This document shows, piece by piece, positions 1-64,000 of a stretch of DNA of 64,000 nt (position 1 is its first letter; every line of letters begins with the position of its first letter). Origin of the DNA: Octopus vulgaris (taxonomy: Eukaryota); contig OX597820.1 of assembly GCA_951406725.2 (NCBI GenBank), positions 106,268,001-106,332,000 on the forward strand. The letters run 5' to 3'. A program made the position numbers and the translations under genes. The notes below the pieces were generated by a model that ran no database searches, had not been told where the DNA came from, and was given only the letters and a program-made list of their open reading frames with translations.

Positions 1-85
1 CAAAACCATGCCCATATACCCAAGTGTGTGTGTGTGTATGTATGTATGTATGTATGTATGTATGTATGTATGTATGTATGTGTGT

Positions 86-147
<62 letters not shown>

Positions 148-148
148 A

Positions 149-370
149 TGAGGGGTGCTGAAAAGTTCCTGGCTTTAGATAAAAGAAAATACAGGAAGAT
201 TAGTTAATCATGTTTTTATTCAATATATTCTCTTTCCTTTTTCAGATTCACACACGTATTGCAGCAGTCCTTCAGTTTTTCTAAGCCCTGTAAAAGAACT
301 TGGAATTTTGGGTCTCCAAGCAGGCCTTTTGTGCTACCCTTAAAGCCAGGAAATTTTCAGTACCCCCTTG
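149..370. mobile_element. Tc1/mariner-type MITE (~220 bp)
   Basis: ~28-bp TIRs (tgaggggtgctgaaaagttcctggcttta ... taaagccaggaaattttcagtacccccttg) flanked by TA on both sides, inside a microsatellite; no coding capacity. Confidence 0.8.
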
Positions 371-452
371 TATATATACATATATATATATGTGTGTGTG
401 TGTATGTGTGTGTGCATGCGCACATGCATATATGTATGCATGTATGTATATA

Positions 453-488
<36 letters not shown>

Positions 489-1099
489 CATACACACAGA
501 AGTTTAGTAAGATAACAGGGTAATGCCATTAGTAGGATAGGTAGAGTGGAAGATTTGAGGAAATAAAATAAAATAAAATAGAATTAAGTAAAGCAGAATA
601 AGATACAATAAAGTGGGGAAATGCAAGAAAATAAAACTAAGTCAAACAATGTAAAATGCAACAAAAATAGTAGCGTATAAGGAGGTCTAGTTTAATTTTC
701 ATAATAGGTTGACGAATATAAATATTTTTGAAGTTCAAAAATGTATAAAAGGTTTGTGGATACAGAGGTAGATATAAAAGTAGATAGGAAGATAGATGGT
801 TAGACAGACAGATAAATAAATCAATAGCTAGATAGACATATCCATGAAACAAAACTCCCTTGTTGAAAACTTCGAGGTCCCCACCACCCCTCCCACCTTT
901 CTTTTCTAGGAAAAAGGGGCTGGTTTGGAGATCAGATACGTTGAATGCATCCAAAAAAAGAAACTGAAAGAAAGTTATTCCACACCGAGATACAAAATAT
1001 TTACCAAAACAAAAAAAAAATCTTGTGCCAATTATACCAGTATTTTAATTAATTCAAATTAATGTACCTTATCTTGAAAAGTGGCAAAACTCCCCCCTG

Positions 1100-1385
1100 C
1101 TCCCTTCCAAAAATTTTGCCCACAAATCTTTTTGTAATCATAATCTCCACCGTTTGAAAGGTATTTGTATAAAATTTCATTAAAAATTACCTATTTTCCA
1201 GAAAGTTATGAGGGGGAAAATGTCGGGTCCAGAGAATTTTCTGAAACTTCTCTTTCCACCCTTCAGAAAATTTTTATCAACAAATCTTTACATACACTCA
1301 ATCTTCAGTATATAAGTGATTATTTAGCGAAAGTTTCGTTAAAAATATCCATTTATCTGGAGGTTATGAGGCAACAAAGTCGATG
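1100..1385 (+). repeat. Unclassified interspersed repeat (second copy at ~57110-57390)
   Basis: Shares blocks such as tgtataaa(a/t)tttcattaaaa, gaaagttatgaggg, ctct(t/c)tccaccc and gaggcaacaaagtcg with 57170-57385. Confidence 0.6.
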
Positions 1386-1632
1386 TGGTATTAAACTGTA
1401 GCTATGCTTTTTTTCAATAAAATGTTAAGTTAAAGTTTTGGTTAATGACTAACGAAGTTAACTTTTCAATTAACAGTGCCCACTTCTGTGTATGTGTATA
1501 TATATACACACATATATATATATACCAAAACTGTCAGATGAACAGGAACGTGAAACTCTGATGTTTTTGTGATGTCTTTGCAGGTTTATTAGTAAAGTTT
1601 ATACATACATACATACATATATATATATACAC

Positions 1633-1719
<87 letters not shown>

Positions 1720-1725
<6 letters not shown>

Positions 1726-2597
1726 TATATTTTATTTATTTATTATATTTTTATTATATGACCGAACGCACGCGTCATTTCTCTTCTCCAAGTAAGTTTT
1801 TATTTGAATAATCATGATGCGCACTCTTACTCTTTACTTGACCTTTCCTCCCTGCCTGTCTGTCTTCCTCTCTACTTGTCTCTCTCCTTCTTATTTTTCA
1901 CCCTTTCTGGTTTCTTTTCCCCCTCTCTCTCTCTCTCCTCCTCCTCTCTCTGGCCGTTGACCAGAGCGCTACTAAAACTTTCTTTCAGCTCCGTGCTTTC
2001 AACAAGCATACATCGACTTCCCTGTCTTTCGCAAGCTGATTTTTCACATGCATTCTAACTAATTTTTCCACCATCTAGGCCTAAAAAAGCCCTTATTGTT
2101 GGTTCCCTGTCCTGTTATTCCTTATTTGTACTGTTTTTTTTACTGGTTTTTCTTTATTTGTATTGCTTTTACGTCCTGTTCTTGTCACTTGTTTTACCCC
2201 TCTGCAAAAGAATTTTATTTAATTCCTTTTGCAGGAAGGGCTGCTTCGGCCTGGCCGTGTTCTGCCCTTACCTTCGAAATACGCATTGAGTCGAACCAGG
2301 GGCAGCTGATGAAGGGGAATTTTCCTTGTATTGTTTGTCCTGTACTCTGTTTTTTCGTTGTTAAAAAAAGTTTGTTTCCTTGTTTGATTTTATGTTTTCA
2401 TTTCTCGTTGTGTTCTACGTTTATTTGTGGTGTCCTGTACTCATATATATATATATATATATATATGCTTTTATATATACATATAGATGTAAGTATGTAC
2501 ATATATGTATGTATATATGCATATATTTTATTTATTTATTATATTGTTATTATATGACCGAACACACGCGTCGTTTCTCTTCTCCAAGTAAGTTTAT
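1720..2597 (+). mobile_element. TA-embedded partial-tandem element (~796-bp unit), probable PLE pseudo-LTR derivative
   Basis: ~80-bp direct repeat at 1720-1799 and 2516-2595; flanked by (TA)n; tail (ctgatgaaggg ... gtcctgt..catata) resembles 43845-43985; degenerate HHR-like fragments at ~2240-2315. Confidence 0.5.
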
Positions 2598-2651
2598 ATA
2601 TATATATATATATTATAATGGAATAATTACTATGAGGCATTGTGCAGAAAA

Positions 2652-2941
2652 TATTGCATAAAGGATCATGGGTAAGGCCAGAATAATTTAAAGTAAATGC
2701 AAGGCAAATCGCAAGAAAACAAATATATGAATTAATGTAGACTTACTTGCACTCAATATTTCAGGGTTATGACCCCATTTTCAAGAAATTAATAAATGTT
2801 GCCTATGTGTGTGTGTGTGAGCGTGTGTGGAGTGGACATATTGAATGCAAGGTAAGTCTACATTAATTCATGTATTTGTTTCTTTATGATTTGCCTTGCA
2901 TTTACTTCGCATTGTTCTGGCCTTACCCACGATCCTTTATG

Positions 2942-2947
<6 letters not shown>
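2652..2947. mobile_element. Fold-back element (~110-bp inverted arms) ending at a (TA)n tract
   Basis: 2652-2760 is the imperfect reverse complement of 2838-2947; HHR-like motif at the inner end of the left arm. Confidence 0.75.
2752..2787 (-). ncRNA. Minimal hammerhead-like motif, U3-A8 core variant
   Basis: Minus strand: ttc-TTGAAAA-t-gggg tcataa ccct-GAA-atat-t-gag; palindromic stem III (ATAT); the other arm reads gaa at stem I', which pairs with ttc. Confidence 0.5.
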
Positions 2948-2984
<37 letters not shown>

Positions 2985-5019
2985 CCTATTTATATTCTGA
3001 TCCCCTGACATTTTGACACCATCTCTCTCTACTCTCTCTTGCACTCTTGCTATCTCCCCCTCTCTCTCTCTCTCTTACTCTTCCCTCTGGTTGGGTAACC
3101 AATGTATCTCCTCTACAAGCAGCACACCTGTTTCTGTCTCTCTTTCACTCTAAGTTTTCATTGTCTGGCACAAGATCACCTCCTCCAATGCTCCCTCCCC
3201 TCTTGAAGGATCTTTATCTTGCAAATTACTTGGTAACCCTGCCAGTGCTGTTGCTATGTATAAAGTACTCCGTCCATTGTGCAGGATAGTTGGTGTTAGG
3301 AAGGGCGTCCAGCTGTGAAAACCATGTTAAAACAGACACAGGATTCTGGTGCAGTCTTTTGCTTGGTCAGCTCCTGTCAAACTGTCCAACCCATGCCAGT
3401 ATGGAAAGTGAACACTAAACAATGACGATGACGATGTTGTCTCTAGAGTGTTGAATAAAATATCTGTGATATTTGTTCCACTTCTCTACTCTCTGACTTG
3501 AAATTCTTTGTTTACTCTGTGATGACTGTAGGTTTATTTAGTCAGAGCTAACTTTGGGTTGACCTTGGGCTAAACAATACTACTATTGTCTTTTTTACCT
3601 ACATCCATGAACACAACTTCTTTCTATGGAACATATTTAATCCTAAAGAATGTTCAAAAGATTTGGTTTCCTTTGTAGCACTATAAAAGACAAGACCAAG
3701 TTGTCAGGGGGTGAACTTGTGAAAACTTTTTCTCTGGGTGCTTGAAAGAATACATATACAACAAAAAGCAAATTTTGAATTTATTTTCTGGCGTAATATT
3801 AAAAACAGCATCTTTTTGTCAAACAGCATCTCAGCCTATTTCATCATTGGGAAGTGAGGAGCTCCAGTTTTACAGGATACAAGGCAACTTCAATAATATT
3901 GGAGCTGTGATAAAATACACCATATGAAGTGGTTGGTGAATGAGCAGAGACAACATAGGGTGAAGAGGACCCTAAGTCTTGTCAAATATATGATTGCAAT
4001 GATAAAATGCCCTTATGTATACTTTGTAGTATGGTTGGTAAATGGGAGGGCATGAAGTCATAGAAGCTGAGCCAAAAATGAAGCAGTCATGTTAAAAACT
4101 GACTTAGACTGTGAGAACCAGTTCAAGCCATACCAAGCAATGAAAGTTGTCATTAGGTTATTGTGATGACAATGCCAATGCCAATGCTAACAATGTCAAC
4201 AACAACAGTGGTGGTAATGGTGAACTTGTGATGGTAATGGTGATGATGATGATGACGATGACGATGATGATGATGATGGTGATAATTTATAATTTGGCAA
4301 GTGAACATTTTTCTGGTTGTAAAAATTAATGATAAAGAGACGAATGTTCAGTTTAGAACAGATGTTTAACAGTTCAACCATCATTTAGATATTTTAAAAA
4401 TCTAATCATGACACCAAAAACATTGAGATATAAGGTGCCTCTGTGTGCCACTTTATTTCATATGATAGCTGCTGTTGTTTTTGTTTAACTTTAGTCAGCT
4501 CTGATCAGGCAAACTTAATGTCAGTGGCTTTTCAGCTATTTCATCTCTCCATTTGTTTTTTAATAAATTAGTGTGTAATTCTAGAGAAATCTCACTGCTA
4601 TTTATAGCAAGTTGAGCGATTGCTTAGAAGCTCTCTCATAGGTGCGTCATATGATAAGAGTAAGGGCTTATGGCTTGAAATTCTCAATACACTTATTATT
4701 GTATTTTCAATATGTTAAACCATATATTGTTATCTAAGCTCTCTTGTCTTGACATTAGTGTAAAGGCTGGCTATTAGTATTACATCCTAAATTGAGTAGT
4801 GACATGTTTGCATGAGTGTAAGCACATAAGACATGTTTGTTAATGTTATTAATATTCAAATATATAAATAATAAGTAATCATCCTCATCTTCATCATATT
4901 CATTTACCACCCGCTTCACCATACTTACGTAGATTAGATGGAATTTGTTGAGACTGATTGTCTATAGCTAGCTGCCCTTCTTGTCTGCACCCTCATGTCT
5001 TTCTATGCAAGGAAATATT

Positions 5020-5416
5020 TTGTGTCTTTATGTTCTGAGTTCAAATGTTGCTGAGGTTGACTTTATCTTTCATCCTTTCAAGGGTCGATAAAATAAGAAC
5101 CAGTTGAGCACTGGAGTTGATATACCCCTTTCCCCTTACACCATTTCCTCCAAACTGCTGGCCTTGTGCCAATATTTGAAGCCAATATTTCCCCAAAACT
5201 ATGGCAACAAGCTGGTGGAATCATTAGCACACTGGAAAAAAGGCTTAGTGACATTTCATCCAACTTTACATTTTGAGTTCAAATTCTGTTAGGTCAACTT
5301 TGCCTTCCATCTTTTTGGAGGTCAATAAAATAAGTACCAGTTGAGCACTGGGGTTGATGTAATTGACTAGTACTCTCCTTGAAATTGCTGGCCTTGTGCC
5401 AAAATTTGAAACCAAT
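5020..5416 (+). mobile_element. Two tandem tRNA-derived SINEs (third copy at ~40800-41012)
   Basis: B-box-like gagttcaaat, shared core ggtc(g/a)ataaaataag(a/t)accagttgagcactgg, shared 3' gctggccttgtgcca. Confidence 0.75.
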
Positions 5417-5417
5417 A

Positions 5418-8400
5418 TTATGGTCCTTGCGCATTCCATACAGAGGCAGGATGTCATTGTTGGTGGCCTGGAAGTTATTGGCTGTGTGCTTCTTTGCCCC
5501 CAGGCTGTTTGACCACATCATCAAATAAGCATTGAGGATCTTCTCTGTATCCTAATACTCCAGTGTCGTTGTTTCCCTCATATTGGTAATGTGGGGTTGC
5601 ATCGCCTGGATGTAGTTCGGCAGGCTGCCTACCGACATTCTGCCAGACTTGTCCATGGGGGAGCACACAACTTTCCTATATCTTGTATGCTGTATGAACT
5701 TGTGCAGCCCACCTGCACACTTCTTGTCAACTTGCTGTGCCTCTCTACTTCTCTGTCTTCTAGTCTATTGTTCTAAAATCTATATAAGTTTAGTACTGGC
5801 TATTGTGAATCATGCTTCTGTTTCATCATTTGTCTGTTGAGGGATGAAAACTCTTTTGCTGAGGGTAGGTTTGTTGGATAAATATGGCTCATATCATATC
5901 ATTTATCTCATGGATTGAAGAATAGGGCATGGAAAGGGTTGATGGCATTTATACCCATTGTACTACTATCTATCATATCATTTCTCTGGTTACCATCACT
6001 TTGCTTGTGTCTATCGTTGTGGTTATTGGTGGTGGTGGTGGTGGTGGTGGTGGTGATGGTGGTGGTGGTAGTGTTTCTATGTATATTGTTGTTGTCAGTA
6101 ATGTTTGTATTGGTTTGCATGTTTACATAATTGTTTCCATTATTGTTGTTGTAGTTGTTCGCAGCCTCATAATTGCAGTTATTCTTATTGTTATAGTTGT
6201 TGTTATTACTGTTAATACCATCCCCATCATTAATCTTATGACTATTATCTCCCGTTCTACTGACCCTACGTTTGTCATCATTACCTTCACCGTAGGAACA
6301 GCGAAGATAATAATTACAATAAGAATAACTGCAATTATGAGGCTGCGAACAACTACAACAACAATAATGGAAACAATTGTGTAAACATGCAAACCAATAT
6401 AAACATTACTGACAACAACAATATACATAGAAACACTACCACCACCACCATCACCACTACCACCACCAATAACCACAACAATAGACACAAGCAAAGTGAT
6501 GGTAACCAGAGAAATGATATGATAGATAATAGTACAATGGGTATAAATGCTATCAACCCTTTCCATGCCCTATTCTTCAATCCATGGGATAAATGATATG
6601 ATATGAGCCATATTTATCCAACAAACCTACCCTCAGCAAAAGAGTTTTCATCCCTCAACAGACAAATGATGAAACAGAAGCATGATTCACAATAGCCAGT
6701 ACTAAACTTATATAGATTTTAGAACAATAGACTAGAAGACAGAGAAGTAGAGAGGCACAGCAAGTTGACAAGAAGTGTGCAGGTGGGCTGCACAAGTTCA
6801 TACAGCATACAAGATATAGGAAAGTTGTGTGCTCCCCCATGGACAAGTCTGGCAGAATGTCGGTAGGCAGCCTGCCGAACTACATCCAGGCGATGCAACC
6901 CCACATTACCAATATGAGGGAAACAACGACACTGGAGTATTAGGATACAGAGAAGATCCTCAATGCTTATTTGAGGATGTGGTCAAACAGCCTGGGGGCA
7001 AAAAAGCACACAGCCAATAACTTCCAGGCCACCAACAATGACATCCTGCCTCTGTAGGACTGCACAAGAACCATAAGATGACACTGACCCAGTGACAGGA
7101 CCACTGATGAGACTGGTCTGCAGAGCCAATGTTGCCCACAACTACCAGATTTTCTACTTCCTCTCAATGATTATATGCCCTCTAATAAAAATATCTCCAG
7201 GTCTGTGTGACAGCATGGAGGACCTCCTCAACAGAATCAATGAGTGCAACCATGCCTACAACCTGACGGAATGCATAATAGCCAGTATGGACATAGTGTC
7301 CCTATACCCATCCACTGATATTAATTTTGCTGAGGAGAATGGTTTGGTCCAGATCCTTCACACTCATTATGCCAAACCCATGGCCACTAAGTATCTTGTT
7401 TACTAGAATGCAGCGATTGCAGACAACATTCTTGTTGCTGACTTGGTGAGAGTGATGAGGAATGTGTCACACATGTGCAACCCTATGGAATTAGAAAGAC
7501 ACATTCATCACTTCATTCACTACATGTATTTCTCTGGTTACAACCAACAGGTTAAGATCAGAGTGTACAAAGGAGCCAGGAATAATTACAAAGCCATTGT
7601 AGAGAGTGTTGCTAAGGGGATCTGCCCGTTGTACAGGAGTAACTCTTGGAACAGCACAGAAAGGACCAGTAAGAAGATAAATAAGACCAACACTTGGTAT
7701 GACAACAAAGAATACCAGAGTGTCATGTTCGACAATGCTACCCCTGGTGGTGAACTAGCACACCTTTTTAGAAAAACATTAAGTAAGGCTAATCTATGAA
7801 TTAAACTAGCAGAGAGGCCTGGTGCCCCATTAAAATCTCTGATCTGTAATACTTATCCCTTTGATAAGAACCCCTGTACAGAGTACAATTGTGTTGTATG
7901 TAGGATGAACCCACAGGTTAACTGTAAGGGTAGGAATGTAGTGTATAGCTTACGATGTACTGATGGTGCAGGAACATGACAACTACCCATATTGGAGAGA
8001 CTGCATGCAGCATAGGTAAGCGTATAGGTGAACATTGGCGAGAGCTGAAAGAAGGGAAAAGCTCGTCAGTGCTCTACCAACATGCTCAAGCAGAACGTGG
8101 AGGCTCGATTAATAGCAGAGAGGTTAAAGTACTATCGACACATAGAACTGACATGACTCTTAGTCAGATCACAGAGGCTACACACATAGCACTAAACAGA
8201 CCAAGCCTCAATAGAAAACATGAATGGAACAGTAACACCCACCACCACACACACACACCACATGACTAAAGACAGAAGGGATGAGAAGAGAAAGGGAAAA
8301 AAAGAAAAAAAGATCATTAATAATACACAGAAACATACAGGGTAATACACACACAATAGACATATATGCACTTATCTGCGATACCTATGAGAAATAGAGT

Positions 8401-8867
8401 AAGATGTATAAGAAATAGATAATTGAATATATAAATAGATTAATAAATATATAAATATATTTGTCACATACCTGTGATAAATATAAGATATAGAGATAGA
8501 TAAATAAATTTATATAAAGGGTATGGAGACATACAACAAACGAAGTGAATCCATACACACACACACACACACACAAGAAAATTTAACGGATGACCACAAT
8601 AATGTCAACAATATGATTAACAACAGCAGCAGCAGTGACAGTGACAACGATGGCAATAACAACAACAACAACTACCACGATGGCAACACCATGGGTGAAC
8701 ACGCATACACAGAGGAATACAGGAACTCTACCATATTTTCAAGTCTTAGGACAGCAGCAGCACAATAGGATGAGAGGATGGAGCTGAGGGGAAGGCGACA
8801 CTGCTGTTAAAAACTATGACACACTCACAAGCATACACATGCACACATACACACACACACATGCATA

Positions 8868-8911
<44 letters not shown>

Positions 8912-9050
8912 CACACATAAGGATACACATCTTAGAAGAACAGAACAGAGTAAGTGAAGCAAGAACACACACAAAAATGAAAAGTGTCACTGAAGAGGTC
9001 ATAGATGTGTGATGAAGGATTTCTGAACAATAAACATGAATTAAAATAAT
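5418..9050 (+). mobile_element. Penelope-like retroelement relic (RT + C-terminal GIY-YIG) with ~770-bp inverted duplication at its 5' end
   Basis: Broken frames encode PLE RT pieces (PMDKSGRM, PLYGMRKDH, IASMDIVSLYPS, THYAKPMAT) and GIY-YIG (NCKGRNVVYSLRC..HIGETACSIGKRIGEH..LYQHA..EATHI..PSLNRKHEW). RT core motifs B/C are deleted. 5418-6191 is the reverse complement of 6316-7077. The 3' boundary is approximate. Confidence 0.85.
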
Positions 9051-9286
9051 AAAATAAGAAGTGTAATAAATGAGTGAAAATAAAAAATATATTTAATACA
9101 TGCATTTATCTGGCCAAAAAAAAATGACCATCCCAAAATACAACAATATATATATAGATATATTAGCATATATTATATATATATATATAGTAATAGTAAT
9201 GGTATGACAACAAAAGAATGAATGAGACCTCGATGTTATGTAAATAGAGGAATTTAACTATAATATAATATGTGACAATTATTCAG

Positions 9287-9361
9287 TTGCCATAACAAAA
9301 CTCTGAGTTTCGGATATCAGAGCAGAAATCTGTTCCAGCATCTCATCAGTTATCAAGGCAA
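9287..9361 (-). ncRNA. Type I hammerhead ribozyme motif
   Basis: ttgccttgataa-CTGATGA-stem II (gatgctgga...tctgatatc c)-GAA-actcagagt-t-ttgttatggcaa; 12-nt imperfect stem I, GUU triplet. Confidence 0.75.
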
Positions 9362-9859
9362 TCAAAAAATGTCCTTTTGCTTTCTTATTCCTAATTCCTT
9401 TAAACCAGTCAATGACTTCTATACTATTGGACCATTGTACTAACCTAGCAGCATTTCTGATTTCACACTGATTTTTCCTAAAATTTCTTTACTAATAATA
9501 CCAATTTCTGATTTAGCTGGGTTAATAAGCCTACATTTAGGATTAGATAGGAAGTTCTTTTTATGGTCCTTAATAGTTATAAAGGCCTCTTTTTGGGGGA
9601 AGGATCTCTATTTTTTTATCTAATTTAAGTCTGGTGGCGATAATGCTAGCTTCTTTATTAATTCCGTTATAAATTTGTGTCCTAGCTTTAGTGTAATTAT
9701 TAAGGATGCTGTTGCGTAAGAGTTGTGAATACATGCTGTTTCCTACAAGGGATAAATTCTTGGTTTTATCAGAAAAAAGTGCCGTTTTTTTGGAACTCTT
9801 AATGTATTTGATAGCTTTTTTCAGTTTCTGTTGGAAAGTGTTATCAAGGCATTTTTCGA

Positions 9860-9934
9860 TTGCCTTGATAATTGATGAGATGCCGGAGCAGATTTCTGAC
9901 CCAACATCCGAAACTCAGAGTTTTATTATGGCAA
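9860..9934 (+). ncRNA. Type I hammerhead motif (inverted copy, core TTGATGA)
   Basis: ttgccttgataa-TTGATGA-...-cGAA-actcagagt-t-ttattatggcaa; 11 of 12 stem I pairs. Confidence 0.65.
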
Positions 9935-9993
9935 CTGAATAATTGTCACGTATCATATTACAGATATAAATATAGATAGATAGATAGATAGAT

Positions 9994-10110
<117 letters not shown>

Positions 10111-10141
10111 CATATTTATATATATATATACATATATATAT

Positions 10142-10192
<51 letters not shown>

Positions 10193-10232
10193 CATATATA
10201 TATATATATGCATATATATACATATATATATA

Positions 10233-10276
<44 letters not shown>

Positions 10277-10749
10277 CATTTATGCAAGCTGTCTCTATAA
10301 GTCATGTGTAAACATGTGCAGCTATTTGTAGGTATGTCTAAGTTTAGTTGGACAGGTATGCAGACTGCATGTGTAGACAAGTCAATATATAGACATACAT
10401 ATTTTAAGTGGATATGCATAAATAATGGCAAAATTTTAAGGAACGCAATGAGCTTTGGACTAATCAAATCTGCAATGCAATTTCAATGAATAGAAAAACA
10501 ATTTTCCATTTCTTATATCCTCATGGATTTAATCATTCAAGTTTCTGTTGAAGTCAAGGTGAGAAACTCCCTCATTAATGGAAATTTTAATAAAACATCA
10601 AGCACTTAAATTAATTTATATTATTCATCTTTAACATAATAAGTAAAATATTGATTTATTAACTGATTGAAAATATTTAGTATTGATCCAACTGATTATG
10701 TCTCTTCTACTCACTAAAATTGGGTTTGTTTCTTACAAAGATAAATTTT

Positions 10750-11040
10750 GTTATTTAGAGCATTGGGCTTACAATCTTGAGTTTGGGAGTTTAATTCCTG
10801 GACCAGGCTGTGTGTTGTGTTCTTGAGCAAGAAAGACACTTTTATTTCACATTGCTCCAGTTCACTCAGTTGTAGAAATGAGTTGCGATGTCACTGGTGC
10901 CAAGCTGTCTCAGCCTTTGTCTTTTCCTTGGACAACATCAGTGAAGGGAGACTTGTATGCATTGGTCACTGCTGGTCTTCCACAAACAACCTTGCCTCAG
11001 AGGGATGCTTGTACCTCAAAGGGATAATTTCAGATCCCAA
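10750..11040 (+). mobile_element. tRNA-derived SINE (family of 45325-45622)
   Basis: Shares tgttgtgttcttgagcaag, acacttt(t)atttca, gtagaaatg and ggtgccaagctg with the 45.3-45.6 kb copy. Confidence 0.7.
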
Positions 11041-11149
11041 AATTGAATCATCATCAATCAATCAACATTGGCAGTGACATAGGTGTCAGTGTCAGCATAG
11101 ATGTTAGCAAAGGTAATATGATTTATTAACAGATTTATTATATGATGCC

Positions 11150-11223
<74 letters not shown>

Positions 11224-11409
11224 CATCAGCAACAGTACGACTATGACATCATTGTCATAGTTATCATCATCAAATGAGGGAGTAAATTAGCAGAGTCGTC
11301 AGAGTATTGGTCAGAATGTATCACACTATTTATTCTGATTCTCTTGACTCTGTGTTCAAAACTCACCCAGATTAAGTTTGCCTTTTATCTTCATGGGATT
11401 TATAGTAGA

Positions 11410-14400
11410 CTAGCAGAGATACCCAGCGTTGCCCGGTTACATTCAATTGAAGAATTAGACTTTTCTGTTATATATATATGGATACACACACACACATATA
11501 TATATGTATATTAATATAAATACATGAAAGTACATGAAGTTTGTTAAAAAAAAAGGGGATCATGTATATTCCTCCTGGCTGTTGAGATTATAACACCTCG
11601 TTGTAAACAATGTTCCTTGTTTTTCCTTGTGGAGCATATACAAAAAGGTTTCTTTTGGTTCCTACTCTTGAGCAGCCAACATATAGTTGCCCATGCGAGA
11701 AGCAGGGCTCTTCCAAGAGAAGACCAGGTACAGAGAGGGTTTGACCCTGAGATTTGTTAATGGACATGGCAAAGCTGACGGGAAGAGGAAATTGCAATCT
11801 TCTGAATGTAAATGGAATTTCTGCTCCTGATGGAGTAAGAGGAATTCTTGGAATAAAGACGTCATCACCTTTTCCACATCCAGAAAGAATGATCGCCTCG
11901 ATAACGTGTGACATAATTTTCTTTATCACCAGTCGTGTTCCATTGCAAAGTCTTGGTGGTTCCAGATTGCAGAGTAGCATTACAGGAGTTCCAACTTTAA
12001 GTGGTAATATGTGTGGAGGTAGTCCAGGAGGCTCCCGTGAATTGAGAAATTCAGGAGGATAATTCACAACTTCATTTATATCTGGAATTGTATCAACAGA
12101 CTTGTAAGTGTGTATAGTGCCTGGAAGAGAATGCATTAGCTGTTGATTAATTTTGTTAATGCGACGTTTTTTGGAGGTAACATTGCTCTTTCACACAGCC
12201 AATTGTGATTTTGGTAGTTTTGAGTCAAGTTGAGAAAGACTTTGTTTTTGAGGTCATCTACAGAATTAACAACAGAGGAAAATGACCTCACTTCCATTTG
12301 TCCTGCAGCATCGAGAGGTATCTTGCCTTCACCAAGTGTCAAAATGTCCTGTGCAAACTTTGTGGACATTTTGTCGCCGTGTAGCTGAGCTCTCATGTTA
12401 GTGGTGAGACTGAGGATTGTAACATGATGCCACAGAGTAGAGGACTTTAGGCATGCTTGGACTTCATCTGCTCTAGGGCCTTTTGGAATGACAGGAAGAG
12501 TTTGCCTGAAATCACCTAACAACAGAAGCGTTACACCTCCCATTGGAGCCTGACAGTCTCGGATGTCTTTCAGGGCTCTATCTAATGCTTCCAAAGCTCA
12601 CTTGTGAGCCATAGTGCACTCATCCCAGACAATTAGATGACACATTTTAAGTACTTGTCTCTGATCTGAGCTTTTGTTGATGTTGCATGAAGGCATTTCG
12701 GATGCTGCTAAATTGAGAGGGAGTTTAAAAGTTGAGTGTGCTGTCCTGCCACCGGGTAACAAAGTAGCTGCAATGCCAGAGGAGGCTACAGCTACTGCAA
12801 TGTCCTGATGCTGCCTAACTTCTGCAAGGAGAAGCTTTGTAATAAATATTTTTCCTGCCCCTCCAGGAGCATCGAGGAAGAAGATTCGTTCCTCACGTTG
12901 GCGTACACTGTTAAGAATAGTTCTATAGGCCTGCAGCTGGTCCGGAAGTAATTTAGGCTCATTTTCAACAATGTTCTTTGAAAGCGCTTGAGTGTCGTAG
13001 GTTGTATCACGAATGACAGCAGTGGGAAGGCTATTTGACCCTGACCTGAATGCTTGTGGCAGGCCATACATCGACAATTCATTTCCACCCAATTTAGCTG
13101 TCTTCAATGTCAATGAGTGTTTTGTTATAGATTTCATTGCTGATACCCTCCATGTCAAGATAGAGCAGTTGAGCTTGGCGCTGAAAGTCTTCAGCCAGGT
13201 TGTCTCTATATTTGAGCCATAGAGTGGCCGGATCACACAGTTCGCATGCCTGTAGTAATACTGCAAATAGTGCCCTGAGACTTTTAGGTGATTGTGATAA
13301 AGCAGCCTCTCCTAAAGTTGCATCCCATTGTGCACCATCTTCTAACAGACCTTGTCGATAGCAGGCTTCTCTGTATGTTGTGCAGACATGTCCATGAACG
13401 GTTTTTAGGGCCTGGAAAGACGTTGGCCCTCTGACCTCATGCAGTAGTAGACGAAGGTAGAAGCACTCTTGTTGAGTAGGATGCATTGTGTATACTCGCC
13501 CAAGGCAAGTGTGAAACTTAATGCCAGGGTATCCATGAACATTTTGACCTGCTTTCTGTGGGGCCCATTTTTTTCCATTCCAAGTGTAGTATGATGGAAT
13601 CTGTGGATACAGCAAGGTTTGAGTGAATGGATCCACTTGACAAAGCTCGAAGAATGCAGTGAGTGTGCTATCCCTTGGTTCCTCTGCCAACAGAGAAGCA
13701 TTAGCATCGGTGAAGTACACTCTTTGACCATTTTCCATCTGTTACCATCATCCATTGTCCCGTAGTGAGAAGTAAGTTTTATTTCCCTGTGTTGGGAATG
13801 AAATGAGAATGAAATGTAAGGGGACAATGTTTTTGAGATTCTGGTTCGAATGTAAGGCAGGTTTGAAAGTGTTCCCAACAGTTATTAGTTGTAGTGGTAG
13901 AGTGTTTATGCCGAATATGTATGTATGCATGTATATATATGTATGTATGCCTGTATATATGTACAAAATCCACTGAGAAGGCTTTTGTTGGTCTGAGGCT
14001 ACAGCAGAAGACACATGCCAAGTCACCACACAGTGGGACTGAACTCAGGACCATGTGTTTGGAACGTAGTTTGTTACCACACAGCCACACCTGCCCCTAT
14101 GTATGTGTGTGTGTGTGTGTGTATGTGTGTATGGGTAGATATATTATGCATGTATATATGTGTATATATATGTGTACATATTACATGTACATCTATATAT
14201 ATACATCTACACATAAAATACAAAATACAAAGTTTTATATCTTGATATTGCTAGTGATAACAATACTCAAAATATATAACAGACTGGAATTGTAGGCCCG
14301 TCTCTTGCAATTTCGATCAATTGGATCTTGTCCTCCCTCTTGTATAGAAGTGTATGGCTGCAGCGAAATTCATTTTTGGACTTTCTTCTATCACAGGCAT

Positions 14401-14750
14401 TTTAAGAAAAATGCTTCCATAAAGACGGTGAAAATATTGTCAATTTCCCCAAACAGGGACACAATTCAATTTTTAAACAATAATCAAAGCCCCTTCTCCG
14501 AAAGGGGGAAGGTTACGGTTTACAATTATTTAACAAATGCAACACAACAACATTTCCCTGACGAGGAACCAACAAACATGATTACAATAGTCAAACAGTA
14601 ATAATAATAACAACAAACCTTACAGTGAATCAAAAAGCAGTACGCAGTTGAAGCTATAGTGTAAAATTTGAATGAAATTGGTTGTGTAGTTCTCAAGTTT
14701 TAGGGAAACACACAGACAGACACACATTCTCAGTTTTATATTTAGAGAGA
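11410..14750 (-). mobile_element. Helitron, internally deleted, both termini present
   Basis: Minus strand starts TCTCTCTAAATATAAAACTGAGAATG at 14750 and ends ccgggcaacgctgggtatctctgCTAG at 11410 (subterminal hairpin + CTAG); inserted between A and T with no TSD; contains PIF1-like helicase coding; SINE fragment nested at ~13970-14097. Confidence 0.85.
11588..13738 (-). pseudogene. Helitron RepHel C-terminal / PIF1-like helicase, disrupted
   Basis: Four consecutive ORF fragments: ENGQRVYF/FYLRLLLHEVRGPTSF, Walker A FFLDAPGGAGK, IVWDECTMAHK, GDFRQTLPV, FAMSINKSQGQTL, HGQLYVGCSRV; stops and frameshifts; no recognisable HUH Rep domain. Confidence 0.92.
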
Positions 14751-16389
14751 TTGGCAGAACCATTAGAGAATTGGGCAAGATGCCTTGCAGTATCTATTCT
14801 GACTCTTTCTGTTCTGATAACAAAATCAGCAAGAAAACTAATGCCAAGCTGGAGCATCCAACGCAAGCAATCTTTCTCTTGGATAAGCTCTGTCTCATGA
14901 GGAGGGGAGACTTACATCATGCATAGACAACTATGTCTTTTTTAAAATATTTACATCATGCATAGACAACCATCTGTCTTTTTCTAAAAGTAAAATCTTG
15001 CCCAATCTTGTACATATCTGTAGATATGTATGATGTACAGTCTACCTGGACTGATGGAGATACCCTAACATATTTTTTTCTTGTTTTCCTCATAACTCAT
15101 CTTTTTACCTTTCACTCTAGAGACCTCAACTTTTCTTGCTATTTTACTTTTTTTTCTATTTGTGTTTGCTTACTATGTCCACTTGATTATAACTTATGTT
15201 ACTGACACTGCTAACACTACTAAATTTAACAATACTTTTGGACAAATCCTACTATCAGGCATCTCCAACTCTTCTTACTCTCAGACATCCCATATTCTTC
15301 TTACTCACTTCAGGAACCTCTTGCCTACTCATTCCAACCTACCTTGTATCTTGAAGGTCCACTCTGTCACCTCACCACCACTTATACCACTTTCCGCTTT
15401 TACTCCACCTTCTAAACTGTGAGCAGTCATGTACCTTCTCTATAAGAAATCTATTCAATTCCAGTCCTTTTCTTTCATACTTTATCCATCTCTACTCCTT
15501 ATTCTGTTGGCATAAAGTTCCTCCTCCCCACTTGAGGCTTGTAGTCTTGCAAAGCTGCATGGTGACTCCACTAGTGCTGGTGGCATGAAAAAAGTACCTA
15601 GTACATGTTGTAAATTGGGTGGCATTAGGAAGGGCACCCAGTTATAAAAAACCCCATCCCAAACAGACACTGGAGCATGATGCAGTCCCAGGGCCCATCA
15701 AATCCTGTCAAACTCCACTACCTATGCCAGCATGGAACGTGGAGATTAAATGATGATGATACATACATATACACATAAATACGTACATATACACATATAC
15801 ACATGCACATACATATACACATACAAAACACATGCACACACATTCACTTGTAAGAGAGAGAAAGAGAGTAAGGAACATTATAGAAACTAGGGCAAGACAA
15901 AGAGACAGATCAAGACACAGAGACAAACAGACAGAGGCAGGAGAGTGAAGTAGCAGAAGACACCAAATGACATAACTCAAGAACTTGACTACTATGAGGC
16001 TCTCTAAAGCAGACAAAAGTGATTTTTAAAAAAACATTTAAAAAAATCAATAAAACATAGAAAACAATGTTATGTCATTCATAGAGGAATTGGAGTATTC
16101 ATTAATATCATCACAGAGAGTTAAGAAGTGGTAGAGACATTTTCTCTAAAAAGTAAACACATCAAAATATATGATTTATAGAGGTTTCTTAATGTTTTCC
16201 TGATGTAAAAGTATCAGAAAACTCCAATAGAATTTAGTGGTGATTTCTTACATTGGTAACAAAAAAATGGGTTACTTATTTGAAGGGATTTAGTAGATGG
16301 AGACTGACAGAATTCCATCGTGTGTGTGTGTGTGTGTGTATTTGTAATCATTATCATTATTTGATGAAAGCTCTCAGCTTATTTTGCTG

Positions 16390-17300
16390 AGTATGATGGC
16401 TAACATCCCAATGCACTTTTTTCACCTACACAGTCATGAACTCACTTATTGCAATCACTTAATCATGCTATCATCTTCTTTCCTGAAAATCCTACATTTA
16501 CTATCTGACTGAGTTTTATCAATCTTTGTCTTTAACAGATTCTTGTTCCTCAGCAGCTATATAATTAGTACTGTGGTCTCTCATTTCCCTATCCATCAGC
16601 CATAACAATCATTCTTTACTTTCAACATCGTCAGTTTGTTGCAGGAATTGGCCAGGTTATTCCCTTTCTTTCTCTCTGCTTGTTCTGTTGTTCTTCCTTC
16701 TCTTTTTGAATTCTCCAACTGCTTCAGTAATTATAATTATTGCGCATCTCTAACCGCTGATAATATTTTTTCTTCAATCCACACAAGATAATTTTTCAAT
16801 CCCAATATCACAGTACTAACAGTATCTCATGCATTTAGAAATCCTTTGTCTCCTCCCTTTCTTAATAGGTAGAACCTACTGCTATTACTTTTAGGCTGGT
16901 GTGCATTGTGCATTGTGTGCAACTTTCTACTTGTTCTATCCAAGTTCTGTAGTTTGACTTTTGTCTGTTTCAGAAAGGGAGCAGAGCTGACATAGCTTAT
17001 GTATTTATTACTTTAATGATATTCACTCCATTCACTTTTGCTTTAATCACCCTCCTTGTTCTCCTCTTGTACTCTTTAAAAATTGTCTCTTTCATTTCTT
17101 TTTTATTGTCCTATCATCTTGCAGCACATTATTTCCACAGCAATTTAATAACATTGTCTTGTGGTAATTTTATGTCATTAGAGTTTATTTTTTTAGCCTC
17201 TATTCATAATTAGCACTGCAAATTTATTTACCCCAAACTAGGATATTACAATATCCAAGCAATTACAGGTCTATATTTGCTGACTTCCTTTCTCTATTCT
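16390..17300 (-). mobile_element. Highly decayed R4/Dong-like (RLE-type) non-LTR retrotransposon fragment
   Basis: Manual minus-strand translation across stops: DIKLPQD, LDRTSRKLHTMHNAHQPKSN, RFYLLRKGGDKG, PGQFLQQTDD, KIDKTQ, KCRI, HDCVG, VHWDV, in the order of RT C-terminus and zinc-knuckle region of R4-like ORFs. Confidence 0.6.
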
Positions 17301-18910
17301 TTGTCCTTCTGTATCAGCACTCTCCTCCTTTTGTCATCCATGTTGGCATTCTATTTTCTATCCAACCAGTAGAAAATGGTTATGTATGTCTGTGTATACT
17401 TGGAAGATTTTTGAGGCAGAATCCTTCAACACAATCTACTCTTTCTCTTTAGAAACAATTAATTGTGATTAGACCTGGATGGTGACGGGCTCTGCTAGGT
17501 TTAGATGCCCAAGACATACTACCACATGTCACAAACTGTGCTATCTTAAAATAGATACTATGGGTTCTGCAACACCAGAGCCTAGGGAAATCTAAGGGCA
17601 CATAAATATAATTTTATTAAGGTGGGGTAGCAGACCATTTCTTAAGAACAGTATTAGGACACAAAAGAATGTATATAATGTTGTATATAGATGTATGCTG
17701 AAATTGGATTGGATTACCCATGTTCAGTCCACTGTAGGACAAGAACATGAACCTGATCTTTCCTCCAGCCATGGTCTAATGTGAAGGCTGTGAATTTGAC
17801 CTTCAGATCATACAGGTTTCAAACCAAACCAGCATGATAAAAAGTAATAAATATTTTATTTCTGTTTTGTGTTACACACACACACCTATATATATATATT
17901 GGTTTTTTAAAGAATTTTTTTATGGCAATATTCCAAGGAAACAAATTATTTATTCTGATCTGAAACAACAGGTTATGTATTTTTGTGCACATGTCTCTGG
18001 ATATATATATCTTATATAATAAAACAGAGTATGTTTGTTTGTGTGTGCATGTGTGTGTGTGTGTGTGTGTGCATGCGTGCATATGTTCCTTATGGATTTG
18101 AAAACTGAGTTGCCTATTTTAACATATGAGGTATCAAAAGATTCAGTAATCTTTTGGCTACCAAATAAAGTATATTTTTTGTTACAGAATAACCTCAAAA
18201 ACGAGGTCAGGTTGCACAATTTTGAGATCTTAAGCTAAGAGAAGCAACTCTGCTTCAACAATCTTAAAATACATGGAGTTTTACCAGGGAATAAAACTTC
18301 AAAATTTATGGATGATTTAGTGAAATGCTAATGTGTAAAAATTTTAATAAACACACACATCTAATATAATAAATGCAAATCTCAGTGTATCATTGTGTCG
18401 CACTTTTTCAAGTTTATTCCTAGAGGCCATAGGCCAATATATCATACCATTTTGGAATCAGGCCGACTCCATGAGTAAATTAAAACACTCTGGGCCAAAC
18501 CCAGACCTGCAATCCTGAAGTTTTGGATACCCAAGTTTTCATTACTGCAATGTTTTTACATACAAAATTTAGAGGACTGACCACTAAAAAAATGGACAGC
18601 CTATATGCTAGATATAGACGTCAAAATTGCCATTTTCCATGAAGAATGTGTTCTCAAGAAAAAAAAATGCTGATGATCTTGCAGATGTTTGCGTATCCAT
18701 ATACATAAATATTAACAAGTGAAACAAATTAGTACATAGGTAATCGTTTTTTTATTTCGTATATTTTCATTATTTTATTTATTTTTTTTATTTATATTTT
18801 TATATTTTTATATTTATTTCATTTATTTTTTTATATATTTTTATATTTATTTTTTTTTTTATAAACTATCAAAAAGTATTAAAAGTTTAATATAAGATAA
18901 AGAGTAAAAA

Positions 18911-19005
18911 CACTACAATCGTTTCATGCCCGTAACCAATTCGAATAACAATAATTTAAATTCAATTAATAATTCGAGTTATGGTTACAGTCAATCTTCA
19001 GGTTA
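18911..19005 (-). ncRNA. Hammerhead motif with long stem II in an AT-rich block (~18720-19935)
   Basis: aac-CTGAAGA-t tgactgtaacca...tggttacgggca t-GAA-acgattgt-a-gtg; stem III and cleavage context nearly identical to the 26528-26570 motif. Confidence 0.6.
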
Positions 19006-19932
19006 ATTGTAATATTTTAATAAATAATCAAAAATATTTAAACAATATTTTTTAAGAAATAAATAATATAATAAATTTTCTTATAAAAAACTCTATTATC
19101 AAACTGGAAACTTAACGATTATGATTATGTCAAAACAACTATTATGATTATGTCAAAACAACGATTATAATGTTAAATATTAATTTTAATTTTTAAGTAT
19201 TAATTTTTAAGGTAAGAAACCCACCAATAATCTAATATCAGTAACAGTCAATATCTAATTACATAAATATTTTACAAAAAAAATGATTATTCATATTATT
19301 AAAATATAAAATTTAAATAATATATAAATTATCAATGAAAATATATAAATGTATATAAATATATAATTAAGATCTAAAATAATCTCTATAAATAAATATA
19401 TATGCACATATAATAAAGACTTAATAAATTAATTTTTCATATTTAAAGATGAAATAGCTAATTTCAAAAATACAGACAAACAATCTTAAACGAACACTAT
19501 AGTAAATTAACTATCTTAATCTCTTTGGCTAAATAATAACTTTCAAAAATCTTATCTTTAAAATACTGAAAGAAATAATCAATTCGTAGTTATATAGTAA
19601 CAAATAAATATATTTATCAATGGGAATAATGTAACTAGCAAATAATTTTAAAAGACAATATATAAGTTAAAATAATAATTACAATTAATGCTATTAATAC
19701 ATGTATATACATGAATCTAACTTTAACCAACTCATATACTTGCTATCAAACAACATATCTATCACTAAGTAAATTCTTACGAATAAACTTAAAGTTAATA
19801 TCTAATAATTATATAGATAATTAGATAAACAACGATATATACATAAAAAAACAATAATATTATACCATAAGATTATAAATATTAAAATTTAAAGATCTTA
19901 AATATAAATATATACTTAGCTTAGCGAGGTTT

Positions 19933-19988
<56 letters not shown>

Positions 19989-20207
19989 CGTTTAAATATT
20001 TGTTGTGCAAGATTTTTTATGTGAAGTCGTGTGTTGAAACAGATATTGTGATATTTCGGAATGTGACGAAAGAACTTTGGCCGAAATAAGATTAAGATTA
20101 ATGTAAAAAATAAATATCACTGAAGCAAAATAACACCAAATATATAGTGCGTGTGTTTTTATTGGCTAAACTGGCAATATGACCATTCCGAAATATAACA
20201 ATATATT

Positions 20208-20276
<69 letters not shown>

Positions 20277-20278
<2 letters not shown>

Positions 20279-21442
20279 CTGCTAAAGTAGGAATAGCCTG
20301 GGCAAAGTTCAGAGAGCTCTTACCTCTGCTGGTGACAAAAGGCAGACTGTATGATGCATGTGTACGAACAGCCATGCTACATGGCAGTGAAACATGGGCC
20401 GTGACTGCTGGGGACATGTGTAAACTCGCAAGGAATGAATCGAGTATGATCCGATGGATGTGTAATGTCAGTGTACATACTCGACAGAGTGTAAGTACCT
20501 TGAGAGAAAAGTTGGACCTAAGAAGCATCAGTTGTGGTGTGCAAGAGAGACGTTTGCACTGGTATGGTCATGTGGCGAGAATGGATGAAGATAGTTGTGT
20601 GAAAAAGTACCACACCCTATCAGTTGAGGGAACCTGTGGAAGAGGTAGACCCAGGAAAACCTGGGATGAGGTGGTGAAGCACGGCCTTCGAACTTTACGT
20701 CTCACCGAGGAAATGACTAGAGACCAGGACCTATGGAAGTATGCTGTGCATGAGAAGACCCAGCAAGACTAGTGAGACCATAACCTGTGGCCTCTACCTG
20801 GAATGTAGCCAGTCTACTTATGCATACCTTTCCTTCTTTGGACACAAAACTCTGCTTGAGAAAATCTGTTGAGGCAAGTGAAATCGAAATTGAATTTGAA
20901 ATCGAACCACCTCCTTTCATTAGACACTAAACTCTGCTTGCGAAGACCTGTTGGGGCAAGTGATATCGAAATCGAACCAAATTCGATGACTGGCACCTGG
21001 TCGTTGCCATTGCTGCTGGACTGACTCTTGTGCAGGTGGCAAGTAAAGAAACACCATTTTGACCCTGTGCTTGAGGAGATCTATTGAATCAAGTACATCA
21101 ACATCAAAAATCAATGGAAATTGTAGTTGTGATCCCTGTGCCGGTGGCATGTAAAAAGCACCATCCGAACGTGGCCGATGCCAGTGCCACCTAGACTGGC
21201 TTCCGTGCTGGTGGCACGTAAAAAGCACCAACCAATCGTGGCTATTGCCAGCCTCCCTTGGCACTTGTGCCAGTGGCATGTAAAAAGCATCACTACACTC
21301 ACGGAAGGGCATCCAGCTGTAGAAACACTGCCAGATCAGACTGGAGCCTGGTGCAACCTTCTGGCTTCCCAGACTCCCAGTCGAACCGTCCAATCCATGC
21401 TAGCATGGAAAACAGACGTTAAACGGTGATGAGGAGGATGAT
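20277..21442 (+). mobile_element. RTE/BovB-like LINE, 5'-truncated
   Basis: ORF2 C-terminus (AWAKFRELLPLL, AMLHGSETW, RLHWYGHVARM, GRGRPRKTW), repeated 3' UTR, gat-like tail; 5' end abuts (TA)n. Confidence 0.92.
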
Positions 21443-21709
21443 ACACACAAACGCACACACACACACACAGTGGAGCCTCAGATTATGATTTTAATAAACT
21501 AAAACTATTTTTCCTACTGGAAATTCAAGAGAAGGCAAATTCAAGCAGGGATGTGCACTGAGCAAAAGTTAGACTGAAATTCCAGGCTTATCTCCAATCA
21601 TTGTTACCAGCTTGCAACACAGTTACTCGAGACACAGTTACTTCTCAGCCAAAAACACTGTATGTTTGAAAAATTTTTCATACATGGATTTGTAAATATA
21701 TACATGTGT

Positions 21710-21780
<71 letters not shown>

Positions 21781-21891
21781 TATGTATATATATAACGGGA
21801 AGCTTTATGAAAATAAACAAAAGACAAAGGCAGGTGGAATACAAACAAACAATTGTATTAGTATGGCGCTCAGGAATATAAATAAAACAAG

Positions 21892-21929
21892 TCTTTTACG
21901 TTTCGAGCCTACGCTCTTCAACAGAAAGA
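21892..21929 (-). ncRNA. Minimal hammerhead motif (A6U change) in TA-flanked element ~21795-22005
   Basis: tcttt-CTGTTGA-a-gagc gtag gctc-GAA-acgt-a-aaaga; perfect stems I and II, palindromic ACGT stem III, GUA triplet. Confidence 0.65.
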
Positions 21930-23606
21930 TACACAGAAAAGAAACACGGAAAGAAAGAAGGAGAGAAAAAAAAATGCGTGCAGAAGCTAGCGAATCAACA
22001 TGGCGATATATATATAAGTCGAAAGATGCCTGTTGTGATGTCTTGTTATTATCATTATTATTGTTTTTCGTATTATTTTTGTATTTATATTCGTATAACA
22101 TCGTCCGTTTTTCCGTCCTTGTTTCGTATACATTCAAAGTTTTTTTTCCAAGAAATCTAATGCTCTTAGCTTAGTTTTTCCTTGGGGCTGGCCAGATTGG
22201 AGCAATCTCAAGATTAATCAGCTGAAATTGCGAGGATGATCAGGTTCTTGACTGAAGATTAAAGGCTTCGAAAGACCCGTCCGTGTTTTTTGTATCGTCT
22301 TCTGGATGTTTTGCGTTCTTGTCCCATTTTGTATTTTTATATATATATACATATAGGGAGAAAGAGAGGGAGAGAGAAATGCATACATTACATATATATT
22401 TTTGTACATATATATACATATACACAAATGCATAAACACACAAACACACACACATATATTCATATATGTATAAGTATATATTTCATTGAAACAATATTCT
22501 GGTTATAAAACAGGCTATGCACCTGTGTGTGTGTGAGTGCATGCATGTGTATGTGTGTGTATATACATACATACACACACACATACACACATACATATTT
22601 GAAGCTTACACTTTTAAAAAACGTTCCAACAAAATGTTACAACTCGTTTTCTTTCAGTCTCTCTCTTTTTCTTTTCACCTTCCTCTCTCTACACTTCTCA
22701 CTCCTTCACTCCTCCTCCTCTCTCTCTCTCTCTCTCTTCTCTTTTTCCCTCCTCCTCTCCTGTTTCCTCCTACTCTTTCTTCCTTCTCTCTCTTCCTTCC
22801 TTCTCTCTCTCTCTCTCTCTCCCCCTCACCCTTCAATCTCCTCCCTCCCTTCTTCTGTCTCCTCCCTCTCTCTCACTTTTCTCATAAAATTTGAACTGAT
22901 ATAATAAAAATATAACTATAAAAAAAACATATACATTTTTTTTTATTAGTGGTAACTGGATATGACAGAGGTGTTATTAATGAATGAATTAGCATAACCA
23001 TATATGGTAATATATATATAGCCAAGATCACTATAGTTGTTCTCCTGAAATTGGACAGCCTCAAACTTACCCAACTATTTAGAAAATAGATATGGAGAGA
23101 TAACAAATATTATGACAATATTCCACATTCCAGGTTCAACAAACATCTGTAATCAAAAGGAATGTGTGACAGAATGGTAAAGCCAAATAAAAACTAATAT
23201 TATATGAATATGAACTCATATGAATGAATACATACACACACACACACACATACACACATTGTATGACTTAAGTCATGCAGCATTTAAACAGGTTTTACTT
23301 CAGGTGTGGTCGCGTAGTAAGAAGTTTGCCTCACAACCACATGGTTCCGGGTTCAGTCCTACTGTTTGGAAACTTGACCAAGTGTCTTCTACTACAGCCC
23401 TAGGCCAGCCAAAGATTTGAATTCAGTATGCAGAAACTGAAAGATGTCCATCACATGTATGCATGCATGTATGTATATATGTACATATATATAACGATAC
23501 AGTTAATCATTTCATTCATGAGTGTACATTTGTTAATATGATTGCACGCATATATATTCCAAATGCATGCATGTATGTATGCATATATATATATATATAT
23601 ATATAT

Positions 23607-24862
23607 ATAATGGAAACACCTTAAAATTTCAAACAAAAATTGTTTTAATATGGGGTAGGACTGCCTTTGGCAGTAATTACAGCTTGAAGTCTACGAGGTA
23701 TGGACTCATACAAAGTTTGAATTGTTTCCAAAGAAATTTTTGTCCAGTCTTCAGCTAAAACAATTTCTAGTTCTTGTAGTGATGATGATGGAGAATATTG
23801 ACTCCTTACTTGATTTTCTAAAATACTCCATAAATGTTCAATAATATTGAGATCTGGAGACAGTGGTGGCCAGATAAGAGGTTCAACTTCACTAGAATGT
23901 TCCTTGTGCCATTCAGTAACAACTTTAGCTGTGTGAATTGGTGCATTATCATCCTGAAAGATTGCATTTCCCCCCGGAAATAGTTCTGCAACCATAGGAT
24001 GAATTTGATCAGATAAAATGCTTAAATAGTCTTCACTATTAATTCTGCCATGAAGGGAAACCATTGGGCTGGCAGATTTCCAAGATACAGCACCCACTTC
24101 CCAGATCATCACAGATCCTCCTCTATGTTTAACAGCTGGAAAAAGGCAGTCTGAATCAAATGCTTCTTTTGGCTGTCTCCACATGTATACTCGGCTGGTG
24201 GTCAGAAATAAGATAAAGGATGACTCGTCCCAGAAAATAACATTCTTCCACTGCTCTAGGGACCAATTCTGTAGGTTTTCACTCCACTCTAATTACTTTG
24301 CAACGTTTGTTTTTAAAAGTAGTGGTTTTCTGATTGCAGCCCTCCCATGAAATCCAGCTCTGTGCAGCTCCCAGCAAACAGTTTTTATGGAAACTGGGTT
24401 CTCAAGATCATTAAGCTCTGCAGTAATTTTGGGAGCTGTACTTTTGTGATCTTTTCTAACAATTTGCATAAGAGTCCAACTGAAAGTTTTGGTTTTCTTC
24501 CAAAGTTTTGTTTTCACGCAGAGGTTTTTCCCTCTTTCTCAAAGGTTGTCATTACTTTTGAGACAGTACTTCTTGATACATCAAACATTTCAGCTGTTTT
24601 CGTTACACTAGCACCTGCCATACAAGCACCAACAATTTGACCTCTTTAAAAGTCCAATAGATCTGTCATTTTAATGAATTTTAATTACCTTTTTCTAATG
24701 ATATCTGAAAAGAAACAGCAATTTTAGCAAAACATACTAAGCAACACTAATTCAACACTAATTCAAAAATATAAAAATAAACAAACTTTTGACGATTTTA
24801 TAGATATTTCAAAATTATGATGCTATGATGCTAGGTGTTTCCATTATTTTGTCCAACCCCTG
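23607..24862 (-). mobile_element. Tc1-family DNA transposon (DD36E spacing), defective
   Basis: Transposase fragments (HTH region; DESSF; KHRGGSVMIW; FQDDNAPIH-36 aa-SPDLNIIE); right TIR ggtgtttccattattttgtccaacccctg followed by TA; left TIR reduced to ataatggaaacacc next to (TA)n. Confidence 0.9.
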
Positions 24863-24924
24863 TACATATTCACACATGTATGGGAATATATGCAAATACT
24901 CCTACATGTATATACACACACTTA

Positions 24925-25738
24925 TACTCTGCATTTGGCTTTTGTTGACATGAAGAAAGCCTTTAAACAGGATCCCTCAGCTCTCTTATCTGGTGGTCAG
25001 TGCAGAAGCTAGGGATAAATGAGTGGTTAGTGAGAGCTGTACAACTCATGTACAGGGATGCTGCCAGTAAGGTGAAAGTTGGCATCAAGTATGGCAATGA
25101 ATTCAGTATATTGGAGTTCACCAAGTTCAGTTCTCAGCCTCCTCTTGTTTATTTTAATCCTCCATGCTTTAACAGAGGAATTCAAGACTGGCTGCACTTG
25201 GTGAGCTTGGTTTTATAGCTGAAGAAATTTCATGTGTAGAAGCAAGTCCTGGAATCTAAGAGCCTTAGAGTTAATTTATCAAAAACCAAAGTCCTAGTAA
25301 GTAGGAAAACAGACAAATCACAAGTCCCTTCAGGGAGATGGCCCTGCTCGATATATAAGAAGGGTGTTGAAAGAAACTCTATACATTGTACCCAGTGTGA
25401 GCTTTGGGTGCATAAGAGGTGTAACAGTATACAGGAAGGTTAACGGAGAAAACAGTTTTTGTTTGTTGCAAATGTGCAGGTGCAATAAACACTAAGAATG
25501 CACAGACAAAAGGCTTCCTCAAATGCTCGGGGAATCATTAAAAGTAGTCGGTAGTTTCTTTTACCTAGGAGACCAAGTTAGCAGTGGAGGAGAAAGTTCT
25601 AAAAGTGTAGATGCTAGAATAAGAATGGGCTGGGCAAAGTTCAGAGAGCTTCTACCTTTGTTGATAACTGAGGACCTCTCCTTCAGAGGGAAAGGTAAGT
25701 TAAATAATGCCTGTCTACATACAGCTATGTTATGTGGT
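24925..25738 (+). mobile_element. Decayed RTE LINE RT fragment
   Basis: Fragments LGINEWLVRAVQLMY and FFYLGDQVSSGG..ARIRMGWAKFRELLP match the 46-48 kb ORF. Confidence 0.85.
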
Positions 25739-26121
25739 CGAACTCTAAACCGCCATGGTTTTAAAAATTGAACTTTAGACGTACTTTGTATGAGGGGAGT
25801 AGAAAAACTTTTTAAATATTTTAATCGTTTGATAAAACATTTTTAGTCGTTCAATATTTTATTTTATCTTAGTTTATTAGATTTTTTGGTAGTATGGCAC
25901 ACTTTAGGATTTTATGAAATTTTAGTAATATATATTTGCTTTTTGATAGGCCATTCTATTTGTATTTTATTCGTATATATATATTTTTACCTTCTGTATA
26001 TGAATATTTTTCTTATATATTTAAAAACCATGGTGATATTTATATATGATTAAATGTTTGAGGTATAGTGTTATATATAGTCATTGACTCAAATTTGATG
26101 TTTGTTCTATAACTAATATTT

Positions 26122-26152
<31 letters not shown>

Positions 26153-26358
26153 CCAAGTAAGTTAGAGGTTGTAGATCCAAGCCTCTAAGGGATAATACTT
26201 ATTCAATATACTGTTGGTATACTACTTTTTTCTGACCCTAGTATTTATTCTCTTGGTCTCTTTTTGATAAATTGCTAAGTCATGGGAATATAAATACACT
26301 AACACCAGTTGTCAAGCAGTGGTGGGGGACAAACACATGTGTGTGTGTTATGTGTGTG

Positions 26359-26508
<150 letters not shown>

Positions 26509-26527
26509 AAACTGACTTATTGGAAGT

Positions 26528-26570
26528 CCACCTGAAGATTGTCGATCAAGACAAGAAACAATTGTAGTGG
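26528..26570 (+). ncRNA. Intact minimal type I hammerhead ribozyme in a ~155-bp insert (26506-26662) between (TA)n tracts
   Basis: ccac-CTGAAGA-ttgtc gatcaa gacaa-GAA-acaattgt-a-gtgg; all stems perfect, palindromic stem III, GUA triplet, predicted cleavage after 26566. Confidence 0.85.
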
Positions 26571-26898
26571 CGGTTTTTTTGACTATTTATTAAAATTTTA
26601 TGTATTGATTAAGTCTTTCCTTGTTTGTTTTGCAAAATAGTGGTTTTGTCTCTAATAATATTTTATATATATATATATATATATATTTATTGAAATGGAT
26701 AAATGAATTATCTTGTTACGGATTATTCAAAATTTAACCGATACCTAGGTAGCAAAAATCACAACAGAAAAAACACGGTTGAGGTTATGACCATGGGGTG
26801 TCGCAACCGTGCCTTAGCGCGGATAATTGAAGTTTTATATATTTAGTGAAGGGAAGAAATGGAGCTGAACGAAGATTCTACAAAATTCCTTTTTATTA

Positions 26899-26982
26899 TT
26901 TTCTACACATGTTTCAAAGGCTGCAAATTTCCAAATTCGGATTGAATAAGGAGACCATTTTGCAGCTTTCTCTTCAGGAAAA
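26899..26982 (-). ncRNA. Type I hammerhead motif (left arm of palindrome)
   Basis: Reverse complement of 27151-27234. Confidence 0.75.
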
Positions 26983-27150
26983 ACCAGGAATTTAAATCTC
27001 CAAACAAATGCGCAGCAAGCTATTCGAACAAAACGCTCCCTAGGAGCCCATGGTAAGGCTCAAAGAGTTTTGTGCCTTACCATGGGCTCCTAGGGAGCGT
27101 TTTGTTCGAATAGCTTGCTGCGCATTTGTTTGGAGATTTAAATTCCTGGT

Positions 27151-27234
27151 TTTTCCTGAAGAGAAAGCTGCAAAATGGTCTCCTTATTCAATCCGAATTT
27201 GGAAATTTGCAGCCTTTGAAACATGTGTAGAAAA
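27151..27234 (+). ncRNA. Type I hammerhead motif (right arm of palindrome)
   Basis: ttttc-CTGAAGA-gaaagctgcaaa...tttgcagccttt-GAA-acatgtgt-a-gaaaa; GUA triplet, predicted cleavage after 27229. Confidence 0.78.
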
Positions 27235-27865
27235 TAATAAAAAGGAATTTTGTAGAATCTTCGTTCAGCTCCATTTCTTCCCTTCACTAAATATATATAT
27301 ATATATACATACAATGGGCTTCTTTAAGTTTCCATCTACTGACTCCATTCACAAGGGCCAGCCTAAGGTTACAGTAGAAGTCACTTGCTGAAGCTGGGGT
27401 GAACCTGAAACCATGTGGTTAGGAAGCAAACTTCTTACCACACAGCCATTCCTGTACCTATGATCAAAATATATGTAAGAAAATGCATAAACACAACCTC
27501 AGGAATTATAAATGTACATAATATACAGAAAAAAATAGAAACACTAGGGGCTGTATACAGTTAACCATGTAGTGGTGTTAAACCAAGTAGGGATCTTAGT
27601 TTTGTAAACTGCGTGACAACCTTGCAAGAGTTGATAGCAATGAAGAATGCACCCAGTGCACTCTGTAAAGCAGTTAGAGTTAGGAAGAGCATTCAACTGT
27701 AGTAACCATACAAAAGCAGACATTGCAGTATGAGGCTGTCCTAAACCACATTGGATCCTGTCAAATCACGCCAAGCCATGCCAGTATAGAATAAGGGGAA
27801 CTAAAAGTTGATGATATACATATATATATGTGTGTGTGTGTGTGTGTGTATATATATACACACAC

Positions 27866-27908
<43 letters not shown>

Positions 27909-27961
27909 CACATACACACATATATATATATACATAAATATATATATAAACACACATATAT

Positions 27962-30527
27962 ATCATCATCATCATCGTTGTCGCAGGCGTTTAATGTCCG
28001 CTTTCCATGCTGGCATGGGTTGGACAGTTTGACTGAGGGCTGGCGAGCCAAAGGGCTGCACCAGGTTCCAGTCTGATCTGGCAAAGTTTCTACAGCTGGA
28101 TGCCCTTCCTAACGCCAACCACTCTGAGAGTGTAGTGGGTGCTTTTACATGCTGCTAGCATGAGGGCCAGTCAGGTGGTACTGGCATCGCCCATGCTCAA
28201 GTGGTGCTTTTTTCATGCCACCTGAACAGGAGCCAGTCTGGTGGCACAGGCAACGACCATGCTTGAATGGTGTTTTTTTATGTGCAACCGGCACAGGAGC
28301 CAGTCAGGTGACACTGGCAATGATCACATTCGGATGGTGCTTTTTACATGCCACAAGCACAGAAGCCAGTCAACAACCCTGGCAGTGATCATGCTCGAAT
28401 GGTGCATTTAATGTTCCATTGGTAGTGGTGCCAATCAGGCAGTACTGTCATCAGCCATGACAATGACTTCACTTGCCTCAACAGGTCTTCAGAAGTGTAG
28501 TTTATTGTCCAATGATTGAAGGGTACTTTTAAATGGGCTAGTTATACAGCACTGGCATAGGCCACAGTTATGGTCTCATTTTGCTTGCCAAGTCCTCTCA
28601 AGCACAGCGCAGTGTTCTCTCTCGCACATCACATCTGATGCTTCTTAAGTCCAACTTTTCTCTCAGGATGCTTACACGCTTTTGTGTATGCACACTGACA
28701 TTACACATCCAGTGGAGCATACTAGCTTCATTCCTTGTGAGCTTATGTATGTCCTCAGCAGTCACAGCCCATGTTTCACTGCCATGTAGCATGGCTGTTC
28801 GTACACATGCGTCATACAATCTACCTTTTACTCTGAGCAAGAGGCCTTTTGTCACCAGTAGAGATAAGAGCTCTCTGAACTTTGCCCAAGCTATTCTTAT
28901 TCTAGCAGTTACACTTTCAGAGCATCCTCCCCTGCTACTGACTTGGTCAACTAGGTAACGGAAGATATCAACTACTTCTAGTTTTTCTCCCTGGAATGTG
29001 ATGGAAGCTGTTCTCTACACATTTTCAGTGTTTATTGCTCCTGAGCATTTGCCACACACAAAAACTATCTTCCCAGTTAGCCTTCCTTTGATATTGCTGC
29101 ACCTCTTATTTGTCCTTAGCTTACACTGAGTACATCTTATGGACTTTCTACCTACGCCATTTCTACAGATTGAGCAGGGACATCTACCTGAAGGGATTTG
29201 TGATTTGTTTGCCTTCCTACTTAGTAAGACTTTTGTCTTTGCAAGGTTGACTCTAAGACCCTTCAATTCTAATCCTTGCTTCCACACCTGAAACTTCTCC
29301 TCCAGTTCTGATAGTGACTCAGCAATTAGAGCAAGGTCATCAGCATTGAGGAGCTCCCAGGGGAAGCCTGTCGTGAATTCCTCTGTTATTGCCTGGAGGA
29401 CTATGATGAATAAGATGAGGCTGAGGACTGATCCTTGGTGGACCCTTACCCCTACCCAGAATTGCACTCATTGCCAACCCTCACCTTACTGATAGTTTCC
29501 TTGTACATGGCTTGTACAGCTCTCTCTAACCATTCATCTCTGTTCCTAGTTTCCTCATTGACCATCAGATAAGGGATCAGGGGACCCTGTCAAAGGCTTT
29601 CTCCATGTCAACGAAAGTCAGGTTCAGAGGTTTATCTTTGGCTAGGTATTTCTCCTGCAACTGTCTTACCAAAAATATAGCATCAGTGGTGCTTTTCCCT
29701 GGCGCAAACCCAAACTGCATCTCATCCAGACTGACTCTCTCCCTAATTAGTTGGGCTATGACCCTCTCTGTGATTTTCATTACCTGATCCAACAACTTGA
29801 TACCTCTGTAATTATTTGTATCTAAAGCATCGCCTTTACCTTTGTAGCAGTTGACTATGGTACTGCAACACCAGTCATTGGATATAACTCCTTCATGTAT
29901 CACCTTCTTGACTATATAGGTGACTCAACTATAGCCGACACCGCCAGATATTTTAAGCATCTCTGTGGTGATTCCTGATGGGCTGGGGGCTTTCCCTGTT
30001 TTCATACCCTTAATTGCTTTATCTACCAAGGTACAGTCAATTCAGATAGCTGGTCCCTCTGTTGGGTTGACATTTGGCAGACTCTCTTTCTCTCATTCAT
30101 TCTCTTCATTTAGCAAACTTTCATACTGGTGCCTCCAGGTCTCTTTCCTTGCAGCCTCATTAGATGCAAGTGAGCCGTCATACATGCAGACACATTTCAC
30201 TCCTATGACATCATGATTCTCTGTCACACACTGTCTTGCAACACAAAACACCTCAAGTCTTTGGTCCTCACAACACAGAACATAAGCAAATTTTTTCAAA
30301 TCTGTGTCCCCTCTGGCTAAATAAACCTGCCTCCTAGCTTCCCTTCTGGCAGTTTGATACAATTCCCTGCTACCACCATTCTTCCAATCCTTCCATGCCT
30401 GTTTCTTTTCCCTAATGGCCCTGTCAACTACATTGTTCCACCACCACATTACCATGTGTTGAGAGGGGACTTTGCACCATCCACAGATCTGGTCAGTGGC
30501 CCTCAATAGGTTGTCCCATAGAAACCT
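27962..30527 (-). mobile_element. RTE/BovB-like LINE, 5'-truncated and frameshifted
   Basis: RT fragments (NYRGIKLL, QFGFAPGKSTTDAIF, FVDMEKAFDRVP, GVHQGSVLS-like, NADDLALIA), 3' UTR, (atg)n tail. Confidence 0.93.
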
Positions 30528-30579
30528 AGATACTTATGTGTGCGTGTGTGAGGTTGTGTGTGTGTGTGCGTGTGTGAGG

Positions 30580-30650
<71 letters not shown>

Positions 30651-30781
30651 TAAAAAGGTTGAATTAGATTTGTCCTTTAATTTGGAGTTTTCCAAACAAA
30701 AATATTTCTAATATAGATTCTTCATATTTTGCTGGTAGCTTATTCGCATAAAATTACAAATACGAAAGTAATACTTGCATA

Positions 30782-30942
30782 TGGGGTGTTTATGGAAAGA
30801 AATCCCATAAAACTCAACAATTTTGATAAAATTGTTATATTTTAAAAAATACTCTTATATTTTTTAACATCGTCTTTTCTCCATTTTTATCAAAATTATT
30901 GAGTTTTCATGGGATTTCTTTCCATAAATCCACAACACACCT
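30782..30942. mobile_element. Small palindromic MITE
   Basis: tttatggaaagaaatcccat...aattttgataaaa (30789-30831) is inverted at 30885-30928. Confidence 0.6.
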
Positions 30943-31392
30943 CACATATATACATACACACACACACACATTGAAATTGCATTTGGTTTGCAAGATTCTT
31001 TATGTGAATTCATGTGTTGAAACAAATTTAGTTGTATCTATGGAGAGTCATTACACCAGTAATAACACATGCACCAGTTCAATACAACTCCTTTATCATC
31101 AGTTAATTAGTTAAACATTTATCCAACCAATCAATCATTTTTTTTGTTTTGGTCGTCAAAGAGATAGTCACTGAAAAGGCTATGCTTGGTGACAAAACAA
31201 CTTTGACGAACATAAAAAGAAAATGATTGCCTGTTTAACCAGCAAGTTAAACAAATGATTGATTAGTTAGTGGGATAGGGGGTTAACCAATTTACTAATA
31301 ATAAAGGAGAGGAAGTGAACAGGTGCATGTGTTATTAATATTGGCAAAATGACTCTCCCTAGACACAAAATATACATACACACATTCATACA

Positions 31393-31426
<34 letters not shown>

Positions 31427-31429
31427 CAT

Positions 31430-31483
<54 letters not shown>

Positions 31484-31543
31484 TGATATATAATACTGTA
31501 CACTTCGATTTATATATACATATATATATACATATATATATAC

Positions 31544-31607
<64 letters not shown>

Positions 31608-32460
31608 GTTTCTAATTATTATATTATAAAATCAAAAAACAACACAGTACCTATGACTCTTGGAAATGTTTTAGTCCATCTTTCAACAAAGCCATTATAT
31701 TCTGCCTCAGTCATATGATACCATTTTGTTGCAGGGTGATGCACTGAAAAAAAATTATCAAAGCAAGGTAGTGATTTGAATTCAGCATTATCATCATCAT
31801 AACCACAACCATCAACATTACTATTTTAAAGTTCATTTCTCCATGCTTGTATTGGTCAGATGAAATTTGTTCAGGCAGATTTTCTATGGTGGAATGCCTT
31901 TCCTGTTACCAAACCTCACTTCTTTCCAAGCATGGTCATATTTCTCTTTGACCTGACATATTTTCCACAGAAGACTGGAAACAAGCAACACCACTTGTAT
32001 GATGGTGAGGCTTGTTTACAACATCATATAATGTCAAGATGAGGAGATACAAACAAACCCACACCTACCCTTCCACATACAAGCATAAATATGAATGTGT
32101 GTGTGTGTGTCATTGAAAATAGATTTGGTAGTCACCATCTACTAAATCCCATTCATGAGGCTTAGCACAGAACTATAGTGGAAGATGCTAGGCTGTAGGA
32201 TTGAACCTGAAAGCAATGTGGTTGGAAAGCAAACTTTTAAATCATATGGTCATATCGACACCTACCTGTTGCTTGAAAATGAAACTTAGTTTATCGTAAC
32301 CTGTTGCTAACTGGCAGACAGTTGTCAGATTACATAAACAAATGTAAGGAGGCTGCTGTAACATTTTACATATTTTTGTGATTCATTGAATTGGTGTCTA
32401 ACTATAGTACTGGTGGATAAGAGGTTGGGAAATTGAGACGATGAATAAGTTAAAATTCCT

Positions 32461-32492
<32 letters not shown>

Positions 32493-32498
32493 CATCAT

Positions 32499-32532
<34 letters not shown>

Positions 32533-34657
32533 AGCAGCATCTTTTTAACATATGATTCTCCTTGCTTGCATGGGACAGATGGAGTTTATTGAGGCAGATT
32601 TTAAATAGCTGGATGCCCTTCTTCTGACCAATCCTCACCTGTTTCCAAACAACATAATATTTCCTCATGGCTAGACATGTTTTTGCAAAATATTGGAAAT
32701 AAAAGACGCTATTTGTATGACAGTAACACTCCTTTACAATGATCAAGTGATATCCAAGACAAGTACGCTAATACACACATATATACTCAACAGGTTTCTT
32801 TCAGGATAATGTTCAATAAGGCAGAACCAGTTGAAGTAAAGAAAAATTTGTGTACTAATGTTATTATGTGATCATCATTATCATCAACATCATTTAACAT
32901 CCATTTTCCATGCTGGCATGGGTTGGACGGTTTCACAGAAGGGCTGTTCAGGTTCCATGTCTGTTTTGGCATGGTTTCTACTGGTGGATGCCCTTCCTAA
33001 TGCCAACCACTTTACAGAGTGCTTTTATGCAGCACTGGTGTGGGAGCTTTTTTATGTGGCACCAGAACTTATGAGCCTGCAAGATTAGGGATGCTCAGCT
33101 GGAGGGAGTTGCAAGGGATGAGCTGTGCTTTTACTGTGAACTCGATATTTTAGACAGCAGTATGACATGGAATGAGGGAAGAGAAGGGGTGACAAGCCTT
33201 GGGTGACATTTGAATAAGATAAATTGGACAATATGGATGAAATATTCACCACATTGCATAAATAATGTACTTTCATGGTGGAACTGGAGAGGATGTAGTT
33301 TGCACTTTTTGCAACAAACCCAGTAGTCAAAGCCTATCATGAGACAAGTCACCCATTTTGTGCTACCAGTTATCCTTCTCCTTGGAACCACTTCCCTTGA
33401 TGTCCATCAAGCATTCTCAACATCATCTCTCAATACTTTATTTTCTACAGTTTACCCCTTTCCTCTGAACACCCTCTCATATAATTGATATCACCTAACT
33501 TTGTCATTCACTGTAACCACCCCTACCTACTTCTGACTCCAATCTCTGGCACCGTACATCCTTCTCTCTCCCCTTCATTTCACATCATGTCCCTATTTCT
33601 TATCTTTACACAGTATTATTATTCTATTATTCTATTGCTCCACTTCCCCCTCTTTATGTACTGCCCTCCGTCACATACTCCTCCCTAACCTACTCCTATT
33701 TCCTTCACTCACACAACCCAACATAAATTCACCATTGGCTCTACTCCAGCCCTGTTCACCATTTATCATGTTCACCTCTATCCTCATCCCTAAGTACCTG
33801 ACACTCACTTTCACACTGTCACAAACCTGCTCACCAGCCATCCTTGATTCTGTGTTCTTATTCTCACTTTATCCTTCTTCTTATACTTTGAGGGTACACC
33901 CTGACATCTCATCCCCACCATCTTTTCTCTCTTTCCAGCAAGGAGAGCAATGTATCTTCTCTACAGCAAGACACCAGCTCTTGTCTCTCTATCATACTTT
34001 AGCTTCTCAACATCTGGCATAAAGTCACCTCCTTTTCCATTATCCTCCTAAGCAGACAAACGGCCTTGTCTTGCAAGTTACTCAATGACATCAGTAGATC
34101 CATTATTATAAAAAAAACAAAACAGTACACTCTATAAAGTAGTTGGTGTTAGGAAGACTAACCAGTTGTAGAAACCACGCTAAAGTAGACACTGGAGCTC
34201 AATGCAGTGCTCTGGCTCAATGATTTCTGTCAAACTGTCTAACCCATGCCAACATGGAAGTCAGATATTAAATGATGATGTTGATAATGACAATGATCTG
34301 CATACAGTCATCAAGAAATATTAACAAGAAGGATAAATGAGAGCATTATTTAATATAGATTTAACCTGAATAACTTAAAATGTCATTATTCTGAGTGCCT
34401 TGTTGCCATTCATTCAGCTGTCAACTCAAGTGAACTGTTTATTAAACATCAGTTTCTCCTACATTTATACAAGAACATTTTTATGGGAGTGAACTACACA
34501 AAAATGTTTCAGATCTAACATTTTAAGCATCAGTTGAATGTTGTTTCAAAAGTAAATCACGTACACACATGCATTTGTGTGTGCATGTATAAATATATTT
34601 TAGATATGTATATGCAACTATGTTTCTGCATGTGTATGCAAGCATGTGTGTGGGTAC

Positions 34658-34691
<34 letters not shown>

Positions 34692-34724
34692 ATATATGCA
34701 TGTATGTATATACATATAAATATA

Positions 34725-35002
34725 TTGGTAAAAATGGTAAGGTAACAAAAGAAAGAAAGAGATCTCAATATTATGTAAATAAAGGAAATTTATCTGTAAA
34801 ATAATATGAGACAATTATTCGGTAGCCAAGATAAAACGCTGAGTTTCGGATGCCGAGGTAGAAATCCACAACACCATCGCTTCGGTTATCTTTCAGATGG
34901 CCAGATAACGGAAGAGATGGTGTTGTGGATTTCCACTTCGGCATCCGAAACTCAGAGTTTTATCTTGGCTATTGAATAATTGTCACATATTATTTTACAG
35001 AT
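34725..35002. mobile_element. Fold-back element of the same family as 9190-9965, non-coding, two degenerate HHRs
   Basis: Arms 34793-34890 and 34904-35002; shared left flank (aacaaaagaa, gacaattattc); plus-strand HHR 34900-34969 gccagataa-CGGAAGA-...-cGAA-actcagagt-t-ttatcttggc. Confidence 0.75.
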
Positions 35003-35229
35003 ACATATAAATATATATATGTATATTCAAAGGGCAAGACCACTAGGTAGTTGGCCGTATGCTGGTTTTAAATTGATATTAATTAAATTAATATTAAATT
35101 TATCTCCCTCATTATTTAAATATAAATATATATATATATACACACATATACATACACATATACATACACATATATATATATATAGATATATATACACATA
35201 TATATACATATACATATACATACATATAG

Positions 35230-35292
<63 letters not shown>

Positions 35293-35374
35293 CATATTTA
35301 TATACATACATATATATATACACACACATATATATATATGCATACATATGCATACATACATACATATATATACA

Positions 35375-36256
35375 CAGGGTGCGATGAGTAAATTGTCGCC
35401 ATATTATAGTTTTAAATTTGTGCATAACATTGTTTTTGATTTTGTTAACTACACAGTATAGTAGGGTCAGTTGGACACTGTCTGTGAGAAAAACAGCACT
35501 ATGATGCAATTTACTCTGCCAGAAATTTAGAAATGACATGCTGTACTACTTGGTATTCATGTCGGAAGCTGAAATATGAATATTTCAGAGTATTTGGACG
35601 TCAATCTGAGAACAGTGCAATCTGAGGACATGTACTGAGAGTGATGAAAATCAAACATTCAGTCAACATTATGGTGTTTGGAGTGATTACTAGTGATGGT
35701 GACGTTATCCCTCCATACATATTCCCACACAGCCTCAGACTCAACATAGAGGCCTACATCAAGAGCCTGGAGGAGGTAGCGCTGCTCTCAGTCAAGAGGG
35801 TGGCTGCTGGAAGACCTTATGTCTGGCAACAGGATTCTACACCACGCAAGCAGGAGAACACAGTCATGGCTGTCAGACAATTTCTGCGACCACATCACCC
35901 TGAACATCTGGCCACCTAACTCCACAGACTGCAACTCCCTTGATCATTATGTATGGGGTGCAGTTGAGTGAGAGACCAACAAAACTCCTTGTAACACCAA
36001 AGACAAACTGAAGGCAAGGACTATGACAGCATTCACCAACTTAAACAACAAGGAGTCTGTCCAGAAGAGTTGCAGCAGAATCTGAAGTCGTCTGGAGGCC
36101 ATGGTTGAAGCCAATGGCGATTTTATTGAATAAATTTACTCTTTAGTATTTCAAGATATTTTCATGTAATTTTAGTAAATATATCTGTTAAAATGAGATG
36201 TCAGTGTTATTTTCATTTTTGCATAATTTAGACGACAGTTTATTCACTGCACCCTG
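35375..36256 (+). mobile_element. maT/DD37D-like mariner transposon, internally deleted
   Basis: TIRs cagggtgcgatgagtaaattgtcg / cgacagtttattcactgcaccctg; IMVFGVITSDG..YVWQQDS, then (other frame) WLSDNF..WPPNSTDCNSLD..VWG; DD37D spacing reconstructed across a frameshift. Confidence 0.8.
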
Positions 36257-36270
36257 TGTCTGTGTGTGTG

Positions 36271-36314
<44 letters not shown>

Positions 36315-36824
36315 TACATATATATATACACACACACATATATACATATACATACATACACACACAGATATACATACATACATACATACACACAAACACA
36401 CACACACATACATCATATATATATATATATATATATATATCTCATCATCATCATCATCATCATCATCGTTTAACGGCCTTTTTCCATGCTAGCATGGGTT
36501 GGACTGTTCGACCGGGGTCTGGGAAGCCAGGAGGCTGCAACAGGCAGTGATCAGGCAGTGTTTCTACAGTTGGATGTCCTTTCTAGCACCAACCACTCCG
36601 TGAGTGTAGTTGGTGTTTTTTATGTGCCACCAGCACAGGTGCCAGGGGAGGCTGGCAACAGCCACGATTGGTTGGTGGTTTTTACGTGCCACAGACACGG
36701 AAGCCAGTCAAGGTGGTGCTGGCATTGGCCACGTACACAAATGCCAGGGCAGGCTGGCAATATCCACGAGAGATGTACTTGCATAGCAAATGACCTAATC
36801 TGAGATCGTGTGCTGGAACGAAAA

Positions 36825-37208
36825 CAATTGCAGCGTAGAAGGTGTTTATAAGCCATTTAAGAAACACACAAAAACTGTTAGATTCACTTCAACATTTAAA
36901 TTTATGGCAACTTCACAACTGTTGGTGCCATGGGAAATGTACCCAATATATTCTGTAAAGTGGTTGGCATTAGGAAGGGCATCCAGCTATAGACGCCATG
37001 CCACAGCAGACATTGGAGTGTGATGTCGTACTTGGACCCAATGTACTCTCACCTACAACATGCAGCACGGAATTTTGTCAGTGAACAGGTTGCGGTTTCA
37101 AAGCGATGAAAATATTTTGACACAAATTAAATTTAAATGTTGAAGTGAATCTAATGGTTTTTGTGTGTTTCTCAAATGGCTTATAAACACCTTCTATGCT
37201 GCAAATGT
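36825..37208. mobile_element. Inverted pair of ~80-bp element ends enclosing an RTE-tail fragment and an HHR-like motif
   Basis: 36825-36903 is the reverse complement of 37129-37208 with few mismatches. Confidence 0.7.
37076..37122 (+). ncRNA. Hammerhead-like motif with swapped G3-C8 core
   Basis: tgtca-GTGAACA-g-gttgc ggtttcaaa gcgat-GAA-aatatt-t-tgaca; perfect 5-bp stem I, palindromic stem III; atypical UUU triplet. Confidence 0.55.
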
Positions 37209-37240
37209 TATATTTATATTTATGTATGTATATATATATA

Positions 37241-38371
37241 TCATCATCATCATCATCGTTTAACGTCTGCTTTCCATGCTAGCATGGGTTGGACGATTTT
37301 GACTGAGGGCTGGCGAACCAGATGGCTGCACCAGGCTCCAGTCTTGATTTGGTAGAGTTTCTACAGCTGGATGCCTTTCCTAATGCCAACAACTCCGAGA
37401 GTGTAGTGGGTGCTTTTTACAGGCCACCGGCATGGGGGCCAGTCAGGCGGTACTAGCAACGACCTTGCTCGAATCCTTTTATACATGCCACAAGCACAGG
37501 TGCCAGAAGGCGACTTTGGTAACGAACATGCTCGAATGTTTACGTGCAACTGGAATGGAAGCCAGTTGGCTGCTCTGGCAACGATCACACTCGGATGGTG
37601 CTCTTGGCACACTACTATCACGGGCACAAGTGCCAGTAAGGCGACGCTGGTAACGATCACACTCGAATGGTGCCCTTTAAGTGCCACTGGCATGGAAGCC
37701 GGTTAGCTGCTCTGTCAATAATCACGCTCGTACGGTGCTCTTTGCACCCTGCTAACATGGACGCCAGTCATCGAATTTGATTTTGCTTTTGATTGATTGA
37801 TTGATTTCACTTGCCTCAACAGGTCTTCGCAAGCAGAGTTTTAGTGTCCAAAGGATGAAAAGGTATGCATAAGCGGGCTGGTTACACCCCTGGCATAGGC
37901 CATGAGATTATGGTTTCATTTGGCTTGCCTGGTCTTCTCACACACGGCATATTTCCAAAGGTCTCGGCCACTAGTCATTGCCTTGGTGAGGCCTAAAGTT
38001 TGATGGTCGTGCTTCACCACTTCATCCCAGGTCTTCCTGGGTCTACCTCTTCCACAGGTTTTCTCAACTGCTAGGGTGTGGCACTTTTTCACACAGCTGT
38101 CCTAGTCCATTCTTGCCACATGACCATACCAGCGCAGTCGTCTCTCTTGCACACCACATCTGATGCTTCTTAGGTCCCACCTTTCTCTCAAGGTACTTAC
38201 ACTCTGTCGAGTATGCACACTGACATTACACATCCATCAGATCATACTGGCTTCATTCCTCGCGAGCTTACGCATATCCTCAGCAGTCACAGCCCATGTT
38301 TCACTGCCATGTAGTATGGCTGTTCGTACACAAGCGTCATACAGTCTACTTTTTACTCTGAGCGAGAGGCC
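37241..38371 (-). mobile_element. RTE LINE, 5'-truncated 3' end
   Basis: Minus strand encodes the ORF2 C-terminus homologous to 46160-46620; repeated 3' UTR; (atg)n tail. Confidence 0.9.
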
Positions 38372-38406
38372 CTTTATATATATATATATCTATATATCTA
38401 TATATA

Positions 38407-38454
<48 letters not shown>

Positions 38455-38674
38455 GTATGTATGTATGTATGTATGTATGTATGTATGTATGTATGTATGT
38501 ATGTATGTATGTATGGGCGTATGGATGGCTGGATAGGTGGACAGATGGATGGATTTAATCCTAATAATCCTAATACATGGTACCTTAGGTAAGTTTTCTA
38601 CTTCAGATCTGAGTTGGCCAAAGCCTTGTTAGTGGATTTGGTGGTCAGAAACTGAAAGAATCTTGTGTGTGTGT

Positions 38675-38726
<52 letters not shown>

Positions 38727-39791
38727 ATGGAGATGTAGGGATAGGGGTCTTGTTTCAACATCCCATGATAGTTGAAGTAAGTGTCACCATCATGTAACTG
38801 AAGTCCTTCATTCCAAAACTTACATGAAAATCTCTCTCTGACCATAAAATGAAATTTATATTAGTGTTCTTGGAAATGGATGAAAGTCAGTGACAAGAAG
38901 AACATCCATCTGACACAAGAAACTCTGTCTAACCCATACAAGTATGGATAAGTGGAAGTTAAAACAATGATGATGATTATTATTATAATCACACACACAC
39001 ACACACACACACATCCATTAGTTTACAAAGTGATTAATCTACCTAATCATCTGTCGAGATAATTATTTTTATATATTTTACTATCTCCAAAAATATATTG
39101 TATTTCTTCTTTGTATGTTGTATATATAGATTCATTACATAAAGCAAGTTGCTTGCTTGCTTACTTAGAAACAGGTTTTATTTGATATGAAAATCTGTCT
39201 GTGTTCATAAATGCTAAAGTGCTCAGCAGTGAAAACGTCTGTAAAGAGATAAAATTTCCATTGAAAGTATAAAAAAAAGAAATATTTTCCTGTACAAGCA
39301 TCCACTCATGTTTCCTGCATGTATTACCTACACCAACAAGCTATGTATGATTTTATGTGTCTGTGCACACATGTGTGTGTGTGTTATAAGCTATATGTTC
39401 AGAGACTTAAAATTGCATATTGCTTATATTACTGAAGTAATGACCATATTTATAACTCCAGTATGATAAATATACAATAGATATGCATAGTAAAAATGTA
39501 AAATATCTACATCTGTTACATGTATTATTTAAAAAATTTTATTCTTTTGAATGGTTTAACTCATTAGACTGTGGAACATCACATTCAAAGGATTTGTCAT
39601 TTATAATAACTCCAGGCCTTTGATGCTTATTTTATCAGTCTTTTATAGAATGGGGCAAGTTGGTCTATGCGTAAAGGTAGAAACGTTAATGGCATTTTTG
39701 TTCAACATGCAAATTTTTTTATTACATGTTAATATATACACACATGCTCAGAGAGAGAGAGATACACACATACGCGTGTGTCTGTGTGTGC

Positions 39792-39826
<35 letters not shown>

Positions 39827-40609
39827 CATTATTGTTTTAACATCTACTTTTCCATACTTGCATGGGTTAGGTGAGAGTACATTAGGTCCAAAGACGACAT
39901 CACACTCCAATGTCTGCTGTGGCATGGCGTCTATAGCTGGATGCCCTTCCTAATGCCAACCACTTTACAGAGTATATTGGGTGCATTTCCCATGGCACCA
40001 ACAGTCGTGAGGTTGCCATGAGGGTAATTTAGTCTAAATTACCCACAGACTAAGACTACAACAAGACTAAATTACCTTCAGACTAAGACTACAATTGAAA
40101 GGGTGGCAGCTTTATGCTAGATGATGAAAAGTTAGAGTATGAAAGAAGGCCCCAGAACAGGTTTCATGGCTGCTCAGGTTATATATAACAACATACACAC
40201 ATACACTCATTTTAAGCAGGAATAATACTAGAAGGAAATGGTTACTATTGAAGGTAATGTACCACTATAGCCAAAGCATCAATGGTTTAAAGAAATTAAA
40301 GACTAAGAAGTCACTGAAACACATTTTCATATCTGCCACCAAAACATCCCAATGCTTTCATTTAGCTAGGATCCATTTAACTTTTCTTCACCAAATGGTT
40401 TTACATGCAAAACTATTGAGGGCATTCAACATGGTAACTGTGTGATCTCTAAAAGCCAGCATTTAGAAACTGAAAGTTTCAAAGGTGACAAAAGAACCCA
40501 TAGGGAACTCAGCTATCTTAAATGTAACTAGTTCAACTAGTAGTAGTAACAGCAACAGAAGTAGTCATGGCAGCAGTGGCAGCAGCAGTAGTAGTAGCAG
40601 TATTATCAT

Positions 40610-40642
<33 letters not shown>

Positions 40643-42298
40643 AAGAAGGAAAGAATGTGAACAAAGAAATCAAAAGAAAAAAACTAGAATTGGGTCAAAA
40701 AGAATCAGAAGAAACTGGATAAGAACAAGAAGAAGAACAACAACAAAAATAACAACAACCAGTAGGAGAAGAACAAGAAAAAGTACAAGAACAAGATTTG
40801 GTGGTGAGCCGGCGGAATTGTTTGCAATCCAGGCAAAATGTTTAGCAGCATTTCATCTGTCCTCACATTTGGAGTTCAAATTCCACTGAGGTCGACTTTG
40901 CCTTTGATCCTTTCAGGGTCATTAAAATAAGTATCAGTTAAGCACTGGGGTCAATGTAATTGACTTATCCCCTCCCCCAAAATTACTGGTCTTGTGCAAA
41001 AATTTGAACCTATTATTCTGTTTGACCAATTAAATGCTCTACCTAATTTCACATATATGTACTCAAAACTACCAATATATATGCATATTTATACAAGGGC
41101 ATACAATCTTACAAACAGGTGACATACATTTACTAAAGGTTTTCAAGGAACAGCAGGCTTAGTTTATTCAAAAGTTGTGCATTTACAACATATTTGATAC
41201 GTTGTGCAAAAGCTACAAATGTATGTACGTAATATGCATTATTATTGACATTTTCTGTAAAAGTTCCTGAAGAACAACATTTCCTATATAGGTATGAGGA
41301 GGCACCAACAGATTTTGGCCTTCTGAAATTTCAATTACTTTTGTTTTTCACTTTGCTTAAATCAAGAAATACATACATGCAATGTAATAAGCAAATAGGT
41401 TGTAGATGATTACTGGCCAGTAAGTTGAATATAAAAAGTAATAGTGGAATATAGTGAAATATACGAGGTAGATTAATTAATAGTGGAATAAATATAATTA
41501 CATATAATGTATTAAGTATATATTGATGACATATAGTATTACCAATGGGAAAAAGGAGAAAATTAATTTGATCATCAGGATTTAAGAATATAAAAAAGTA
41601 TTAGTCAAGCATTATGAGACAAAGAAGTCAGCAGAATGTACTATCAAATAAACAAAATAAAGGGAACAATTCTAGTCTTTGTCAAATAATTTAAAGCCTG
41701 TATCAAATGATTTAGAAAGCAAATCCTATAAAGTTGAACAAATTCAGCAGCTTCAACTGTTTAAGCGTTCCTCACACACAAAGAAAGTTTATACACAAAT
41801 ACACACAACATATTATACATATTGACACATATTCACAAGGAGACACAACACACATATACGTATGCATGTGCATATAAATGACCAACCTGTCTTTTAAAGA
41901 TTATTTAAAGAACATTATCCACTGTATCCTTCGTTTTTCAAAACTTAGAAGGAAGTAATGTGAGAGAATTTGGCTAGTATTTCTAGCACTTTGAATGACC
42001 ATGCCTAAATCAACATATCACATCCCCTCTACCATGGGTTGAATAGTTTTTATGAGACTGTATTTCCCAGCTGGATATGCTTCCTGACACCAACTCTTTT
42101 GGTCATTGTATACAACATGTAGGGAAATAGTAGGACTATTCTAAAACCAGGATACACAGGCTGTGTGATAAGAAGCTTGCTTCTCAACCACATGATTCTG
42201 GGTTCTGTCCTACAACATGGAACCTTGGGTAAATGTCTTCCTTGGGCAAACCAAAGCTTTGTGAGTAGATTTGGTAGACAGAAACTGAAAGAAAGCTG

Positions 42299-42360
<62 letters not shown>

Positions 42361-42365
<5 letters not shown>

Positions 42366-43031
42366 TATAAATAAGGGCAAAAGAAAAAAAATTCTATGCC
42401 AGTATGCTGAAAAATAGACTTTAGATCATCTAACCACATACAATATTTTTTACTATAAATACACAGCATGCTGAAATGAGGAAAGTTAGCTAACAGAAAT
42501 TTTAAAAATTCATTATTCCTGAATCAGTCCAATTTCTGGTTTAATCCAAATGGATTCTTCCTTCATCAGTGAGAAACATATGAATAAATGGAATACATAT
42601 ACCCATGGGAAAAGCAGATGTAAAGTCATGAGTACATTAAGTACCCCAAATATATCTAAACAGAAATTCTGTAGCAAGCCTCAGTATGTATTGGCAGTCA
42701 GGAAAACTCATGTAAAGTGGTTACCAGTCCCAAAGAGAATGGAAATAAATTTACTTCTAATATAAGGATAAAATTTTTCAAAACAATTTTATTAGTGGCT
42801 AGCATATTTAAATACCTTCTAAGGTGGAAATTATAAACAATTATAAATAAGGACAAAACAAAAAAATTTTCTATGTCAATATGCTGAAAAATAGACCTTA
42901 GATCGTCTAACCACATACAATATTTTTCACTCTAAATACAGTGTGCTCAAATGAGGAAAGCAAGCTAACAGAAATTTTTAAAATTCATTATTCCCAAATC
43001 AGCCCAATTTCTGGATTAATTCAAAAGGATT
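42361..43031 (-). mobile_element. 1.4-mer tandem of a ~476-bp unit with degenerate HHR, between (TA)n tracts
   Basis: 42361-42556 repeats at 42837-43031; minus strand 42524-42572 reads tca-CTGATGA-aggaagaatcc attt ggattaaacca-GAA-attggac-tga. Confidence 0.6.
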
Positions 43032-43121
43032 ATATATATAAATATATATAAATATGATTTAAAAAAGAATGGAGAGTCGATAAGGATGTAAAATTAATTT
43101 ATTAACATACTGCCAAAATAA

Positions 43122-43240
43122 AGCCTACATACGTTTCAATTCAATCCAATATATAATTGCAAATTCAAAGATTGGAATAAATCTAAAGATTAGAATAAAA
43201 TAGCATTTTGAATAACATTGGGGAGAATTTCATCAGAGCT
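43122..43240 (-). ncRNA. Type I hammerhead motif with extended stem II
   Basis: agct-CTGATGA-aattc tcc ccaat...attgg att gaatt-GAA-acgtatgt-a-ggct; GUA triplet. Confidence 0.68.
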
Positions 43241-44141
43241 AGAGTACAATAGAAATGGTTACATGTTGATGGATTGAATTTTATCAATAGACTAAAGAAA
43301 ATTAAGAAATAAATATTTATTGTGTGTATGTGTATGCTAATAATATTTTTTCATGAAATTAAAAAATAAAAATATAGTATAAGGATAAAAAGTAAAAATA
43401 AACTCCAAATAATAATAAATGTATGATATAAAGTAAAATAAAAAATAAAACCATTATCTAAGTAAATTTATGTTGGTTTACGTAATCAATGTATATTATT
43501 GCCTATGTATTAATTATTATAAAATCTTAGCAAATCAGATTGATTTGTCTATGTATGTGTGTGTGTGTAGTTTAATTGAAGAGGATAGCCGTTAAAAGTA
43601 TGTATTATTTATATATCTGTATATATACTAGTATTAATGTGTAGTGTACATATATGTGTTGTATGTATGTGTTAACACAAGCAGCCCTTCCTGTTTGTTT
43701 TCACTGTCCTATTTGTGATACCAATTTTGACCCTCTGCAAAATCCTAAATTTTATTCAATTTGCTTTGCGGGAGCAACTGTTTTATTGAAAGCATATATT
43801 GTTGTTAAATGCTCAAAATATGAGAGTAGAAAAACAGCCAACAACTGATGAAGGGTCGTTCTTTATGTTGTTTATCTTGTTTATCATTTGTGTCTTTTGT
43901 TGTTCAAAAAATAGTTCAAATTCCATGTAATCATACTTCGTATTGTTTTGTTGTACATGTTTCATGATGTCCTGTGGCCACATATACATATATATGTATG
44001 CACAGATGTAAGTATATGTACATATACGTATGTATATATGCATATATATATATATATCTATCTATCTATATATATCTATATATATATATATATATATGGT
44101 CAGTATTATATATATTATATATATTATATATATATATATAT

Positions 44142-44750
44142 AATTCCTTTTGCCAAGTCTGTCCGTAAACGAAGTGATCCCAAGATAAGAAATCTTTGAA
44201 CTTTAATTCATCCCGTATCTCTATTTATTATTCATTATTCATTATTATTTATCATTATTCTGATCCCCCTAGTCGCCACTCTGTTTACTATTTCAGCCTC
44301 GCCTCGTTTTTGCATATTCTGTATAATTCATTAGTTATCGTTATAGATATTTAAAATCTATCTCCCTTACAGGGCTGATAGAATGGCCACCGATTCTTCG
44401 CGGGGTTCTCTTCCCTTCTCTCCCCCTCTTTCACATTGTCTGGACTCCTCTTCCTACTCCTCTCCATGGCTATGCATACTTAAGCTAGTAACCTGCCTCA
44501 TTCTTGATTCCGAATTCCTTTTGCCAAGTCTGTCCGTAAACGAAGTGATCCCAAGATAAGAAATCTTTGAACTTTAATTCATCCCGTATCTCTATTTATT
44601 ATTCATTATTCATTATTATTTATCATTATTCTGATCCCCCTAGTCGCCACTCTGTTTACTATTTCAGCCTCGCCTCGTTTTTGCATATTCTGTATAATTC
44701 ATTAGTTATCGTTATAGATATTTAAGATCTATCTCCCTTACAGGGCTGAT
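44142..44750. repeat. ~238-bp near-identical direct repeat (period 371 bp), unclassified
   Basis: 44142-44379 matches 44513-44750; I noticed only one substitution. Confidence 0.9.
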
Positions 44751-45272
44751 TCTTCACGGTGCGCCCGCCCTACCCACCCCCACCACCAATACCGGATATC
44801 TCTATTTTGCTCCAACTATACCGGATGTCGTTTCTCCCACCACCATTATAGGTGTCTACTCTTTGAACCCCCTCTTCAATACGCTATTTCACCATGCATT
44901 ACCCCTCTCTTGATATCCTACGTTCTACTTGCCTAGAACCTGTCCTCTGAACCACCCCTCCCACTGGTGCTCCCCTATATTTCTGCACCCCCCCCCCATA
45001 AAAAGCACCATCCGAACGTGGCCGATGCCAGACCCCTCTGGCACCTGTGCAGGTGGCACGTAAAAAACACCCACTACACTCGCGGAGTGGTTGGCGTTAG
45101 GAAGGGCATCCAGCTGTAGAAACACTGCCAGACTAGACTGGAGCCTGGGGAAGTCCCGAGCTCCCCAGACCCCGGTCGAAACCGTCCAACCCGTGCTAGC
45201 ACGGAAAACGGACGTTAAACGATGATGATGATGATGATGAAACAAGTCAAATTGCGATAAAATAAAAATAAT

Positions 45273-45305
<33 letters not shown>

Positions 45306-45324
45306 TAATATATATAATACTGAC

Positions 45325-45622
45325 CATGGGATTGCACCTAGAAAGTTCCCCACCGAAGCACAAGTCCGGGCAAGGTTGTTTATGAAAGACCAGCTGTCAC
45401 CCATGCATACCAGCCTCCCCTCTCCACACCAGCAGTGTTTATCCAAGGGAAAGGCAAAGGGGCCAATACAGCTTGGCACCTGTGACGGCACAACCCATTT
45501 CTACAGTTAAGTGATTGAAATAAAGTGTCTTGCTCAAGAACACAACATGCAGCCCGGTGTGGGATTCAAACTCACAACCTCACAATCGTAAGTTCGCCAC
45601 TCTAACCACTGAGCCATGCGCC
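45325..45622 (-). mobile_element. Full-length tRNA-derived SINE
   Basis: Minus strand begins ggcgcatggctcagtggttagag (A box) then gagtttgaatccc (B box); TA-rich tail. Confidence 0.8.
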
Positions 45623-45653
45623 ATCACATAATAATATAATATATATAATACAT

Positions 45654-48600
45654 ATCATCATCATCATCATCATCATCATCGTTTAACGTCCGTTCTCCAT
45701 GCTAGCATGGGTTGGACAGTTCGACCGGGGGATCTGGGAAGCCAGAAGGCTGCACCAGGCTCCAGTCTTATCTGGCAATGTTTCTACAGCTGGATGCCCT
45801 TCCTAACGCCAACCACTCCGTGAGTGTAGTGGGTGCTTTTTACGTGCCACCTGCACAGGTGCCAGGCAAGGCTGGCAACGGCCACGGTCGGATTGGTGTA
45901 TTTTATGTGCCACCGGCACGGAAGCCAGTCGGGGCGGTGCTGGCATCGGCCACGATTCGGATAGTGCTTTTTACGTACCACCAGACCAGGGATCCTGGCT
46001 GGTTCAATTCGATTTCGCTTTCGCTTGCCCCAACATGTCTTCGCAAGCAAAGGGGGTTGGCATGGGTGCCTGTCGTCGGATGGGGTTCTATATCGACTTC
46101 GCTTGCCTCAACAGGTCTTTGTGTCCAAGGGAGGAAAGGCATTCATAAGTGGGCTGGGCTCACTTGTCCTGCCTGGTCTTCTCACGTACAGCATATTTCC
46201 AAACGTCTCGGTCGCTGGTCATTTCCTCAGTGAGGCCTAAAGTTCGAAGGTCGTGCTTCACCACCTCGTCCCAGGTTTTCCTGGGTCTACCTCTTCCACG
46301 GGTTCCCTCAACTGCTAGGGATTGACACTTTCTCACACACCTATCTTCATCCATTCTCGCCACATGACCATACCAGCGCAATCGTCTCTCTTGCACACCA
46401 CAACTGATGCTTCTTAGGTACAACATTTCTCTCAAGGTACTAACGCTCTGTCGAGTATGTACACTGACATTACACATCTATCGGAGCATACTGGCTTCAT
46501 TCCTCACGAGCTTACGCATGTCCTCAGCAGTCACAGCCCATGTTTCACTGCCATGTAGCATGGCTGTTCGTTCACATGCATCATACAGTCTGCCTTTTAC
46601 TCTGAGCGAGAGGCCTTTAGTCACCAGCAGAGGTAAGAGCTCCCTAAACTTTGCCCAGGCTATTCTTATTCTAGCAGTTACACTTTCAGCGCACCCACCC
46701 CCGCTACTGACTTGGTCACCTAGATAACGAAAGCTATCAACTACTTCTAGTTTTTCCCCCTGGAAGGAGACGGAAGTTGTTTTCTGCAGATTTTCGGAGG
46801 TTAATGCTCCCGAGCATCTGCCACATACAAAAACTATCTTCCCAGTTAGCCTACCTTTGACATTGCTGCACCTCTTATGTGTCCATAGCTTACACTGGGT
46901 ACATCTTATAGAGTTTCTACCTACACCTTTTCTACAGATCGAGCAGGGCCATCTACCTGAAGACATTTGTGGATTGTCTACCTTCCTACTTATTAGTACT
47001 TTGGTTTTAGCTAGGTTGACTCTAAGGCCCCTCGATTCTAAACCCTCCTTCCACACCTGGAACTTCTCCTCCAGTTCTGATAGTGACTCAGCAATTAGAG
47101 CAAGGTCGTCAGCATAGAGGAGCTCCCAGGGACAACCTGTCTTGAATTCCTCCGTAATTGCCTGGAGGACTATAATAAATAGGAGGGGGCTGAGTACTGG
47201 ACCCCGGTGGACCCCAACCTCTACTTTGAATTCTTCTGTGTACATGTTGCCAACCCTAACCTTACTTACGGCATCTCTGTACATGGCTTGCACAGTCCTC
47301 ACCAGCCATTCATCTATCCCTAGTTTCCTCATTGACCACCAGATAAGGGATCGAGGGACCCTATCAAAAGCTTTCTCCATGTCAACGAAAGCCAGGTACA
47401 GGGGCTTATCTTTGGCTAGGTATTTCTCCTGCAGCTGCCTTACCAGGAATATAGCATCAGTAGTACTTTTCCCTGGCACGAACCCAAACTGCATCTCATC
47501 TAAACTAACTCTCTCTCTAATTAGTTGGGCAATGACCCTCTCCGTAACCTTCATTACCTGATCCAACAGCTTGATACCTCTGTAATTATTTGTATCTAGG
47601 GCATCACCTTTACCTTTGTAGTAGTTGACTAGTATGCTGCTACACCAGTCATTGGGTATGACTCCTTCGTGTATCACCTGGTTGACTATACGGGTGACTA
47701 GGCTATAGCCGACATTGCCAGATATTTTGAGCATCTCTGCAGTAATTCCTGATGGGCCTGGGGCTTTCCCTGTCTTCATGCTTCTAATTGCCTTAGCTAC
47801 CACGGAACTATCAACTCGGATAGCTGGTCCCTCTGTTGGGTCAACATTCGGCAGACTCTCTTTATCCCATTCATTTTCTTTATTCAGCAACCTTTCATAG
47901 TGGCGTCTCCAAACCTCTCTCTTTGCATCCTCATCTAGAGCAAGTGAACCATCATCCATGCGAACACACTTCTCTCCTACCACATCATGATTCTCTCTCA
48001 CACACTGTCTTGCAACACGAAATACCTCAAGTCTTTCATCCTCACGGCTCAGAACATTGGCAAATTTTTTCTTATCCGCTTCCCCTCTGGCTAAATAAAC
48101 CTGTCTCCTAGCTTCCCTTCTGGCTGTCTGATACAATTCCCTGCTACCACCGTTCTTCCAGTCCTTCTAAGCCTGTCTCTTTTGTCTAATAGCCCTGTCA
48201 ACCACAGTGTTCCACCACCATGTTACTCTGGGTCGAGATGGTACTTTGCTCCATCCACAGATCTGGTCAGTGGCTGTCAGCAGATTGTCCCGTAGAAATC
48301 TCCAGTTGCCTTCCACATTAAGTGAAGCTATATCCCCTTCTATTTCGTCAGAGGCTTCGAGTAGTATGTCTCTAAATCTCTGTCCATTTGCAGGATCTTT
48401 AAGCTTCCAGACCCTTCTCCTCCAAGCAGGTCTTCTTCTGGGCAACCATTTAGCTCTGATCCTGAAGTCGCTAACTACTAATCTATGTTGAGGAGTACAT
48501 TCTTCGCCTGGAAAGGTTTTGGCATTTATAAGCAGCCCTCTTTCCCTTTTTCTGGCAAGGATGTAGTCAATCTGGCTAGTGTGTCTGCCAGAACGGTAGG

Positions 48601-49182
48601 TGACTAGGTGAGAGGTGGGTTTCCTGAAGTTGGTATTGCAGACCATAAGGTCATTTGCATCGCAGAACTCCAGCAGCCTGGTTCCCTCCTCATTACGAGA
48701 GCCAAAACCATAGCCTCCATGGACGCCATGGAAGCCCTCGACATGCCGTCCAACATGTCCATTGAAATCACCTGCCACGAAGAGAAGGTCACTGTCATTT
48801 GTCAACGAGGTAGTCCGCAATAGGGTGTCATAGAATTGGTCTTTTTGTCCTTCCGGTAGCCCTGGTTGAGGGGCATATGCCGAGATGATGGTAGCTGACC
48901 TATGGTGAAGCACTAATCTAATCTTAAGTACTCTATCACTTACTCTGACTACCTTGATTACCTTATCTACCCATTTCTCCGCAAGAAGTATACCCACGCC
49001 CCCGACCCCGTCAGTGTTCCCTGCCCAGAAAATCTTGTACCTGTGTTCCTTGCCTGTGAGGAGCCTAGCGGAGCCTAGCGGAGCCTAGCGGAGCCTCCTC
49101 TCCACCTTACTTCCTGGATGCAGCATAAATCCACACGTCTCCGTTCAAGCAGCTCAACAATCTCTCCACACCTACCTTTCAA
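45654..49182 (-). mobile_element. Near full-length RTE/BovB-like LINE (APE endonuclease + RT)
   Basis: One reading frame from ~49060 to 46160 with two in-frame TAG codons; APE motifs (CCIQEVRW, SAYAPQ, GDFNGHVG, QIDYIL, QHRLVV); RT motifs (FVDMEKAFDRV, LYADDL, FRYLG); 3' UTR and (atg)n tail; 5' end truncated; 10-bp unit triplicated near 49061-49095. Confidence 0.96.
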
Positions 49183-49199
49183 ATATATATAATATATAT

Positions 49200-49263
<64 letters not shown>

Positions 49264-50015
49264 ATAATATTTATAATAATAATAATATATATATATATAT
49301 AATAATATATATGTATATATTTATATGTGTGTGTCTTTGTGTCTGTGTTTGTCCCCCCACCATCACTTAAGAACCAATGTTGGTGTGTTTATGTCCTGGT
49401 AATGTAGTGGTTTGGCAAAAGAGACTGATAGAATAAGTACTAGGCTTACAAAGAATAAGTCTTAGGGTGTCGATTCGCTCCACTAAAAGAAAAAAGAAAA
49501 CACTTCAAGGCGATACTCCAGCATGGCTACAGTCAAATGACTGAAACAAGTAAAAGAATTGTAAAATAGTCATATAGAAGCTCTTTCGTTAAAAGAAACT
49601 GAAGTCCCAGTTATATACACGGCTCAACTGAATTGACTAAATTTTTTTCCAACATATTTGTGGCTTTGAAAAAAAATGTAAAGAAAAGTATAAGCATAGC
49701 TGTGTGGTGAGAAGTTTGCTTACCAGCAACATGGTTTTGGGTTCAGTCTTATTGCATGGCACTTTGGGTATCTTCAACAAAAGTTCTGGGCCTACCAAAG
49801 CCTTGTATTTGGATTTGGTGAATGAAAACTGAAAGAAGCCCATTCTGTGTGTGTGTGTGTGTGTGTCAGTTGCCTAGTGGTTAGAGATGTTCTGCTCACA
49901 ATCATAATGTTGTGGGTTCAACTCCCAGACCAAGTGGCATATTGTGTTGTGTCCCTGAGCAAGGCACTGCTCCAGTCTACTCAGCTGAAAATGAGGATCA
50001 GCTGAGGTTTGGTAC

Positions 50016-50130
<115 letters not shown>

Positions 50131-50371
50131 TGTCATTCTGGTGTGCTGCTGAGTCAAAATGTAGGAGAGTCAAGATGGAATTTGTCTGCTTGTGACTACT
50201 CAGGCACCTAAAACAATTAGTAAAAGTATAGTACATTACCAAGCCTTACTTATTTGTGGATGATAGCTAGCTCTAGTGCATAGAATGATGTGGAGGAAGG
50301 TGAGGAGAAGGTGTGGTGGTGGTGGTGGTGAGGAAGGAGAGGAAGAGAACAAGGGTGATAAAGTTAATGAC

Positions 50372-50409
<38 letters not shown>

Positions 50410-51391
50410 AAAATGTGTAAATGTTGATAATCAGGGCAAAACTGATGAGGGTGATAACTTTAGGAAATTATGACAATGCTAGGAACTATGATAACAAAGT
50501 GGAAACTAATGGCAGTAGCAGTAGTGGTGGTGGTGGTGGTGGTGGTGGTGGTGATAGTAAGGGGGCAATAGTGGTGTTGTTGGTAGTGATTGTACTAGTG
50601 ATAGGAGGATGTTGGCTTTGGGGGTGTTGGTATTGCTGCTGGTGGGGGACAGTGTTGTTGCTGTTGTTGATGATAGTAATGGTGCTGTTAATAGTGGTGG
50701 TGGTGGCGGTGGAAAAAGTGATAATGCTGGTGCTGATACCAATGTTTATAGTGATGGTCATGTTCATGGTGGTGCTGGTGGTTCTTCCTGCTCATTTATA
50801 AAATGTTTCAGCATTAACATTCCTATGTGTGGAAGGTCAAAGGTTGTTGCTATGTCATTCTATTTTGGACCCAACCCCTCCCACAAATCTGAACTAATAC
50901 CTTAACACTTGTTCTGCAACTCTTAAAAAAAAAATCTCTGGGAGTGACCATTTTTTGAGGAGCAAATAAACAATTCTTATTGTTTTTAGACAGGACTATA
51001 GTTAAATAATGTCAACTTTTACAGCCCACACAGCTCTTACTTAATACCATCCTTATGGCTATGATCACCAAATCCACCACCACCACCATCACCACTATAA
51101 CTGAAAGAGCTACCATCATCATTGTTATCATCAACATGACCATTACAAACTAAGAGGGGTACCTGTAATAGAACGCTTGAACTACCAGAAATACAGCTAA
51201 ATCTCCCTCAAAAAACAACCTATCATTTTTTAAAATTGAAGCTATGAATAATGTGATCCAGAGATCACATAGAGAAAAGACAGAAAGGTCATGGTTGGAA
51301 TGCCTTTGACCACAGGTCTGCTCTGTTATAGTTGATCTGAAACAAATTCTCAACAACAATATCAGCATTACCATTATTCCACCTCCATTAG

Positions 51392-52005
51392 CCCTTTTGT
51401 TACCATATTTCTGAATAAATACACTGCCTTCATTTCAATTAATTTTCAAAATAATGAAGAATTTAGTAAAATAACTGGCATTGCTAAGTTGGTGCTTAAA
51501 TCACTTTCTAATGAAATACATCACATTCACTTAACTTAATTCTTAACATAATGAAGGAATTTAGAAAAATAACTTTGTCGTTAATTAGCTGGTATGTAGA
51601 ACAAATTAATATGAAAGTTTGATGTGAGGTGCTAATTCAAATCACTTTAACCCTTTTTTTTAACCACATTTCTAATTAAACACATCAATTCACTTCAATC
51701 AGTTTTTAAAATAATAATTTGGTAAAATAACTTTGTCATTAATAAGCTGGTATTTGGAACATGATTTTATATGAAATTTTGATGAAGTTTTGATTGAGAT
51801 CACTTTAACACTTTTGTTACCATATTTCTAATAAAATACATCAATTCACTTCAATTGTTTTTTAAATGATGAAGACTTAATAAGATGGTGTTTGGGACAT
51901 AAATTAGTATGAAATTTTGATGAATTTTTTTTTTAGAGCACTTTACATCAGGAAGTTTGAATTATAGAATAAGGGACAGTCTGAGGTAGGTTGGTATCAA
52001 AAGAG
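51392..52005. mobile_element. piggyBac-like MITE with internal ~130-155-bp tandem repeats
   Basis: Ends ttag|cccttttgttacca ... tggtatcaaaagag|ttag (TTAA-like flanks); about four diverged internal units sharing atcacttt, aaaataact, ctggt, atatgaaa. Confidence 0.55.
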
Positions 52006-53291
52006 TTAGCATCACTAGAAATGCTATCCTTACCATCACTGCCACCTCAGCCAATATATGCCACCAATCAGCTGCGACCTCAACCAATAAATATCACCAA
52101 TTAGCTTCCTCCACAACAACCATGCTTCACCACTGCCTTCCTTAGCCACCATCTCAATCAACTTTACCATCAACACAGCCACAAATGCAAATGTTATGAC
52201 AGTATCACCCCCATAACCACTATTATCAACACAACTATCATTACTTGTGTTTGTCCTGATATTGCTTAACAACTGGTGTTGATTGCCTAATGCCCCAGTA
52301 ACTTAGCAGTTCAGCAAAAGACTGATAGAGTAAGAGCCAGATTTAAACTAAGTAGTGGCTTCAATTTTCTTTTCAACAAACCCATCCTACAAGACAAGTG
52401 CTCCAGCCTGGTTGTAGTCCAATGATTGAAAACATCAAAGGAATAAAGAATACATAAACTATGGACAAATGTATTCTACAGTCTAGACCCAAGCTGACCA
52501 AAGCCTTGTGAGTGGATTTAGTAAATAGAAACTGAAAGAAGCCTGTCGTGTGTGTGTGTGCATATGTGTTTCTGTTTATCTCTCACCTCTGCATGGCAAC
52601 CAATGTTGATTTGTTTATGCCCCCAAGACTTAGCAGTTCAGCAAAAGAACCTGATAGAGTAAGTACCAAGCTTAAAAGAAGGGACTGGAGTCAATTTATT
52701 TAGCTAAGCCCTTCAAAGTAGTGCCCCAGTATGGCCACAGTCCAATGACTGAAACAAATAAAAGATAATAGATGAAAGGATTAATTTGTTTCTAATAAAA
52801 TTGTCTTTTACTATAACATAAAACAGATCATTAATAGCAAATTAATAATGTTAAATTAATTTGGTATAGCCATTTCCTCAATACATTTTTCTGTATTTTA
52901 CTATGTTTTCCTGTTATTATGCGTCATCTTCCTGATACAGCATTCTTTGTTAAAAAAGGCATTCTTTAAATTTGTAAGGGAGTGGATACTGATGATGCTT
53001 TCAGCTGGGAAATAGGATTTTGACACAATATTAAGGTACAATCATGGCTGTGTGGTGAAGAAGCTTGCTTCTCAATTTATTTGGTTTGGGGTTCAGTTCT
53101 ACAGTGCAACACCTTGGGCAAGTGTTTTGTATAATAGCCTTAGCTGACCAAAGCTTTGGGAATGGATTTGGTAGATAGAAACTGAAAGAAGCTCATCATT
53201 ATTATCACCATCATCTTTTAATGTCCATTTTCTATGCTGGCATGGGATGGGCTGGTATGTATGTATATATATATTCATGCATGTGTGGATG

Positions 53292-53355
<64 letters not shown>

Positions 53356-53737
53356 TGCATGTGTTTGTGTGTGTGTGCATATGTTAGTGAGTGCATTATT
53401 GTCTCCTTGTTTTGATATTATGTGGTATTTGTAAATGAGTATCACTGACATGCAAGAGGTGTCCTTTATTTCCAGTCATCCATAAAAAAACATGCCTGGC
53501 CATGGGAAGGAAATATTACCTTGTTTCAAAACAGGTGAGGGATAGTGGATGGAAGAGCATCCAACCTTAGAAAATCTGCCTCAACAAAATCCATCTAAAT
53601 CATGCAAGCATGAAAATGTGGACATTAAAATGATAATTGATATCTGTTAAATAAGTAAATGAGTGGAAATTTTATAAGTGAATGTGTTTTTAAGTGAATT
53701 ATTTTAAGTGAATTATAAGGCACTAAAAGAGAATGAC

Positions 53738-55203
53738 TCTTTACCTTTGTAGCAGTTGATTATGGTGCTGCTACACCAGTCATTGAGTATGACTCCTTCG
53801 TAAACTACCTGATTTACGATGCGGGTGATTAGACTATAACCGATACCACCAGCTATTTTAAGCATTTCAGTGGTGATTCCTGATGGGCCAGGGGCTTTTC
53901 CTGTCTTTATATCCTTGATTGCTTTATCTGCCATGGAATTGTCAATTCGGGTTGCTGGTCCCTCAATTGGGTCAACCTTTGGCAGACTCTCCTCCTCCCA
54001 CTCATTCTCTATATTCAGCAGTCTTTCACAATGGCAATTCCAAGCCTCTTTCTTTGCAGAACCATTACATGCAAGTGCACCATCATCTGTACAGACACAT
54101 TTCTCTCCTATGACATTACAATTTTCTCTCACACACTGTCTTGCAATCTGAAACAATCTTTGGTCCTCACGTCACTGAACATAGGCAAACATCTTTTCTG
54201 CTTCTTCCTTGGCTAGATATACTTGTCTCTTAGCATCCCTTCTGGCTATCTGATACAGTACCTTGATACCCCCATTCATCCAGGCCTGTTTCTTTGCTCT
54301 AATTGCCCTGTCTACCGCATCATTCCACCACCATGTTACCCTAGATATGGATGGGATTTTGCGCCAGCCACAGATTTGGTCAGTGGCACTCAGCAAGCTG
54401 TCACTCAGGAATTCCCAGTTGTCCTCTATGTAACAAGTCTGTAACTCCTCTTCCCTTTCATTGAATTTCTCAGTTAGGATATCCCTAAATTTCTGACTAT
54501 ACGAAGGGTCTTTAAGCTTCCAAATCCTTCTTTTCCAGATTGGTTTAACTCTTGACATCCTTCTGGTGTGGAGTAAGTCACTAATGACTAGTTTATGCTG
54601 GGAGGTACATTCTTCACCAGATAGAGTCTTTGTATTTAGGAGCATCATACTGTTTGGTGAGAATGTAATCGATCTGGCTAGCACAGACACCTGATTGGTA
54701 GGTTATCAGTGGCTGACTGACTTCCTGAAGTTCGTGCTGCAGATCAAAAGGTTATTTGCATTACAGAACTCCAGTAGCCTTGTTCCCTCTTCATTTTGGG
54801 AGCCAAATCCATGGCACCCATGCACACCATGCAAGATACCAAGCTGCCATCTGACATGCCCATTGAAATCCGCAGCAACGAAGAGATAATTGTCACTCAT
54901 CTTTGAGTTAACCTGCAGAAGAATGTTATAAAAGTGGTCCTTCTGTTCATTTGGTAGGCTCGCTTGAGGGCCATAGGCAGAGATAATTGTCACTATACTG
55001 TCCTGTAAGACTAACCTAATTTTAAGCACACTATCACTCATCCTGGCTACATCTGTGACCTTATCCACCCATTTCTCTGTAGGAAGTATGCCCACACCAC
55101 CTATCCCATCACTTTTACTGCCCAAGAAGATTTTATACCTATGTGTCTTACCTGTGAGGAACCTAGCTGAAGCTCCTCTCCACCGTATCTCTTGGATGCA
55201 ATA
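53738..55203 (-). mobile_element. Decayed RTE LINE 5' half (APE + linker)
   Basis: GVGILPTEKWVDKV, SAYGPQ, ADFNGHV, EECTSQHKLV, GKAPGPSGIT fragments; 3' half absent. Confidence 0.9.
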
Positions 55204-58116
55204 TACATAGGAAGGGCATCAAATTGAAGAAACTCTGCCAGACCAGATTGGAGCCTGGTGCAGCCGCTGGCTCTACAGACTTCAGTCGAACCCTCCAACC
55301 CATGCTAGCATAGAAAACGGACATTAATCGATGATGATGATGATAATGTGTGTATGTGTGTGTACACAAATACGAACACTATAATAAGAGACTCTTGCCC
55401 AAGGTACCATGCAGTGGAAGTGAGTCAAAAACCACGTGATTGGTAAGCAAACTTGTTAACCACACAGCCATACCTGCATACACACGCACACACACACACA
55501 CACACACACACTAATAGATACAGGAATACATCTGAATGTATGTTAGCCAGTTAAATAGCTATTGTGCTGTTATTGCCTTGCAATCTTTTCAGTTTATTCA
55601 AAATATTTAATCAGCCATGTTATCATTTTCAAGTTGAATGGATAATAATCCACCCATATTTATTTGTATTCATTAGCAAATGCGTCAAGGAAACAGTCAC
55701 CACTGTAGTATTATAGTTGCCTGGTACTGTAAGTAAATAGTATGATTATATAGTTGCATAAATATAGAATCATATGATATTATAATACAGTTAGATGATA
55801 ATATGTTATTGTGGTAAGACAATTGGAGCAGTTCATTCATCTGGGAGGGCTGTGGATTCAAATTAGAGCTCATAATAGGGAGACTCTTTCATAAACTTGC
55901 ATAAAACCACCTGTTTTGTGTTGATGGTATAAAATGCACTAGTAGACTCTGGAAAGTGAGTAATAGAAAGAGCATCCAGCCATAAAAATCTTATCAAAAA
56001 GTGAAGCATAGGATTTCTGTAGCAGGTTCTGCATCACAAGTCTAAGAGAGCAATTACTCCAAGTGAGAAGTAATATAGAACTGAAAGCATGCACTCTTTA
56101 ACCTTCTTGAATGAGACAACCTCTTTACAGCTGCTAGTGCAATAAAATGAACCTATCTTCCATTATAAGACATACACAACAAAGGTGATTGGGGTTTTCT
56201 TGTTCTGTTGCTGTGTGTAAGATTATGGAAACTGTCACAGACGATGACCCATCCAACCCATGGCAGCATAGAAAACCTGATAGAAAATTATGACACTGTT
56301 GATAATAAGCTGAACAATAAAAATATAGAATAATGTATCAATTGCTTCATGGTAAAGACATGAAAGCTACATAAAAAGTATTGCATAAAAATACTTAAAA
56401 TGATATCCCATCCAGCCATAAGGGAGATGCAGTTCATAATCATAATAAACTTTAAACCATGTAGTTCAGCCACACCTCCACCTTTGTCCATCAGTTACTA
56501 CCCCTTCACTTCTGCCCCTATCTTTAGTCATTTGTTACTTCGCCCTCATACCCTCTTTTTCTCTCCTATGACCCGCTGGCAGTATCTTCTCTTATGTTCA
56601 CCTTCTTGTACCCTGAGAGTTGCTTTGACACTACATAACCACTTTTCTTTTTATCTCCTCCTCATCTACTCTGACCTACTGTAATGGAGAATACTACTTA
56701 TTAATTAGGTATGTAACAATTACTAAAAGTACTATAAGAAAGCAATTATTAAAGGGTTTACCGTCTGGAAATATTTCTATAAATTCTTGTTCTAAGAAAT
56801 TTCCTATAACTTTGAAATATTGAAAAACATCAATACATGCGAGAGTGATAAAGAAACGAGAAGGGTTGTCTTTGGATGTGCTAGAAACAACAGCCAAATC
56901 ACCCTTAAATCACTCACTTTTTCCTCTGAAAATATTAATTTAAAAAGATTTTTTTACCAAAAATGCTCTTCCCATGGTTTTGAAGTGCAAAAAACAATTG
57001 GCCAAAATATGCCTTGAGTGGGATGATGGGTGTAAAAAAAAAAAAAGAGTCATCAAACAATTTTCAGACAAGGATGCTCTCCAACCCCATCATTTAAAAA
57101 ATGGGGAAAATCCCCCAAAACATTTCCCCACAAATTTCTTTATAATCGTAATCTATGCTATTTGAAGGATACTTGTATAAATTTTCATTAAAAGATACCC
57201 ATCTTCCTGAAAGTTATGAGGGAAAAATATCAGATCATGTGAATTTTCCAAAACTCCTCTCTCCACCCCTTCACAAAAATTCCTTCTCATAAATCCCTAT
57301 ATATTCTGAAGCCATAACATCAAAGCAGTATTTGTAGAAAATTTTGTTAAAAAGTATCAATTTTTCTAGAGGCAACAAAGTCGGAGGGCATATACATCTA
57401 TAGTAATGTCCTTTTATTTATACGATTTTTTCGTTTCATGTTTATTTCATTCATTGTTTGCAATGTTCTCTCTCTTACACATGCACACTGCAAAGCTTAA
57501 AGATGGGCTGTTGAAATGAAATCTTTATGTTGGTTTGAGGTGAAGGTAAAACTTAACAAACAGCTTCTCCCTCTGTTGTTGGACTACTGTGATGTTTGTT
57601 TAAAAAAGATTATGATTGTGATAAAATAATGAAAGTAATATTTACTAAGCAAGTGAGCACTTGTTTACTTTCATTTTATGATATACAGCTATAATGCACA
57701 AAATCCTGTTTTCTGATTGGGTAAATATGATCAAACTTTAAACCTCTGTAACACTTTTCTAAAACTTTTCTGGAATAAATGAATCACAAAATTAGATTCA
57801 GCATGAAAAAGTACATCAATATACCAAATTTGAAAATTTTCACTTAATTTCAAAATTTCAAAATCTGCGACAGCAACAGAAAAGATCTCTCTATTTGTCA
57901 ATGTTTTCATTTTCCGCTTTCCTCATTGTAAACTTCCCCCTTTCTGTATATATTTACCACACTCTCTCTCACTTTCTGTATTGCTCACACTGTGTGTGTG
58001 TGTGTGCTTGTGTGTAAGGAATTTCATTAGGGCAACAAAGTGATTTAAAAAAGTTATGTATAAGATAATCTATTCTAATACCATACTTTTGTTAGTAACT
58101 ATGTTTTTTCTTACAG

Positions 58117-58148
<32 letters not shown>

Positions 58149-58388
58149 CATGCACGTACACACACATGAACATATGTGCATGAACATACACACATGAACA
58201 CACATGTGCACACAGACTCACTTGGTGTGTGATGGGAGTTAAAAATTTAAATTATAAAATGTTTTTTTAGTTTTTGCTTAAATCCCAACAATGGACAACC
58301 ACATCTTCATCATAAAACGTGTTTATGGGGAGAAAAATATTGAAAAACATCAATACACGTCAGAGTGACAAAGAAATAAGGAAGATAT

Positions 58389-58827
58389 GCGTAAGAGTGG
58401 CTGTGTGGTAAGTAGCTTGCTTACCAACCACATGGTTCCAGGTTCAGTCCCATTGCATGGCACCTTGGGCAAGTGTCTTCTACTATAGCCTCGGGCCAAC
58501 CAATGCCTTGTGAGTGGATTTGGTAGATGGAAACTGAAAGAAGCCCGTCGTATATATATGTGTATATATATATTTATATATATATATATATATGTATGTG
58601 TGAGTATATTTTTGTGTGTCTGTGTTTGTCCCCCCCCCCCTCCCAACATCACTTGACAACCGATGCTGGTGTGTTTACGTCCCCCTAACTTAGCGGTTCA
58701 GCAAAGAGACAGATAAAGTACTAGGCTTACAAAGAATAAGTCCAGGGGTCGACTTGCTCGACTAAAGGTGGTTCTTCAGCATGGCCACAGTCATATAACT
58801 GAAACAAGAGTAAAAGAGTAAAGAGTA
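58389..58827 (+). mobile_element. Full-length composite tRNA-derived SINE with internal microsatellite
   Basis: A box tggctgtgtggt, B box ggttcagtccc, central ccttgggcaagtgtctt, internal (TA)/(TG), second module, (aagagta)n tail; partial copies at ~13970, 23300, 27315, 42160, 49330-49845, 52480 and 53045. Confidence 0.85.
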
Positions 58828-59454
58828 TACGAGGTGATCATAGGGTGTGTTAGAAACACCAGCTAAATTGCCTTTGAATCACACACCTTTTCCTCTGAAA
58901 ATTATTCTGAAATTATGAACAGAAACAAAATGTAGATCTGGACTGCCTGTATTTCAAAATTATGATTTTAAAAAATTTGCAAAAGGCTGAAATTTTAGGA
59001 TTTTAAAATTTCATTTCATTTTCTGTTTCAAAATAAAGGAAGTGGGGATTGTAATAGTGATTGCTGATTTTAAAAAAAATTCTTTTTCAAAATTTCAAGG
59101 CTTCTCTTATTGTTTTTAAGTATGAAATACAAAAAAAAGTGTTGGCCAAAATTGGTACTGAGTGAAGGCGGATGTTTTAAAAAATTAATAAATTTTCAAC
59201 TATTTTTTTTTTTTTACTGAAAAGGCATCTCCCATTGTTTTTAAGTGCATGGTGAAAAAAACAGTTTTGACAAAACTGGTCCAGAAAGCAACAGGAATTC
59301 ATAAATTTGCAAAAACATTTTCATAGAAAGCTTCTCCCCATCATTAGCAAGAGTGTGGAGACAAAAACAAATAATAAAATTCCCCTCAAAACAGAAAATC
59401 CAACTATGTGTGAGTGCTATTCCCAAAGTCTCTCAAGGCATTCTATTGTGAAAA

Positions 59455-59484
59455 TCGCCCGGCAACAACAGGATACTTAGCTAG
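59455..59484 (+). mobile_element. Probable Helitron 3' terminus
   Basis: cgcccggcaacaacaggatacttagCTAG followed by T, resembling the terminus at 11410; 5' end not located. Confidence 0.5.
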
Positions 59485-59520
59485 TGTGTGTGTGTGTCTG
59501 TAGATAGATAGCTAGATAGC

Positions 59521-59577
<57 letters not shown>

Positions 59578-59578
<1 letters not shown>

Positions 59579-60150
59579 TGTTTCTTTATTAGCCACACAG
59601 GGCTGCACACAGACAGGACAAATTACGAGGTAGAGCTTTTCCTTTGGGGGTAAAAAAAGGCGGTTTGGTTTTCGATCAAAAGGGATCGTAAAAGGAAAGA
59701 AAGAAGACAAAAAAAGGGGGGGATAAAAATTTTTTTTTAAGGGGGGGGGAGGAAAAAATTGCTCAATAGGGATCGTTATCACAGAAATGTCAATATGAAG
59801 TGTAAAGGGGAGGACAGGTGAGGTTTACCCGTGGAAAGAAAAGCCTACGGAAAAGACCACGGTAACCTTGGTCAATGAAGTCACATGTTATATTTCTTTT
59901 TTTTTTTTTTTTTTTGCAAATAAGCAACTCTCTGTATTAATTTTTACGGTTCATAGAATCATAGTCAAGGTGGCTTCGTCATTCATACGTGCCATCCTTG
60001 CTACATTCACCCATCTTTTTAAAACATTCACTAGACAAAACTTGCCTCTCTACTCTCACTTTCCTCTTCAAGTGATACTTGAAGAAGTTGTCACTTGAAG
60101 AGGAAAGTGAGAGTAGAGAGGCAAGTTTTGTCTAGTGAATGTTTTAAAAA
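59578..60150 (-). mobile_element. L1/Tx1-like LINE 3' end with 60-bp fold-back duplication, within (GATA)n
   Basis: Minus strand reads NFFKYHLKRKVRVERQVLSSECFK then (frameshift) WVNVARM; ends gtgtggctaataaagaaa; perfect arms 60016-60075 and 60091-60150; GATA-type repeats on both sides; clade assignment tentative. Confidence 0.55.
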
Positions 60151-60179
60151 AAAATAGATAGATAAATAGATAGATAAAT

Positions 60180-60212
<33 letters not shown>

Positions 60213-60716
60213 GAGACATGCATGTACGAATCAGTATGGGATGGAGAAATCAGTACATTGAACAAAAGAGACTTGTGGTGGCTTTGTTCCTTTGCACCCA
60301 GTTGAACTTTGTATTCTCTTCATACAAGGTAAGTATTGTGCAGGTCAATATAATCAGTGAAAAACAGTCAAAGGTACGACCTCAGTATTGCTCCAGTGAA
60401 ATGACTGAAGCCAACCGACTGAAGAATAGAAGAACAGCAATGCATGTGTGTGTGTGTTTGTGTGTGTGTGTGTAGTCTGCAGAGGAAATCCAGGGATACT
60501 CAATAGAGAAGACACTTAGCAGTGCTCAAATGATTCAAACTTAGACTCCGATGTCTTTGCAAGGGATCAGTTCAACGGGGTAAGGAATGGCTATAAAAGG
60601 GATCCAGTTGAGCAGATATAGAAGCAATTATGCAGATACTCTGAGTAAGTTGGATCTATTAATATAAATAGCTATATATTTATACTTAAATATTCATCGT
60701 CTGAAAGTCTTTCTCT

Positions 60717-61566
60717 CGATCAATAAGTATCCGGACTGTTGCCATAGTAACAAAGCTAAAGCATGCAAAGTGAAGCTGCTTAGCAAAAATTGACCTTGAA
60801 CTCTGCTGCGCTTGCGCACTAAGTTTTAACTTTCTAGCTCATTTCTGCTGTTTACAGCAGTGCTTGGAAGGAAGGTGTGTAGCATATATTGACCATGATA
60901 GTTGTCATGGCGATACCTGCACAGAGGACTACATAGAATTGCCAAAAGTGTATGGAGAGAAGTAACTGAGCCACACACAAGTGTGCTAGTGGTTCAGATG
61001 TTTTCAAGATGACCGAAAAAATGTCAATATTGACAACCATTCTGGGAGACCCACAACCAGCAGAACTGAGAAAAACATTGCAGATGTGAAGGGAAAGCAT
61101 CAAATCATCATCTGTGAGATATCAGAGGATGTTCAGATTAATTACAGTTCAGTTCAGTCCATTATCACCGAAGATTTGGGTATAAAACGCATGTCTGCCA
61201 AGTTTGTGCCAAAACTGCTTTCAACTGACCAAAAAGACACTCGGGTTTCATTTGCACAAGATCTCCTTGATTGTGTCAAGAATGATAAAAATTTTTTGAA
61301 AACTCTGAGCAGATATCGCCAAGCTTTTGGCAAAATTTGATGCAGATTCTCCACTCAAATTTCTCTGTTACGTTTAATGCGATGATCACATGCTACACAT
61401 CTTCCTTCCAAGCACTGCTGTAGACAGCGGAAGTGAGTTAGAGAGTTAAAACTTAGTGCACATGCACAGCAGAGTTCAAGGTCAATGTGTGCCAAGCAGC
61501 TTCACTCTGTGTGCTTTAACTTTGTTACTATGGCAACAGTCCGGTTACTTATTGATCGGACTATGC
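60717..61566 (+). mobile_element. Mariner deletion derivative with ~175-bp TIRs
   Basis: 60717-60893 is inverted at ~61383-61558; interior encodes a transposase N-terminal fragment (ICEISEDV..IITEDLGIKRMSAKFVPKLLS); catalytic domain absent. Confidence 0.85.
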
Positions 61567-61632
61567 ATACATAATTTGTATTTTATACCCATATATATAT
61601 AGATATATATATATACATACATATATGTATAC

Positions 61633-61711
<79 letters not shown>

Positions 61712-61724
61712 TACATACATACAT

Positions 61725-61962
61725 CAAATAACAACAGCAATCAACTCAGTGGATAGTGATATGCTGATACGCATTTGGGAGGAATTCTCTTGTCACATTG
61801 ATGTTGCCCATGCTACAGATGGTGGCCACATTGAACCCTTGTAAGACAGGAAATAAAAGTTGATTGTGAGTAAATATTTGTGACATAGCTGGAGTTTTCT
61901 ATTGCTTTTCCTTATTAAAATATTGCGTAATGAAATCAGTTCATTCTTATTGAATAACCCTG
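61725..61962 (+). mobile_element. 3' end of a Tc1/mariner-superfamily transposon
   Basis: [29 protein letters not shown] is a typical transposase C-terminus; ends ttgaataaccctg followed by TA. Confidence 0.7.
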
Positions 61963-62038
<76 letters not shown>

Positions 62039-62134
62039 ATCCAAACACGAAAACACAAAGAGAAAACACAACAACGCAAGGACGTGGAAAAGTATAGTAT
62101 TATAGGACGCTCAGGAAAGAAGGAAAGAAGGAGG

Positions 62135-62169
62135 GTTTAAAGTTTCAAGCGGAGCTCTTCGTCAGAAAC
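62135..62169 (-). ncRNA. Minimal hammerhead motif in TA-flanked element ~62035-62260 (family of 21795-22005)
   Basis: gttt-CTGACGA-a-gagc tcc gctt-GAA-actt-t-aaac; shares the cgctcaggaa flank with the 21.9-kb copy. Confidence 0.62.
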
Positions 62170-62256
62170 ATAGGAAAGGGAAAGATCCAAAGAAGGGAAA
62201 ACGGAGGAAAAAAAATCACCAACGGTACACACGTGGTCACATTTTGAATATATATT

Positions 62257-62309
<53 letters not shown>

Positions 62310-63414
62310 CACACACACACATATATATTCTTGAATGATACTTTAACAGTCAGACCTTCTTGTGTAGCCACATAAGAATACAAACAAGAGTATTTGTATT
62401 CTCACCTTCATTCCTGAGATTTTATTAGTTCAACAGATCTTTAAATAGAGAATGGAATGTAATTGAGTTGTGATGATCAAAGAATGTTTGAAATGAATAA
62501 CTGGATCATGGACTAGATCCAAATGAATTAAGAAAACAGCTGGATAGTAATGCTATCAACTAGATTCTGAACAAAAGAAACAAATTGAAAGGATGTAGGT
62601 AGGTGGTGATAATTAGATTAAAAGAATTAAATAAAAGAAATTAGTAGAAGTTGTAATTAGAGACCTAGATTAATTTTCTTAGCATACTGAGTAAAAGTTA
62701 TTTTTTGCTGTGGTTCTTGTGCATTTTATTGGCATTGAATATATTTTAAACATAATGTAGTATCTATAATATCATTTACTAAGTTAGATATAAAATATTA
62801 TGTACTAGCATACATGTATCATCGAAGATGCTGACAGTTTTATTTATGACTAGCTTAAAAGCTGCACTCCATGCAGACTTTTAAGCTAGCTCCTGCAGAG
62901 GTCACATTGAGTCTGCAGCCCCAAATGGAGGCGAGCTGGATAGCATGATTATAATACATCTATAACGACTATATGCCCCGGTGGTGTTTGATCAGAGGTT
63001 AAGGACAGATGTGAATTAATTCTGTAATGCAGTCATTCTATTGTTCCAGTCACAAGTGGAATTCCAACTGTTGGCCAATTTGTCCCAAAGTTTTTATCTT
63101 GACATAAAATTAATGAAGTGAATGTCATTTATCTCTCCCTTGATCTCTGACGTCATTTGACAAACGCCACCAAAATGGCATGAAACCGCCAAGCTTTATC
63201 TGCTAGAAATAGCCAACCAAATGCTTTTAAATCAGATCCCAATGCTGGATGATCAAGAACCAAATGAAGAGGTGATTTTCGAACCCAAGATCATCCTTAT
63301 TCCAAAAAGGTATATGTCTATGTAGAGCAAATGTAGGCTGAGATACAGGGTCCCAGATGGTGGATAGAACTTGGCTTTTATTATTTATAGATAGAAAGTG
63401 GTGCATCAAAATAT

Positions 63415-63639
63415 TACTCTTACTCTTTACTCTTTCACTTGTTTCAGTCATTTGACTGCGGCCATGTTGGAGCACCGCCTTTAATCGAGTAACTCGACCC
63501 CAGGACTCATTCTTTTGTAAGCCCAGTACTTATTCTTTTGATCTCTTTTGCCGAACCGCTAAGTAACGGGGACATAAACACACCAGCATCAGTCGTCAAG
63601 CAATGCTAGGGGTCAAACACAGACACACAAACACACACA

Positions 63640-63680
<41 letters not shown>

Positions 63681-63843
63681 GACGGGCTTCTTTCAGTTTC
63701 CATCTACCAAATCCACTCACAAGGCTTTGGTCAGCCCGAGGCTATAGTAGAAGACACTTACCCAAGGTGCCACGCAGTGGGACTGAACCTGGAACCATGT
63801 GGTTGGTAAACAAACTACTTACCACACAGCCACTCCTGCACCT
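63415..63843 (-). mobile_element. Full-length composite SINE (family of 58389-58827)
   Basis: Reverse-complement match across both modules and the tail. Confidence 0.85.
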
Positions 63844-64000
63844 ACATTGGGAGAAACCATTGATAAATGTCAGCAACCAAGCAAATATATGTAGATGCAC
63901 AGAATTGATGTGCTCAAACAATTAGTTATAATGTTTCTGTAGAAAATAATATCATCTTTGTAATATATATATATATATATACTTATATATAAAACATCCA

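Follow-up and report, generated by a model that had tools for sequence, protein, structure and literature searches.

Minimal hammerheads of Penelope-like elements and the motif at 37076..37122

The closest described systems are the minimal hammerhead ribozymes of metazoan Penelope-like elements (PLEs), for which Cervera & de la Pena (2014, PMC4209133) describe a type I architecture with a short stem I, a location in the pseudo-LTRs (pLTRs), a base inserted between positions 9 and 10.1, a G10.1-C11.1 pair, a palindromic helix III and, commonly, U17; they are reported to cleave weakly and as dimers (PMC4209133, PMC6765202). In the hammerhead core, positions 3 and 8 form a tertiary Watson-Crick pair, at which G8C costs about 10^5-fold in activity and C3G partly restores it (PMC8495972), and the C3G/G8C swap is the classic laboratory test for this pair. 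Likewise, cleavage of a protein-dependent PLE hammerhead is abolished by C3G or G8C alone and partly restored by C3G/G8C, while for the element PAc (Poseidon, Anolis) the same source describes unprocessed RNA as the insertion substrate and hammerhead mutants that insert normally in vitro (PMC11167929). Natural U3-A8 hammerheads have been published (Perreault et al. 2011, PMC3088659; Schistosoma in PMC4209133), reached by two transitions that keep a pyrimidine at 3 and a purine at 8. A natural G3-C8 hammerhead was not found in the literature searched, where such cores were engineered only; Lunse et al. 2017, or papers and supplements on 3-8 mutagenesis, could list one.

In the 64,000-nt stretch of Octopus vulgaris DNA analysed here (the window), a motif of this kind with the core GUGAACA was located, consisting of the following parts:

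37076..37122 (+): minimal type I hammerhead motif, G3-C8 variant, from sequence, folding and family alignment
37076-37080 and 37118-37122 (+): stem I, TGTCA with TGACA, read from the sequence
37081..37087 (+): 5′ strand of the core, GUGAACA, with G3 at 37081, U4, G5, A6, A7, C8 at 37086 and A9
37088..37088 (+): unpaired G between A9 and G10.1, from sequence and folding
37089..37107 (+): stem-loop II, 5 bp with a 9-nt loop, arms 37089-37093 and 37103-37107
37108..37117 (+): G12-A13-A14-A15.1 (GAAA, 37108-37111), palindrome AAUAUU (AATATT, 37111-37116; predicted helix III of a dimer), U16.1 (37116) and U17 (37117)
37117/37118 boundary (+): predicted cut site, from the hammerhead reading of the sequence

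The GUGAACA core, the perfect stem I, stem II, GAAA and the palindromic AAUAUU, on which the original prediction was built, were all found in place. As in the metazoan PLE minimal hammerheads of PMC4209133, helices I and II surround the core, the chain closes in a short stem I (type I), the motif lies in a pLTR, a base is inserted after A9, helix III is palindromic, position 17 is U and, in the family to which the copy belongs, the 10.1-11.1 pair is the canonical G-C. The window copy itself is one slightly decayed member with respect to the family consensus, having G-U at 10.1-11.1 and a stem II of GUUGC/GCGAU, two CpG-type changes away from the family GUCGC/GCGAC. The inserted base is G, for which the published consensus gives H and one motif has G, and the 3-8 pair is G-C, unlike the motifs compared in Fig. 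S3 of PMC4209133, which have C-G, U-A or, in one case, U-G. The locus shares natural 3-8 covariation with the U3-A8 variants of PMC3088659; in contrast to them, G-C requires two transversions and reverses the orientation of the pair. The UUU triplet had been called atypical, a description that does not fit: U17 is frequent among PLE minimal hammerheads, Fig. S3 includes a Crassostrea gigas PLE motif with UUU (PMC4209133), and the related octopus families B, C and D (see below) also carry U17. By its anatomy the motif is a PLE minimal hammerhead, which would be expected to work like one and which fails the literal CUGANGA consensus only. A natural G3-C8 pair was anticipated by known chemistry and would be a confirmation and extension rather than a surprise.

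RNA folding of the window copy gives stems I and II, with a stability that, for this copy alone, is no better than that of shuffled sequences (z -0.56). Moreover, Rfam returned no hammerhead match in the window (among the best 150 of 223 matches) or in a young copy, the top matches being miRNA models on microsatellites. The expectation that standard CUGANGA searches would miss the motif was borne out, as this pattern cannot match GUGAACA; canonical minimal PLE motifs may escape the Rfam models too. The unremarkable fold and the missing Rfam match are also what a chance look-alike in AT-rich repeat DNA would give, a reading that is scarcely credible against thousands of copies, a fixed place in the pLTR of a PLE and the canonical cores that paralogs carry at this position. 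It is because of the thousands of family copies, and not of the single-copy fold, that the motif is regarded as non-random.

Fixation and covariation of the 3-8 pair

In the 2.8-Gb genome, a 20-nt pattern over the 5′ half of the motif, comprising stem I, core and stem II, had 6,187 perfect matches, compared with 0 for the reversed control. When positions 3, 7 and 8 were left free, 6,891 matches were obtained, so that G3, A7 and C8 occurred jointly in 89.8% (6,187/6,891). In a sample of 64 copies picked by their downstream tail, independently of the ribozyme sequence, 55 had G3-C8, five G3/G8, three A3/C8 and one U3/C8, the UUU triplet was present in 62, and U4, G5, A6 and A9, G12, A13 and A14, A15.1-U16.1 and H17 were each conserved in 91-100%. 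Furthermore, a pLTR was present in 15 of 20 stretches beside long reverse transcriptase (RT) copies, and all 15 were G3-C8. G3 and C8 are thus fixed across the family, with the stems kept. The family departs from the canonical core at 2 of 13 positions only, namely the two that pair (3 and 8). In contigs from 8 runs under four organism labels, from which ends, strand and level are not readable, no variant above 3-5% was seen at positions 3 or 8.

In 77 G3-C8 copies, with CpG sites set aside, loop II was polymorphic at 5 of its 9 columns, the core and stems at 0 of 38 and the downstream sequence at 9 of 136. The contrast of core and stems is strong with loop II and weak with the downstream sequence, and since the latter is also poor in polymorphic columns, the 0/38 argues weakly for selection following the flip. 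CpG sites apart, loop II is the sole part of the motif that varies between the G3-C8 subfamilies; in the wider set of copies, a lineage with A>G in stem I (a U-G wobble) is also present.

Departures from the pair were unevenly distributed, with 379 non-C8 copies vs. 187 non-G3 copies. By hand counts, G8 appeared in 38 of the first 100 non-C8 copies and C3 in 8 of the first 100 non-G3 copies; extrapolated from these subsets, about 144 C8-to-G vs. 15 G3-to-C copies would exist, an excess of ~9-10x. The C8-to-G copies were scattered over the subfamilies, and their excess may stem from a hotspot of mutation or from numerous source copies with G3/G8. An ancestral intermediate subfamily with G3/G8 found no support, as nine such copies among 99 showed no clustering. 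No C3-G8 member of the family was found among the first 100 of the 379 non-C8 or of the 187 non-G3 copies listed, and C3-G8 pattern matches considered as members (20 of 59 viewed) belong to other families or to chance.

Paralogous families in the same genome carry the motif at the same place upstream of an ATG. Family B (L185, L186) is young, with 1,312-aa ORFs whose RT is 62% identical to that of the G3-C8 family, and has C3-G8, a core CUGAUGC with A9C, and stem II GUCAC/GUGAC; the presence of A9C in a young family indicates that cores in this clade tolerate change. Family C (L238-L252, L344, L347) has U3-A8 in 5,457 pattern matches (control, 1), and the older family D has C3-G8 in a core CUGAAGA with the same stem I as the G3-C8 family (GUCA/UGAC). 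All three share the inserted G and U17. As separate observations, the family B ORF contains a long Asn-rich insert of low complexity, and near GIY-YIG matches (L113-L130, L142) there are at least two additional types of U3-A8 motif.

A scan of 44 metagenome loci with related RTs (best 44 of 80), in which positions 3 and 8 were left free, gave seven sense-strand matches, all of them Watson-Crick (4 C-G, 2 U-A and 1 A-U), and one antisense match, which was non-paired; shuffles gave ~1.1 matches per strand. At L268:1512-1545, a single candidate A3-U8 hammerhead with short stems, in one copy, lies upstream of a related RT. In an alignment of 11 hand-chosen motifs, 87% of the cells were paired, a value reached in 0 of 500 shuffles of a control that ignores relatedness, and the 3-8 columns held six C-G, three U-A and one G-C, the remaining motif (L268) being judged misaligned there. 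Thus, with C-G, U-A and G-C at the same position in related elements, the 3-8 pair covaries, and the proposal that the double change is compensatory is upheld by the paralogs, the metagenome loci and the 11-motif alignment. In an RT/EN tree of 26 sequences, anchored on family B and built without family D, in which the short L296 was placed unreliably, G3 was confined to the G3-C8 family (family A, support 100), with C-G and U-A in the sisters and in outside branches; most simply, G-C at 3-8 would be a derived state.

With C-G, U-A and G-C versions side by side in a single genome, the paralogous families lend themselves readily to comparison. Moreover, search descriptors should free positions 3 and 8 as a pair, given that >6,000 G3-C8 and >5,400 U3-A8 matches in this genome escape CUGANGA; if these motifs are true hammerheads, surveys based on that consensus miss many thousands of animal hammerheads.

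The host element and its insertion footprint

The surroundings of the motif in the window are made up of the following parts:

37060..37204 (+): direct copy of a PLE pLTR, which begins ~2 nt inside the putative transcription start and extends to about the shorter of the two 3′ ends
37176..37204 (+): start of the PLE ORF (ATG at 37176) inside the pLTR, truncated in the window copy
36769..36904 (-): inverted, 5′-truncated pLTR copy with a ~60-nt tail, without ribozyme
36904..37064 (+): filler separating the inverted copy from the direct one, with 94% identity to the minus strand of window 39859-40019

This layout of inverted copy with tail, filler and direct copy matches that of the family, whose copies are ~145-210-bp units at sites that are AT-rich or (TA)n. 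They end at either of two 3′ positions, ~60 nt from each other, and are often preceded by an inverted 5′-truncated copy. The source of the filler, 2.8 kb away on the opposite strand, looks as if it had been copied from nearby DNA during insertion, or else duplicated later.

The PLE ORF was found neither in the flanks of short copies nor in 150 tail matches, and was traced via two proteins in the databases that bear the labels Octopus sinensis and O. bimaculoides, and then via long copies. At one locus (L181), two direct G3-C8 motifs 4,261 bp apart flank an RT/GIY-YIG ORF, which starts ~95 nt downstream of the motif. A 1,025-aa ORF matched Pfam GIY-YIG over the cut-off (E 1.8e-5, residues 915-1005); the RT was assigned from a YVDD motif and from homologs named 'reverse transcriptase domain', Pfam RVT_1 giving no match. 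About 29 RT copies are 92-100% identical, which points to recent mobility of the family, and none of the family A ORFs in the copies examined was fully intact. From the pLTRs, the tail, the inverted copy and an RT with C-terminal GIY-YIG, the host is an EN+ Penelope-like element with a single ORF and direct pLTRs.

Among such elements, the host resembles the Nematis-type EN+ PLEs (Craig et al. 2021, PMC8557442) in its C-terminal GIY-YIG, pLTRs, tail, inverted 5′ copy and (TA)n targets, and in a short, Zn-finger-like CxxxCxxC-type linker before GIY-YIG, whose spacing matches, by eye, the Nematis sequences in Fig. S2 of that work; an assignment to that clade would be tentative, as the RT tree contains no Nematis reference. 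It is unlike the canonical PLEs of Fig. S1 there in a much longer RT 3-4 region and a different motif 4. The Naiad clade was rejected as an assignment, since it needs an N-terminal endonuclease and GIY-YIG is C-terminal here (915-1005 of 1,025). By eye, the ORF of L179 has a long insertion between RT motifs 3 and 4, where Naiad/Chlamys and telomerases have the IFD. In a database gene model (P0001), a PLE N-terminus is fused to a methyltransferase-like piece, which is probably a mis-annotation or an exonised TE.

The element is also comparable to PAc, which likewise has a pLTR hammerhead and short insertions whose ends fall at two internal points with a 'tail' between them, uses uncut RNA as insertion template and keeps partial activity with an engineered C3G/G8C core (PMC11167929). 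In contrast to PAc, the element belongs to a different PLE lineage, its G3-C8 is natural, and the predicted cut site is upstream of the ATG rather than 26 nt downstream of it.

The 5′ ends of the insertions were analysed in 88 tail-selected copies. In 13 of these the start falls exactly at AGATGCAGC, which lies 60 nt upstream of the predicted cut; in 28 it falls within a few bases of AGATGCAGC. A leading G was present in 12 of the 13 where the genomic template is C or T (binomial p about 2e-5), which suggests a reverse-transcribed cap and hence a transcription start at AGATGCAGC; for some leading-G copies, which sit at inverted junctions, microhomology could account for the G. A splice junction as the source of this boundary was rejected, and a capped start is preferred, because the copies have no common upstream exon beyond the one G. 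At L181:5455-5482, a branch-point/polypyrimidine/AG-like signal lies right at the putative start and could serve as a splice acceptor in read-through RNA.

Core-promoter elements sit just downstream of transcription starts, as does the motif with respect to this putative start, and TTTGTCAG, whose last base is G3, looks like a splice acceptor. G3 and C8 might accordingly have been fixed separately, as parts of promoter or splice signals, and be complementary by coincidence. This is very improbable, as the two pairing positions alone depart from the canonical core, the spacing of G3 from the start varies by 1 nt from one subfamily to another, and an intron end ~24 nt after a cap is unlikely.

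Not one of the 88 copies has its start within 2 nt of the cut site. Four start within 5 nt of it and 73 start upstream, the 95% upper bound for cut templates being about 3%. The inserted RNAs were therefore uncut, and cleavage left no genomic footprint.

Predicted cleavage and neighbouring sequences

The reading that we consider probable is that of a minimal type I hammerhead fold in the pLTR of a recently active PLE, with the 3-8 pair flipped to G-C, which likely cleaves itself after U17, slowly and with the need of a dimer or of the protein of the element. On the element mRNA, the motif would occupy roughly nt 19-65 as counted from the capped 5′ end, and two motifs, such as the 5′ and 3′ pLTR copies of a read-through RNA, could pair their AAUAUU palindromes to form helix III. 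Cutting after U17 would then remove the capped ~60-nt 5′ end or split multimers and read-through RNA, with the uncut RNAs presumably being those inserted. As the inserted RNAs are uncut, the role of the ribozyme would be the processing or dampening of the element RNA, not the production of the insertion template.

Two handicaps of this mechanism appeared in ViennaRNA folding, where helix I is lengthened by a G3-U17 pair (P=0.67) and two monomers are favoured over the active-type dimer by 2-3 kcal/mol. With C17 in place of U17, the pairing of G3 would reach 0.98, which fits the remark, with data not shown there, that the activity of a G3-C8 variant is higher when position 17 is G than when it is C (PMC3884650). 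Because C17 would trap G3, the U17 common to the sister families may have permitted the flip to G3-C8. The G3-C8 motif likely still cuts itself, weakly.

The same G3-U17 trap would be expected if the motif were vestigial, that is, if the fold were kept as a 5′ UTR structure for protein binding or the control of RT or translation, or were drifting, and the G3-C8 form no longer cleaved in vivo. The lack of copies starting at the cut site, the excess of G3/G8 copies, the A9C of the actively amplifying family B and the behaviour of PAc, whose insertion in vitro does not need the hammerhead and for which no RNA ends were seen at the hammerhead site (PMC11167929), are consistent with such a loss of catalysis. 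We hold it unlikely, since the 3-8 pair forms in tertiary-stabilised hammerheads and was not seen in minimal-hammerhead crystals (PMC3884650), and since positions 3 and 8 stay Watson-Crick through C-G, U-A and G-C with the other core bases nearly constant across elements ~62% identical in RT.

Going further than weak self-cleavage, it is plausible, and is proposed here tentatively, that this is the first natural active G3-C8 hammerhead, in a lineage that has sampled C-G, U-A, G-C and A-U (the latter from the single L268 candidate) at 3-8 on a permissive U17 background. If so, evolution has crossed a two-transversion valley with the pair kept, in a high-copy and recently mobile element, which would argue that catalysis is selected in PLEs despite being dispensable for insertion in vitro. 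The families would also be a natural series for the tuning of ribozyme rate at the 5′ end of a retrotransposon mRNA.

Other hammerhead-like sites are present in the window. The looser look-alike at 1532-1563, put forward as a second G3-C8 example, turned out to be a C3-G8 hammerhead read out of register: in register, C3 is found in 14 and G8 in 14 of 15 aligned copies (window copy included), and its assignment as G3-C8 was rejected. It belongs to a high-copy repeat family (window 1527-1590; L082-L095; at least 51 matches listed) with a bulged stem I, (TA)n sites and inverted copies, whose core is mostly CCGACGA (U4C) and reads CAGATGA in the decayed window copy. Loose matches to a minimal hammerhead were also found at 62168 (-, C-G), 26529 (+, C-G), 2787 (-, U-A) and 37981 (-, A-U). 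The first resembles a repeat also present in L122 and L137, and the other three may be chance matches.

Finally, ORF remnants in the window at ~46500-49100 (-), 11600-13750 (-) and 23650-24300 (-) resemble what we take to be an RTE-type LINE, a Helitron helicase and a Tc1-like transposase, respectively. Beside another pLTR copy, and directly adjoining it, an intron-less ORF that is presumably dCMP-deaminase-like (L048:1573-2120) is possibly a retrocopy.
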